A DNA stretch of 47,498 nt from Chloroflexota bacterium (lineage in GTDB: Bacteria > Chloroflexota > Anaerolineae > Anaerolineales > UBA11858). Location: positions 1 through 47,498 of the forward strand of contig DRBO01000023.1 in assembly GCA_011039385.1 (NCBI GenBank), given 5' to 3'. The notes under the pieces were generated by a model. That model had not been told where the DNA came from. It was given only the letters and a program-made list of their open reading frames with translations, and made no database searches. The position numbers and the translations under genes are program-made. Positions 1-47,498 of the stretch are shown here, piece by piece (position 1 is the stretch's first letter; every line of letters begins with the position of its first letter).

Positions 1-2
1 GA

Positions 3-290
3 TGGATTATGAGATAGGGGATGAGAACAATTTTCTGTGCCACTGATATTATGGCTCTCGCTGCATTGCAATACGTTCGGCTTGCTGATTGATCCCCTTA
101 AGGGGATATTAACATTACCGGTTATAGGGGTACTTATTGGTTAGACGCGGTAGCTCGAAAACCTACTGCGGTCGACGGACACCTCGGTCAAATTGGCATT
201 ACTGTAGTGGGCTTTTTCCTAAACGACATGATTGGTACGGCGATAATCTATCCTACGTCACGGATTGAATATACCGTAAAGGAGAGGTAG
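3..290 (+). pseudogene. Degenerate LacI/GalR-type sugar-binding (Peripla_BP_3-like) C-terminal domain remnant
   Basis: Frame 3 reads WIMR*GMRTIFCATDIMALAALQYVRLAD*SP*GDINITGYRG...RKPTAVDGHLGQIGITVVGFFLNDM...ER*. This matches the LacI pattern AIFCxNDxMALGAL...P.DISIxGYD...PLTTVxQPxxxIG. In-frame stops are at 15-17, 90-92 and 99-101, and the 5' part lies outside the window. Confidence 0.65.
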
Positions 291-444
291 CAGATCAGCT
301 GATCGAGAACTTTCCGCCAGGAAAGTTCTCAGCACTATACCACAGACACCATTTATGAACCGGATAACAGACGCACCCTAGATGACTGCACGGTATCTTT
401 ACATTTGGCTTGCATAACACAGGAGATCCAGGAGGCAGAACAAG

Positions 445-1464
445 ATGATGTCGGACTACAAACAATCACTCACCGAACTTGCAATGATGGCAAAGAAAGC
501 AATGATCATGGGAGTTGGGGGTGGAGGAGATGTGATCCTAGGAGTGCCCCTCGGAAACTACCTGAGGCTGCTTGGCACCGATAAAATTTATCTAGGTGGA
601 GTGAGTTCACAATGGTGGAACCCTGCAGGGGGAAGTCATCTCGAAAACTTCGTGTTAGCACCACTTGTCTATGATGTAGCTCAATTAGAAAATGCAGAAT
701 TATTGCAGCCCATGCTGTCCCATGTCAATCCTGGATCCACTTTCGATGGGAATCGTCCGGCAGAAGCTGCAGTGAGCGCAGTTGTGCCCTGGGACATACT
801 TATTGGCGGATTATCCGATGGAGTGGTTGGTTTGCGTGATAGCTTAAACGAGTTCATCAAAGAGGAAGGAATTGATCTATTTATCGGAGCAGATATCGGG
901 GCCCATTCCTTCCATGATGGAAAGGAGACCAGCCCCCCATTTACCACGCTCGTCTCCTTAATGTCACTCAGCGCGATGATCCAGCTGAATTGCCCCACAG
1001 TCTATGGGTTTGCTGGCTATACAGTCGATGCTGAAATGGAAATAGAGGAACTGGATGAAAGAGTGGGTCGGATTATGCAGGCAGGCGGTTTCCTGGGAGC
1101 CTATGGTCTCACACAGAAAGATGTTCACGACTATTTGAAAGCCTGCGAAGCTTTTCCGGATCCAATTGAGCCCTTAGTGGCCCGGGCGGCACAAGGAGAT
1201 TTAGGATTGAAACAAGTCCCGGTCATCAGTCCCTGGGGGCGCAGGGCTTACCTCACACCGCTCTCGGCGATTTACCTTTTCTTGGATCCGAAGATCATGG
1301 TTGAGGCTGTTTCCACCTGCGTGAAAGCGCTGATGGATACCAAATCTATGGAAGAGGCGGAATCGATCTACCATGAAGTCGTGGGGCTTTTTCCCGAGAC
1401 CTGGGCACCACGTGTCATTAACTATGTAGGCAAGAGAGGGTCTGCTAATCTGCATCAGGAGTAG
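445..1464 (+). CDS. DUF1152 domain protein (divergent)
   Basis: N-terminal GVGGGGDV glycine-rich motif and later GYTVDAEM and GGFLGAYG segments typical of DUF1152. AGGAGG lies upstream. Confidence 0.75.
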   Translation: MMSDYKQSLTELAMMAKKAMIMGVGGGGDVILGVPLGNYLRLLGTDKIYLGGVSSQWWNPAGGSHLENFVLAPLVYDVAQLENAELLQPMLSHVNPGSTFDGNRPAEAAVSAVVPWDILIGGLSDGVVGLRDSLNEFIKEEGIDLFIGADIGAHSFHDGKETSPPFTTLVSLMSLSAMIQLNCPTVYGFAGYTVDAEMEIEELDERVGRIMQAGGFLGAYGLTQKDVHDYLKACEAFPDPIEPLVARAAQGDLGLKQVPVISPWGRRAYLTPLSAIYLFLDPKIMVEAVSTCVKALMDTKSMEEAESIYHEVVGLFPETWAPRVINYVGKRGSANLHQE

Positions 1465-1732
1465 GCTTGATTCGTGCAGCCTGATGATGGCATCTGAATA
1501 TCCTGGCCATTCAAAATGGGACAGGATATGGAATCCTCAGCCATCCAGACGACCAGCACCTCAGGATATTCCAACTGTTAGATGCAACTCTATAAGTAAA
1601 TTTCAAGGTTGTTTTGGATGCGGCTAGCGCATCTCGCCACATCTGAAGAGCGAAGGAGGTGGAATAAGGAAGTCAAACTAGTCAGAATAAATACCTCGCC
1701 AATCATGTTTAGTTCCTACTGAGGAGGATAGA

Positions 1733-2788
1733 ATGAAAAAGAATGCAATGCTAGTACTCTTTCTACTGGTTGTGGTCATGATCATGCCGGCTTGCCAGCC
1801 TTCAACCACTGAAGCCCCAGGAGAAGTCCAGGAAGTTGAGGATGAACCGGTCGTTGACGCATCGGACATGTCCTTTGCGATGGTGACCGACCAGGCCGGA
1901 CTGGGTGACCAGGCCTTCAACGATGCAACCTGGGAAGGTTTCACAGCCCTGAACGAGGATTACGGCGTTCAGGTCAAGGTTGTTGAGACCAATGAGCAGG
2001 CCCAGTATGTGCCCAATCTCAGCACGTTGGCCGAGCAGGGCGAAGACCTGATCGTGGGTGTTGGCTTCCTGCTGAAAGATGCTGTCAATGAGGTTGCCCC
2101 GCTCTACCCGGACATCCATTTTGCCCTGATCGATAACTTCGTGGATCAGCCCAATGTGGCTAGTATCCAGTTCGCCGAGAACGAAGGAGCCTACCTGATG
2201 GGCGCCATCGCTGCCTATATGACGGAAACCGGCAAAGTGGGATTCGTTGGCGGGATGGAGACCGATGTGGTCAAGAAGTTCGAAGCTGGCTATCGGGCTG
2301 GCGTGATGACAGTGGATCCGGACATGGAAGTGCTGGTATCCTACGCGGGTGCGTTCAATGATCCTGCCAAGGGCAAGGAGCTGGCGCTGGCGCAGTATGA
2401 CCAGGGAGCGGACGTGGTCTTCCAGGTGGCCGGCTTTACAGGCACGGGTGTGATCGATGCTGCTGTTGAGCGCGACCAGATGGTCATTGGTGTGGACCGG
2501 GATCAGAACTACCTGGCTCCAGACAACGTGATCAGCTCGATGATGAAGGGACTTGGCGCGGGCGTTTACGACGTCGGCCAGATGATCATCAACGGTGAGT
2601 TCCAGGGTGGTTCCTACCGCTATGGGATCAAGGAGGGAGGCATTGACTATGCTCCCAGCACGTCCAAGAATGTCCCGGCGGATATCATGACCAAAATCGA
2701 TCAGCTAAAACAGATGATCGTGGACGGCGAGATTGCTCCACCAGCAACTCTGGAGGAGCTGGAATCCTTCACCCCGCCTGAAATCTAA
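1733..2788 (+). CDS. BMP/PnrA-family ABC transporter substrate-binding lipoprotein (purine nucleoside-type)
   Basis: Signal peptide with lipobox-like MPAC. Motifs GLGDQAFND, GKVGFVGG, FNDPAKGKELA and IGVDRDQ. SD GAGGAGG. Confidence 0.93.
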   Translation: MKKNAMLVLFLLVVVMIMPACQPSTTEAPGEVQEVEDEPVVDASDMSFAMVTDQAGLGDQAFNDATWEGFTALNEDYGVQVKVVETNEQAQYVPNLSTLAEQGEDLIVGVGFLLKDAVNEVAPLYPDIHFALIDNFVDQPNVASIQFAENEGAYLMGAIAAYMTETGKVGFVGGMETDVVKKFEAGYRAGVMTVDPDMEVLVSYAGAFNDPAKGKELALAQYDQGADVVFQVAGFTGTGVIDAAVERDQMVIGVDRDQNYLAPDNVISSMMKGLGAGVYDVGQMIINGEFQGGSYRYGIKEGGIDYAPSTSKNVPADIMTKIDQLKQMIVDGEIAPPATLEELESFTPPEI

Positions 2789-2821
2789 GACAGACCAAAT
2801 GCAGAATTAAGATAAGCCTTA

Positions 2822-2856
2822 AAGGGCTGGAGATAGGATTCCCTTCTCCAGCCCTT
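2822..2856 (+). terminator. Intercistronic stem-loop after the substrate-binding protein gene (partial terminator or mRNA stabiliser)
   Basis: Perfect 12-bp inverted repeat AAGGGCTGGAGA (2822-2833) / TCTCCAGCCCTT (2845-2856), with no long U-tract. Confidence 0.65.
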
Positions 2857-2926
2857 CAGAAGCATTAGGAAGGCCTCTAGGCTCAATTGACCATTTTATC
2901 TCTCAAGAAAGGAGAACACTTTTCCT

Positions 2927-4438
2927 ATGTATCTTGAAATGAAAAATATCGTCAGGAGATTCCCGGGAGTTCTGGCTAATGATCATATTTGCCTGGAGAT
3001 CGAAAAGGGTGAGATCCACGGCTTGCTGGGAGAAAATGGGGCTGGAAAGACTACCCTAATGAATGTTCTCTGCGGGCTGGCGAGACCCGACGAAGGTGAA
3101 ATCCTAATTGACGGTATGAAAGTTGAGTTTGGAAACTGCCTGGATGCCATTAAATGCGGTATCGGTATGGTTCACCAACACTTTATGCTGGTGCCAGTCT
3201 TCACGGTCACGGAAAATTTCATCCTCGGCAATGAACCTCGTAAAGGAGCCAGAATCGACACTGCCAGGGCCAGAGAGATGGTTCTTGAGCTCTCTGAAAA
3301 ACATGGCCTGAAAGTGGACCCGGATGCTCTGATCAAAGATATTTCTGTTGGCATGCAGCAGAGGGTCGAGATCCTGAAAGCCCTCTCCCGCGGAGCCGAG
3401 CTCATGATCCTGGATGAACCAACTGCGGTCCTTACTCCCCAGGAAGTTGAGGATTTATATCGAATCATGCGGTCCCTGCAGGAAGCAGGTCACACAATTA
3501 TTTTTATCACCCACAAACTCCAGGAGATCAAAGAGATAACCGACCGGGTGACCGTCCTGCGCGACGGACGCGTTGTTGGTATCGTCAGGACCAAGGATGT
3601 CGAACAGGTCGAGCTTGCCCGGATGATGGTCGGCAGGGATGTGGTCTTGAGAGTAGAGAAAGACCAGCATGCTCCTGGTGAGGTAATGATGTCCGTAAAG
3701 GATCTCAGGGCCAATGATTCCAGGGGGCTAACGAAATTGAAGGATATTACTTTTGATGTGCGGGCGGGCGAGATCGTCGGCATCGCGGGAGTTGCAGGAA
3801 ATGGTCAGGAAGAATTGGTTGAAGTACTCACTGGATTAAGAAAACAAGAAAGTGGATCGATCACATTAGACATGCAGGATATCAGCCAGTTGAACCCGCG
3901 GGAGCGTATGTACGCCGGCTTGGCACACATTCCCCAGGACAGGCAGCGGCGAGGACTGGTAATGAATTTTTCATTGGTGGACAATTTTCTGCTGGGTTAT
4001 GAGGATTTAAAGCCTTTTGCGCGTGGACCGATGCTGGATTATCGGGAAGCGGAGAAATTTGCCTCCAAACTAATCAAGATGTTCGATGTGCGCACGCCAG
4101 GATCCCAGATCCTGGCCAGAACCTTGTCTGGCGGGAACCAGCAGAAAGCCATATTGGCCCGGGAATTTCAGCGAGATCCCAAACTTCTGATCGCTGCCCA
4201 ACCTACCCGGGGGTTGGATGTGGCGGCAATCGAATTCATCCATAATGAATTGATAAAATTCCGTGACCAGGACAAGGCAGTCCTATTGATTTCTATGGAA
4301 CTGACAGAAATCCTCGACCTGTCAGACCGTATCTTGGTGATCTATGAAGGTGAAATAGTAGGCGAATTTAAGTCAGGCCAGGCTACTCCGGAGCAGCTTG
4401 GCTTATTAATGGCTGGAAGCAAGAAAGGGCAGATGTAA
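2927..4438 (+). CDS. CUT2-family nucleoside ABC transporter ATP-binding protein (two ABC domains)
   Basis: Walker A GENGAGKT, ILDEPT, ITHKL, second-domain LSGGNQQK and QPTRGLDV. Confidence 0.95.
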   Translation: MYLEMKNIVRRFPGVLANDHICLEIEKGEIHGLLGENGAGKTTLMNVLCGLARPDEGEILIDGMKVEFGNCLDAIKCGIGMVHQHFMLVPVFTVTENFILGNEPRKGARIDTARAREMVLELSEKHGLKVDPDALIKDISVGMQQRVEILKALSRGAELMILDEPTAVLTPQEVEDLYRIMRSLQEAGHTIIFITHKLQEIKEITDRVTVLRDGRVVGIVRTKDVEQVELARMMVGRDVVLRVEKDQHAPGEVMMSVKDLRANDSRGLTKLKDITFDVRAGEIVGIAGVAGNGQEELVEVLTGLRKQESGSITLDMQDISQLNPRERMYAGLAHIPQDRQRRGLVMNFSLVDNFLLGYEDLKPFARGPMLDYREAEKFASKLIKMFDVRTPGSQILARTLSGGNQQKAILAREFQRDPKLLIAAQPTRGLDVAAIEFIHNELIKFRDQDKAVLLISMELTEILDLSDRILVIYEGEIVGEFKSGQATPEQLGLLMAGSKKGQM

Positions 4439-4471
4439 AAGGCCCAGAATTATGAAAGGCGGTAAACCATT

Positions 4472-5554
4472 ATGGAAAATGAAAAGAACAGAAAAACATC
4501 GCCGTTATTGGCCCTAATCAGCCCTACCCAGTTTATATTGGGAGTCCTGCTGGCATTTATTGCCGGTGCTGTATTCTTGTGGGTCTTCGGGGAAAGTCCA
4601 GCCGATGCGTACGGAGCCCTCTTCAAAGGGGCTTTCAGCTCCAAACGTTATTTCGCGGAGACACTCCTTTCCACCACTCCGCTTATCTTTGGCGGATTGG
4701 CTGTGGCGCTGGGTTTTCGCTGCGGCCTTTTTAATATGGGCGTGGAAGGCCAGATAGTATTGGGGGGCATGGCTGCGGCTTACGTTGGGTATGCCTGGGA
4801 GCTGCCCTTGTTGATCCACCTTCCTCTGGCGTTACTGGCTGGTGCGGTGGCAGGCGGGATTTGGGGAGCCATTCCAGGATACCTGAAAGCGAAACACAGG
4901 ATCCACGAGGTGATCACCACCATCATGCTCAACTATATTGTCTTTCAGGTGGCGGCCTACATGATTGCTGTGGGTGGTCCCATGAAAGCGGATAATGAAC
5001 TTCCGGTTTCCCCTGATGTTCTGCCAACTGCGCAGCTGGCGAGAATCTGGGAAGGGACGCGCCTGAGCGGCGGCATTTTCATTGCCCTGATCTTTGCGGT
5101 TCTGGTTTGGGTATTCCTGTTCAAGACCCGCCTTGGATATAAGATGAGGGCTGTGGGATTGAATTCCAGCGCGGCTGAATTCGCCGGTATCAAACCGGGG
5201 AGGATGATGGTCTGGGCAATGTTCTTAAGTGGAGCTCTGGGAGGGCTGGCTGGTGCCGTGGAAGTGCTGGGGGTGCACTACAAATTCTACTCAACTTTTT
5301 CCCCTGGGTACGGCTGGGATGCGATAGCTGTTGCCTTATTAGGGTTGAATCACCCGGTAGGCGTAGTCGCTTCTGCCTTTTTATTCGGCGTGCTTCGGAG
5401 CGGCTCGATCACCATGCAAGCCATAGCCCAGATCAGCAAGGACATTGTCTTGATCCTCTCCGCGCTGATAATCTTTTTCACTGCCACGAATCAAACCCTT
5501 CGTCCAATCCTGGAACGTTTAACGCTGCGGCTGGACACGAGAAGGGCCAAGTAG
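4472..5554 (+). CDS. Nucleoside ABC transporter permease
   Basis: Multiple TM helices; FNMGVEGQ, EVITTIMLNY and GYGWDAIAVALLG motifs. Confidence 0.93.
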   Translation: MENEKNRKTSPLLALISPTQFILGVLLAFIAGAVFLWVFGESPADAYGALFKGAFSSKRYFAETLLSTTPLIFGGLAVALGFRCGLFNMGVEGQIVLGGMAAAYVGYAWELPLLIHLPLALLAGAVAGGIWGAIPGYLKAKHRIHEVITTIMLNYIVFQVAAYMIAVGGPMKADNELPVSPDVLPTAQLARIWEGTRLSGGIFIALIFAVLVWVFLFKTRLGYKMRAVGLNSSAAEFAGIKPGRMMVWAMFLSGALGGLAGAVEVLGVHYKFYSTFSPGYGWDAIAVALLGLNHPVGVVASAFLFGVLRSGSITMQAIAQISKDIVLILSALIIFFTATNQTLRPILERLTLRLDTRRAK

Positions 5555-5565
5555 GAGAAGATCTC

Positions 5566-6498
5566 ATGGAAGTCTGGTCCAATGTTTTTTCATTAGCCTT
5601 ATTTACAGCAACAATCCGTTCAGCGACTCCCATCCTGTTTCCTGCCCTGGCGGGGATTTTCTCCGAGCGATCCGGCGTTCTCAATATCGCCCTGGAAGGC
5701 ATCATGCTCATCAGTGCCTTTGCTGCTGTAGTTGGATCGTATTACACCAACAATGCCTGGCTTGGCGTTTTGTGTGCCGTGATTGCCGGTGTGCTGACCA
5801 GTCTGATCCATGCCTTTATGTGCATCAATTTGCGGGCGGATCAGGCGATCGTTGGAACAGGGATCAACATCCTGGGAGCTGGCCTGCCTAGCTTCTTGCT
5901 GCTGAAGTTGTTCGGTTCCCAGGGTATCTCACCAATTGTAGAGCGCATCCATGAGTGGAGGATTCCCATCCTGGCTGACATCCCGGTTATTGGTCCGATC
6001 CTGGGGGAGCAGAGTCCCCTGGTCTATATTTCCCTGGTGATGGTGCCTGTGAGCTACTTCGTCTTGTTTAAAACCCCCTTTGGATTGAGGTTGAGGTCGG
6101 TGGGTGAGAATCCGCATGCCTCGGAGACAGTGGGGGTCAGCGTCTTCCGATTTCGCTATCTGGGTGTGATTATCAGTGGCGTACTGGCGGCGCTGGGAGG
6201 AGCCTTCCTGTCTGTCTCCTACCTGGCTCAGTTTGTTAAGCTGATGACGGCCGGCCGGGGATTCATCGGCCTGGCTGCAATGATCTTTGGGCGCTGGAAT
6301 CCCTGGGGCGCATTGTTTGCCTGTTTGCTGTTTGGCTTTGCAGATGCGCTGCAAGCTGCCGCCCAGGCTTCCAATGTTCCCATCGCGCCGCAGTTTTTGC
6401 GCATGCTGCCTTACGTCCTAACAATCATAGCCCTGGTTGGTGCGATGGGCCGGGCCAACCCCCCAGCCTTCGTTGCCAAACCTTACGAGAAGGCCTAG
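5566..6498 (+). CDS. Nucleoside ABC transporter permease
   Basis: SERSGVLNIALEG, GLRLRSVGENP, AGRGFIGLAAMIFGRW and LPYVLT motifs. Confidence 0.93.
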   Translation: MEVWSNVFSLALFTATIRSATPILFPALAGIFSERSGVLNIALEGIMLISAFAAVVGSYYTNNAWLGVLCAVIAGVLTSLIHAFMCINLRADQAIVGTGINILGAGLPSFLLLKLFGSQGISPIVERIHEWRIPILADIPVIGPILGEQSPLVYISLVMVPVSYFVLFKTPFGLRLRSVGENPHASETVGVSVFRFRYLGVIISGVLAALGGAFLSVSYLAQFVKLMTAGRGFIGLAAMIFGRWNPWGALFACLLFGFADALQAAAQASNVPIAPQFLRMLPYVLTIIALVGAMGRANPPAFVAKPYEKA

Positions 6499-6729
6499 GG
6501 ATCGACCGTAGAGGAAACCGGATATTCATTTCTGCGAGAAGCACCGGGCCGGCTCATAGACAATTGCCCTCGGTGAGACCTGATTGTCGACTCTCATAGC
6601 CCATTACCAGACCCAGCAGGAGCGCCGGGAAGTAAATGATAAGGCGAACATACCCCGGTATTCAAGCGATACTGCACCGGGGTCAATTCCAGTTTTCAAG
6701 CTTAAACTGTCCACTTTGAATTTTAAATA

Positions 6730-6761
6730 ACACCAATTTCAAATGACACCAATTTCAAATG
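6730..6761. repeat. Perfect 16-bp tandem duplication ACACCAATTTCAAATG x2
   Basis: Copies at 6730-6745 and 6746-6761, directly upstream of the -35 element at 6764. Confidence 0.9.
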
Positions 6762-6763
6762 AC

Positions 6764-6792
6764 TTGACAAAAGAAGAAAAATTTGCAATAAT
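6764..6792 (+). promoter_or_regulatory. Sigma70-type promoter for the gntR operon
   Basis: TTGACA (6764-6769), 17-bp spacer, AATAAT (6787-6792) preceded by TG. Confidence 0.7.
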
Positions 6793-6795
6793 GAA

Positions 6796-6819
6796 ATTGT
6801 CATAATACACTATTACAAT
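6796..6819. promoter_or_regulatory. YtrA-subfamily GntR operator
   Basis: Palindrome ATTGTCATA-atacac-TATTACAAT (8/9 symmetric). It fits the YtrA consensus GTNNTA-N(0-3)-TA-N(0-3)-TANNAC and overlaps the predicted transcription start. Confidence 0.8.
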
Positions 6820-6827
6820 AGGAGAAT

Positions 6828-7223
6828 ATGAATATTAATATAGATCCTGAAAGTAGTGTACCGATATATATCCAAATCGAGGATAGCATACACTCTTTGA
6901 TTGCTGCCGGTCAAATGCATCCGGGAGAGCAGCTCCCAACGATACGGGAACTAGCGGCAGACATCCGGGTCAACCTGAACACCGTTGCCAGGGCTTATTT
7001 CGAGCTTGATCGGGAAGGGGTGATTTCAACACAGCGGGGCAGGGGAACTTTTGTCAGCGGAGTTCCAGATGAAAAACAGATTGCCCTCAAACGGCAGAAG
7101 CTGCTGTATTCTATTATTGAATCCGCCTTGGAGGAGGCTCGCCGCCTGGGGTATTCGACGGAAGAGATCAAAAACGTTTTCAATGATGAATTAGACAGGT
7201 GCGATAAGAAGAATGGGAAATAG
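6828..7223 (+). CDS. GntR family transcriptional regulator, YtrA subfamily
   Basis: PIYIQI...LPTIRELA...VNLNTVARAYFEL...RGRGTFV winged HTH, with the short C-terminal domain characteristic of YtrA (131 aa). Confidence 0.93.
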   Translation: MNINIDPESSVPIYIQIEDSIHSLIAAGQMHPGEQLPTIRELAADIRVNLNTVARAYFELDREGVISTQRGRGTFVSGVPDEKQIALKRQKLLYSIIESALEEARRLGYSTEEIKNVFNDELDRCDKKNGK

Positions 7224-7250
7224 TTTATCTATTATGGAGGAGGAGCGAAA

Positions 7251-8204
7251 ATGGTCATCAAACCGACAGGAACAAATTTCAATTTCCAAACAAAATCAGA
7301 GAGTCAAGTTAACGGAGTAGCGGTATTTATTTTTATCCTGCTGATGCTGATTTCGTCAGGAGCAGCGGTCTGGATGGCTTTGGAGCGGGTCAGGGTACTC
7401 TGGATTGGGCTTGAGCTGCTGGGCCTGAACATCATTGGCCTCTACGTGCTGCTCGCTTTCAAAGTGGCAGAGCAGTGGGAAAAAGCAATCTTGTTACGCC
7501 TGGGGCGTTTTGTAAGCTTAAAAGGCCCCGGCCCGTTCTGGATCATTCCCATTGTCGATACTATCCCAGCCTGGATTGACCACAGGGTAATGGTGACCTC
7601 GTTTACAGCCGAGCGGACATTAACTAAAGATACTGTCCCGGTGGATGTGGATGCGGTGCTTTTCTGGGTGGTTTGGGATGCTGAAAAAGCTGCCCTGGAA
7701 GTGGAAGACTACCGGGCGGCGATATCCTGGGCGGCCCAAACTGCTCTGCGGGAGATCATTGGCCAGATGGAGCTCGCTGATATCCTGGTTGGTAGAGCCC
7801 GGATGGACGCCGAATTGCAGCACATCATTGATGAAAGGACCACGCCCTGGGGGATTACAGTCCAATCGGTAGAGATCCGGGACGTAGTCATTCCAGGTGC
7901 ACTGGAAGACGCCATGAGCCGCCAGGCCCAGGCTGAAAGGGAGCGCCAGGCCAGGGTGATCCTGGGTGAGAGTGAAGAGCAAATTGCTGCTTCCTTCGCC
8001 AAAGCGGCGGAAGCTTACCGGAACAATCCGACAGCCCTGCATTTGAGGGCGATGAATATGCTATTCGAAGGCCTGAAAGAGCGCGGAGCGATGGTGATCG
8101 TGCCTTCCAGCGCAGTGGATACCATGAATTTGGGTGGGATAGCTGGCATAACGGCTATGGGCGATATGGCACAGCGTATTGATGAAGCAGAACAAGGAGA
8201 ATAA
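7251..8204 (+). CDS. SPFH/band-7 (stomatin-like, slipin) membrane protein
   Basis: Two N-terminal TM segments; LRLGRF..KGPG, TLTKDTVPVDVDAV, AQTALREIIG and QAQAERERQA motifs. Confidence 0.92.
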   Translation: MVIKPTGTNFNFQTKSESQVNGVAVFIFILLMLISSGAAVWMALERVRVLWIGLELLGLNIIGLYVLLAFKVAEQWEKAILLRLGRFVSLKGPGPFWIIPIVDTIPAWIDHRVMVTSFTAERTLTKDTVPVDVDAVLFWVVWDAEKAALEVEDYRAAISWAAQTALREIIGQMELADILVGRARMDAELQHIIDERTTPWGITVQSVEIRDVVIPGALEDAMSRQAQAERERQARVILGESEEQIAASFAKAAEAYRNNPTALHLRAMNMLFEGLKERGAMVIVPSSAVDTMNLGGIAGITAMGDMAQRIDEAEQGE

Positions 8205-8205
8205 A

Positions 8206-8709
8206 TTGACGGATCAAGCCGAACTGAAAGCAGATGTAATTGAGATAACAGTCAGCGGCACTTTTAAGACCGAACACGTCTTCAATACCCCGGATGGCAT
8301 TCTGGGGGCCCTGACGATTAAGGGCAGCAAAGGGGAGGGAAGTTTTCTTGGCTCTGATGATGCTGTACTGGATTTTAAGAAACCCAGTGTCTGGAAAAGC
8401 CAATATGAACTTCAGGAAGGAAACATCACAATTGCCAAGGCGCATCCTCCTAAAAAATTAAAGCGGGCCTTCGAAATAGATTTCGAAGGAGAGATTTTCA
8501 ATCTTTCTCCTGGTGGCAGCAAAATGCGCAGCTGGACGTTAAAGAATTCGCAGGGTCAAGCGATATGCGAGATCCTCCCCCGGGGTGGCTTGAAACGTGG
8601 GGCTTACATCAAGATCGGGGCAGAGATCCCGCTGAAATTGCTTGTCTTCAGTTACTGTCTGGTGGTAAAACGCTGGCAGGAAGAATCAGCTGTTGCTGCG
8701 GCTTCATAA
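8206..8709 (+). CDS. Hypothetical beta-rich protein, possibly LURP-one/Tubby C-terminal-like
   Basis: Start moved to TTG 8206 (AGGAGA SD at 8195-8200). Repeated beta-hairpins with K/R-G-x-W/F turns and a single C-terminal hydrophobic helix. Confidence 0.6.
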   Translation: MTDQAELKADVIEITVSGTFKTEHVFNTPDGILGALTIKGSKGEGSFLGSDDAVLDFKKPSVWKSQYELQEGNITIAKAHPPKKLKRAFEIDFEGEIFNLSPGGSKMRSWTLKNSQGQAICEILPRGGLKRGAYIKIGAEIPLKLLVFSYCLVVKRWQEESAVAAAS

Positions 8710-8730
8710 CAACTTGTTTGAAGGGAATAG

Positions 8731-8768
8731 AATTGGCTGTATCCTCTGGGGCACAGCCAATTTTTTTT
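8731..8768 (+). terminator. Rho-independent terminator of the gntR-SPFH operon
   Basis: AATTGGCTGT...ACAGCCAATT stem followed by a T run to 8768. Confidence 0.85.
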
Positions 8769-8822
8769 ACATTACAATATGGGTATCTCACTAGAGACCA
8801 GGTTTCATTTCCAAGGAGACCC

Positions 8823-9761
8823 ATGGCTAAAAACGGAAGATTTATCAAAAAATCCACCTCTGAGTTTTACCGGGAAGGTACAAGTATCGAGGATTATTCC
8901 TTTTCTGATTTTCTGCATGGCTATCTATATCTCAAATGGCCATACTTTTATATTAGTGTAGCTCTTGGAGAACACAGGCTGAGCAAGGCTCTGGTCCCGA
9001 TGATCATGTTCCTTTCCTCGTTATTCGCACCCTCCCGGGACGGACCGGAGGATTTTGGGATGAATTGGGCAAATTCTTACCATGGGAAAGTTGTTCCACT
9101 TAAGGAAGCCAAACGATTGGTGTCCATCAAAGAGGATATTCAGATCAAAGACCTGGAAAAGGTAATTCCTTTTACCAAAGCCAAGGATATCATTTTACGT
9201 AATCCTGATAGGATCGCGGTGCTGGACTGCCCCTGCCGGCTGGCAAGGGAAAACCCCTGCACGCCTGTCGATGTTTGTTTAATAGTTGGAGACCCCTTTG
9301 CCAGTTTTATCCTGGAACACCACCCTGATAAATCACGCCTGATCTCATCAGAGGAAGCAATGGGGATTCTCCAAGCCGAACATGAACGCGGCCATGTCTC
9401 ACACGCGTTCTTCAAAGATGCCATGTTGAATCGCTTTTATGCCATCTGCAATTGCTGCTCCTGCTGCTGTGGGGCCTTCCAGGCTCAAAATACCGGCACA
9501 CCGATGTTAATGGCATCAGGGTATACCGCATATGTGGATTCCGACCTTTGTGAGGGTTGCGGGACCTGTAGTGAATACTGCCAGTTTTCCGCAATAGAGA
9601 TGGTGAATGGCCTGGCGAAGATCATACAGGAGGATTGTTACGGCTGCGGGGTTTGTGTGGATAAATGTGACCAGGGCGCGGTGAGTTTGAATCTTGACCC
9701 CGCCAAAGGTGAGCCCCTGGAGATTCAGACTCTTATGGAAGAAGTGATGCTGGCCTCCTGA
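8823..9761 (+). CDS. Cys-rich 4Fe-4S dicluster domain protein
   Basis: Start reassigned to ATG 8823 (SD AAGGAG). Motifs CPCR..C...C and AICNCCSCCCG, plus two CxxCxxCxxxC ferredoxin motifs at the C-terminus. Confidence 0.85.
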   Translation: MAKNGRFIKKSTSEFYREGTSIEDYSFSDFLHGYLYLKWPYFYISVALGEHRLSKALVPMIMFLSSLFAPSRDGPEDFGMNWANSYHGKVVPLKEAKRLVSIKEDIQIKDLEKVIPFTKAKDIILRNPDRIAVLDCPCRLARENPCTPVDVCLIVGDPFASFILEHHPDKSRLISSEEAMGILQAEHERGHVSHAFFKDAMLNRFYAICNCCSCCCGAFQAQNTGTPMLMASGYTAYVDSDLCEGCGTCSEYCQFSAIEMVNGLAKIIQEDCYGCGVCVDKCDQGAVSLNLDPAKGEPLEIQTLMEEVMLAS

Positions 9762-9778
9762 ACATAATCGGGGAGGGG

Positions 9779-10255
9779 TTACGGGTGAACTGAGATTACT
9801 TCTCCCTGCGTAGTCCCTACCAGGTCTTGAGGAGAAATGCTGAATACTGCGTGGGAGGACCCTGCAGCCGCCCAGACAAGTTTGTATTGCAGAAGATCCC
9901 TGTCGATGTAGATGGGGATTTCCTTTTTTAGGCCGTAAGGCGAAACGCCTCCGATCGCAAAGCCAGTTTGGGTGCGCACGTATTCGGCGTCCGCGAAGCT
10001 GATTTTTTCACCTAATAAATTGCCGGCGTATTTTTCGTCAACCTGGTTGGAACCGCTGGTAAGGATGAGCACTGGCTGACCAGCGGGAGTTTTGAAAACC
10101 AGGGATTTGACAATTTGACCAACAGAACTCTTCACAGCTTCAGCAGCTTCCACCGCCGTCCTGGTGCTGTGAGGTAGTTCTTGGACCTGGATGGGAATGT
10201 CTAGATTCTCTAAAACAGCCTTGACACGCTCAACGCTAGAATTCCTTTTGCTCAT
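9779..10255 (-). CDS. YbaK/EbsC-family aminoacyl-tRNA deacylase
   Basis: STRTAVEAA, QIVKSLVF, TGFAIGGVSP and WAAAG motifs. Start reassigned to ATG 10255. Confidence 0.9.
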   Translation of the reverse strand: MSKRNSSVERVKAVLENLDIPIQVQELPHSTRTAVEAAEAVKSSVGQIVKSLVFKTPAGQPVLILTSGSNQVDEKYAGNLLGEKISFADAEYVRTQTGFAIGGVSPYGLKKEIPIYIDRDLLQYKLVWAAAGSSHAVFSISPQDLVGTTQGEVISVHP

Positions 10256-10271
10256 AGATTCTCTTAGCCAG

Positions 10272-10799
10272 TCAATCGCTGCGGACAGAAATTTCCATGT
10301 AGATGGGATCGCCGAACCGGTTTCCATCCGGGTCGTAAGCCTGCCACCAGGAATTGTATCTGCCCGGGTTGTCGGGAGCCGTGAAAATGATTTCCACGAT
10401 CGCTTCTGTGGACTGGCGGGCGGGATAAAGTTCCTGCACTTTCCCGGCACCCAGAGAGAGGCCAGAAATAAGCTGGAGGGAATAGCTCCGGTTCCAGTTG
10501 CAGCTGCCTTCATTGCGGATCAGCCAGCGCTTAGTAATTTCTTCCCCGGGAGAGACTTCCATACCGTCCGGTATGGTCAGATCATCTAGAAAACGGAGTT
10601 GGCTTTCGCAATTAGCCTGGCGGGTGGGGAGGGGAGTGAATTCCCCAGGCTGATTTTCCTCGGCAGACGGGTTGTTTGTGGGCGGAATGAAGTTGGCTAT
10701 GGGGGTGGCTGTGGAATGCGCAACTCCCGGCTGGCAGCCGGCACTAACGCTGACCAGGATCAGGAGTGACAGCCACCAGCAAGTTCTATTTTTCTTCAT
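10272..10799 (-). CDS. NBR1-Ig-like (N_BRCA1_IG) domain lipoprotein
   Basis: Lipobox SAGC, P/T linker, then [10 protein letters not shown]...[13 protein letters not shown]...[12 protein letters not shown]...FG. Confidence 0.85.
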
Positions 10800-11838
10800 C
10801 TCCCTCGGCTTCAGCTACTTCTTCAGGGCTCACCATGTAGGCATGTTGTGCCAGGACAAGCTCCCTGACGGTGTTCTCGACCTCCTGGCAGATATCGGGG
10901 TTCTCCTTCAGGTATATTTTGGCGTTTTCACGTCCCTGGGCTATCCGCAGATCGTCCCCGTAATAATAGAAAGAACCCCGCTTATCGATCACACTTGCTT
11001 CCACAGCCAGATCCAGGATATCTCCTGATTTGGAAATGCCCTCATCGTGCATGATATCAAATTCCGCCGTGCGGAATGGTGGTGCCACTTTGTTTTTTAC
11101 CACTCGGACCCGGGTCCTGCTGCCAATGATCTCAGTGCCAGATTTGATGGATTGGATCCGGCGCACATCGAGGCGGATTGAACTGTAAAATTTCAGAGCC
11201 CTGCCCCCGGGGGTGGTTTCTGGATTGCCAAAAACTATACCGATCTTTTCTCTCAATTGGTTGGTAAAAATCAGGCAGGTATTGGTTTGTTTGATGGCTC
11301 CTGATAATTTCCTCAGTGCCTGGGACATCAAGCGGGCCATCAGGCCCATGTGAGAATCCCCCATATCCCCTTCGATTTCAGCTCGGGGGACAAGAGCGGC
11401 TACAGAGTCAATGATGATCACATCCACCGCACCGGAGCGGATCAGCGATTCAGCGATTTCCAGGGCTTGCTCTCCAGTGTCTGGCTGGGAAATCAGTAGA
11501 TTATCAATGTCCACTCCTGTCCTGGCCGCATAAGCGGGATCAAGGGCGTGTTCCATATCGATAAAGGCGGCCGTTCCTCCCTGCTTCTGGGCTTCTGCCA
11601 CGATGTGCTGGCAAATGGTCGTCTTCCCGGAAGCTTCCGGACCATAAATTTCTGTGACCCTGCCCCGGGGAACGCCTCCCACCCCGAGAGCGAGATCCAA
11701 CGACAATGTTCCGGTGGGGATCACATCAACAGCTAAACCCTGCGCATCCCCCAATTTCATGATCGCTCCTTCCCCGAAGCGCTTGGTAATGTCCTGGAGC
11801 GTTTTGTCTAACGCTGTTTTCCGTGGGTCATCCGCCAT
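10786..11838 (-). CDS. recA: Recombinase RecA
   Basis: [36 protein letters not shown] and KNKVAPPF motifs; acidic C-terminal tail. Confidence 0.99.
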
Positions 11839-11886
11839 CTCATCCTCCTCAGATAATCTCTAGCGTACGAAAGGTGGCCTCTTTAA

Positions 11887-11914
11887 AGTCTAGCACAAAT
11901 GTTCTAGGCGTCAA
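11887..11914 (-). promoter_or_regulatory. recA promoter with LexA (SOS) box
   Basis: On the minus strand, TTGACG (11914-11909), 16 bp, TAGACT (11892-11887). The spacer holds the palindrome CTAGAAC-ATTT-GTGCTAG (11907-11890), one mismatch from GAAC-N4-GTTC, the Gram-positive/Dehalococcoides-type LexA box. Confidence 0.85.
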
Positions 11915-13104
11915 GGGGAAGGCGAAAATATGTATTCAGGTGTGGGGGGAAGCTCGTCGAAAAAACCTCTCCAGAGATAAAACTTAAAAAAGGTGACCTG
12001 CCCTGGTTTGATTTCTATTTCTGTTGAATAGTACCGGCCGATGCTGGATACCGCAAGGTAGAGATAGTATTTCCCGGCCGGTAAATTAGCCAGAGTGAAG
12101 TTCTCATGGTAATAAGAGTCAGTATTGATGGCATCATTCCGGTAGGAGGCCCCAATCCAGCCCTCGTCATTGATTGGACCGACAACGGGGTTATCTTCGG
12201 CCGGGACCAAGTAGACGATCTGCTGTTCAAATGGCTGTCCATAATAATTATTTATCTGGCCGACCAGCACACCCCAACCCAGGGGAGGAGAGAGCCACAG
12301 ATCTGGATTGCGGGTGGAAAAATACTCGTTCTTTCCCAAACGAACTTCAAAATGCAGGTGGGGGCCGGTTGTTTTTCCCGTATTTCCCATCGTGCCGATT
12401 TGATCTCCCGTGTCCACTATTTGGCCGTTCTCAACCAGGATCTCATCCAGGTGGGCGTAAAGGGTGAAGAGGGGTTCTCCCTGGTAACTGAAGTCATGTT
12501 CAATGACCACAGCGTTGCCGTAAGGATCATCGAGAATGTTAAATCCTCCCCTGTAGACACCCATTCCGGCAAATACCACCGTACCACTTCCCGCAGCCAG
12601 GATTGGTGTGCCAATATCCCCTGGCATGTCGATTCCGGTGTGGACGACGTTATCAAAGAATACCCCGCCATAACCATAGACTGAATAGGCTGCATCAATA
12701 TCATAGGCGGAAATTGGGCTCGTAAAATAAAAATGGTCGTGGGGGCTTGGAATCCAGGGAACAGGATAGACGGGCGGCCGCCAAGGTTCTATGGGCTGGC
12801 TTGGATTTTGGGGAACAGAAAATTCAGGTGTAGCCACTTGGACAGTTGAGGTGGGTGTATGCTGGGGAACTGCTGTAGGGGTGAGTGTTGTCAAGTTGCT
12901 GCTGATTTGAGTATTGACAGGCTCTGTTGCGGTTGGGGTTAGTGGCAGTAAGGTGGCTTGAGGTTGTTCATAGTTGAATCCCATCCCCTGGCAGCCTGAC
13001 CCCAGGAACAGGCAGAGAAGGAGAATAATAATAAGCAGAATTCCTGTTCTCTGTAATATTTGGCCCTTCCTAAGGCTTGGTTCTTGTCCTTGGACTATCA
13101 TCAT
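11911..13104 (-). CDS. M23 family metallopeptidase, membrane-anchored/lipoprotein, with C-terminal beta-sandwich
   Basis: HTGID, LYAHL and TGPHLHFEVR zinc motifs; N-terminal hydrophobic segment and P/T-rich linker. Confidence 0.92.
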   Translation of the reverse strand: MMIVQGQEPSLRKGQILQRTGILLIIILLLCLFLGSGCQGMGFNYEQPQATLLPLTPTATEPVNTQISSNLTTLTPTAVPQHTPTSTVQVATPEFSVPQNPSQPIEPWRPPVYPVPWIPSPHDHFYFTSPISAYDIDAAYSVYGYGGVFFDNVVHTGIDMPGDIGTPILAAGSGTVVFAGMGVYRGGFNILDDPYGNAVVIEHDFSYQGEPLFTLYAHLDEILVENGQIVDTGDQIGTMGNTGKTTGPHLHFEVRLGKNEYFSTRNPDLWLSPPLGWGVLVGQINNYYGQPFEQQIVYLVPAEDNPVVGPINDEGWIGASYRNDAINTDSYYHENFTLANLPAGKYYLYLAVSSIGRYYSTEIEIKPGQVTFFKFYLWRGFFDELPPTPEYIFSPSP

Positions 13105-14948
13105 GGTGAGGCTGGGTCAATCAGGTTTTGAATTTCCTCAAGCGAATAGAGATCAAGCAAGGCTGTTTCCAGATCCAGCCCCTGAGTAAAGGCAAAATAT
13201 TGATAGCGGGAGGCTTTCTCGGAGAACTGCCAGTGGAGTTGGGTTGGGAAACGGGTCCAGCCATGGGCCTGTGCCAGGGAAGTAAAGTCCACCCAGTATC
13301 CAGCAGGTATTGTTGCTGAAAAAGCCCCGCCATTTTCATATGCGGCATTATCTCCAGAATAGCGGGCGTTCAGATCCCAGATATTCGTCTGGAGGGGTTG
13401 TCCTTGATAACCTTGTTGGTTATAAGCTTTGATGTAGACGCGCCAGAAGGTTTGGCAGCCATAATCTTCCCTGACCAAGACCAGCCAATCTGCCAACCTG
13501 GGGATGTCATTGATCATCATTCCCCTCCCCGTGTAAAGCCAATCCAGGTTGATGCCAGGAGACAGGGTTTTGTCTAGGGGGACAAATGCGTTTTCCAATG
13601 TAGAAAGGAAATCCCAACCAGCCTCTTCTATTACTGCTGCCCGGAGAGATGAGAAACTTGCCACCGCGTCCTCGATGAATGCCGGCGAGGGCGCTGAGAG
13701 ATATCGCAACTCTATCATCCTCTTGGGCTGGTCCTCGGGATTATCTGCGGGTTCGGAGACGGGTTCCCAGAGAGGTGTAGGTCCCGGCCCAGGATCCAGA
13801 TTCGTGAAGAAGGGATAATAATTGCCCTCTGCCCAACTGATCCCTTTCACCGGTCCGGGCAACCTGATGGCGGGCAGCATCACCTGAGCATCTGTCTGGG
13901 TGCCAGGATATGCTGTCAAGTAGGTTTGATGCGGTTGTTCTATGACAGTATAGAGGAGGTTAGAATCCTCACCCCACTGCGGCCAATCTCCAGATCCAAC
14001 CAGGGCAGGTTCTTTGTCAGGCTGCTGGCTGTCCCAGCTTATCAGGGTATGGTTGCCTTCAGTGGTGATCAATCCCCAGGTCAGGTATCTTCCATCACCA
14101 GACCAGGATGGATGCTGGACACGGGAACCGGGCAGGTTTTTGATTCGCACGGCTTTGTCTTCCTCTGGGGAATCCAGGTTGGCGTACCAAACTTCTTCCT
14201 GGCCGGAGCGGTCGCTGATAAAACTGATCATTCTCCCTCCCCCTTGAAGTGACCAATCAGGTGCAAAATCTGCAGCCGGGTTTTTTGTGAGCGGAATAGG
14301 TCCTTCCGTTTTATTGATATCCTGGATTAAGACTTCCAGGTTATCGATCTGGTAACTTTCATATGCCAGCCACTGGCCATCTGGTGACCAGGATGGATTG
14401 GCATCATAAGCCTCGGTATCGGTGAACTGCTGGATTTCTCCGGTTTGCAGGTTCAGGATGAAAATATCCCAGGGCCCATTTCGGTTGGATGAGAATGCAA
14501 TCCACTTGCCATCTTTGCTGATATCTGGAGTGATGTCCTGGTGTGGTCCGCTGGTAAGGCGGGTCAGCGGCAGACCGCTGAATCCCATGCCGGACCACTC
14601 TTCCAAAAAGGGTTGATAAGCAAAGAGATGGGTGTCAACGCCTTCCTGGATAGATAGGATCAGGGTGCCAAACTGATTTGGATAGGCAAACAGCTCCGGA
14701 TCAAGCAGGGTGGGGAGATCCTCCCCGGCAGATTCAAGGGGTAAGGTGGTAGTTGGGGGAAGGGGTGGAGGGGTTGCGGTAACTGACAGGGTCGTTAAAG
14801 CTCTTTGCGCTTCCATGCTTCGTCGTGCTTGGGGATAGAGCAGGACGGCAACAGTGATCAGGAGCAACCCAATAGCGATCAAGATCAAGTAGGCCTGAAT
14901 TTTGGGGCCTGGTTTATCCCTTTTGGTTTCGTTTTCGATATCAGTCAT
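13101..14948 (-). CDS. Membrane-anchored TolB-like (PD40) beta-propeller protein with a C-terminal domain of unknown function
   Basis: Repeats PDISKDGKWIAF, PSWSPDGQWLAY and PSWSGDGRYL; N-terminal TM helix. Confidence 0.85.
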   Translation of the reverse strand: MTDIENETKRDKPGPKIQAYLILIAIGLLLITVAVLLYPQARRSMEAQRALTTLSVTATPPPLPPTTTLPLESAGEDLPTLLDPELFAYPNQFGTLILSIQEGVDTHLFAYQPFLEEWSGMGFSGLPLTRLTSGPHQDITPDISKDGKWIAFSSNRNGPWDIFILNLQTGEIQQFTDTEAYDANPSWSPDGQWLAYESYQIDNLEVLIQDINKTEGPIPLTKNPAADFAPDWSLQGGGRMISFISDRSGQEEVWYANLDSPEEDKAVRIKNLPGSRVQHPSWSGDGRYLTWGLITTEGNHTLISWDSQQPDKEPALVGSGDWPQWGEDSNLLYTVIEQPHQTYLTAYPGTQTDAQVMLPAIRLPGPVKGISWAEGNYYPFFTNLDPGPGPTPLWEPVSEPADNPEDQPKRMIELRYLSAPSPAFIEDAVASFSSLRAAVIEEAGWDFLSTLENAFVPLDKTLSPGINLDWLYTGRGMMINDIPRLADWLVLVREDYGCQTFWRVYIKAYNQQGYQGQPLQTNIWDLNARYSGDNAAYENGGAFSATIPAGYWVDFTSLAQAHGWTRFPTQLHWQFSEKASRYQYFAFTQGLDLETALLDLYSLEEIQNLIDPASP

Positions 14949-14969
14949 AGCGTTAACTACCCGGTCTCA

Positions 14970-16382
14970 TCAATTGGAACGCAGCCAGCGTGGAATATAA
15001 CTTTTCATTCGACCTCGATGGACTGCCCCCCATCCCAGGGGATAACCTGAGCAAGTCACCAGGGCCCACCCCTCTGGCATATCCTCCAGCCTGGAATCTG
15101 ATACAGGAGATCCTCTTAGATAGGTTAATAAGTGGGGATCCTCTAACGAAAATTCTAACACTAATTGGGCGTCTTCCGGGTGGAGAGCGGATGCCAGGGC
15201 CGGGCTGGGTAGAAATTTATCGGCTTGGATAGTCCCCAGCCACCAGCCCCAATGGCGGATGTTCAGCCCTTTCAGGGAAGGCATTTCATCCGGGATCCAG
15301 TATAAGCGATTGCCGAAGCTTTTTAACTTCCTGCTTCCCGGCAGGATTTCCTCGGTGCTGGGAGTATGTTTAAGTGTGTTTCCGAAGAAATGGCTGTAGA
15401 TCCTCTGGTTTTCCGGGTTGGGGAGAGAAAAGTCCTGAATCGCGCTAGAAGGCAAGCGAGGACTGGATTCGGATTTCCGCAGGCGGGCAGCAAAATGACC
15501 TTCCCCTTGTGATAGGTGGGGCCAGATTCTCACCGCTCCTGTAAAATCAATCGACGGGGCATTCTCCAGTTGAATCCCTTTTGAGTAGCCCTGGACCGGC
15601 TCGATCGGATCGATCCTGAAATCTAGATTCTTCCCCAGGAAACGGGCAATCGTGCCTTCATTCTCATCTTGATTGAAAGTGCAGGTCGAATATACCAGGA
15701 CACCTCCCGGCCTGACCATTTTGGCGGCAAACCAGAGTATTTCATCCTGGATCCGGCAGCAGCGTCTGCTGAATTCGGGCGACCACTTTTTAATCTCGCC
15801 AGGATCTGACCTGAAAGTACCTTCACCAGAACAGGGGGCGTCCACCAGCACACGGTCAAAAAAATCTCCCAGGTGTTTGCTAATTCTACGGGGCGTCTCA
15901 CAAAGCACAGAGATGTTGCGTGCCCCCCAGCGCTCCAGGTTCTTGGATAGGGCCTGGACCCGCCTGGGATTGGCATCGTTGGCGATCAACAATCCCTCGT
16001 TTTTCATCCGGGATTGGATCTGAGTGGTCTTTCCTCCTGGCGCCGCGCAGAGGTCCAGCACGCGCTCTCCGGGTTGGGGATCAAGAACAGCAACCGGGAC
16101 CATCGCGGAAGGTTCCTGAATGTAGTAGAGCCCGGCTGTATGATAGGGATGTTTTCCCAAATCCCCGGTTTCCTGGAGAGCGGCCCCATGAGCCGTCCAG
16201 GGCAGGGGTTCGATCTCTACCAGGAGGTCTTTTTGGAGTTCTACCAGGCTGGTCTTTGCCGGGTTGATCCGCAGCCCGACAGCCGGGGAACAATCTTCCA
16301 GGGCTGCCCAGAACAGGGGCGCATGGTCTTTGAGAAGACGGTTAATGATCTGGATATATTCCGGGGGATAGTTCTTCTTCAC
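14970..16382 (-). CDS. rsmF: RsmF/NOL1/NOP2-family rRNA m5C methyltransferase
   Basis: YYIQEPSAM, LDLCAAPGGKT, LVDAPCSGEG and VYSTCTF motifs; C-terminal LGWG...K..IP domain typical of RsmF. GTG start. Confidence 0.88.
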   Translation of the reverse strand: MKKNYPPEYIQIINRLLKDHAPLFWAALEDCSPAVGLRINPAKTSLVELQKDLLVEIEPLPWTAHGAALQETGDLGKHPYHTAGLYYIQEPSAMVPVAVLDPQPGERVLDLCAAPGGKTTQIQSRMKNEGLLIANDANPRRVQALSKNLERWGARNISVLCETPRRISKHLGDFFDRVLVDAPCSGEGTFRSDPGEIKKWSPEFSRRCCRIQDEILWFAAKMVRPGGVLVYSTCTFNQDENEGTIARFLGKNLDFRIDPIEPVQGYSKGIQLENAPSIDFTGAVRIWPHLSQGEGHFAARLRKSESSPRLPSSAIQDFSLPNPENQRIYSHFFGNTLKHTPSTEEILPGSRKLKSFGNRLYWIPDEMPSLKGLNIRHWGWWLGTIQADKFLPSPALASALHPEDAQLVLEFSLEDPHLLTYLRGSPVSDSRLEDMPEGWALVTCSGYPLGWGAVHRGRMKSYIPRWLRSN

Positions 16383-16771
16383 TGGAGTGTGAAAGTGATT
16401 CTCTTTGAGCTGAGTTTTTGGGTCCCGAGTTTCACTTCCCCTGTCTCATCTGGTCTGGCTTTGCGCTCTTCCAAATTAAAGAGGGTGAGTTCAAGTTGGT
16501 ATTCTCCCTTGCTGGGCAGAGGTTTTGGGGTATGAAGCGTGAGTTCATTTTCGGGCTGGATAATATTGACCAGGTCCACTGATGCAATTTCCTCACCCTT
16601 TTCTCCTAGAAGAACAATGGCAGCGTTGGGTGGTGTCTGGAAGAAAGATAAGCGGAAGTTAATTTTCACACGGGCTCTATCCGAATAGGGTTCAGCACGA
16701 AAATCGACGATTTCTACATCGCTGTCAGCCGGCGTGATCTGGTCTGATTGAAAAAAAGTGTCTTCATTCAT
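16379..16771 (-). CDS. Hypothetical protein
   Basis: 130-aa ORF whose stop overlaps the rsmF start (GTGA), suggesting translational coupling. Confidence 0.7.
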   Translation of the reverse strand: MNEDTFFQSDQITPADSDVEIVDFRAEPYSDRARVKINFRLSFFQTPPNAAIVLLGEKGEEIASVDLVNIIQPENELTLHTPKPLPSKGEYQLELTLFNLEERKARPDETGEVKLGTQKLSSKRITFTLQ

Positions 16772-16800
16772 AGTCTCTGCTAGCTAAGTGTACCACTCTG

Positions 16801-16837
16801 AAAAGAAAAAAGTCCAGCGGTAGGTTCGCTGGACTTT
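16801..16837 (-). terminator. Rho-independent terminator after the degV pair
   Basis: AAAGTCCAGCG / CGCTGGACTTT 11-bp stem. The A-run at 16801-16811 gives a U-tract on the minus strand. Confidence 0.85.
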
Positions 16838-16860
16838 AATATTTGAAATACAGAAAGGTG

Positions 16861-17706
16861 CTAGTCGTAGATATATGCCAGCCCCACTGCTCCTGGTCCT
16901 GCATGCGTGCCGATCACAGGACTAACTTCTGAAAAAACCTGTTCCACAGCGGGGATCTTTTCCAGAGCCAGATCCAGCACAAACTGAGCGGTCTTTGGGT
17001 TATTGGCATGTAAGGTTGCCAAGCGGATATTCTTCTGGTCCTGGGTCTTTTCATCGATCAGATCAACGATTTTCTCCAGGGCTTTTTTCTGTGTGCGGAC
17101 GGAATCCAGGGGGACAACCAGGCCGTTGTCAATTGCCAGAACCGGTTTGACATTGAGCAGTGTTCCCATAAAGCGCTTGGCAACTCCGATCCTGCCTCCC
17201 CGGTGGAGAAATTCCAATGTGTCAAGCACAAAAATCACGCCTACTTTCTCCAGGGATTTTTCCACCAGCCTTTTGCACTCATGCAGGCTGGCGCCCTGGT
17301 TTGCCGCCCGGGCGGCTGCGAGCACAAGGAATCCCAGTCCCATGGCCAGTGTTCGTGAATTGACAATTTCGATATTGGCTTCAGGAAGCATTTTCTTGGC
17401 CTGGGTGGCGGAGGAAATCGTCCCGGAAAGTTCTTCCGAAATCAGGATTGCCAGGATATCGTATCCTTCCTTGTGCAAGGATCTGAAGAGCACCTCAAAA
17501 TCAGCTACTGAGGGTTGGGAGGTGCTGGGCATCACCTTTGCTTTTTCGAGCCGTTGATAAAATTCGACGGGGGTGATGTCCACCCCATCATAGAAATTCT
17601 CTTCCCCCCAGATCACAGTTAACGGCACAACATGGATCTTGTTTTCTTTGATAATCTGTTCGGGAATATAGGGTGAACTATCAGTGACAATAGCTACTTT
17701 ACTCAT
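16861..17706 (-). CDS. DegV family fatty-acid-binding protein (FakB-like)
   Basis: IVTDS, PSTSQPS, LSGT, LEFLHRGGRIG and GTHAGPG motifs. Confidence 0.95.
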   Translation of the reverse strand: MSKVAIVTDSSPYIPEQIIKENKIHVVPLTVIWGEENFYDGVDITPVEFYQRLEKAKVMPSTSQPSVADFEVLFRSLHKEGYDILAILISEELSGTISSATQAKKMLPEANIEIVNSRTLAMGLGFLVLAAARAANQGASLHECKRLVEKSLEKVGVIFVLDTLEFLHRGGRIGVAKRFMGTLLNVKPVLAIDNGLVVPLDSVRTQKKALEKIVDLIDEKTQDQKNIRLATLHANNPKTAQFVLDLALEKIPAVEQVFSEVSPVIGTHAGPGAVGLAYIYD

Positions 17707-17803
17707 ACGGCCTCACTTTGGGAATGGTGATTGATTTCTCGATGAATGGTACAACACCAGTCTGATGATGAGGTTACGTGCAAAAACCTGCTCCAGAGGG
17801 GAT

Positions 17804-18652
17804 TTACATTCCATGCATGCAGGCAATCGCCAGTGTTCCTGGACCAACATGAGTGCCAATTACCGGGCTGAGTTCGGAGACGTAGATCTCTTCGGGTGAA
17901 AAAGATGCCTGGATCTCCTCCTTCAGGTTATGGGCCATTTCCGGGACGTTGGAATGGATCACTGCCATACGGAGAGGTTTCTCGCCGCTGGCTTTTTCCC
18001 TGATCAAATCAGCCATCCGTTCCAGGGCTCGTTTCTGGGTTCTCACCTGGTCCACAGCCTCGATCTTTCCTGCGCTCATTTCCAGGATGGGTTTGATATT
18101 CAGCATCGATCCCAGGAATCGCTTCGCCCCGCCTATTCTTCCCCCTTTATGAAGAAATTCAAGTGTATCAACGACAAAAACCACATCGGTTCGCTGCTGG
18201 GCGTCCCGGGCTACCTGGGCAACTTCCTGCAAGGTGCCGCCTTCTGCCGCCTTCCGGGCTGCCGCGATCACGTGCAGGCCCGTGGCCATAGCTGCAGTTT
18301 TTGAGTCGATCACCTCAATGCGGGATGGGTCGAGATCAGCCTGAGCTTGCAGGGCGGAGTTGATGGTTCCGGAAATGCCTGCTGAGATCAGGATGGCAAG
18401 GACATCTTTTCCACTCTCCAGAAGAGCGGAAAAACAATCTTTGAATTCCCCTGCGGGAGGTTGTGATGTGCTCGGCAGCGTGGGGGATTTTTCCAGCCGG
18501 TTGTAAAATTGGGTGGTTGTGATATCTACGCCATCCTGATATGAATCGTCATCCCAGATCAAAGACAAAGGAATAACTTGGATTTGATATTCTTCCAGGA
18601 TGTCAGGCGGCAAATAAGCTGTGCTGTCCGTTACAATAGCCACTTTATTCAT
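17804..18652 (-). CDS. DegV family fatty-acid-binding protein (FakB-like), second paralog
   Basis: Start reassigned to ATG 18652 (SD AAGGAGG). IVTDST, PSTSQP, LEFLHKGGRIG and GTHVGPG motifs. Confidence 0.95.
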   Translation of the reverse strand: MNKVAIVTDSTAYLPPDILEEYQIQVIPLSLIWDDDSYQDGVDITTTQFYNRLEKSPTLPSTSQPPAGEFKDCFSALLESGKDVLAILISAGISGTINSALQAQADLDPSRIEVIDSKTAAMATGLHVIAAARKAAEGGTLQEVAQVARDAQQRTDVVFVVDTLEFLHKGGRIGGAKRFLGSMLNIKPILEMSAGKIEAVDQVRTQKRALERMADLIREKASGEKPLRMAVIHSNVPEMAHNLKEEIQASFSPEEIYVSELSPVIGTHVGPGTLAIACMHGM

Positions 18653-18707
18653 CTTCCCCTCCTTTGTGAGCACCGATTCTGGTTTATAATTGCTTTTTTT
18701 CTTAATA

Positions 18708-18731
18708 AAGGAGCGGGGATTCCCGCTCCTT
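18708..18731 (-). terminator. Terminator-like hairpin downstream of the tRNA
   Basis: AAGGAGCGGG / CCCGCTCCTT 10-bp stem, 7 nt after the tRNA 3' end. Confidence 0.7.
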
Positions 18732-18737
18732 ATCAAG

Positions 18738-18810
18738 CACCCTCGGCGTGATTCGAACACGCGACCCCTTACTCCGCAAGCAAGTGCTCTATCCACTGAG
18801 CTACGAGGGC
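18738..18810 (-). tRNA. tRNA-Arg, anticodon GCG (73 nt, CCA not encoded)
   Basis: Cloverleaf GCCCTCG TA GCTC AGTGGATA GAGC A CTTGC TT-GCG-GA GTAAG GGGTC GCGTG TTCGAAT CACGC CGAGGGT G. A20 arginine identity base and G37 are present. Confidence 0.95.
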
Positions 18811-18827
18811 AGGTTGTATCGAAAGTG

Positions 18828-18856
18828 ATTGTACAACATGCCAATACAATTGGCAA
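18828..18856 (-). promoter_or_regulatory. Sigma70 promoter of tRNA-Arg
   Basis: TTGCCA (18856-18851), 17 bp, TACAAT (18833-18828). Confidence 0.8.
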
Positions 18857-18989
18857 TGGCCCCGGAAGAGGGCTGGTTTTTCGCCCCATCCATGCTGTTT
18901 CCAAGGGGCAAAGAGCAATGGAAATGACTTCATAATTAACCCGGTAGAGGGTTGTGATTAAGGTCATGTGATTTGCGTGAGCTTGTGCA

Positions 18990-19017
18990 TTGCACCTGGT
19001 TATCCATCTGATATGAT
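18990..19017 (+). promoter_or_regulatory. Orphan sigma70 promoter (candidate sRNA promoter)
   Basis: TTGCAC (18990-18995), 16 bp, extended -10 TGaTATGAT (19009-19017). Confidence 0.6.
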
Positions 19018-19022
19018 TGTCC

Positions 19023-19114
19023 ATGAGACGGGGTAACCTCAAAATTATCACTGTTTCCTCCTTTGGCGAGAGCCTCCTCAATCACTATCTCTGATTGAGG
19101 AGGCTTTTCCCTTT
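19023..19114 (+). ncRNA. Candidate ~90-nt small RNA with unpaired anti-Shine-Dalgarno tract
   Basis: Own promoter, UUUCCUCCUUU at 19054-19064, perfect 14-bp stem (19071-19084 / 19092-19105) with U-rich tail. No SD-led ORF on this strand. Confidence 0.5.
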
Positions 19115-19246
19115 AGATCGTGGCACCGGTTTAGCGATCTCTATCGACATACTCATTAAAACTTTGTTAATACGAAACCAGACACATAGCAGGTAGGGGT
19201 GATAGGTTGTAATATTAATTTAAATTCAATCAAGAAGGTTGCTCTT

Positions 19247-20380
19247 ATGAACAAACACAAAACCCTTTTAATTGTGGTACTCGTCATATTGGCTGGTGCA
19301 GCACTTGCCTGCGTGGTCAGCCCCCTGGCATTTTTTCAGCAGGCGGAAAGTGAAACTCCGGTTGAGGAAGTAGTTCCAACTGTGAATACGATCGTGATGG
19401 AGGGGGGGGATTTGCCATCCCTGTATCGTGAAATCAACCCCGGGGTAGTTGCTATCAGGGCACTTTCAGAAGAAGGTGGAGGTCTGGGTACCGGGTTTGT
19501 GTGGGATAGGGAAGGGCATATTGTCACGAATTACCATGTTGTCGAATCCGCTACTGATTTAGAAGTGGATTTCCCTTCTGGATTCAAAACCCGGGCTGAG
19601 ATCCTGGGAGTTGATTCTGATACGGACCTGGCTGTACTTGAACTTGACCGGCTCCCTGAAGAACTAACCGTGCTCCCTTTGGGAAGTAATGACAAATTGG
19701 CCGTTGGTCAAACTGTGATCGCCATTGGCAATCCCCAGGGATTGAATGGCACCATCACCCAGGGAATCATATCGGCTCTGGGACGAACGCTGGATTCTAT
19801 GCATTATGCCCCGGGAGGAGGCGCTTTTGCCACCGGCAATATCATCCAGACGGATGCTGCTATCAACCCGGGAAATTCAGGAGGGCCTTTGATCAATCTG
19901 AATGGGGAGGTGATTGGCATCAATTCTGCTATCAGCACCACCAGTATTGACCTGAAAGGACAACCTGTCAATTCAGGCCTGGGTTTTGCGATCTCGATTG
20001 ACACAGCCAAGAACGTCATTCCAGATTTAATTGAAGTCGGCTATCATGATTCCCCCTATGTTGGCATCCATGTCCTCAGTGAGGTCAGTTTATTTGTCCA
20101 AGAAGAGCTGGAATTACCGCGATCTGCTGGAGTCTATATTTTGGAAGTCTCTCCAGACAGTCCGGCAGATAAGGCCGGGTTGATGGGTTCGAACCCTCAC
20201 AGCTCTCTCCCCCTGGGTGGGGACTTGATAATCAGTATCGACGGCATGCCGGTGAATGATTTCGCTGAATTTATGGGCTATCTGCTGACGTATAAGAAGC
20301 CGGGCGACAAGGTGGAGATCACCGTTATCCGGGATGGACAGGAAATGGATTTTGACCTGGTGCTGAGTAAAAGGCCTTGA
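19247..20380 (+). CDS. HtrA/DegP-family serine protease with one PDZ domain (probable lipoprotein)
   Basis: Catalytic triad motifs TNYHVV, DLAV and GNSGG; C-terminal PDZ; signal peptide ending LAC. Start reassigned to ATG 19247. Confidence 0.95.
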   Translation: MNKHKTLLIVVLVILAGAALACVVSPLAFFQQAESETPVEEVVPTVNTIVMEGGDLPSLYREINPGVVAIRALSEEGGGLGTGFVWDREGHIVTNYHVVESATDLEVDFPSGFKTRAEILGVDSDTDLAVLELDRLPEELTVLPLGSNDKLAVGQTVIAIGNPQGLNGTITQGIISALGRTLDSMHYAPGGGAFATGNIIQTDAAINPGNSGGPLINLNGEVIGINSAISTTSIDLKGQPVNSGLGFAISIDTAKNVIPDLIEVGYHDSPYVGIHVLSEVSLFVQEELELPRSAGVYILEVSPDSPADKAGLMGSNPHSSLPLGGDLIISIDGMPVNDFAEFMGYLLTYKKPGDKVEITVIRDGQEMDFDLVLSKRP

Positions 20381-20403
20381 GATATTACAGCCAGTATGGC
20401 CAG

Positions 20404-22836
20404 CTACTGTACCCTGGAGTAAATCCTGCGGTAGAGGGCGAAGATCTCCGAGATGTTCTTGATGTAATTTTTAGTTTCAGTGAAGCGGATGACCTCCAGG
20501 AATAAATCGGGGTCTCCTCCGGAGTCCTCCAGCCAAATCTCCGAATTCCCCGGACCACCGTTGTAGCCCGCCAGGGCGGCGTAGATATTCCCATCGAAGT
20601 AGTTCAGTAAATATCTCAAGTAGGCTGTCCCCAGATTGATGTTGACGATGGGTCTGTAGAGGTCGTCATCGCTATATCCCAGGGGCCAGTCTTCTTTTTC
20701 CGCCCGTTCTGCTCCCGTACTGGGAATGATCTGCATTAACCCCCGGGCACCCGCGGTTGAGCGGACAAATCCTTCAAAGAGAGATTCCTGGCGGATGACA
20801 CTGAAAATTAACAAAGGATCCAAATTATATTTCTGGGAGGCGGGGATAACCAGGTCGCCGTAGTAAGTGCCAAACCGGATATGGTTAAAATAGGTCGGCG
20901 CGTTCATGGTACCGGCATCATCCATGCCGGCGGCATTGAGTACGTCTCTGGCTGCATAGATGGCCGGGCGGTACAAACCCAGCTCCAGCATGTAATTTGC
21001 CAGCCGGTAACTGCTGATGGGATCAAAACTGACCTCATCTCGCAGAGCCATAAATTCCGTCCGGGCTTCGGTATAGAGATCCAGCTCCCAGAGTTCTGTG
21101 CCGCGTATAATCCGGGGATCTTCTGCGAGGAGACCCAGGCTGTCCAGATTGGTCTCCTCGGGGATCGTAAAAGTGTTCTTGATCCAGTCCTGAGCTTCTT
21201 TTTTCTCTGCCACCACATCATAACCAAAATCAAATTCTAATAGCGGTGTAAAAGGTGTCCGATTCTGCAGTAGATCCCGGGCCCTTTCGCTGTAGTATCC
21301 TGTAGGATCTGCATTGGCAGCTTCCTGCCAGACGGATGCAGCGGTTTCGGGATCTCCCTGGATCTGGTGGACCTTGCCGATCCAGAATAATGCTTGCGAG
21401 AGTTCCTCAAAATCAGCCGATGCATCTCGATAAGTAGAGAATCTGTCCAGGGCATCCTGAAAATCAGCCAGGCGCACCTCACAGATACCACTGCGAAAAA
21501 GGCTGATCCGGCCATAAGCGGAGGTTGGATATTCATCAAAAACCCGCTTCCAGAGTGCAGAAGCTTGTTCCAGGTCGCCTTTCCGCTCCTCAACCCGGCC
21601 AGCATCAAAGAGGAATTCCGCAGCGCGGGGATGATATGGGTTGCGGCTCACGAAATCCTGCAGTACCTGGCTGGCCTCGGCATGACGTCCCATGTAGAAC
21701 CAGAGGGAATAGGCTTTAAACTCCCAGGCTTGGACATAGTAAGGGTGGTCAGGATATTTTGTGATCAGCTTATCCCAGTAAACAATTGCTTGATCGTGCA
21801 GTCCCATGTTACGGAGAGAAAAACCTGCAAAATAAAGGGCTGTGCCTGGATCAGCTGCTTCTGGATCCATCAAATAGCGGTCAAAGGCCTCTATCGCACG
21901 GCTGTACTGCCGGGCGAAATAATCAACCAGCCCCCTATTGAGGTCATCGATTTCGAAGCCCCTGTTGACAATTTCGACCAGTGCAAGGTAAGAATCATAA
22001 CTGCGGGGGAACTGGATAACTGCATCCCGGAAAGCTGCTTCTGCCAGGTCGTTTTGATCTAACTCCAGGTAAGCTTTGCCGAGCAGATAGTCCGCCCGGG
22101 CTTTGGTATAGTCATTGCTGGATTGGAGATAAACATCGTTATAGTTGACGATCGCAGTGTTGTAATCCTCAAGGGCTGCATATTCCTGGCCGATTTTGAG
22201 CTGCAAGTTGTATAGATCTGATCCACTGCCGGCTGCAATGGCTGCCTGATAAGCCTCGATCGCTTTGAGGGATTCACCCCCTTCTGATAGGGCATCCCCT
22301 CTCCTTTGTTGGACCATTGCGTCCAATATTCCGGGGCGGGCCCCCAGGTAAAAGTGATAGGCATCGGCAGCTTCCAGGTCTCTATCCAGCGCGGAATATG
22401 TCTGCGCCAGGGCAAAATAGGCTTTGTGAATATTAGTGGATTCTGGGTAGCTGGCAACCAGCAGGCGCAGATAATCTAGGGCCTTTTGATAGTCCCCATC
22501 CTGGTAATATATTTTTCCCAGTCCTAATAATGCCCCGCTTCCTTCTTCAGTGGTCTGGGCGCTTGCCAGGGTCTCTTCATAGCTTCTGATGGCATTCTCC
22601 CAGTCCCCATTGAAGTAGTACAGGTCACCAGTCAGTGAACTTTGGCCAGGTGGGAGTATGGGAGTGGAGGTGGGAACCGGGGTATCCACCTCCGGAGGTT
22701 CCGGGGTCAGAGTATGGATAGTCTCTGTTTCAGGACCTGGATCGGGCTGCCGATTGGACCGCAAATAGCGGCCCGCAATAAAGAGGGTGCCGATGAGTAT
22801 GATCGAAATCGAAAGCTGGTAAAAACTCTTTTTCAT
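20404..22836 (-). CDS. TPR-repeat soluble-lytic-transglycosylase (SLT) domain protein
   Basis: N-terminal TM, many TPR repeats, then IRQES, GARGLMQ, AGYNGG and ETKNY SLT motifs. Confidence 0.93.
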   Translation of the reverse strand: MKKSFYQLSISIILIGTLFIAGRYLRSNRQPDPGPETETIHTLTPEPPEVDTPVPTSTPILPPGQSSLTGDLYYFNGDWENAIRSYEETLASAQTTEEGSGALLGLGKIYYQDGDYQKALDYLRLLVASYPESTNIHKAYFALAQTYSALDRDLEAADAYHFYLGARPGILDAMVQQRRGDALSEGGESLKAIEAYQAAIAAGSGSDLYNLQLKIGQEYAALEDYNTAIVNYNDVYLQSSNDYTKARADYLLGKAYLELDQNDLAEAAFRDAVIQFPRSYDSYLALVEIVNRGFEIDDLNRGLVDYFARQYSRAIEAFDRYLMDPEAADPGTALYFAGFSLRNMGLHDQAIVYWDKLITKYPDHPYYVQAWEFKAYSLWFYMGRHAEASQVLQDFVSRNPYHPRAAEFLFDAGRVEERKGDLEQASALWKRVFDEYPTSAYGRISLFRSGICEVRLADFQDALDRFSTYRDASADFEELSQALFWIGKVHQIQGDPETAASVWQEAANADPTGYYSERARDLLQNRTPFTPLLEFDFGYDVVAEKKEAQDWIKNTFTIPEETNLDSLGLLAEDPRIIRGTELWELDLYTEARTEFMALRDEVSFDPISSYRLANYMLELGLYRPAIYAARDVLNAAGMDDAGTMNAPTYFNHIRFGTYYGDLVIPASQKYNLDPLLIFSVIRQESLFEGFVRSTAGARGLMQIIPSTGAERAEKEDWPLGYSDDDLYRPIVNINLGTAYLRYLLNYFDGNIYAALAGYNGGPGNSEIWLEDSGGDPDLFLEVIRFTETKNYIKNISEIFALYRRIYSRVQ

Positions 22837-22878
22837 GGTCGTTTCTTGTTGATTGTTTTGAGAGGAATCCTGAGTAAG

Positions 22879-23826
22879 CTAGATAGTCCATTCCCCATGG
22901 ACCAGGGCAACTAAAAACCAGCCCCCTTTCTCCTGGACGAATACCATCCGCAGACTGCGCCAATCCATTCCTCCATACTGGGGATCAAAACCAGGAAAAT
23001 AGTATTCCACAATCATACCATCAGGGAATATTTCTGTAATATTATTGATGGCATTTCCAGAACTGACTTCTTGATTGAGCCCTACGATCTCAGGCTGAAA
23101 GAAGTCTTGATCGTAAACGAATCGCCGATGGTAATCTTCAAAGGAAAGCTCAATAGGTTCACCAGATCCATCGTATCTACCCCAGGTGTAAAGGGTGCTG
23201 GAGTCGAGAAGCCCGTCCAATTGTTCGGGACAAAATACCAGGTCACTGGCCCGGAGGGAAGGATACGGAGAAAAGCGCAAACACAATTCTGGGTGGATGA
23301 TCTCCTCCAGATGACTGTAATCAGCTGTTTTTAAGGCGGAAGCTATAGTATGCGCCAGAGCGATCAATTCTTCAGGAATATCGCCAATCTGGCGGGCAAG
23401 GTAAACTCGGTCCACCCAACCTGCTGATTCCTGGTATCCGACCTGCAGCCATGTTATCCCGTCCGCTTCGATTTCGATACCGGTTGTCCGTATTGATTTA
23501 CCTGAAGCAGGAATATGACCTGTGACCCCAGCCGTTAAGGATGGCTCCTGATACATGGGAAGGGTTTGGTCAGGGGATAGCCCTACCACTACATAAACCA
23601 GCCCGTTATCCGTCCATGGAAGGGTTGGTGTTATTGTAGGGGTAGCTGCTTGGGTCGAGGTCGGGGAGGGGGGCAGGAGAGGGCTTACTGGGGGGGAAAC
23701 GCTTTTTGTTGGTTGAGGGACACAACCTCCTGCCAGCACGGCCAGGATTAAGACAAGCACTAAAAAGATCATGGACTTGAATTGAGATACACCAGTGTCA
23801 TTTTGTAAGATTTTCATAGTAATCAC
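22879..23826 (-). CDS. Lipoprotein with bacterial SH3-like domain
   Basis: Lipobox AGGC, P/T linker, SH3b-like WLQVGY..AGWV, C-terminal DWRSLRMVF...HGEWTI domain. Exact start uncertain. Confidence 0.7.
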   Translation of the reverse strand: MITMKILQNDTGVSQFKSMIFLVLVLILAVLAGGCVPQPTKSVSPPVSPLLPPSPTSTQAATPTITPTLPWTDNGLVYVVVGLSPDQTLPMYQEPSLTAGVTGHIPASGKSIRTTGIEIEADGITWLQVGYQESAGWVDRVYLARQIGDIPEELIALAHTIASALKTADYSHLEEIIHPELCLRFSPYPSLRASDLVFCPEQLDGLLDSSTLYTWGRYDGSGEPIELSFEDYHRRFVYDQDFFQPEIVGLNQEVSSGNAINNITEIFPDGMIVEYYFPGFDPQYGGMDWRSLRMVFVQEKGGWFLVALVHGEWTI

Positions 23827-24463
23827 ACATGTGGTTCAGTGGGCAGGAAATACAGAGAGGTTTTCGGGCTTTGCATATTTCTCTACCCAGGCGGATGAGG
23901 TTCAAATGAACAGGATAAAATGTTTCCGGTGGGAACTGTCGGGCGAGGAACTGGTGGGCTTTGTTGGCGGTCATACCTTCAGGTCTGATACCCAGCCTGC
24001 CTGTAACCCGGAAAACATGGGTATCCACAGGAAAGGCTGGCATGCCAAGCGAAAAAAGCAGGACAATGGCTGCGGTTTTTGGCCCGACTCCCTTAAGTTT
24101 CTCCAGCCAATTTGAGGCTTCCTGGGTGCTCATTGATGATAAAAAATCCAGCTCGATCGCTCCTCTTTCCTCACTGATCGTCCGCAGGGCATTCTGGATG
24201 GCTGGACCTTTCTGGTTGGCAAGTCCGGCTGTTCTGATTGCGTTGATGACCAGTTCCTCAGGGGCATCTCGGACCTGTTCCCAGGTGGGAAACTGCTCCT
24301 GGAGGGAGTTATAGGCGGCATCCCGATTGGAATCATTGGTGTTTTGGGAGAGGATGGTGGATACCAGCTCACCCACAGGAGAAAGATGGGGCCGCCAATC
24401 AGGGAAGCCAAATTCATCCACCAGCGCCTGGTGGATATTGATGGCGTGTTTCTTTTTATTCAT
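23798..24463 (-). CDS. nth: Endonuclease III (HhH-GPD DNA glycosylase with 4Fe-4S cluster)
   Basis: ILSQNTND, LKGVGPKTA, FPVDTHV and C-x6-C-x2-C-x5-C motifs. Confidence 0.88.
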   Translation of the reverse strand: MNKKKHAINIHQALVDEFGFPDWRPHLSPVGELVSTILSQNTNDSNRDAAYNSLQEQFPTWEQVRDAPEELVINAIRTAGLANQKGPAIQNALRTISEERGAIELDFLSSMSTQEASNWLEKLKGVGPKTAAIVLLFSLGMPAFPVDTHVFRVTGRLGIRPEGMTANKAHQFLARQFPPETFYPVHLNLIRLGREICKARKPLCISCPLNHMCDYYENLTK

Positions 24464-24466
24464 CAG

Positions 24467-25558
24467 TTAATTGTATTGTAATTGAAAACAGGGCCTTGCT
24501 TCACCGGTTGTGATTCCAGCCTGGTTGCGGCTGGTCTGAATCGGTCCCAAGTCGGCCAACACCTGGAGCTCTTGAGACATAAGGATACCCAGCTGGCGCA
24601 ATATTTCCAGGGTAACGGCTCTGCGAGCCCTTTTTCCCAGATCACCGCCAGCGATTTTAAGGGCAATCCCCAATCCGGGTGAACCAGGCCTGATTGCGTT
24701 GGGGAAAACTCCTATAGATTGGAATGCCTCTGCACCTGCTTTGGAGATGATCTTGCCTGGAGCTGCCTCCATTAGGCGAGTATCTAATCTTCCAGGCCCA
24801 GCGACGTTGAAAGGATGGCTGGTCATAGCAGCGGTAATTTGCCTGCAGGAGTCTGCCCGGAGAGGAGAAAGCCCCGCTGGATCCACTAATTTTGCCCAGG
24901 CCCAGGCAGCATTATACAAGGGAACAGCAAATGTAGGCACTGAACACCCATCCCGTCCCAGGGGGATATCCGTTTTGTCAAGTCCGCAAATAGAAGAGAA
25001 AACAGCCAGGATCCCCTGTTGAACTGGATGCTCAATCTCGGTATACTTTTCAATGGCTGCGCCAAGCAGCGCAGCCTGGGCCAGCATGCCAGTATGTTTC
25101 CCGGAGCAGTTGTGGTGATTCTGCGATGGGCTGAGTCCCTGGTGTTGCAGTATAAGTCTGCTGGCTTGATCAACTGGGAGATGAGTGCCGCAGCGCAGGT
25201 CGGATTCAGTGATGCCAATCTTGCGCTGCAGATTGACAATTGTCCTCAGATGCTGATCTGTTCCCGAATGGGATGCGCATATCACTGCAACTTCTTCAGC
25301 ACTGAGTTTGAATTTTTCTTTCCCCCCCATCTCCAACAGGGGGATACATTGAAATGGTTTGGCCGATGACCGCATAAAGGTACGTGCTTGGGGATCCCCA
25401 GCCCAGGCAAATAGCGTTCCATCAGCGGTAACCACGGCAACCGCACCATAGTGGATCGATTCCACAATCCCATTGCGGGTTGTACAGTAGAGTGCTTGAT
25501 AACCAGGGAGACTATCTGAGAAGAATTCTGACGTTTGGCCGGTGATATTGATTGCCAT
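24467..25558 (-). CDS. L-asparaginase II (Rhizobium etli AnsA-type)
   Basis: RSSAKPFQ, CASHSG, HNCSGKH, DGCSVP and SKAGAEA motifs. Confidence 0.9.
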   Translation of the reverse strand: MAINITGQTSEFFSDSLPGYQALYCTTRNGIVESIHYGAVAVVTADGTLFAWAGDPQARTFMRSSAKPFQCIPLLEMGGKEKFKLSAEEVAVICASHSGTDQHLRTIVNLQRKIGITESDLRCGTHLPVDQASRLILQHQGLSPSQNHHNCSGKHTGMLAQAALLGAAIEKYTEIEHPVQQGILAVFSSICGLDKTDIPLGRDGCSVPTFAVPLYNAAWAWAKLVDPAGLSPLRADSCRQITAAMTSHPFNVAGPGRLDTRLMEAAPGKIISKAGAEAFQSIGVFPNAIRPGSPGLGIALKIAGGDLGKRARRAVTLEILRQLGILMSQELQVLADLGPIQTSRNQAGITTGEARPCFQLQYN

Positions 25559-25572
25559 TTTGGGTGATCGGA

Positions 25573-26430
25573 TTAGGTGTTATTCTCGGTCTTTGGAAAG
25601 TAGTTTCTGGCATAATATTGGGATAAACCATGCTGGAGGCGTTGAAGGAAGAAATCACGGTCTCGTTTTTCAATCACAAATTCATCCATGAATTTGTCTG
25701 CCAGCTCACCTGCGTCTGCGGCGGATGCGTGCCGGCTGGCCAGTTTCTCAATCCTGCGGTGGATTTTCCGAAATGATTTTTTCAATTCCTTGATCTGGTC
25801 AAGGTTGATCGGACCTCCCCTGCCGCTGATCAGAGTGTAATCCTTGAAACGGGCGCGGAGTAATGCATCGAGGGTGTCAATCCAGGTCGGCAGATGGGCT
25901 TTTCCGAGGAATGGTGGTCCCTTGACCGTTACTGTATCACCAATAAAGACGATTTTTTCGGAGGGAATGATGACCCAGCTGGATCCAGGTCTGGGTCCAG
26001 GATGGTGCTCCAGCAATACTGGATCATCTGCCCAGTGAAACTCAATCTTATCTGAGAAAGTTATATCAGGGATCATCCAGCTCATTCCTGAGGTTTCAGG
26101 ATAACGCTCCCAGGTAGCGCCGCTCTCTTGGATCTGATTTCGGAACATACTGGAAGGTTCATTGAGGACTTTGGCTGCCTCTTCATGAGCTACAATTGGG
26201 CAGTCCAGGCTTTTTGCTCCTATGGTTCGGTCCATGTGGTCATCCAGGCAGATGAGGAGCTTATGGATGGTGCCCTGGCTTCTATTCAGGAGGGTGGTTT
26301 TCCAACGGTGGCCATCCTCTGGCCGGAGTGGTGCATCAATGAAGATCATACCTCGGGGCAGCAATATCGCGCCGATTGTGGGTCCAGGATAGGAATCTTC
26401 ATAAAAAATCCCTGGTTTAATTTCCTGCAT
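25573..26430 (-). CDS. Metallo-beta-lactamase-fold protein with degenerate metal site
   Basis: IFIDAP, IVAHE, PDITF, GPRPGS and VFIGD motifs indicate the MBL fold, but HxHxDH is replaced by DDHMDR. Confidence 0.75.
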   Translation of the reverse strand: MQEIKPGIFYEDSYPGPTIGAILLPRGMIFIDAPLRPEDGHRWKTTLLNRSQGTIHKLLICLDDHMDRTIGAKSLDCPIVAHEEAAKVLNEPSSMFRNQIQESGATWERYPETSGMSWMIPDITFSDKIEFHWADDPVLLEHHPGPRPGSSWVIIPSEKIVFIGDTVTVKGPPFLGKAHLPTWIDTLDALLRARFKDYTLISGRGGPINLDQIKELKKSFRKIHRRIEKLASRHASAADAGELADKFMDEFVIEKRDRDFFLQRLQHGLSQYYARNYFPKTENNT

Positions 26431-26476
26431 GGATACTCCTTAAATCCTCCCGGCATTGATTGCCAGAAGATTACTA

Positions 26477-28579
26477 TCAGCTTCCTGAAGGAAGGGTAAA
26501 GGTGAATTTAGCGCCCCCGCCAGGGAGGTTCTCGACCCAGATGCGTCCGCCGTGGCCTTCGACTGCTAATCGGCAGAAAGCCAGACCAAGGCCGAGGCCT
26601 TTAATCCTCTCGTCTGGGTGAATGCGGGTGAATTTATCAAAGATCCGGTCAATATAATCGGGATCCACTCCCGGTCCGGAGTCAAGGACCCATAAGTGGA
26701 TCTCATCCTTGATCATCTCAGCGCCGATCTCGATCTTTCCGTTCGATGGTGTATATTTTATTGCATTCTGCACCAGGTTGATGAGCACGCGTTCGATCAT
26801 GTTGCGGTCCGCGACTACCTGGGGGAGTTTCTTCTGGATTGAAAGAGTCATTTCCTGTTTTTTGGCTGCCGCCTGGGTGGACATTTCCTGTCTGGCATAC
26901 TGAATTAACTCTTCAGGGTGGAAGTTCTCAGTATCGGTAATAGGCTGTCCGCTCTCCAAGCGGTTGATGTCAAGTAAAGACCTGGTCAGACGTTGGATGC
27001 GCACCGTGGAACGATTGGCGATATCAAAAAGAGATTGAATTTCCGGGTCATCTGTACCGGGAAGGGACGCCTGGATGACATCCAGGCTGGAGATGACATT
27101 GGAGAGCGGCGAGCGCAGGTCATGGAAGATCATCGAGGTAAGATCTTCCCGGAGCTGGTCGAGATTTTTTCTTTCTGTTATATCTCTCAGGATCCACTGC
27201 AGCCTGCATTCATCCGCCATTTGGATTTGGTGGACGTTGACTTGGATGGGAATCTCCGTGCCATCCTCCGTGATCAGCTTTGATTCATAAGAGCTGGAAG
27301 TGTCTTCCTCCAGGCTCAGGAAAGTAGATCCGATGGCATCCCATTTCACTTCGTGGATGTCATTAATAACCATCTTGCGAAGCTGGTCCTCCGTGTAGCG
27401 GCTGGTCTGGAGTGTGCGCTGGTTGCTTTCCAGGATGTTTCCTTCCAGGTCGGTGATGATGATCGGGTCAATACTGTTTTCAAACAGATCGTAGTAGCGG
27501 CTGTGTGTCTCCTGGAGATCCTCATACAGTCGGGCATTCTGGATGAATGAGCCAGCCAAGCTGCCAATGCCGGATAAAACCTGCAAAGCATCAGGTTCAA
27601 ACTGGCCCGAATGAGGATTGATCGCTTCCAATACGCCTAATACCCGTCCTGGAATAAAGATTGGCGCGGCTACGATAGCATGGGGCGACATCTCTGGATA
27701 GACTTTGTTAGTCTGTAAGAAGCGGGGATCCTGGGATGGATGGGTGACAATCTCACCCTTCCCGTGTTCTGCTACCCAGCCGGCAAATCCCTGACCAAGG
27801 AGGATCTTTTTACCAACCAGTTTAGCATGCAGGTCCATGCTTTCATGAATGGCAGCTTTGTATTCAAGGTGCCCTCCTTCGAGATCAATCAGTGAGAGGG
27901 CAACAGATTCGACTTCCAGGGCGGTCTGGATTTCCTTGAGGATGTTATTGAGGACAACTTCAAGGTTCAGGGTCGAGGCCATTGCGGAGGCCGAGTTTGC
28001 CAGGGCTGTCATCACCCTGGCCTGCCTGTGACTTTCCCCATATAACTGGGCGTTCAACACCGCGACCGCAGCCTGATCCGCGATGGCCCGGATCAAGTTT
28101 AGGTGGTTTTTCTGGAGATGATTGGGTTCCGGATGCACCAGGGTGATTACGCCTACCAGGTCATTGCGCATGGTAATCGGTACTGACAAGGCTGATTTAG
28201 CTCCTGTTTCTTCATCATCTGGACGCTGGAGCCAGCGCTTATCTTTGCTGGTATTAGGGATAATGACCGCTTTCTGTTTTTTTACCACCCAACCGGCTAG
28301 TCCTTCCTCGAGCGTAACGCGGAGCTGCTCGTTGGTGTGAGTGATCATTTGGTCGTGAACAATGATGGCAGATTCAAAAGGATTACCATTCTCATCCAGA
28401 ATGATGATGCTACCCCGGATTGCTCCGATGGTCTTTATGGCAAGTGATAAGACTCGCTCTAGCAGGACAGCCAAATCCAGTGTAGTCGCCACTTCCCGGC
28501 TGATGCGGTACAGCAGTTCCAGCAAGGCCTGCTGATTGGTTTTATTTTCCCGTTTAGGATTGTCACTCTTTTGTATCAT
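26477..28579 (-). CDS. Cytoplasmic sensor histidine kinase GAF-GAF-PAS-HisKA-HATPase
   Basis: Two GLAGWV/GFAGWV GAF repeats, PAS ending RDITERK, H-box FHDLRSPL, N-box NLVQNAIKY, DSGPG and GLGLGL. Confidence 0.95.
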   Translation of the reverse strand: MIQKSDNPKRENKTNQQALLELLYRISREVATTLDLAVLLERVLSLAIKTIGAIRGSIIILDENGNPFESAIIVHDQMITHTNEQLRVTLEEGLAGWVVKKQKAVIIPNTSKDKRWLQRPDDEETGAKSALSVPITMRNDLVGVITLVHPEPNHLQKNHLNLIRAIADQAAVAVLNAQLYGESHRQARVMTALANSASAMASTLNLEVVLNNILKEIQTALEVESVALSLIDLEGGHLEYKAAIHESMDLHAKLVGKKILLGQGFAGWVAEHGKGEIVTHPSQDPRFLQTNKVYPEMSPHAIVAAPIFIPGRVLGVLEAINPHSGQFEPDALQVLSGIGSLAGSFIQNARLYEDLQETHSRYYDLFENSIDPIIITDLEGNILESNQRTLQTSRYTEDQLRKMVINDIHEVKWDAIGSTFLSLEEDTSSSYESKLITEDGTEIPIQVNVHQIQMADECRLQWILRDITERKNLDQLREDLTSMIFHDLRSPLSNVISSLDVIQASLPGTDDPEIQSLFDIANRSTVRIQRLTRSLLDINRLESGQPITDTENFHPEELIQYARQEMSTQAAAKKQEMTLSIQKKLPQVVADRNMIERVLINLVQNAIKYTPSNGKIEIGAEMIKDEIHLWVLDSGPGVDPDYIDRIFDKFTRIHPDERIKGLGLGLAFCRLAVEGHGGRIWVENLPGGGAKFTFTLPSGS

Positions 28580-28844
28580 TTCCAGAACCTACCCCCTCTT
28601 ATTTTATCCCATGTCCGCATAGATATTTTTACTCTTGCTAAGGGGTTTTCCCTGCTGATTGAAATCAGGTTGTAAATCCATCCGCCCTAAAGGGTAGAAT
28701 GACTCCCTGCCCGAAACGAAAGGCCCCAATTTTTTTGGCTATATTCCTTTGACATGATTTCCCCATATATTCTTCCTGAGTATAGCACAGATGGAATCCC
28801 GGGAATCCATGCTCCTGGATCAATTTGCCGGGCCCTGCCTGCGC

Positions 28845-29843
28845 TTAGAGGGAGGTGCTGATAGTGGGTAACCCCAGCATCAGGTCTTCCAGGGTCAATT
28901 TCAGGTTGGCATTCTCTCCCAGCAGCTGGTGTGCCCTTCGAAAGAGGATCAGGGAGTTGCGTGTGGTAGCAAAATCTACTTGGCGAAGGATATGCTGGAT
29001 ATCCTCTTCCCGGTCAATATTCTGGAGTGGAATCTGTGATTGACTGCTTTGATGCAGGATGTCCTGCCAGATTGAGATCCATGTATCCAGCAGTTCCCTA
29101 ACCTTGTGAGGGTCTTTGCTTACTTGATTGGCGTAAGCAAAACGCCTGACCGAATTGCCAGCAAGGATCTCCAGGTGTTCATTGAACAGGTTCCTTCTGC
29201 GCTCGAGGATGTCAGGGTCAACATGCATAGCCAGGGCAATCTCGGGTTTTCCCCCTGAAACATGGGCTAGGAATTGCGCTTCTTGGGGGGGGATATTATG
29301 TAGTTCTTGCAGTCCCCGGCTGGTCACATCCAGAGGGACCGAATTCAGCTTGATCTCCTCGCAACGTGAAGTGATCGTATCCAACAGCGCGGAAGAAGTA
29401 ATGGAAGTCAGGATCAGTATGACAGATCCTGGCGGCTCCTCGAGGGTTTTTAATAGTGAGTTCTGGGCACTGGGACTGGCATTTTCAAAATCAAGCAGCA
29501 AGCCGAATCTGCGGCCAGCTTCATAAGGGGATAAAGATAGGTTGTGGATCAGCTCCCGTATTTGATCTATTTTGATTTGTTTGCTTTCTTCTTCCACACC
29601 GACTGGGAATAAGTCTGGATATTCCAGCCTGTCCACCCGTTTGCATGTTTGACAAACCAGGCAGGGATTCCCGGAGGAACCACCTTCAGGGCAGGTCAGG
29701 GCCTGGATAAAGCGAATGGCAAGATTGGCTTTTCCAACGCCCCGGGGCCCGGTAATCAAATAAGCATGCCGGAGTGAATTATTGAGAATATGCCCCCGCA
29801 GCAGTTGAACAGCCCAGTCATGTCCGATCAGGTCCCATGTCAT
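28845..29843 (-). CDS. holB: DNA polymerase III subunit delta-prime
   Basis: HAYLITGPRGVGK, zinc finger C...PCLVCQTC, IKIDQIREL, NSLLKTLEEP and TITSRC. Confidence 0.92.
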   Translation of the reverse strand: MTWDLIGHDWAVQLLRGHILNNSLRHAYLITGPRGVGKANLAIRFIQALTCPEGGSSGNPCLVCQTCKRVDRLEYPDLFPVGVEEESKQIKIDQIRELIHNLSLSPYEAGRRFGLLLDFENASPSAQNSLLKTLEEPPGSVILILTSITSSALLDTITSRCEEIKLNSVPLDVTSRGLQELHNIPPQEAQFLAHVSGGKPEIALAMHVDPDILERRRNLFNEHLEILAGNSVRRFAYANQVSKDPHKVRELLDTWISIWQDILHQSSQSQIPLQNIDREEDIQHILRQVDFATTRNSLILFRRAHQLLGENANLKLTLEDLMLGLPTISTSL

Positions 29844-29849
29844 GGATAA

Positions 29850-29912
29850 ATTCTACAACGGAGAGGGTATTTCCGCAATGTTGTTGACACCTCCCTGCCA
29901 ACCCATTAGAAT
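29850..29912. promoter_or_regulatory. Back-to-back sigma70 promoters for holB (-) and pcrA (+)
   Basis: Minus strand: TTGCGG (29878-29873), 17 bp, TAGAAT (29855-29850). Plus strand: TTGACA (29884-29889), 17 bp, TAGAAT (29907-29912). Confidence 0.8.
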
Positions 29913-29921
29913 CAGGCCTGT

Positions 29922-32111
29922 ATGGATATTCTCCAATCCCTTAATGGTCGACAAAAAAAAGCTGTGACAGCCTCACCGGGACCAGTGCTGGTACTGGCGG
30001 GGCCTGGGTCCGGAAAGACCCGGGTGCTCACTCACCGGGCAGCATATCTAATGAGCGAGCTGCAGGTGCAGCCTTTCCATATGATGGCGGTTACCTTTAC
30101 CAACAAAGCCGCTGAAGAGATGAAAAAGCGCATTGATGCCTTGCTGGGGAGACATACTCGCGGTTTGACTGTGGGTACCTTCCACTCTACCTGTGCGGGC
30201 ATTCTGCGGATTGAGGCGGCTCATATTCCGGTCAATCAGAACTATGTAATTTTTGATGCTGATGACCAGCTCCGGGTGGTCAAGCAGGTGCTTAAGGATC
30301 TCAATTATAATGAGAAGGATTACCGGCCGCAAAGAATCCACGGGATCATTTCAGCGGCCAAGAATGAGCTCTACCTGCCCAAAGATGTGCCGATTTTCAA
30401 CAGATGGGACAAGGTGGCGGTTGAAGTCTATGAAGCTTATCAGAAGATCCTCTTGAGCAGCAATGCCTTCGATTTTGATGATCTGCTGCTGTGGATGGCT
30501 TTCCTGCTGCGGGATAACGAGCAAGTCCGAGAGAAATATTCCCGGCGTTTTGAACATATCCTGGTGGATGAATTCCAAGATACCAACATAGCCCAGTACA
30601 CGCTGCTGAAGCATCTGGCATCCTATCATCGGAATATATTTGTGGTGGGGGACTCTGACCAGTCCATCTACCGCTGGCGGGGAGCTGACTACCGCAACGT
30701 GCGCCGATTCGAAGAGGATTTTTCAGATGCTGCAGTTATTCTCCTGGAACAAAATTACCGCTCCACCCAGAACATTCTCGATACGGCGATGGCCATCATC
30801 AACCGCAACACCAACCGGATGCCGAAAAAACTCTTCACCGAACGTGGTGAAGGTGAATTGATTGCCATCCGCGAAGCCTTTGATGAACAGCAGCAGGCAG
30901 CCTTCGTGGTTGACATCATTCAACAGCAGGTCCGAGAGGGGAAAGCCGAGGTATCAGATTTTGCGGTCATGTACCGCACCAACGCCCAATCCAGGATCAT
31001 TGAAGAGGCATTCATATCCGCCCATATCCCTTACCGGTTGGTGGGCGCTCAGCGTTTCTACGGCAGGCGGGAAGTGAAGGATATTATTGCCTACTTGCGC
31101 GTAATCGTAAATCCAGATGATATAGTCAGCTTGCGCCGGATCATTAATACGCCCAGACGGAAAATCGGCCTGAAGACCTTTGCCGATTTACTTCAAAATG
31201 CAGCTCGGAATGGGCTTACCCCGGGGGCTTTTTTGATGACCCTCGCAGAAGAAGGGGCACCAAATCGGGAAGCCTTCAATGAATCAGTTGCAGCGCGGCT
31301 GTCGGCATTCGGACGGCAGCTGGTGAGTTGGCGGAAACTGGTTGACAGCCTTCCGCCTGTAGAGATGATAGATCGGATCCTGGAGGATATCGATTACCGA
31401 AGTTTTATTGAAGATGGCAGTGATGAGGGCTATGACCGCTGGGAAAACGTGGATGAACTCCGGCGCCTGGCTTCTGAATACCAGACGGTTGGGCTTTTCA
31501 AGTTCCTCGAGAATGTAGCCTTGATCTCTGACCAGGATACGCTGGACTCCGATGCGGAAGGGGCTACTCTGCTGACGCTGCACGCGGCCAAGGGCCTGGA
31601 GTTCAAGCAGGTGCTGATCATCGGGCTTAATGATGAGATCCTGCCCCACGTCCGTTCCATGGATGACCCGGAGGCTATGGAGGAAGAGCGCAGGCTCTTT
31701 TATGTGGGGATTACCCGGGCTAAGGACCGCCTTTACCTGCTGCATTCCTTGGTCCGCACTTTTGGGCGCTCGAGGGAGCTGGAAGCCTCACCATTCTACC
31801 GGGATATCCCGCCTGAACTGCGGGCTGGGAACAGTCTTTACGGCGTACCAGTGTCCAGGCAGGACAGCCAGATAAAGGTCGGCCGCACCTGGAAGGAACT
31901 CCAGGCTGAAAGTGCCCGGAATCAGCCGCTTGAAAAACAATTCAATCCGGGAGATAAAGTCCAGCACCCCAAGTGGGGGAATGGCCTTGTTCTTAACAGC
32001 CGCCTGCAGGATGATGATGAAATCGTCGATGTTTTTTTTGAAGGCATGAAAGACAAGGAGAGAACCAAAAAACTGATCGCCTCTCTCAGTAATCTCAAGA
32101 AAATTGCTTGA
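29922..32111 (+). CDS. pcrA: ATP-dependent DNA helicase PcrA/UvrD
   Basis: AGPGSGKT, VDEFQD, VGDSDQSIY, QNYRS, TLHAAKGLEF and EERRLFYVGITRA motifs; C-terminal GDKVQHPKWG Tudor-like domain. Confidence 0.96.
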   Translation: MDILQSLNGRQKKAVTASPGPVLVLAGPGSGKTRVLTHRAAYLMSELQVQPFHMMAVTFTNKAAEEMKKRIDALLGRHTRGLTVGTFHSTCAGILRIEAAHIPVNQNYVIFDADDQLRVVKQVLKDLNYNEKDYRPQRIHGIISAAKNELYLPKDVPIFNRWDKVAVEVYEAYQKILLSSNAFDFDDLLLWMAFLLRDNEQVREKYSRRFEHILVDEFQDTNIAQYTLLKHLASYHRNIFVVGDSDQSIYRWRGADYRNVRRFEEDFSDAAVILLEQNYRSTQNILDTAMAIINRNTNRMPKKLFTERGEGELIAIREAFDEQQQAAFVVDIIQQQVREGKAEVSDFAVMYRTNAQSRIIEEAFISAHIPYRLVGAQRFYGRREVKDIIAYLRVIVNPDDIVSLRRIINTPRRKIGLKTFADLLQNAARNGLTPGAFLMTLAEEGAPNREAFNESVAARLSAFGRQLVSWRKLVDSLPPVEMIDRILEDIDYRSFIEDGSDEGYDRWENVDELRRLASEYQTVGLFKFLENVALISDQDTLDSDAEGATLLTLHAAKGLEFKQVLIIGLNDEILPHVRSMDDPEAMEEERRLFYVGITRAKDRLYLLHSLVRTFGRSRELEASPFYRDIPPELRAGNSLYGVPVSRQDSQIKVGRTWKELQAESARNQPLEKQFNPGDKVQHPKWGNGLVLNSRLQDDDEIVDVFFEGMKDKERTKKLIASLSNLKKIA

Positions 32112-32167
32112 AGTGGAATGGTAAAATACCAGCAGAAGATCTGGTTTCGGCAGGAAGGAAAACCGCT

Positions 32168-32662
32168 ATGGCTGTAATCGAAAAAGGCTCATTTGAAGTC
32201 ATCAGCCGGAGTCCTGCGCAAACCCGTCGGGTGGGGATGCGTCTGGGGGAGCTGCTGCTTCCCGGGGATGTGATCTGCCTGGAGGGAAACCTGGGAGCTG
32301 GGAAAACCACCCTCGTGCAGGGTATTGCTTCCGGATGGGGTTCCTACGATTCCGTCACCAGCCCTTCCTATGTGCTGGTTAAAGTATACCGGCGCTTGGA
32401 TCAAAATCGGCTTTACCACCTGGATGCCTACCGACTTTCTGGGCCACAGGAGGCAATCGACCTGGATATTGATGCTATGCTCAGCCAGGGTCCTCTGCTG
32501 GTGGAATGGGCTGACAAGATCAAAGAAGCCCTGCCGGAAGGGCATTTGTGGATGAGAATGCGCGCAATAAACGAAGAACAGCGCGATTTTATTGTCCATG
32601 CCCGGGGGGAGCGGCATAAAGAGATCCTGGAGCGATTCAGAGAGGATATTTACGGAGCATAA
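32168..32662 (+). CDS. tsaE: tRNA t6A biosynthesis ATPase TsaE
   Basis: GNLGAGKTT, VTSPSY, HLDAYRL and VEWA motifs. Start reassigned to ATG 32168. Confidence 0.95.
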   Translation: MAVIEKGSFEVISRSPAQTRRVGMRLGELLLPGDVICLEGNLGAGKTTLVQGIASGWGSYDSVTSPSYVLVKVYRRLDQNRLYHLDAYRLSGPQEAIDLDIDAMLSQGPLLVEWADKIKEALPEGHLWMRMRAINEEQRDFIVHARGERHKEILERFREDIYGA

Positions 32663-32663
32663 T

Positions 32664-33329
32664 ATGCTGCTGGGAGTTGATACATCAACACAAGCCGTGG
32701 GCGTAGTCATCTATGATGGCAGCCAGGTCCTCTGCGAGGAAAGCTGGATATCCCGGCGGTTTCATACTGTGGAGCTGGCCAAAGCTGTCTCGGAAAATCT
32801 TATCCGGGCAGGCCTTTCAGCCAATGACCTGGATTTCCTTGGTGTAGCCACCGGTCCGGGGTCATTTACTGGGCTGAGGATTGGATTGGCATTGGTCAAG
32901 GGGATTGCCTTTACCCACCAACTTCCTGTTATCGGTGTGCCAACCCTGGACATCACCGCCCGGGCAGTTCCACCGACAGATCAAAAACTGGCGGCTGTGC
33001 TGCAGGCGGGGAGGAATCGCCTGGCAGTGGGCTGGTACCAAACCGTTGATGGACACTGGGCCCCAGAGGGTAAAATAGAGAACCTTTCTCTGGAGGAACT
33101 CGTCACCAGAATTACGAAACCGTGCCTTCTAACCGGGGAGTTATCCCGGGAGATCCGCCAGGCCCTGGTGGATCATGAATTGATCACGCTGGCAGATCCG
33201 ACGCTGGCCATGCGCAGTCCCAAATATCTGGCGGAATTGGCCTGGGAGCGCTGGCGGTCCGGGGATGTGGACGACGTGCTGGGTTTAAAACCGTATTATC
33301 TTCATAAAGGGGATCCAATACCAGGATAG
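32664..33329 (+). CDS. tsaB: tRNA t6A biosynthesis protein TsaB
   Basis: LGVDTST, GPGSFTGLRIG and PYYL motifs. Start reassigned to ATG 32664. Confidence 0.95.
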   Translation: MLLGVDTSTQAVGVVIYDGSQVLCEESWISRRFHTVELAKAVSENLIRAGLSANDLDFLGVATGPGSFTGLRIGLALVKGIAFTHQLPVIGVPTLDITARAVPPTDQKLAAVLQAGRNRLAVGWYQTVDGHWAPEGKIENLSLEELVTRITKPCLLTGELSREIRQALVDHELITLADPTLAMRSPKYLAELAWERWRSGDVDDVLGLKPYYLHKGDPIPG

Positions 33330-33359
33330 CCCTTTCTCCTCAAGGAGTCTTTTTTCTTT

Positions 33360-33989
33360 ATGACCGCTGATCTTGAGCTTGGAAAAATAGCCGATGCTGT
33401 TTCTACCTGTAAAAAATGTGCACTGTTCCATTCCCGCGCCAAGGGTGTGCCTGGCGAAGGTCCCTCTGACGCGGAGATCATGTTCATTGGTGAAGGGCCG
33501 GGTTTCCATGAGAATATGCAGGGGCGTCCATTTGTGGGCGCGGCCGGGGAGTTCTTGGTCGAACTGCTGGCTGGCATTGGCATGAAACGGGAGCAGGTAT
33601 TCATCACCAATGTAGTCAAGTGTCGTCCTCCGGGAAATCGCGATCCCCAACCCGAGGAACTTCAGGCCTGTGCGCCTTACTTGGAAAGGCAGCTCCAGAT
33701 TATCAATCCCAGGGTGATCGTCACTTTGGGCCGTTTTTCGATGGCCCGATTCATATCCAATGCAAAAATCAGTGAAATTCACGGTCAGCCCATCCGGGTC
33801 AAGGGTATGTTGGTTGTGCCTTTTTACCATCCGGCAGCGGCTTTACACCGGCCTTCCTTGCGCTCGGTGATTGAAGCGGATTTTGCTAAATTACCAGAAC
33901 TGATCCAGAACGCCGGGAAAGCTCCAGTGTATAAACCGGTAAAAAACCTGGAAGAGGATAATCATGCTGAACAGCTGAGCCTGTTTTAA
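33360..33989 (+). CDS. Uracil-DNA glycosylase family 4 (4Fe-4S)
   Basis: CKKC.L, GEGPG..E...GRPFVG, NVVKCRPP.NR and YHPAAAL motifs. Confidence 0.93.
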   Translation: MTADLELGKIADAVSTCKKCALFHSRAKGVPGEGPSDAEIMFIGEGPGFHENMQGRPFVGAAGEFLVELLAGIGMKREQVFITNVVKCRPPGNRDPQPEELQACAPYLERQLQIINPRVIVTLGRFSMARFISNAKISEIHGQPIRVKGMLVVPFYHPAAALHRPSLRSVIEADFAKLPELIQNAGKAPVYKPVKNLEEDNHAEQLSLF

Positions 33990-34020
33990 AAATAGAGATG
34001 TTATTGAGGGAGCGAGAAGA

Positions 34021-35337
34021 ATGATTGAAAATAGCAGTCTGTTTGGAAAACTGAATGATCAGAGTGCCCAGGTAGTAATCCTGGGTTTAGGCTATGTGGG
34101 GTTACCACTGGCGACCGTGCTGGCAGAAGCTGGATACAACGTTACCGGTGTAGACCTGGACAGGTCCAAGGTGGATGCGCTGAATCAGGGGATCAGCTAC
34201 ATCGATGATGTGGATACCAGCCTGTTGGAAAAGTTGGTTAAGGTGGGATCCTTGAAGGCAACCACGGATTTTTCAGTGGTTAAGGAAGCTGACGCGGTAA
34301 GCATCTGCGTTCCCACACCATTACGCAAAACCAGGGATCCAGACCTGTCTTATATTATTTCTGTGGCAGATTCGATTGCTCCTTATATGCATACCGACAT
34401 GGTTGTGGTCCTCGAATCTACAACCTATCCTGGGACAACCCGGGATCTTCTCTTACCGAAGCTGATAGAGGGAAGGGATTTAAATGTGGGAGAGGACTTT
34501 TACCTGGCGTTTTCACCTGAGCGGGTCGACCCCGGCCGTGAGGACTGGACCACAAAAAATACCCCGAAAGTGGTCGGTGGAGTCACACCAGCCTGTACGG
34601 AGATAGCGTCCAAATATTACCAGGGCGCTATGGAAGCCGTGGTCCCAGTGGCTACTGCGGAAGTTGCGGAGATGACTAAATTACTTGAAAATACCTTTCG
34701 GATGGTGAACATTGGATTGGTGAATGAAATGGCAATCATGTGCGATCGAATGGGCATCAATGTTTGGGATGTGATCGACGCTGCGGCAACCAAACCCTTT
34801 GGCTTTATGAAATTCACACCAGGACCTGGGTTGGGCGGGCATTGCATTCCTATCGATCCTCTCTTCCTGTCCTGGAAGCTGCGCTCACTGAACTATACAG
34901 CGCGTTTTATTGACCTGGCATCGGAAATCAATACAGGTATGCCCCGCTATGTGGTTGGCAAGGTTCAGGAAACGCTCAATAACCAGGGCAAAGCTCTTAA
35001 AGGGAGCAGTGTGCTGGTGCTGGGAGCAGCTTATAAGCCCGATATTGATGATGTCCGTGAGTCACCAGCCCTGGATGTGATCGGCCTGCTTCAGCAGGGT
35101 GGAGCGGTTGTCAGCTACCATGACCCGTTTATTCCAGTACTGCGGCACGAGAAAATCGAGCTTACCAGTGTGCCGGATGTAATGGCCGAAGTAGAGAATG
35201 TGGACTGCGTGGTAATTATCACCAACCACAGCCAATATGATTTCCAGGCGGTTTACGAAAGGGCTCAATGCATCATGGACGCCCGCAATGCTTTGGGGGA
35301 GATCGCAGGCGATGATCCCAAAGTGACGGGATTGTAA
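34021..35337 (+). CDS. Nucleotide-sugar dehydrogenase (UDP-N-acetylhexosamine 6-dehydrogenase, WbpA/WecC-like)
   Basis: GLGYVG, CVPTP, ESTTYPGTT, SPERVDPG, KLLEN, GGHCIPIDP and DVRESP motifs. Confidence 0.92.
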   Translation: MIENSSLFGKLNDQSAQVVILGLGYVGLPLATVLAEAGYNVTGVDLDRSKVDALNQGISYIDDVDTSLLEKLVKVGSLKATTDFSVVKEADAVSICVPTPLRKTRDPDLSYIISVADSIAPYMHTDMVVVLESTTYPGTTRDLLLPKLIEGRDLNVGEDFYLAFSPERVDPGREDWTTKNTPKVVGGVTPACTEIASKYYQGAMEAVVPVATAEVAEMTKLLENTFRMVNIGLVNEMAIMCDRMGINVWDVIDAAATKPFGFMKFTPGPGLGGHCIPIDPLFLSWKLRSLNYTARFIDLASEINTGMPRYVVGKVQETLNNQGKALKGSSVLVLGAAYKPDIDDVRESPALDVIGLLQQGGAVVSYHDPFIPVLRHEKIELTSVPDVMAEVENVDCVVIITNHSQYDFQAVYERAQCIMDARNALGEIAGDDPKVTGL

Positions 35338-35354
35338 TCCCGGGAGGAAGCTGA

Positions 35355-36332
35355 ATGGAAAGATATCTTGTAACCGGCGCGGCAGGTTTTATCGCCTCCA
35401 AGGTAGTGGAAAAACTTCTCCAGGGTGGTGCTGAGGTTGTAGGGATTGATAATTTGAATGACGCCTATGACCCGCGGATGAAGGAATACCGCTTGACCAG
35501 GCTTATAGGTAACCCGGGTTTCAGTTTTTGCAAAATGGATATCAGCGATCGAGCTTTCTTGGAGGATGAACGTTTACAGGGACAGGAGTTTAATGCCGTA
35601 CTTAACCTGGCCGCCCGAGCTGGCGTGCGGGACAGCTTGAAAGACCCCTGGGTGTACTTGGATACCAATACTACCGGCACGTTAAATCTATTGGAGTTCT
35701 GCCTTCAGGAAGGGATCAAGAAGTTCCTGCTGGCTTCCACGTCGAGTGTATATGGGGATGACGCACCCCTGCCCACGCCGGAAAGCGCCGAGAGCAGCTA
35801 TCCGCTGCAGGCCTATGCGGCATCGAAAAAGGGGGCTGAGGTTCTGGCGCACGCCTATCATTACCTTCACGACCTCGATGTTTCTGTTCTGCGCTACTTT
35901 ACCGTCTATGGTCCGGCTGGTAGGCCGGATATGGTAATGTTCCGATTTACCAAGTGGATCGCAGAGGGCATGACAGTCCATTTGAACGGTGACGGCGAGC
36001 AGTCTCGGGGCTTCACTTATGTGGATGATATCGCCCAGGGGACGATTGCAGCCCTGGGTCTAGTTGGCTACGAGATCATTAACCTTGGCGGTCATGAAGT
36101 GATCACCATTAATGAACTCATTTCCATGCTGGAAAATATCTTGGGGAAAAAAGCACAGATCGAATACCATCCCCGCCACCGGGCGGATATGTTGACCAAC
36201 CATGCTGACATAAGCAAAGCCAGGGAAGTTCTGAACTGGGAACCACAGATATCGTTGGAGGTCGGGGTTCAGAAACTTGTGGACTGGTACCTGGCGGAAC
36301 GTATCTGGGCTAAAGAGATATTCACGGAGTAA
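35355..36332 (+). CDS. NAD-dependent epimerase, UDP-uronate 4-epimerase (CapI/WbnF-like)
   Basis: TGAAGFIA, LAARAGVR, STSSVYG, YAASK and FTVYGPAGRPDM motifs. Confidence 0.88.
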   Translation: MERYLVTGAAGFIASKVVEKLLQGGAEVVGIDNLNDAYDPRMKEYRLTRLIGNPGFSFCKMDISDRAFLEDERLQGQEFNAVLNLAARAGVRDSLKDPWVYLDTNTTGTLNLLEFCLQEGIKKFLLASTSSVYGDDAPLPTPESAESSYPLQAYAASKKGAEVLAHAYHYLHDLDVSVLRYFTVYGPAGRPDMVMFRFTKWIAEGMTVHLNGDGEQSRGFTYVDDIAQGTIAALGLVGYEIINLGGHEVITINELISMLENILGKKAQIEYHPRHRADMLTNHADISKAREVLNWEPQISLEVGVQKLVDWYLAERIWAKEIFTE

Positions 36333-36451
36333 GGTTTTGAAGCTGCCGCAATTTTTACAGCCGCTCTGTAGCTTATAACTAGCATCATCCTGAGGATGAC
36401 CGATAAAGGAATCCATTCCACATCAGAGGATGGATCTACGAGGAAAAAAAT

Positions 36452-38499
<2,048 letters not shown>

Positions 38500-38763
38500 T
38501 GAATTTTCTTTCTGAGATTGATAGTTATAAATATCATCTACAGAAACTGGAGCTTTATCCACAGGCCGTAAGGCGGCGGCAGTGTCTGGAAAGAGAGTGC
38601 ATATCACTACCCCTCGCATGAATCTCTATTCTCCCGGGAGAGATCAGGTTTATGGCCATACAGTGGGTTATTTATTTGAAGGGTATCTCAGTGTCGGTTC
38701 AGTGGATTGACAAGAGTATTTAATTACCAGTTTTAGTTCCTTCTGGACACAAGAGGTTGAACC

Positions 38764-39045
38764 ATGAAGAAAATGGAACCCCGCAAGTTATTCAGAAACT
38801 TGATTGTTGAGATCATCATTTACAGCCTGCTGATTTTCGGTTACTACCTGCTGGTTTTACGCTGGCTGGGGGAGTGGATTGCTTCCATCTTTAATTCTAA
38901 TTTGATTCTTTATGCCTGGGCCGGTTTGGGTTTGATCTTTGTCCAGGCTGTACTTTTGGATTTTGCCACCTCATTCTTGATGAAATTTATCAAACTGGAC
39001 CAGTTTGGTATCAGGAGGATCCTGGATGTATTTTCCGATCGCTGA
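38764..39045 (+). CDS. Small two-TM membrane protein
   Basis: 93 aa with two hydrophobic helices and GAGG SD; overlaps the start of the TauE gene. Confidence 0.7.
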   Translation: MKKMEPRKLFRNLIVEIIIYSLLIFGYYLLVLRWLGEWIASIFNSNLILYAWAGLGLIFVQAVLLDFATSFLMKFIKLDQFGIRRILDVFSDR

Positions 39046-39931
39046 TGTCACAGTAAACCCTATTTTGCTGATGAGTGTGGGCTTCCTGGTAGGGATCCTG
39101 GGCGGTTTCTTTGGCGTGGGAGGTGGGTTTCTGGCTGGTCCAATGATGTTCTGGACCGGCGTCCCGATGAATTTTGTGGTGGGAACCGATCTGGCCCATA
39201 TGACTGGAAAATCTATTGTCGCGGCTCGTCGCCATCGAACCCTGGGCCATGTTGACCTCAAGCTTGGCGCGTTCATGATTCTGGCGACCGTAGTCGGCGT
39301 GGAAATCGGAGCACGCATCATTGAAGCCCTGCAGGACACCGGTGCACTCGAGGTTAGCATTGGGGTTGCTTATATTGTCATCCTGGTGATCATCAGCGGG
39401 TTCACGGCCTGGGAAAGCGTCCGCGCTATCCAGATGGTTCGGACCGACCAGATAGCAGTGGAGGATGCGGTAGGGTTTAAGGGATTAGCCAAACGCATCC
39501 AGGCTGTGAGAATTCCTCCCATGATTTCCTTCCCTGTTTCAGGGATTGAAAGCATATCAATCTGGATAGTGCTGGGCGTTGGTTTCTTGACCGGGGTGTT
39601 GGCCGGTTGTTTGGGAGTGGGTGGGGGATTCATCCGGATGCCTATGCTGGTCTATGTATTGGGAGTGCCTACGCATGTGGCGGTAGGGACGGACTTGTTT
39701 GAGATCGTTTTTTCCTCTGGGTTTGGCACGATTACCCATGCCCTCAAAGGGAATGTTGATATATTGATGGCTCTTGTCATGCAGACTGGAGCGGCTATTG
39801 GTGCCCAGATTGGAGCATCGGCAACACGTTTTTTTGCTGGGCCGAGGATCCGACTGGCGTTTTCAGCCTTACCGCTGGTAGGGGCTGTGTTGGTTCTGGT
39901 GCGCTTGTTCAGCAGCGGAGCCCTTCATTAA
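39026..39931 (+). CDS. Sulfite exporter TauE/SafE (TSUP) family permease
   Basis: Duplicated GxxGVGGGF...P...VGTDL motifs. Start reassigned to ATG 39026 (SD AGGAGG). Confidence 0.92.
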   Translation: MYFPIADVTVNPILLMSVGFLVGILGGFFGVGGGFLAGPMMFWTGVPMNFVVGTDLAHMTGKSIVAARRHRTLGHVDLKLGAFMILATVVGVEIGARIIEALQDTGALEVSIGVAYIVILVIISGFTAWESVRAIQMVRTDQIAVEDAVGFKGLAKRIQAVRIPPMISFPVSGIESISIWIVLGVGFLTGVLAGCLGVGGGFIRMPMLVYVLGVPTHVAVGTDLFEIVFSSGFGTITHALKGNVDILMALVMQTGAAIGAQIGASATRFFAGPRIRLAFSALPLVGAVLVLVRLFSSGALH

Positions 39932-39948
39932 GGAGGTTGATTTCATTG

Positions 39949-40773
39949 ATGAAGATTCTAATTATTCTTGATAGTGAGAGTTATAACCATCCCCCGGTGT
40001 TGATGGGGAAGATCATTTCCAAGGCGGTTTCTGGCTCAGTCGATATCTTGGTAGTGGTGCCCAGGGGCGGACATCTTGAAAACGGTCAAGCGGTAGCGCA
40101 GCAGGCCTCCCTGGATCTGGGCGCGATTTCATCCCGGGTTTTGATCGAGGAAGGGGAAAACACGGTTGTGATCAAGCGGGTGCTTGAAAATCAAACCTAC
40201 CAGTTGGTAATCGTCAACGCGGATCGGATCTTGCGCCTGCGCAAAACTGTGGAAATAGACCCTCTCCTCATCAAGCAATCAGAAGTTTCGCTGCTGATCA
40301 CCCAGAATGCCAAACCGAAAATTGACCACATCCTGCTTTGCACCGCCTGCGGCGAAGATAATTATTCCATAGTTCATCAGGCTGCAGGTCTGGCAGCTGC
40401 TCTCGGCGCAGCTGTCACCATGCTGCATGTATGTGCGGGTGCTGTGCCAGCCATGTATACCGGTCTGGATCAGATCGACGAAACAGTGAAAGAACTGCTG
40501 CAAACGGATACATCCTACGCTCAATATTTGAGGAAAGGGGTGGAGATATTAAATGAAAACCAGACTGAGTCCGAAGTGAAAATCCGCCGGGGCATCCCAA
40601 TTGAGGAAGTCGTTAGAGAAACCCAAATCGGGAATTATGACCTGGTGGTGATTGGCTCCTCGGCCGTCACCCGGGGATTAAAGGAAATGCTGTTGGGAAA
40701 TCTGACCATCAAGATCATTGATCGCGTGGAACTGCCGATCCTAATTGTTGGCAGCAGGAAAATCGAGGGGTAA
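39949..40773 (+). CDS. Tandem-domain universal stress protein
   Basis: C-terminal USP motif G.PIEEVV...YDLVVIGS...LLGNLT...PILIV. Start is 39946 (TTG) or 39949 (ATG). Confidence 0.85.
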   Translation: MKILIILDSESYNHPPVLMGKIISKAVSGSVDILVVVPRGGHLENGQAVAQQASLDLGAISSRVLIEEGENTVVIKRVLENQTYQLVIVNADRILRLRKTVEIDPLLIKQSEVSLLITQNAKPKIDHILLCTACGEDNYSIVHQAAGLAAALGAAVTMLHVCAGAVPAMYTGLDQIDETVKELLQTDTSYAQYLRKGVEILNENQTESEVKIRRGIPIEEVVRETQIGNYDLVVIGSSAVTRGLKEMLLGNLTIKIIDRVELPILIVGSRKIEG

Positions 40774-40863
40774 ATCTATCAAGACCCCTCAGAGCTTGTT
40801 GTGGTATGATGAGTGTCGTTTTTATCAAAGCTGTCCTTGCCTGGCGAATGGATCTCCAGGTAG

Positions 40864-42624
<1,761 letters not shown>

Positions 42625-42693
42625 AGCAGGACCGGGGTCCATGAGGTCAGCCGCCAATTAATGGCAGCTGCCCTGTTCAGAGGAGTTACCAAG

Positions 42694-44733
42694 TTGAAAA
42701 ACAAGTCCTTGTTTATCGTACTGATCGGCCTGGGGGTGGTAGTCCTGGGCTTATCCTGCTTTGCTTGCGGTATCACAGCCTACGGTATCAACCTCTGGAT
42801 TCAGGAAGACGTGATTTTGGATGAGCTCCTGGTTAACGAACCTGTTGATGTGGAGGTTATCGTACCCACGCAGCTGTCTGGCAACCCGCCGGGATCGTCA
42901 GGTTATGTTCCTTCTTCAACTAATCCAACCTTGACCACGCTGTTGAACACAATTATCCCCATCAATGATCCCATTGATATCGCCCGCCGGCTGGAAGGCA
43001 AGGAAAATATCCAGCTTACTTTACCCGTGGAGAATTTGAATCGTCAAGCGGGTGAACAGGAAACCTTCTGGGTGACCAACACCGATACAGCTGAGAACTT
43101 CCAGATCGAAACCACACTCTCCGCGGTCACAGACCACCTGTATTTTTGGGTTGAGAATGGAGTGTTCTTCTCTCAGAAAGCACTTGATAATCTGGCAGCG
43201 GATTTTGAGAGTAATATTTATCCCACAAACCAGGAGTTCTTTGGCACAGAATGGTTCCCCGGTGTGGATGAGGACCCGCATATCTACGTGATCTACGCTG
43301 GTGGCCTGGGAGGGAATGTCGCCGGGTATTACAGCTCTGTGGATGAGTACATTCCCGAAGTGCACGAATTTTCGAACTCTCACGAAACCTTCATGCTCAA
43401 TGCGGACAATACTAGCTTATTGGACCCATATACTTATGGAGTTCTGGCGCATGAATTCCAGCATATGATCCACTGGTACCGGGATAAAAATGAAACTTCC
43501 TGGCTCAACGAGGGTTTTTCTGAACTGGCGACCTTGTTGACCGGGCATCGGGAAGGCCCTATACACGATTATTATTTTGCGGATGATCCGGATACCCAAT
43601 TGAATGATTGGCCCAATGACCCCAGCATGACCGTGCCGCATTATGGCAATGCTTTCCTGTTTGTCACTTATTTTATGGACCGGTTTGGAAGCGAAGCCAC
43701 CAAGGCATTGGTCGCGGAAGATCTGAATGGAATGCCAAGTGTGGACAAAGTACTAGCGGATCTATCCATCACTGATCCCGTGACGGGAAACCAGATCACA
43801 GCGAATGATGTTTTCCTGGATTGGGTGGTGACCAATATCCTCAATGATGCATACAACGTTACTGAAAGGTTCAAATACATCAGCTATCCGAACGCCCCTT
43901 ACTTCGACGTTACAGAGATCATTCACAATTGCTCCACCCGCGAAATGGCCCGGGATGTGCATCAATACGCGGCCGATTATGTTAAACTGGATTGCGACGG
44001 AAATTTCATCCTGCATTTTTCAGGGCAGGATTCGGTGAAACTGCTGCCGGAAGATCCTATCGAGGGCAGCCACGCCTTCTGGTCCAATAAAGGGGACCAT
44101 TCGAATATGCGCCTGACCCGTGGATTTGATTTCCGGGACGTTAGCGGCCCTATCACCTTCAATTACCAGACCTGGTATGACCTGGAAGAAGATTATGATT
44201 ACGTTTTCCTGGAAATATCCACCAATGGGGGCGATTGGCGGATCATCAGGACTCCGTCCAGCACGTCAGAAAACCCCTCCGGCAACAGTTATGGTTGGGG
44301 ATACAACGGTCTGTCTGGCGGAAGCGGAGTCTGGATCGAGGAATCTGTAGACCTTTCCGGTTATGCTGGAGAGCAAATCCAGATTCGCTTCGAATACATA
44401 ACCGATGCGGCAGTCCATGGGGAAGGGTTGCTGTTGGATTCAGTTAGTATTCCGGAAATCGGTTATTCTACCGGATTTGAAGAGGGTGACGGGGGCTGGT
44501 TCGCAGAGGGATTTGTCCGGGTTGAAAATTCTCTTCCCCAAACCTACCGCCTGGCATTGATTCACCTGGGACCTGAACCGCGGGTAGAATATCTGGCTTT
44601 GTCTGAGGGAAACGAACTGGAAATGGCGATCAATTCCGGAGATAACGGGAACCATCCAGTTGTCCTGGTCGTAACAGGCACTACCCGCTTTACCAGACAA
44701 AAAGCGAATTACTGGTTCCAGCTGAGTCAGTAA
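42694..44733 (+). CDS. Membrane-anchored zinc metalloprotease, immune-inhibitor-A-like (M6/M30-related)
   Basis: LAHEFQHMIH...WLNEG zinc motif; C-terminal WYDLEEDYDY...DLSGYAG..IRFEYITD beta-sandwich. Start likely TTG 42694 (SD GAGGAG). Confidence 0.85.
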   Translation: MKNKSLFIVLIGLGVVVLGLSCFACGITAYGINLWIQEDVILDELLVNEPVDVEVIVPTQLSGNPPGSSGYVPSSTNPTLTTLLNTIIPINDPIDIARRLEGKENIQLTLPVENLNRQAGEQETFWVTNTDTAENFQIETTLSAVTDHLYFWVENGVFFSQKALDNLAADFESNIYPTNQEFFGTEWFPGVDEDPHIYVIYAGGLGGNVAGYYSSVDEYIPEVHEFSNSHETFMLNADNTSLLDPYTYGVLAHEFQHMIHWYRDKNETSWLNEGFSELATLLTGHREGPIHDYYFADDPDTQLNDWPNDPSMTVPHYGNAFLFVTYFMDRFGSEATKALVAEDLNGMPSVDKVLADLSITDPVTGNQITANDVFLDWVVTNILNDAYNVTERFKYISYPNAPYFDVTEIIHNCSTREMARDVHQYAADYVKLDCDGNFILHFSGQDSVKLLPEDPIEGSHAFWSNKGDHSNMRLTRGFDFRDVSGPITFNYQTWYDLEEDYDYVFLEISTNGGDWRIIRTPSSTSENPSGNSYGWGYNGLSGGSGVWIEESVDLSGYAGEQIQIRFEYITDAAVHGEGLLLDSVSIPEIGYSTGFEEGDGGWFAEGFVRVENSLPQTYRLALIHLGPEPRVEYLALSEGNELEMAINSGDNGNHPVVLVVTGTTRFTRQKANYWFQLSQ

Positions 44734-44738
44734 TAATG

Positions 44739-44775
44739 AAAAATGACACCCCCCGCCTGTGCGGGGAGTGTCATT
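44739..44775. terminator. Terminator hairpin between convergent genes
   Basis: AATGACAC-c-CCCCGC / GCGGGG-a-GTGTCATT stem, with an A-run giving a U-tail on the minus strand. Confidence 0.8.
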
Positions 44776-44808
44776 GATGAGCCTGTCTTGAGTGGCGTTC
44801 CTGCGTTC

Positions 44809-45027
44809 TCAGGATTCCTGGGGATTGATGAAATCCTGCAGTTGACCTTCTAATTCGGATCTTTTTTGCTGGGCTGCTTCTTTGATCTCGATCTGGATAT
44901 TCTCAACACCTTTCCGGATCACAGAACGCATTTCATCGCCCGAATACGGGGCCAGTAACAGTGCGCCCAATCCGCCCAGCACACCTCCCAGGACGGCGCC
45001 AAATATAAAAGCCATTGCCTTTCTCAT
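44809..45027 (-). CDS. YtxH-like protein
   Basis: FIFGAVLGG..G..GALLLAPYSG.EMR signature. Start reassigned to ATG 45027 (72 aa). Confidence 0.85.
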   Translation of the reverse strand: MRKAMAFIFGAVLGGVLGGLGALLLAPYSGDEMRSVIRKGVENIQIEIKEAAQQKRSELEGQLQDFINPQES

Positions 45028-45106
45028 CCAACCCTCTCCTTTCAGTATTCTTATTATACAGGGTCTTTGATAAAATGGGTACAGGATAAAAAAAAGAGAG
45101 ATCGAT

Positions 45107-46105
45107 ATGATAGATCCGAAACTTCCCCTGGTAGATCTGCATCGGCACCTTGACGGAAGCATAAGGCTGGAAACCATCCTTAATCTAGCTGCCAAACATG
45201 ATATCCGGCTACCGGCGGATACACTCGAAGAGCTGCGGCCATACGTCCAGATCACTGAACCCCGGCCAGGCGTGATGGCATTCATCGAAAAATTCAAGTA
45301 TATGGTCGGCATACTGGCTGATTATGACGCCTGCCGGCAGGTCGCTTATGAAAATGTGGAAGATGCTTATCAGGAGGGGATAGATTATATAGAGCTGCGC
45401 TTCAGCCCCTATTTTATGGCGGAGTCCCATCAGCTGGACCCCGCTGGCGTTGTGGAATCCGTCCTGCAGGGCCTGCAGGACGGCCGCGAGGCATTTGATA
45501 TTGGGGTGAATGCCATTGGCATAATCAGCCGAACATACGGCCCGGACCAGGGCTGGGCTGAGCTGGAAGCCCTGCTGGCCTATCAAGACCAGATTACAGC
45601 CCTCGATCTGGCCGGTGATGAGGTCAATTACCCTGGAAGACTATTTGTGGATCATTTCCGGGAAGGACAGAAAGCCGGCTGGCATATCACGGTACATGCT
45701 GGCGAGGAGGATGGGCCAGACAGTATCTGGCAGGCGATAGAGGAGCTTGGCGCTGAGCGGATTGGCCACGGTGTGAGTGCGATCCAGGACCCTCTGTTAA
45801 TGGATTATCTGGTCGAACACAGGATTGGCGTGGAATCGAATTTAACCAGCAATCTGCAGACCAGGGTTGTTGATAGTTATCAGGATCACCCCCTCCGTAA
45901 ATTCCTTGAGGCTGGGATTCTGGCAACGATTAATACAGATGATCCAGGGATCAGTGCTATCGATCTGCATTTCGAATATGAACAGGCTGCCCCGGCCGCG
46001 GGGCTCAGCGAGGAGCTGATCACACGGGCGCAGCGGAATGCGCTGGAGGTGGCTTTTATCAGCCCGGAAGAGAGGGCTGGTTTGCTAGATAAGCAAGATC
46101 GTTAA
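45107..46105 (+). CDS. add: Adenosine deaminase
   Basis: DLHRHLDG, ELRFSP, DLAGDE, VHAGE, RIGHG and NTDDP motifs. Confidence 0.95.
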   Translation: MIDPKLPLVDLHRHLDGSIRLETILNLAAKHDIRLPADTLEELRPYVQITEPRPGVMAFIEKFKYMVGILADYDACRQVAYENVEDAYQEGIDYIELRFSPYFMAESHQLDPAGVVESVLQGLQDGREAFDIGVNAIGIISRTYGPDQGWAELEALLAYQDQITALDLAGDEVNYPGRLFVDHFREGQKAGWHITVHAGEEDGPDSIWQAIEELGAERIGHGVSAIQDPLLMDYLVEHRIGVESNLTSNLQTRVVDSYQDHPLRKFLEAGILATINTDDPGISAIDLHFEYEQAAPAAGLSEELITRAQRNALEVAFISPEERAGLLDKQDR

Positions 46106-46280
46106 GGCCATTCAAGTGTAATAAACATTCGCATAGAGGGAAATGTGACGTTTCAAGACCCGCCAAGGGATCTTCAGCTGGAACACCAAGCATCCTTCGG
46201 CATCGCCCAAATTCCCAGATCCGAGTGCGTTTTACCACCAGGGGGCGTCTTGTGGGGAAAATTGAAAAGGAAACGATCCC

Positions 46281-46946
46281 ATGGCAAAATTCAATCAATT
46301 GAGTGATCGTGAGTGGGAAATTATCCGACAGCTGCTGCAGGGTAAAAGCAATAAGCTAATTGCTTTGGCGCTTGGTGTTTCTATCAGCACAGTAGAATTC
46401 CATTTGAATAATATCTATGCAAAGTTGGAAGTAAGCTCCCGGCTGGAGCTGATCTTAGTACTATGGAAAGCCACAGGTAAAGTCGAAGTCGATGAACTAA
46501 GGTATTCCACAGTTGACAGGCTGGAAGATTTTGTTGAAAATGAAGATCAGTTCACTATCGACCAGTTGCGGGGACTGCGGGGTACTATGCGTTTATATCG
46601 ATTAGTTCTTATAATCTGTTTGCTAGCGACACTTTTGCCGCTTGGGATCCTGTTCTATACTGCCAGTTTCGTGCCAGGATCCATAATCATGTGGCGATCA
46701 ATATTCCTCTGGCTGCTCCCGTCAGCCGCAATCATATTTCTGCTTCTGCTTTTTCCCAGAACGGGTTTTCGAACACTTATTTTCATCGCTTACTTAATTT
46801 TTCTGCCCTTCCTCGCCATAACATTCTTTTTTAGATTAATAGGGCCATTGTGGCTCATCCCATACCTGGTTGGAGCAGGGGGAGTTCTTATTGCGGCAAG
46901 ATCCAGGAAAAGAGACCAGGATGCTAGCACGCTTGATGCCGATTAA
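46281..46946 (+). CDS. LuxR/GerE-type HTH fused to a C-terminal four-TM membrane domain
   Basis: LSDREWEII..LLQGKSNK.IA..L.VS..TVEFHL.NIYAKL.VSSR HTH at aa 7-60, a polar linker, then four hydrophobic segments from M103. Confidence 0.88.
   Translation: MAKFNQLSDREWEIIRQLLQGKSNKLIALALGVSISTVEFHLNNIYAKLEVSSRLELILVLWKATGKVEVDELRYSTVDRLEDFVENEDQFTIDQLRGLRGTMRLYRLVLIICLLATLLPLGILFYTASFVPGSIIMWRSIFLWLLPSAAIIFLLLLFPRTGFRTLIFIAYLIFLPFLAITFFFRLIGPLWLIPYLVGAGGVLIAARSRKRDQDASTLDAD
46461..46541 (+). promoter_or_regulatory. Intragenic lux-box-like operator pair plus sigma70 promoter
   Basis: CTATGG-AAAG-CCACAG (46461-46476) and CTAAGG-TATT-CCACAG (46497-46512). The second abuts TTGACA (46513-46518), then 17 bp and GAAAAT (46536-46541). 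Confidence 0.55.
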
Positions 46947-47330
46947 GCTGATAGTTCTCCGCTGGCTAGCATAATTAATGATCTGAACCTCAGTAAATTA
47001 CATCATCTCTTGAAATTTCTATCGGCCCTGTTGAATTTTAACTGAAAGATATCTATGCCCTGGAACAGCCATGTTCCAGGATTGGGTTTGTTTTAGCGAC
47101 CACAGTTACAGTTGCTGTATACACATACTTTCTGTTTCTATCACTTTCCGGCATAGCTATTGACCCAATCCTTTGGTATTTTTCCTGTCACCTCCCCACG
47201 GGGGTTTGTATCATAAACATAAATTTGTGTTTCATGCTTTATTTCTAAAAGTTCAGGGATTTTTTCCGGGGCAGGATAAGAACCGCAGGCATAAACTCAC
47301 TATTCCTATCCAATTTTAATAACGTAATAT

Positions 47331-47366
47331 TTCCATACCACTCCGCGAACATAGAGTGGTATGGAA
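47331..47366. terminator. Orphan perfect hairpin (possible terminator)
   Basis: 13-bp inverted repeat TTCCATACCACTC / GAGTGGTATGGAA with a 10-nt loop. Confidence 0.5.
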
Positions 47367-47498
47367 CCTTGTCAAAACAAGAAAATTCACAGCTTACAAC
47401 ACGGGTAATTATTTCTTTGAGGAAACTGAGCCAACCTCAAGTAGTCAAGCTTGATAGGGTTAATTGCAGTACACTATATAAAGAGTAAAATTGCTCCA

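Follow-up and report, generated by a model that had tools for sequence, protein, structure and literature searches.

A putative promoter and two operator-like boxes within the linker codons of an Anaerolineae LuxR-type membrane regulator gene

Results

A LuxR-type HTH joined to four membrane segments

The window, a 47,498-nucleotide stretch of DNA from a Chloroflexota bacterium of the Anaerolineae, carries a gene whose protein runs from an N-terminal GerE/LuxR helix-turn-helix (HTH) through a linker into four membrane helices. The following features are discussed.

46281..46946, + strand: transmembrane transcription regulator gene, ORF of 221 aa, stop included
46296..46460, + strand: GerE/LuxR-type HTH domain, residues 6-60 (Pfam PF00196, E=1.8e-18)
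46459..46478, unstranded: box 1, 20-bp imperfect palindrome TACTATGGAAAGCCACAGGT, encoding the end of HTH helix 4, L61-G66
46495..46514, unstranded: box 2, 20-bp imperfect palindrome AACTAAGGTATTCCACAGTT, core 46497-46512, codons L73-V78
46513..46518, + strand: -35-like hexamer TTGACA, codons V78, D79 and R80, invariant in the 5 DNAs of the clade
46536..46541, + strand: -10-like hexamer GAAAAT, codons E86 and N87, 17 bp 3' of the -35
46547..46550, + strand: predicted transcription start of a short transcript, placed by distance from the -10
46587..46946, + strand: predicted nested ORF of 119 aa, in frame, beginning at M103 and covering only the four-helix membrane domain
47059..47080, + strand: terminator-like hairpin followed by a T-rich tail, 3' of the gene, conserved in L004 and L097
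47096..47107, + strand: remnant GCGACCACAGTT, start of a second box/promoter module, by alignment with L004 and L097

The boxes, promoter-like hexamers, ATG and CTA/ACA codons pointed out in an earlier sequence-only reading of this DNA are all present in the sequence.

Full-length homologues of the 221-aa protein number 21, at 50-93% identity. Its HTH scores 66.3 bits against the GerE profile PF00196 (cut-off 23.5), which places it in the LuxR/GerE HTH superfamily, and is built of four helices in the predicted model (pLDDT about 80-88). Among solved structures the DNA-binding domains of LiaR (4wt0), VraR and NarL (1je8) come nearest; they match residues 4-60 only, with E of about 1e-8. Pfam and NCBIfam gave no match to an autoinducer-binding domain, setting the protein apart from quorum-sensing LuxR receptors; SdiA/RhlR-type models align to the HTH part only, and the HTH sits N-terminally. 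Nor was a receiver domain found in the 221-aa protein, which separates it from NarL/FixJ response regulators, and the NCBIfam equivalogs of that type match through their C-terminal HTH only, far under cut-off.

The linker is predicted to be disordered (pLDDT <50 over residues 69-96), cytoplasmic and about 35 aa long. A 19-residue hydropathy window marks residues 108-126, 140-158, 166-184 and 186-206 as hydrophobic segments, and the C-terminal part of the model has helices at 89-130, 137-157, 163-184 and 192-207; the transmembrane assignment rests on these two sources, and the K/R pattern of the membrane domain is consistent with an N-in/C-in arrangement. With a GerE domain and four such segments, the protein falls within the transmembrane regulators as defined in PMC10269533 (one protein combining a DNA-binding domain with one or more predicted transmembrane regions). 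The membrane domain belongs to no Pfam family, its best ESM Atlas match (score 0.87) brought no family either, and complex prediction with two copies of residues 103-221 scored 0.00, with the fold of the partner uncertain. Upstream of the full-length gene, between 46106 and 46280, no consensus promoter reaches 9/12 except one that overlaps the start codon; across the family 6/146 upstream regions reach at least 10/12, as against 11/730 shuffles.

Paired boxes and promoter-like hexamers in the linker DNA

The core of box 1, CTATGGAAAGCCACAG, occupies 46461-46476 and supplies codons L61-G66; its family consensus is AACTRGGGaAnnCCACAGGT. Five of the eight outer pairs are symmetric here, and the family mean is 4.54, compared with 2.03 for random 20-mers of the same genes. 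Box 2 lies 36 bp from box 1 and is the more symmetric (6/8 pairs here; family mean 5.46 against the same 2.03), and the -35 begins with its final two bases. Both follow the general form AACTRGGG-N4-CCACAG(G/T)T, and the peptide repeats that they encode both use CTA and ACA codons. The dyad adjoins the -35, and dyad and position are conserved across the family.

The arrangement TTGACA-17-GAAAAT scores 10/12 in a promoter scan and agrees with a sigma-70-type promoter in its -35 and -10 elements, a spacer within 16-18 bp and the consensus of the host. The tRNA promoters of the same genome read TTGACA-17-TAnAAT, with -10 forms TAAAAT, TATAAT, TACAAT and TAGAAT, and a match of at least 10/12 is found in 21/28 tRNA upstream regions and 3/560 shuffles. 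On both strands of the 3.84 Mb, TTGACA-17-nAnAAT is rare, occurring only 17 times, 12 of them outside any open frame of at least 120 aa. Transcription usually starts 6-8 nt after the -10 hexamer, and on that ground the start of the short transcript is predicted at 46547..46550. A perfect -35 requires no activator, which is a counterpoint to activation.

Within the window alone, six sites reach 9/12 or more in 2.5 kb, compared with 4.1±2.3 in shuffles. The family box consensus is found with at most one mismatch only at these two sites in the 47.5 kb (0.58 expected; 13/100 shuffles reach two), and with at most two mismatches at 10 sites, 8.56 being expected. A chance argument from the window alone is not compelling. 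The real significance of the boxes and the putative promoter is their conservation in relatives.

Synonymous constraint across the family

Clustering at 50% identity gave 264 representatives matching the window protein at E<=1e-10, an upper bound on the family since some multi-HTH proteins match via the HTH alone. Conservation was counted over 156 distinct relatives. The linker motif L-x-x-S-T-V, mentioned in the sequence-only reading for other Anaerolineae LuxR fusions with varied C-terminal domains, is confirmed in such fusions.

The conserved letters follow a promoter-like pattern, in which the -35 is fixed at its TTG and free elsewhere, and nAnAAT is fixed with a free third base. At the -35 (n=156) the first three positions are T in 141, T in 133 and G in 152, and the other three vary; the -10 counts (n=156) are G147 A151 A108 A146 A147 T143. 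The perfect TTGACA singled out earlier is present and invariant in the clade, but it is clade-specific (6/156), and only TTG extends family-wide. The spacer measures 17 bp in 90/117 sequences having CCACAGTTG, while its own sequence varies. It had also been proposed that stop avoidance could explain GAAAAT. Two -10 forms used by the genome's promoters, TAAAAT and TAGAAT, would indeed be in-frame stops; TATAAT and TACAAT would not be, yet T stands at the first -10 position in 0/156 relatives, so that stop avoidance is not the whole reason for the G. A -10 that lacks the usual first T, although TAT or TAC codons are allowed, is itself a counterpoint to reading the hexamers as a promoter.

Synonymous sites in the linker are nearly fixed: G74 is GGG in 112/112, S76 TCC in 145/146, T77 ACA in 127/128, V78 GTT in 138/148 and N87 AAT in 146/146. 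HTH control codons vary freely by comparison (V14 GTC 43, GTG 40, GTT 36; N24 AAT 91, AAC 62). In 76 disjoint pairs, synonymous differences fall on 105/665 motif codons as against 1160/3161 HTH codons (p=8e-28), and the codon pattern persists in 40 sequences with less than 75% nucleotide identity in the HTH. Where the residue changes, the letters can stay: codon 64 is NCC whether it encodes A, T, S or P, and codon 79 is GNN for D, A, E or V, with G in 152/156. Synonymous constraint is also raised, more weakly, over codons 88-112 (220/778 differ). Dyads, TTG, 17-bp spacing and -10 are all under a genuine nucleotide-level constraint that extends through the family. The claim of DNA-level constraint is borne out across the 156 relatives by near-fixed synonymous codons; the free synonymous variation that had been named among the conditions refuting the one-gene circuit was not found at the dyad or the TTG.

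Identity between orthologues is mosaic around the linker, with 175/180 in the HTH and 99/126 in the linker against L004, and 160/180 in the HTH and 346/357 in the membrane part against L097. In the reads of four DNA runs, two co-occurring variants share one variant-free contig of 317 nt (46392-46708). Together, the mosaic identity and this contig point to recombination in this stretch, which could inflate local conservation within the clade.

Box occurrence and stand-alone module copies

Box 2 is the top genome-wide match of a position weight matrix at 32.6 bits, the runner-up scoring 18.9. The sequence CTRNGGNNNNCCACAG occurs three times in the genome, twice in this gene and once within a MATE-like ORF, and by these searches the organism's own genome has no second box site. 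Across five genomes, 7/8 exact box matches fall in family genes and the remaining 1/8 is chance. As the box is nearly absent outside family genes and relic copies, no independent regulon ties it to the HTH. Conservation across the family extends to both the recognition helix (T37-Y46) and the box. Most likely the boxes serve as operators to which a LuxR-type HTH dimer would bind, from the gene's own product or from a paralogue with the same recognition helix.

The N-terminal module of HTH and linker is joined to at least 12 unrelated C-terminal classes. In G027, which is of the same genus, two further box/promoter modules lie 3' of the gene, one of them 43 nt before the AGGAG-N6-ATG of a separate 248-aa gene, and there the relic frame carries stops; L097 has the same arrangement of a non-coding module before a separate gene. 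Two stand-alone copies differ at 0/6 positions of the -35, 0/6 of the -10, 2/16 of the box and 6/17 of the spacer, compared with 18/40 and 44/60 in the flanks. The second module is complete in related loci; in the window homology breaks off after GCGACCACAGTT. Pfam searches of ten representatives of the other C-terminal classes and of the G027 neighbour genes gave nothing informative. Two paralogues in the organism's own genome, L002 and L003, are generic LuxR-type matches in which the module is absent. Readings of the motif as an integron attC, an Xer-type or a frameshift site were considered and dropped, since it departs from their consensus.

An internal start before the membrane domain

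The ATG of M103 at 46587 is the first ATG in any frame 3' of the -10 and lies just before the hydrophobic segment 108-126; M103 and R104 are invariant in this clade (22/22). Across the family the first ATG 3' of the -10 is in frame in 115/155 genes, and a Shine-Dalgarno-like word precedes 147/327 in-frame ATGs in codons 90-135 as opposed to 25/506 elsewhere. The expectation of an in-frame Shine-Dalgarno and ATG after the linker holds for 135/156 genes, where the pair precedes the membrane domain and is encoded by different peptides; within the clade it holds in part only, as both are present in 2/5 DNAs and a clear Shine-Dalgarno before M103 is missing in 3/5. A search for stand-alone homologues of the 119-aa domain gave two matches, P0079 and P0080, both on contigs below 1 kb and probably truncated gene calls. 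Because the boxes and the near-consensus promoter sequence are maintained in relatives by synonymous codon choice, the gene probably also yields a short membrane-only protein of 119 aa.

Discussion

The conservation across relatives enabled us to propose a model in which the coding sequence contains a nested promoter and operator that give rise to the 119-aa membrane-only product, the boxes probably being bound by the LuxR-type domain. We hold this explanation with moderate confidence. In this model the DNA that encodes the linker would double as a regulatory region with two boxes, of which box 2 would overlap the promoter by two bases. RNA polymerase would start near 46548 to make a short transcript, and the first AUG of that transcript, at M103 (46587), would open the 119-aa membrane domain without the HTH, so that one gene would provide both a long regulator and a short membrane-only form. 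Relative to the predicted start the box centres would fall at about -43.5 and -79.5, and a LuxR-type dimer could control the nested promoter together with the identical stand-alone modules before neighbouring genes.

More tentatively, the whole Anaerolineae family may share a portable one-gene circuit, in which the regulator binds within its own gene and switches on its own short form, possibly acting in cis during membrane insertion. The cassette would have been combined with sensor or membrane domains of at least 12 unrelated kinds and, in G027, left behind as a stand-alone promoter. We regard this wider proposal as possible rather than probable.

It is also conceivable, although in our view unlikely, that the short form is produced at the level of translation only, through initiation within the full-length mRNA, which is how TipAS is made; the conserved letters would then be mRNA signals for processing, standby or protein binding. 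The in-frame Shine-Dalgarno and ATG are the best-supported element of the family and need no internal promoter, and the weaker synonymous constraint runs on through codons 88-112, a stretch that the promoter reading explains only as 5' UTR. The RNA itself offers this alternative little: RNAalifold returned an empty consensus structure for 107 distinct 105-nt segments, at pairs 3 and 4 of the would-be hairpin A.C and G.A predominate and compensatory changes are absent, and Rfam gave no match, the search of 46100-47100 returning a single chance-level lncRNA hit (E 0.33). Moreover, the fixed and free positions fit a sigma-70 promoter and the organism's own consensus, and the non-coding copies keep the hexamers and, those two box positions apart, the box exactly while their flanks diverge.

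The boxes may instead be sites of repression, by roadblock or occlusion, or be bound by a different protein, with hexamers that are weak or constitutive and no self-activation; to this we likewise assign a low probability. Such an arrangement would suit the -35 of the clade, which is already perfect and makes an activator unnecessary, and a dimer beside the -35 with another 36 bp upstream within the ORF could block polymerase; the box, furthermore, is linked to the gene's own HTH by co-occurrence only. It fits less well with the family at large, in which the -35 is mostly TTG followed by variable letters, as in activator-dependent promoters, with the position of the box, which is like that of activating lux-type boxes, and with the joint conservation of recognition helix and box.

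A third alternative takes the linker DNA to be mainly a recombination handle for swapping HTH modules and C-terminal domains, kept uniform by gene conversion and without regulatory role. The many C-terminal classes on one N-terminal module, the mosaic orthologues, the two variants on one variant-free contig and the direct repeats of the module within one locus all speak for exchange of this kind. Gene conversion, however, would homogenise whole stretches, whereas here single letters are fixed among others that vary freely, and variation is seen in the spacer and at codon 75. These fixed letters persist between families of an order in which HTH synonymous sites are saturated, and they coincide with the functional positions of a promoter, which makes a pure recombination handle improbable. 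Selection on the peptide alone, for instance if L-G-x-S-T-V ... E-N were a docking motif or were cut by a protease, with the DNA features as by-products or chance, can draw on the conservation of S76, T77, V78 and N87 (150, 132, 152 and 150 of 156) but is very improbable and is already contradicted by the synonymous-site counts, as codon choice is near-fixed there yet varies at HTH residues of equal conservation, letters are retained at positions 64 and 79 while the residue changes, the motif is kept in untranslated copies and the linker is predicted to be disordered.

The nested promoter and short form can be compared with several known systems. In the MerR family, TipAL/TipAS of Streptomyces lividans and AlbAL/AlbAS are long and short in-frame forms of which the long one regulates itself; translation of a single mRNA from an alternative start gives the TipA-type short form, and the operator lies upstream of the gene (PMC6078987). 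If the short form proposed here is real, the likeness is that of one gene with an HTH-bearing long form and a C-terminal short form. Those proteins are soluble MerR-type drug sensors, whereas here a GerE/LuxR HTH is joined to a membrane domain, without the MerR HTH and drug-binding C-terminal domain of the TipA type, and the putative promoter and boxes lie in the coding linker. We know of no internal promoter or operator for AerR of Rhodobacter. That regulatory protein, a soluble photoreceptor in contrast to the membrane regulator described here, has long and short isoforms with different activities (PMC6199135).

With regard to the boxes, the closest comparison is the lux box. On the luxI promoter it stands at -42.5. 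It is a 20-bp sequence (Table 3 of PMC4444344), and like box 2 here it is a dyad with outer CTG...CAG(GT) letters touching a sigma-70 -35, binding by a GerE-fold dimer being presumed in our case. The inner letters differ, our protein has no autoinducer-binding domain, and the site is inside the regulator's own ORF. Domains of the NarL/FixJ class bind inverted repeats as dimers. LiaR, VraR and NarL are the closest solved sequences, and unlike them this protein has no receiver and carries the domain N-terminally and tethered to the membrane.

BcrR consists of an N-terminal HTH followed by four membrane helices, and this protein is likewise built. ToxR, CadC and BcrR are transmembrane transcription regulators, in which a single polypeptide holds both DNA-binding domain and membrane segments (PMC10269533). 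The promoters on which known members act lie upstream of other genes, and none is described there, as far as the main text goes, as carrying a promoter or operator among the codons of its own linker. The terms LuxR, GerE, isoform, internal and autoregul do not occur in that main text, and a search of the literature gave nothing on these Anaerolineae LuxR-type membrane fusions; the supplementary tables of PMC10269533 might differ and might list GerE-type Chloroflexota members.

According to PMC10269533, it is poorly understood how transcription factors bound to the membrane find their target DNA. If the nested arrangement is true, a family with operator and promoter in its own frame would be a natural test of nearest-DNA capture when transcription, translation and membrane insertion are coupled. 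Such a family would, in addition, give bacteria a clear case of dense dual coding, with protein, operator and promoter in the same 90 bases and a measurable cost in codon choice, and a modular route to sensor/effector pairs from one gene. The putative short product is wholly missed by gene callers and domain annotations. The elements would be separable from the protein, as one synonymous change should be enough to disable the -35, or the -10, and leave the protein unchanged.

The regulator and its family

The regulator joins a GerE/LuxR helix-turn-helix (HTH; residues 6-60, PF00196, E 1.8e-18) to four hydrophobic segments (residues 108-126, 140-158, 166-184 and 186-206), and its distribution of K and R residues is compatible with an N-in/C-in topology. 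Among solved sequences, the closest matches come from the DNA-binding domains of LiaR, VraR and NarL and cover residues 4-60 only, and an AlphaFold2 model built on a 22-row alignment (mean pLDDT 62.5) contains a confident four-helix HTH, a stretch with pLDDT below 50 at residues 69-96 and then four long helices. Given the HTH, the hydrophobic segments and the modelled helices, the protein belongs both to the GerE superfamily and to the transmembrane transcription regulators, in the sense in which PMC10269533 uses the term.

A word-indexed protein search returned 21 full-length homologues (50-93% identity). Many further proteins match residues 1 to ~90 only. L61, W62, L73, V78, D79, M103 and R104 are invariant in the 22-row alignment. 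Family DNA was drawn from a genome search, from genome contigs (best 80 of 243 confirmed, with record titles naming Anaerolineae and other Chloroflexota MAGs almost throughout) and from metagenome contigs (best 80 of 245). Loci were chosen by HTH peptide patterns and protein similarity, linker nucleotides playing no part: 175 loci gave 165 with a plus-strand match and, once identical DNA was removed, 156 distinct genes, including the window's own and the near-identical pair L096/L097. By blastp at 1e-5, at least 12 unrelated classes can be told apart among their C-terminal parts (sizes 104, 5, 5, 5, 4, 4, 3 and five singletons), which follow a shared N-terminal part; the modular family that the sequence-only reading had suggested does therefore exist. 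The window's four-helix class is represented by the DNA of 5 members only, two of them nearly identical.

Boxes and a promoter-like element in the linker codons

The sequence-only reading had proposed an operator pair and a promoter within the linker codons and an internal start at the membrane domain, and each of these DNA features is present where it had been placed:

46281-46946, + strand: regulator ORF, 221 aa encoded
46461-46476: box 1 core
46497-46512: box 2 core
46513-46518: TTGACA, -35-like, followed by 17 bp
46536-46541: GAAAAT, -10-like, 17 bp 3' of TTGACA
46587: internal ATG (M103)

Across the 156 sequences the fixed letters form a pair of 20-bp boxes, as a rule with 36 bp between them (exactly so for the CCACAG words in 61 of the 77 sequences having two exact copies), with the consensus AACTRGGGaAnnCCACAGGT for box 1 and AACTRGGGnatTCCACAGTT for box 2. 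Both are palindromic, with a mean of 4.54 and 5.46 symmetric outer pairs out of 8, respectively, where random 20-mers from those genes average 2.03. The four-helix clade has Trp62 (TGG) in place of the family Gly62 (GGG), which makes box 1 more symmetric, and box 1 of the most distant orthologue (L098:1681-1696) is a perfect CTGTGG-N4-CCACAG palindrome.

Box 2 leads straight into the promoter-like element. The -35 is kept as T in 141, T in 133 and G in 152 of 156 sequences, its remaining three positions being variable; the spacer varies in sequence but, among 117 sequences having CCACAGTTG, measures 17 bp in 90; and the -10 reads G 147, A 151, A 108, A 146, A 147 and T 143 of 156. Within the window's clade, all five DNAs have both TTGACA and GAAAAT unchanged, down to 53% protein identity. 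This pattern of conservation looks like that of a sigma-70 promoter.

A comparison of synonymous sites, the dyad, TTG and the 17-bp spacing among homologues, suggested with the original proposal, came out in its favour: linker letters are nearly fixed, whereas HTH codons vary freely (V14 GTC 43, GTG 40, GTT 36; N24 AAT 91, AAC 62; N44 98 and 54, respectively). At codon 64 the residue varies and the letters are kept (GCC, ACC, TCC or CCC), and codon 79 may be GAT, GCG, GAA, GTT and others, with G as first base in 152/156.

Linker codon use in the 156 sequences (residue, codon, count)
G62, GGG, 103/107
T65, ACA, 106/111 among codons listed
G74, GGG, 112/112
S76, TCC, 145/146
T77, ACA, 127/128
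V78, GTT, 138/148
N87, AAT, 146/146

The raw counts come from related sequences and are dominated by one class (104 of 135 complete sequences that were classed), which is only partly offset by two further tests: in a 40-sequence subset with HTH nucleotide identity below 75%, TCC (34/34), ACA (28/28) and AAT (37/37) stay fixed and N24 is split 23/14, and in 76 disjoint pairs, same-residue codons differ in 1160/3161 cases in the HTH versus 105/665 at motif codons (Fisher p 8e-28), with 73/283 in the rest of the linker and 220/778 in codons 88-112.

An RNA structure is not supported as the cause of this conservation: RNAalifold on 107 distinct ungapped 105-nt segments (113 of 156 sequences are ungapped there) gave no structure, would-be hairpin pairs 3 and 4 are A.C (~40-47%) and G.A (71-79%) without compensation, and an Rfam search returned nothing.

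Host promoters supply a reference for the hexamers. For 28 tRNA genes of the window's own genome, 120 nt of DNA upstream could be scored: 21 show a promoter match of at least 10/12, located 10-46 nt ahead of the gene, and shuffles reached this score in 3 of 560 cases; the spacer is mostly 17 bp and the -10 is TAAAAT, TATAAT, TACAAT or TAGAAT. Set against this TTGACA-17-TAnAAT pattern, the nested TTGACA-17-GAAAAT departs at a single position, the first base of the -10, where it has G instead of T. Avoidance of stop codons had been put forward as a possible reason for the G, and it can be only part of the explanation: TAA or TAG would stop the frame, but TAT and TAC would leave it open, and T occurs in 0/156. 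Exact TTGACA-17-nAnAAT occurs 17 times in the 1.92-Mb assembly, 13 times with TAnAAT and 12 times outside any open frame of at least 120 aa. With their very clean promoters, the tRNA genes are well suited as a reference for predicting promoters in this lineage.

A candidate internal start behind the element

M103, the first ATG 3' of the -10, is invariant in 22/22 sequences. In the wider family, a Shine-Dalgarno (SD)-like word (GGAG, GAGG or AGGA at -16 to -4) precedes 147/327 in-frame ATGs in codons 90-135, compared with 25/506 in-frame ATGs elsewhere and 3/154 out-of-frame ATGs in the same codons, and the first ATG after the predicted transcription start is in frame in 115/155. The expectation of an in-frame SD and ATG after the linker holds in the wider family (135/156 genes, with an SD at the annotated start in only 80/156), but in the window's clade the SD is weak and 2/5 DNAs pass, L098 having AGGAGG before M101. 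As the internal SD is encoded by differing peptides (K-E-L-x-M-K, R-R-I-P-M-K, W-R-I-P-M), it appears to be a signal at the RNA level.

In one relative (L148) the frame is broken after the linker (100 aa) and the membrane part resumes in another frame, preceded by an SD and ATG of its own; either the gene is naturally split or the sequence contains an error. Within the stretch aligned to codons 98-112, members of the largest C-terminal class such as L017 and L018 have TCT ATA ATC at 104-106, a perfect TATAAT, in an unusual yet kept codon choice (TCT 87, ATA 45, ATC 91), just 5' of AAG GAG ... ATG AAA and downstream of a short inverted repeat, AGAGA...TCTCT; possible readings are a second nested promoter and an element of the 5' UTR.

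Copies outside the linker

A box 2 weight matrix run over the 156 loci matched 144 box-2 and 49 box-1 positions and only 9 others, three of them downstream of orthologues of the regulator gene. In a genome of the same genus (G027), locus L190 (G027:C5:306300-310300) has three modules: one in the regulator's linker, a second 190 bp 3' of its stop codon and a third 1.5 kb beyond. The third, CTGGGGTATTCCTTAG-TTGACA-17 bp-GAAAAT, is followed by 43 nt, AGGAG-N6-ATG and a separate, membrane-anchored ORF of 248 aa; stop codons interrupt the relic linker frame, which has no HTH ahead of it. L097, a relative's locus, has the same arrangement. Between the untranslated copies of L097 and another relative, L004, neither hexamer differs (0/6 each), with 2/16 differences in the box, 6/17 in the spacer, 18/40 in the upstream and 44/60 in the downstream flank. 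With hexamers identical and flanks diverged, box and hexamers are kept at untranslated sites, ahead of a gene that has an SD and an ATG of its own.

Both extra G027 modules share the regulator gene's orientation, and stand-alone copies also lie at L004:2345-2392 and L097:2556-2600. The ORFs between and after the G027 modules encode 214 aa (secreted), 85 aa (PLDc_N-like), 248 aa and 233 aa; no informative Pfam family was found for them, nor any tblastn match in the window's genome. L097 is without the middle part of this locus, as if deleted between module copies.

Exact box matches in five genomes fell in family genes in 7 of 8 cases, the eighth arising by chance in a NuoE-like frame, and the box is almost confined to the family; a search of the window's own genome gave no second convincing site. 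Of 401 genomes sampled from the phylum, 6 contained the strict box-promoter pattern, five of these belonging to the same order, and 1 contained a reversed control pattern.

Proposed mechanism

On the evidence of sequence alone, we favour a nested promoter with operators in the linker codons. A short transcript would start near 46548 and, translated from M103, yield the 119-aa membrane domain, while a dimer of a LuxR-type HTH would occupy the boxes at about -43.5 and -79.5. This dimer would most simply be the gene's own product or a paralogue, because conservation of the recognition helix (T37-Y46) is as strong as that of the box. The long form may be low-level, with the short form coming from the stronger nested promoter, given that the 175-bp upstream region (46106-46280) holds no recognisable consensus promoter and no terminator-like site after the adenosine deaminase gene. 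A DNA-level regulatory module is very probably real, and its role in the linker is probably that of a promoter; production of the short form seems somewhat likely. Binding of the boxes by the family HTH is a tentative proposal, and activation through such binding appears rather doubtful.

The lux box lies at -42.5 on its promoter. The proposed geometry resembles that of lux-box promoters (box sequence from PMC4444344), and the long and short in-frame forms resemble TipAL/TipAS (PMC6078987); the regulator belongs to neither family. No promoter or operator inside the linker codons of transmembrane regulators was described in the literature searched, nor in the main text of the PMC10269533 survey.

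Recombination and further observations

Two co-occurring strain variants (DNA contigs, four sequencing runs) differ at 15 positions in 46250-46421 and 23 in 46679-46886, a flank divergence of ~9-11%, and have in common one 317-base contig (46392-46708) over the linker and first membrane helix, with 0 differences in runs X1 and X5 and 2 in X2. In run X12, one contig carries four changes in this stretch, of which three fall in the spacer and one in box 2, the hexamers being untouched. The variant-free block reaches past the regulatory elements and therefore cannot serve as clean evidence for selection. Around the linker, orthologues form a mosaic: identity to the window is 175/180 (HTH), 99/126 (linker) and 299/357 (membrane part) for L004, and 160/180, 114/126 and 346/357 for L097. 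Mosaic orthologues and the common contig of diverged variants together indicate that recombination occurs within the regulator gene.

In the window, the second module is reduced to its first 12 bases (47096-47107), and the contig ends 552 bases 3' of the regulator gene. Within 47096-47498, homology with related loci ends after GCGACCACAGTT...GTTGCT; the last ~390 bases are unrelated to those loci and include an inverted repeat near 47330-47365. The locus may have been rearranged here, or the assembly may have broken at a repeat.

An exhaustive search of 1.84 billion representatives gave 264 matches at E<=1e-10 and 4 at <=1e-30, two of the latter being giant multi-HTH proteins. The giant proteins (P0082, P0083, P0084, P0088, P0183) have 2854-7240 aa and 6-11 separate GerE-type HTH stretches, an odd architecture unrelated to the regulator gene. 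Upstream, the adenosine deaminase gene (45107-46105; PF00962, E 3e-100) stops 175 bases 5' of the regulator gene; in L004 and L097 it is reduced to a fragment beside a transposase-like ORF.
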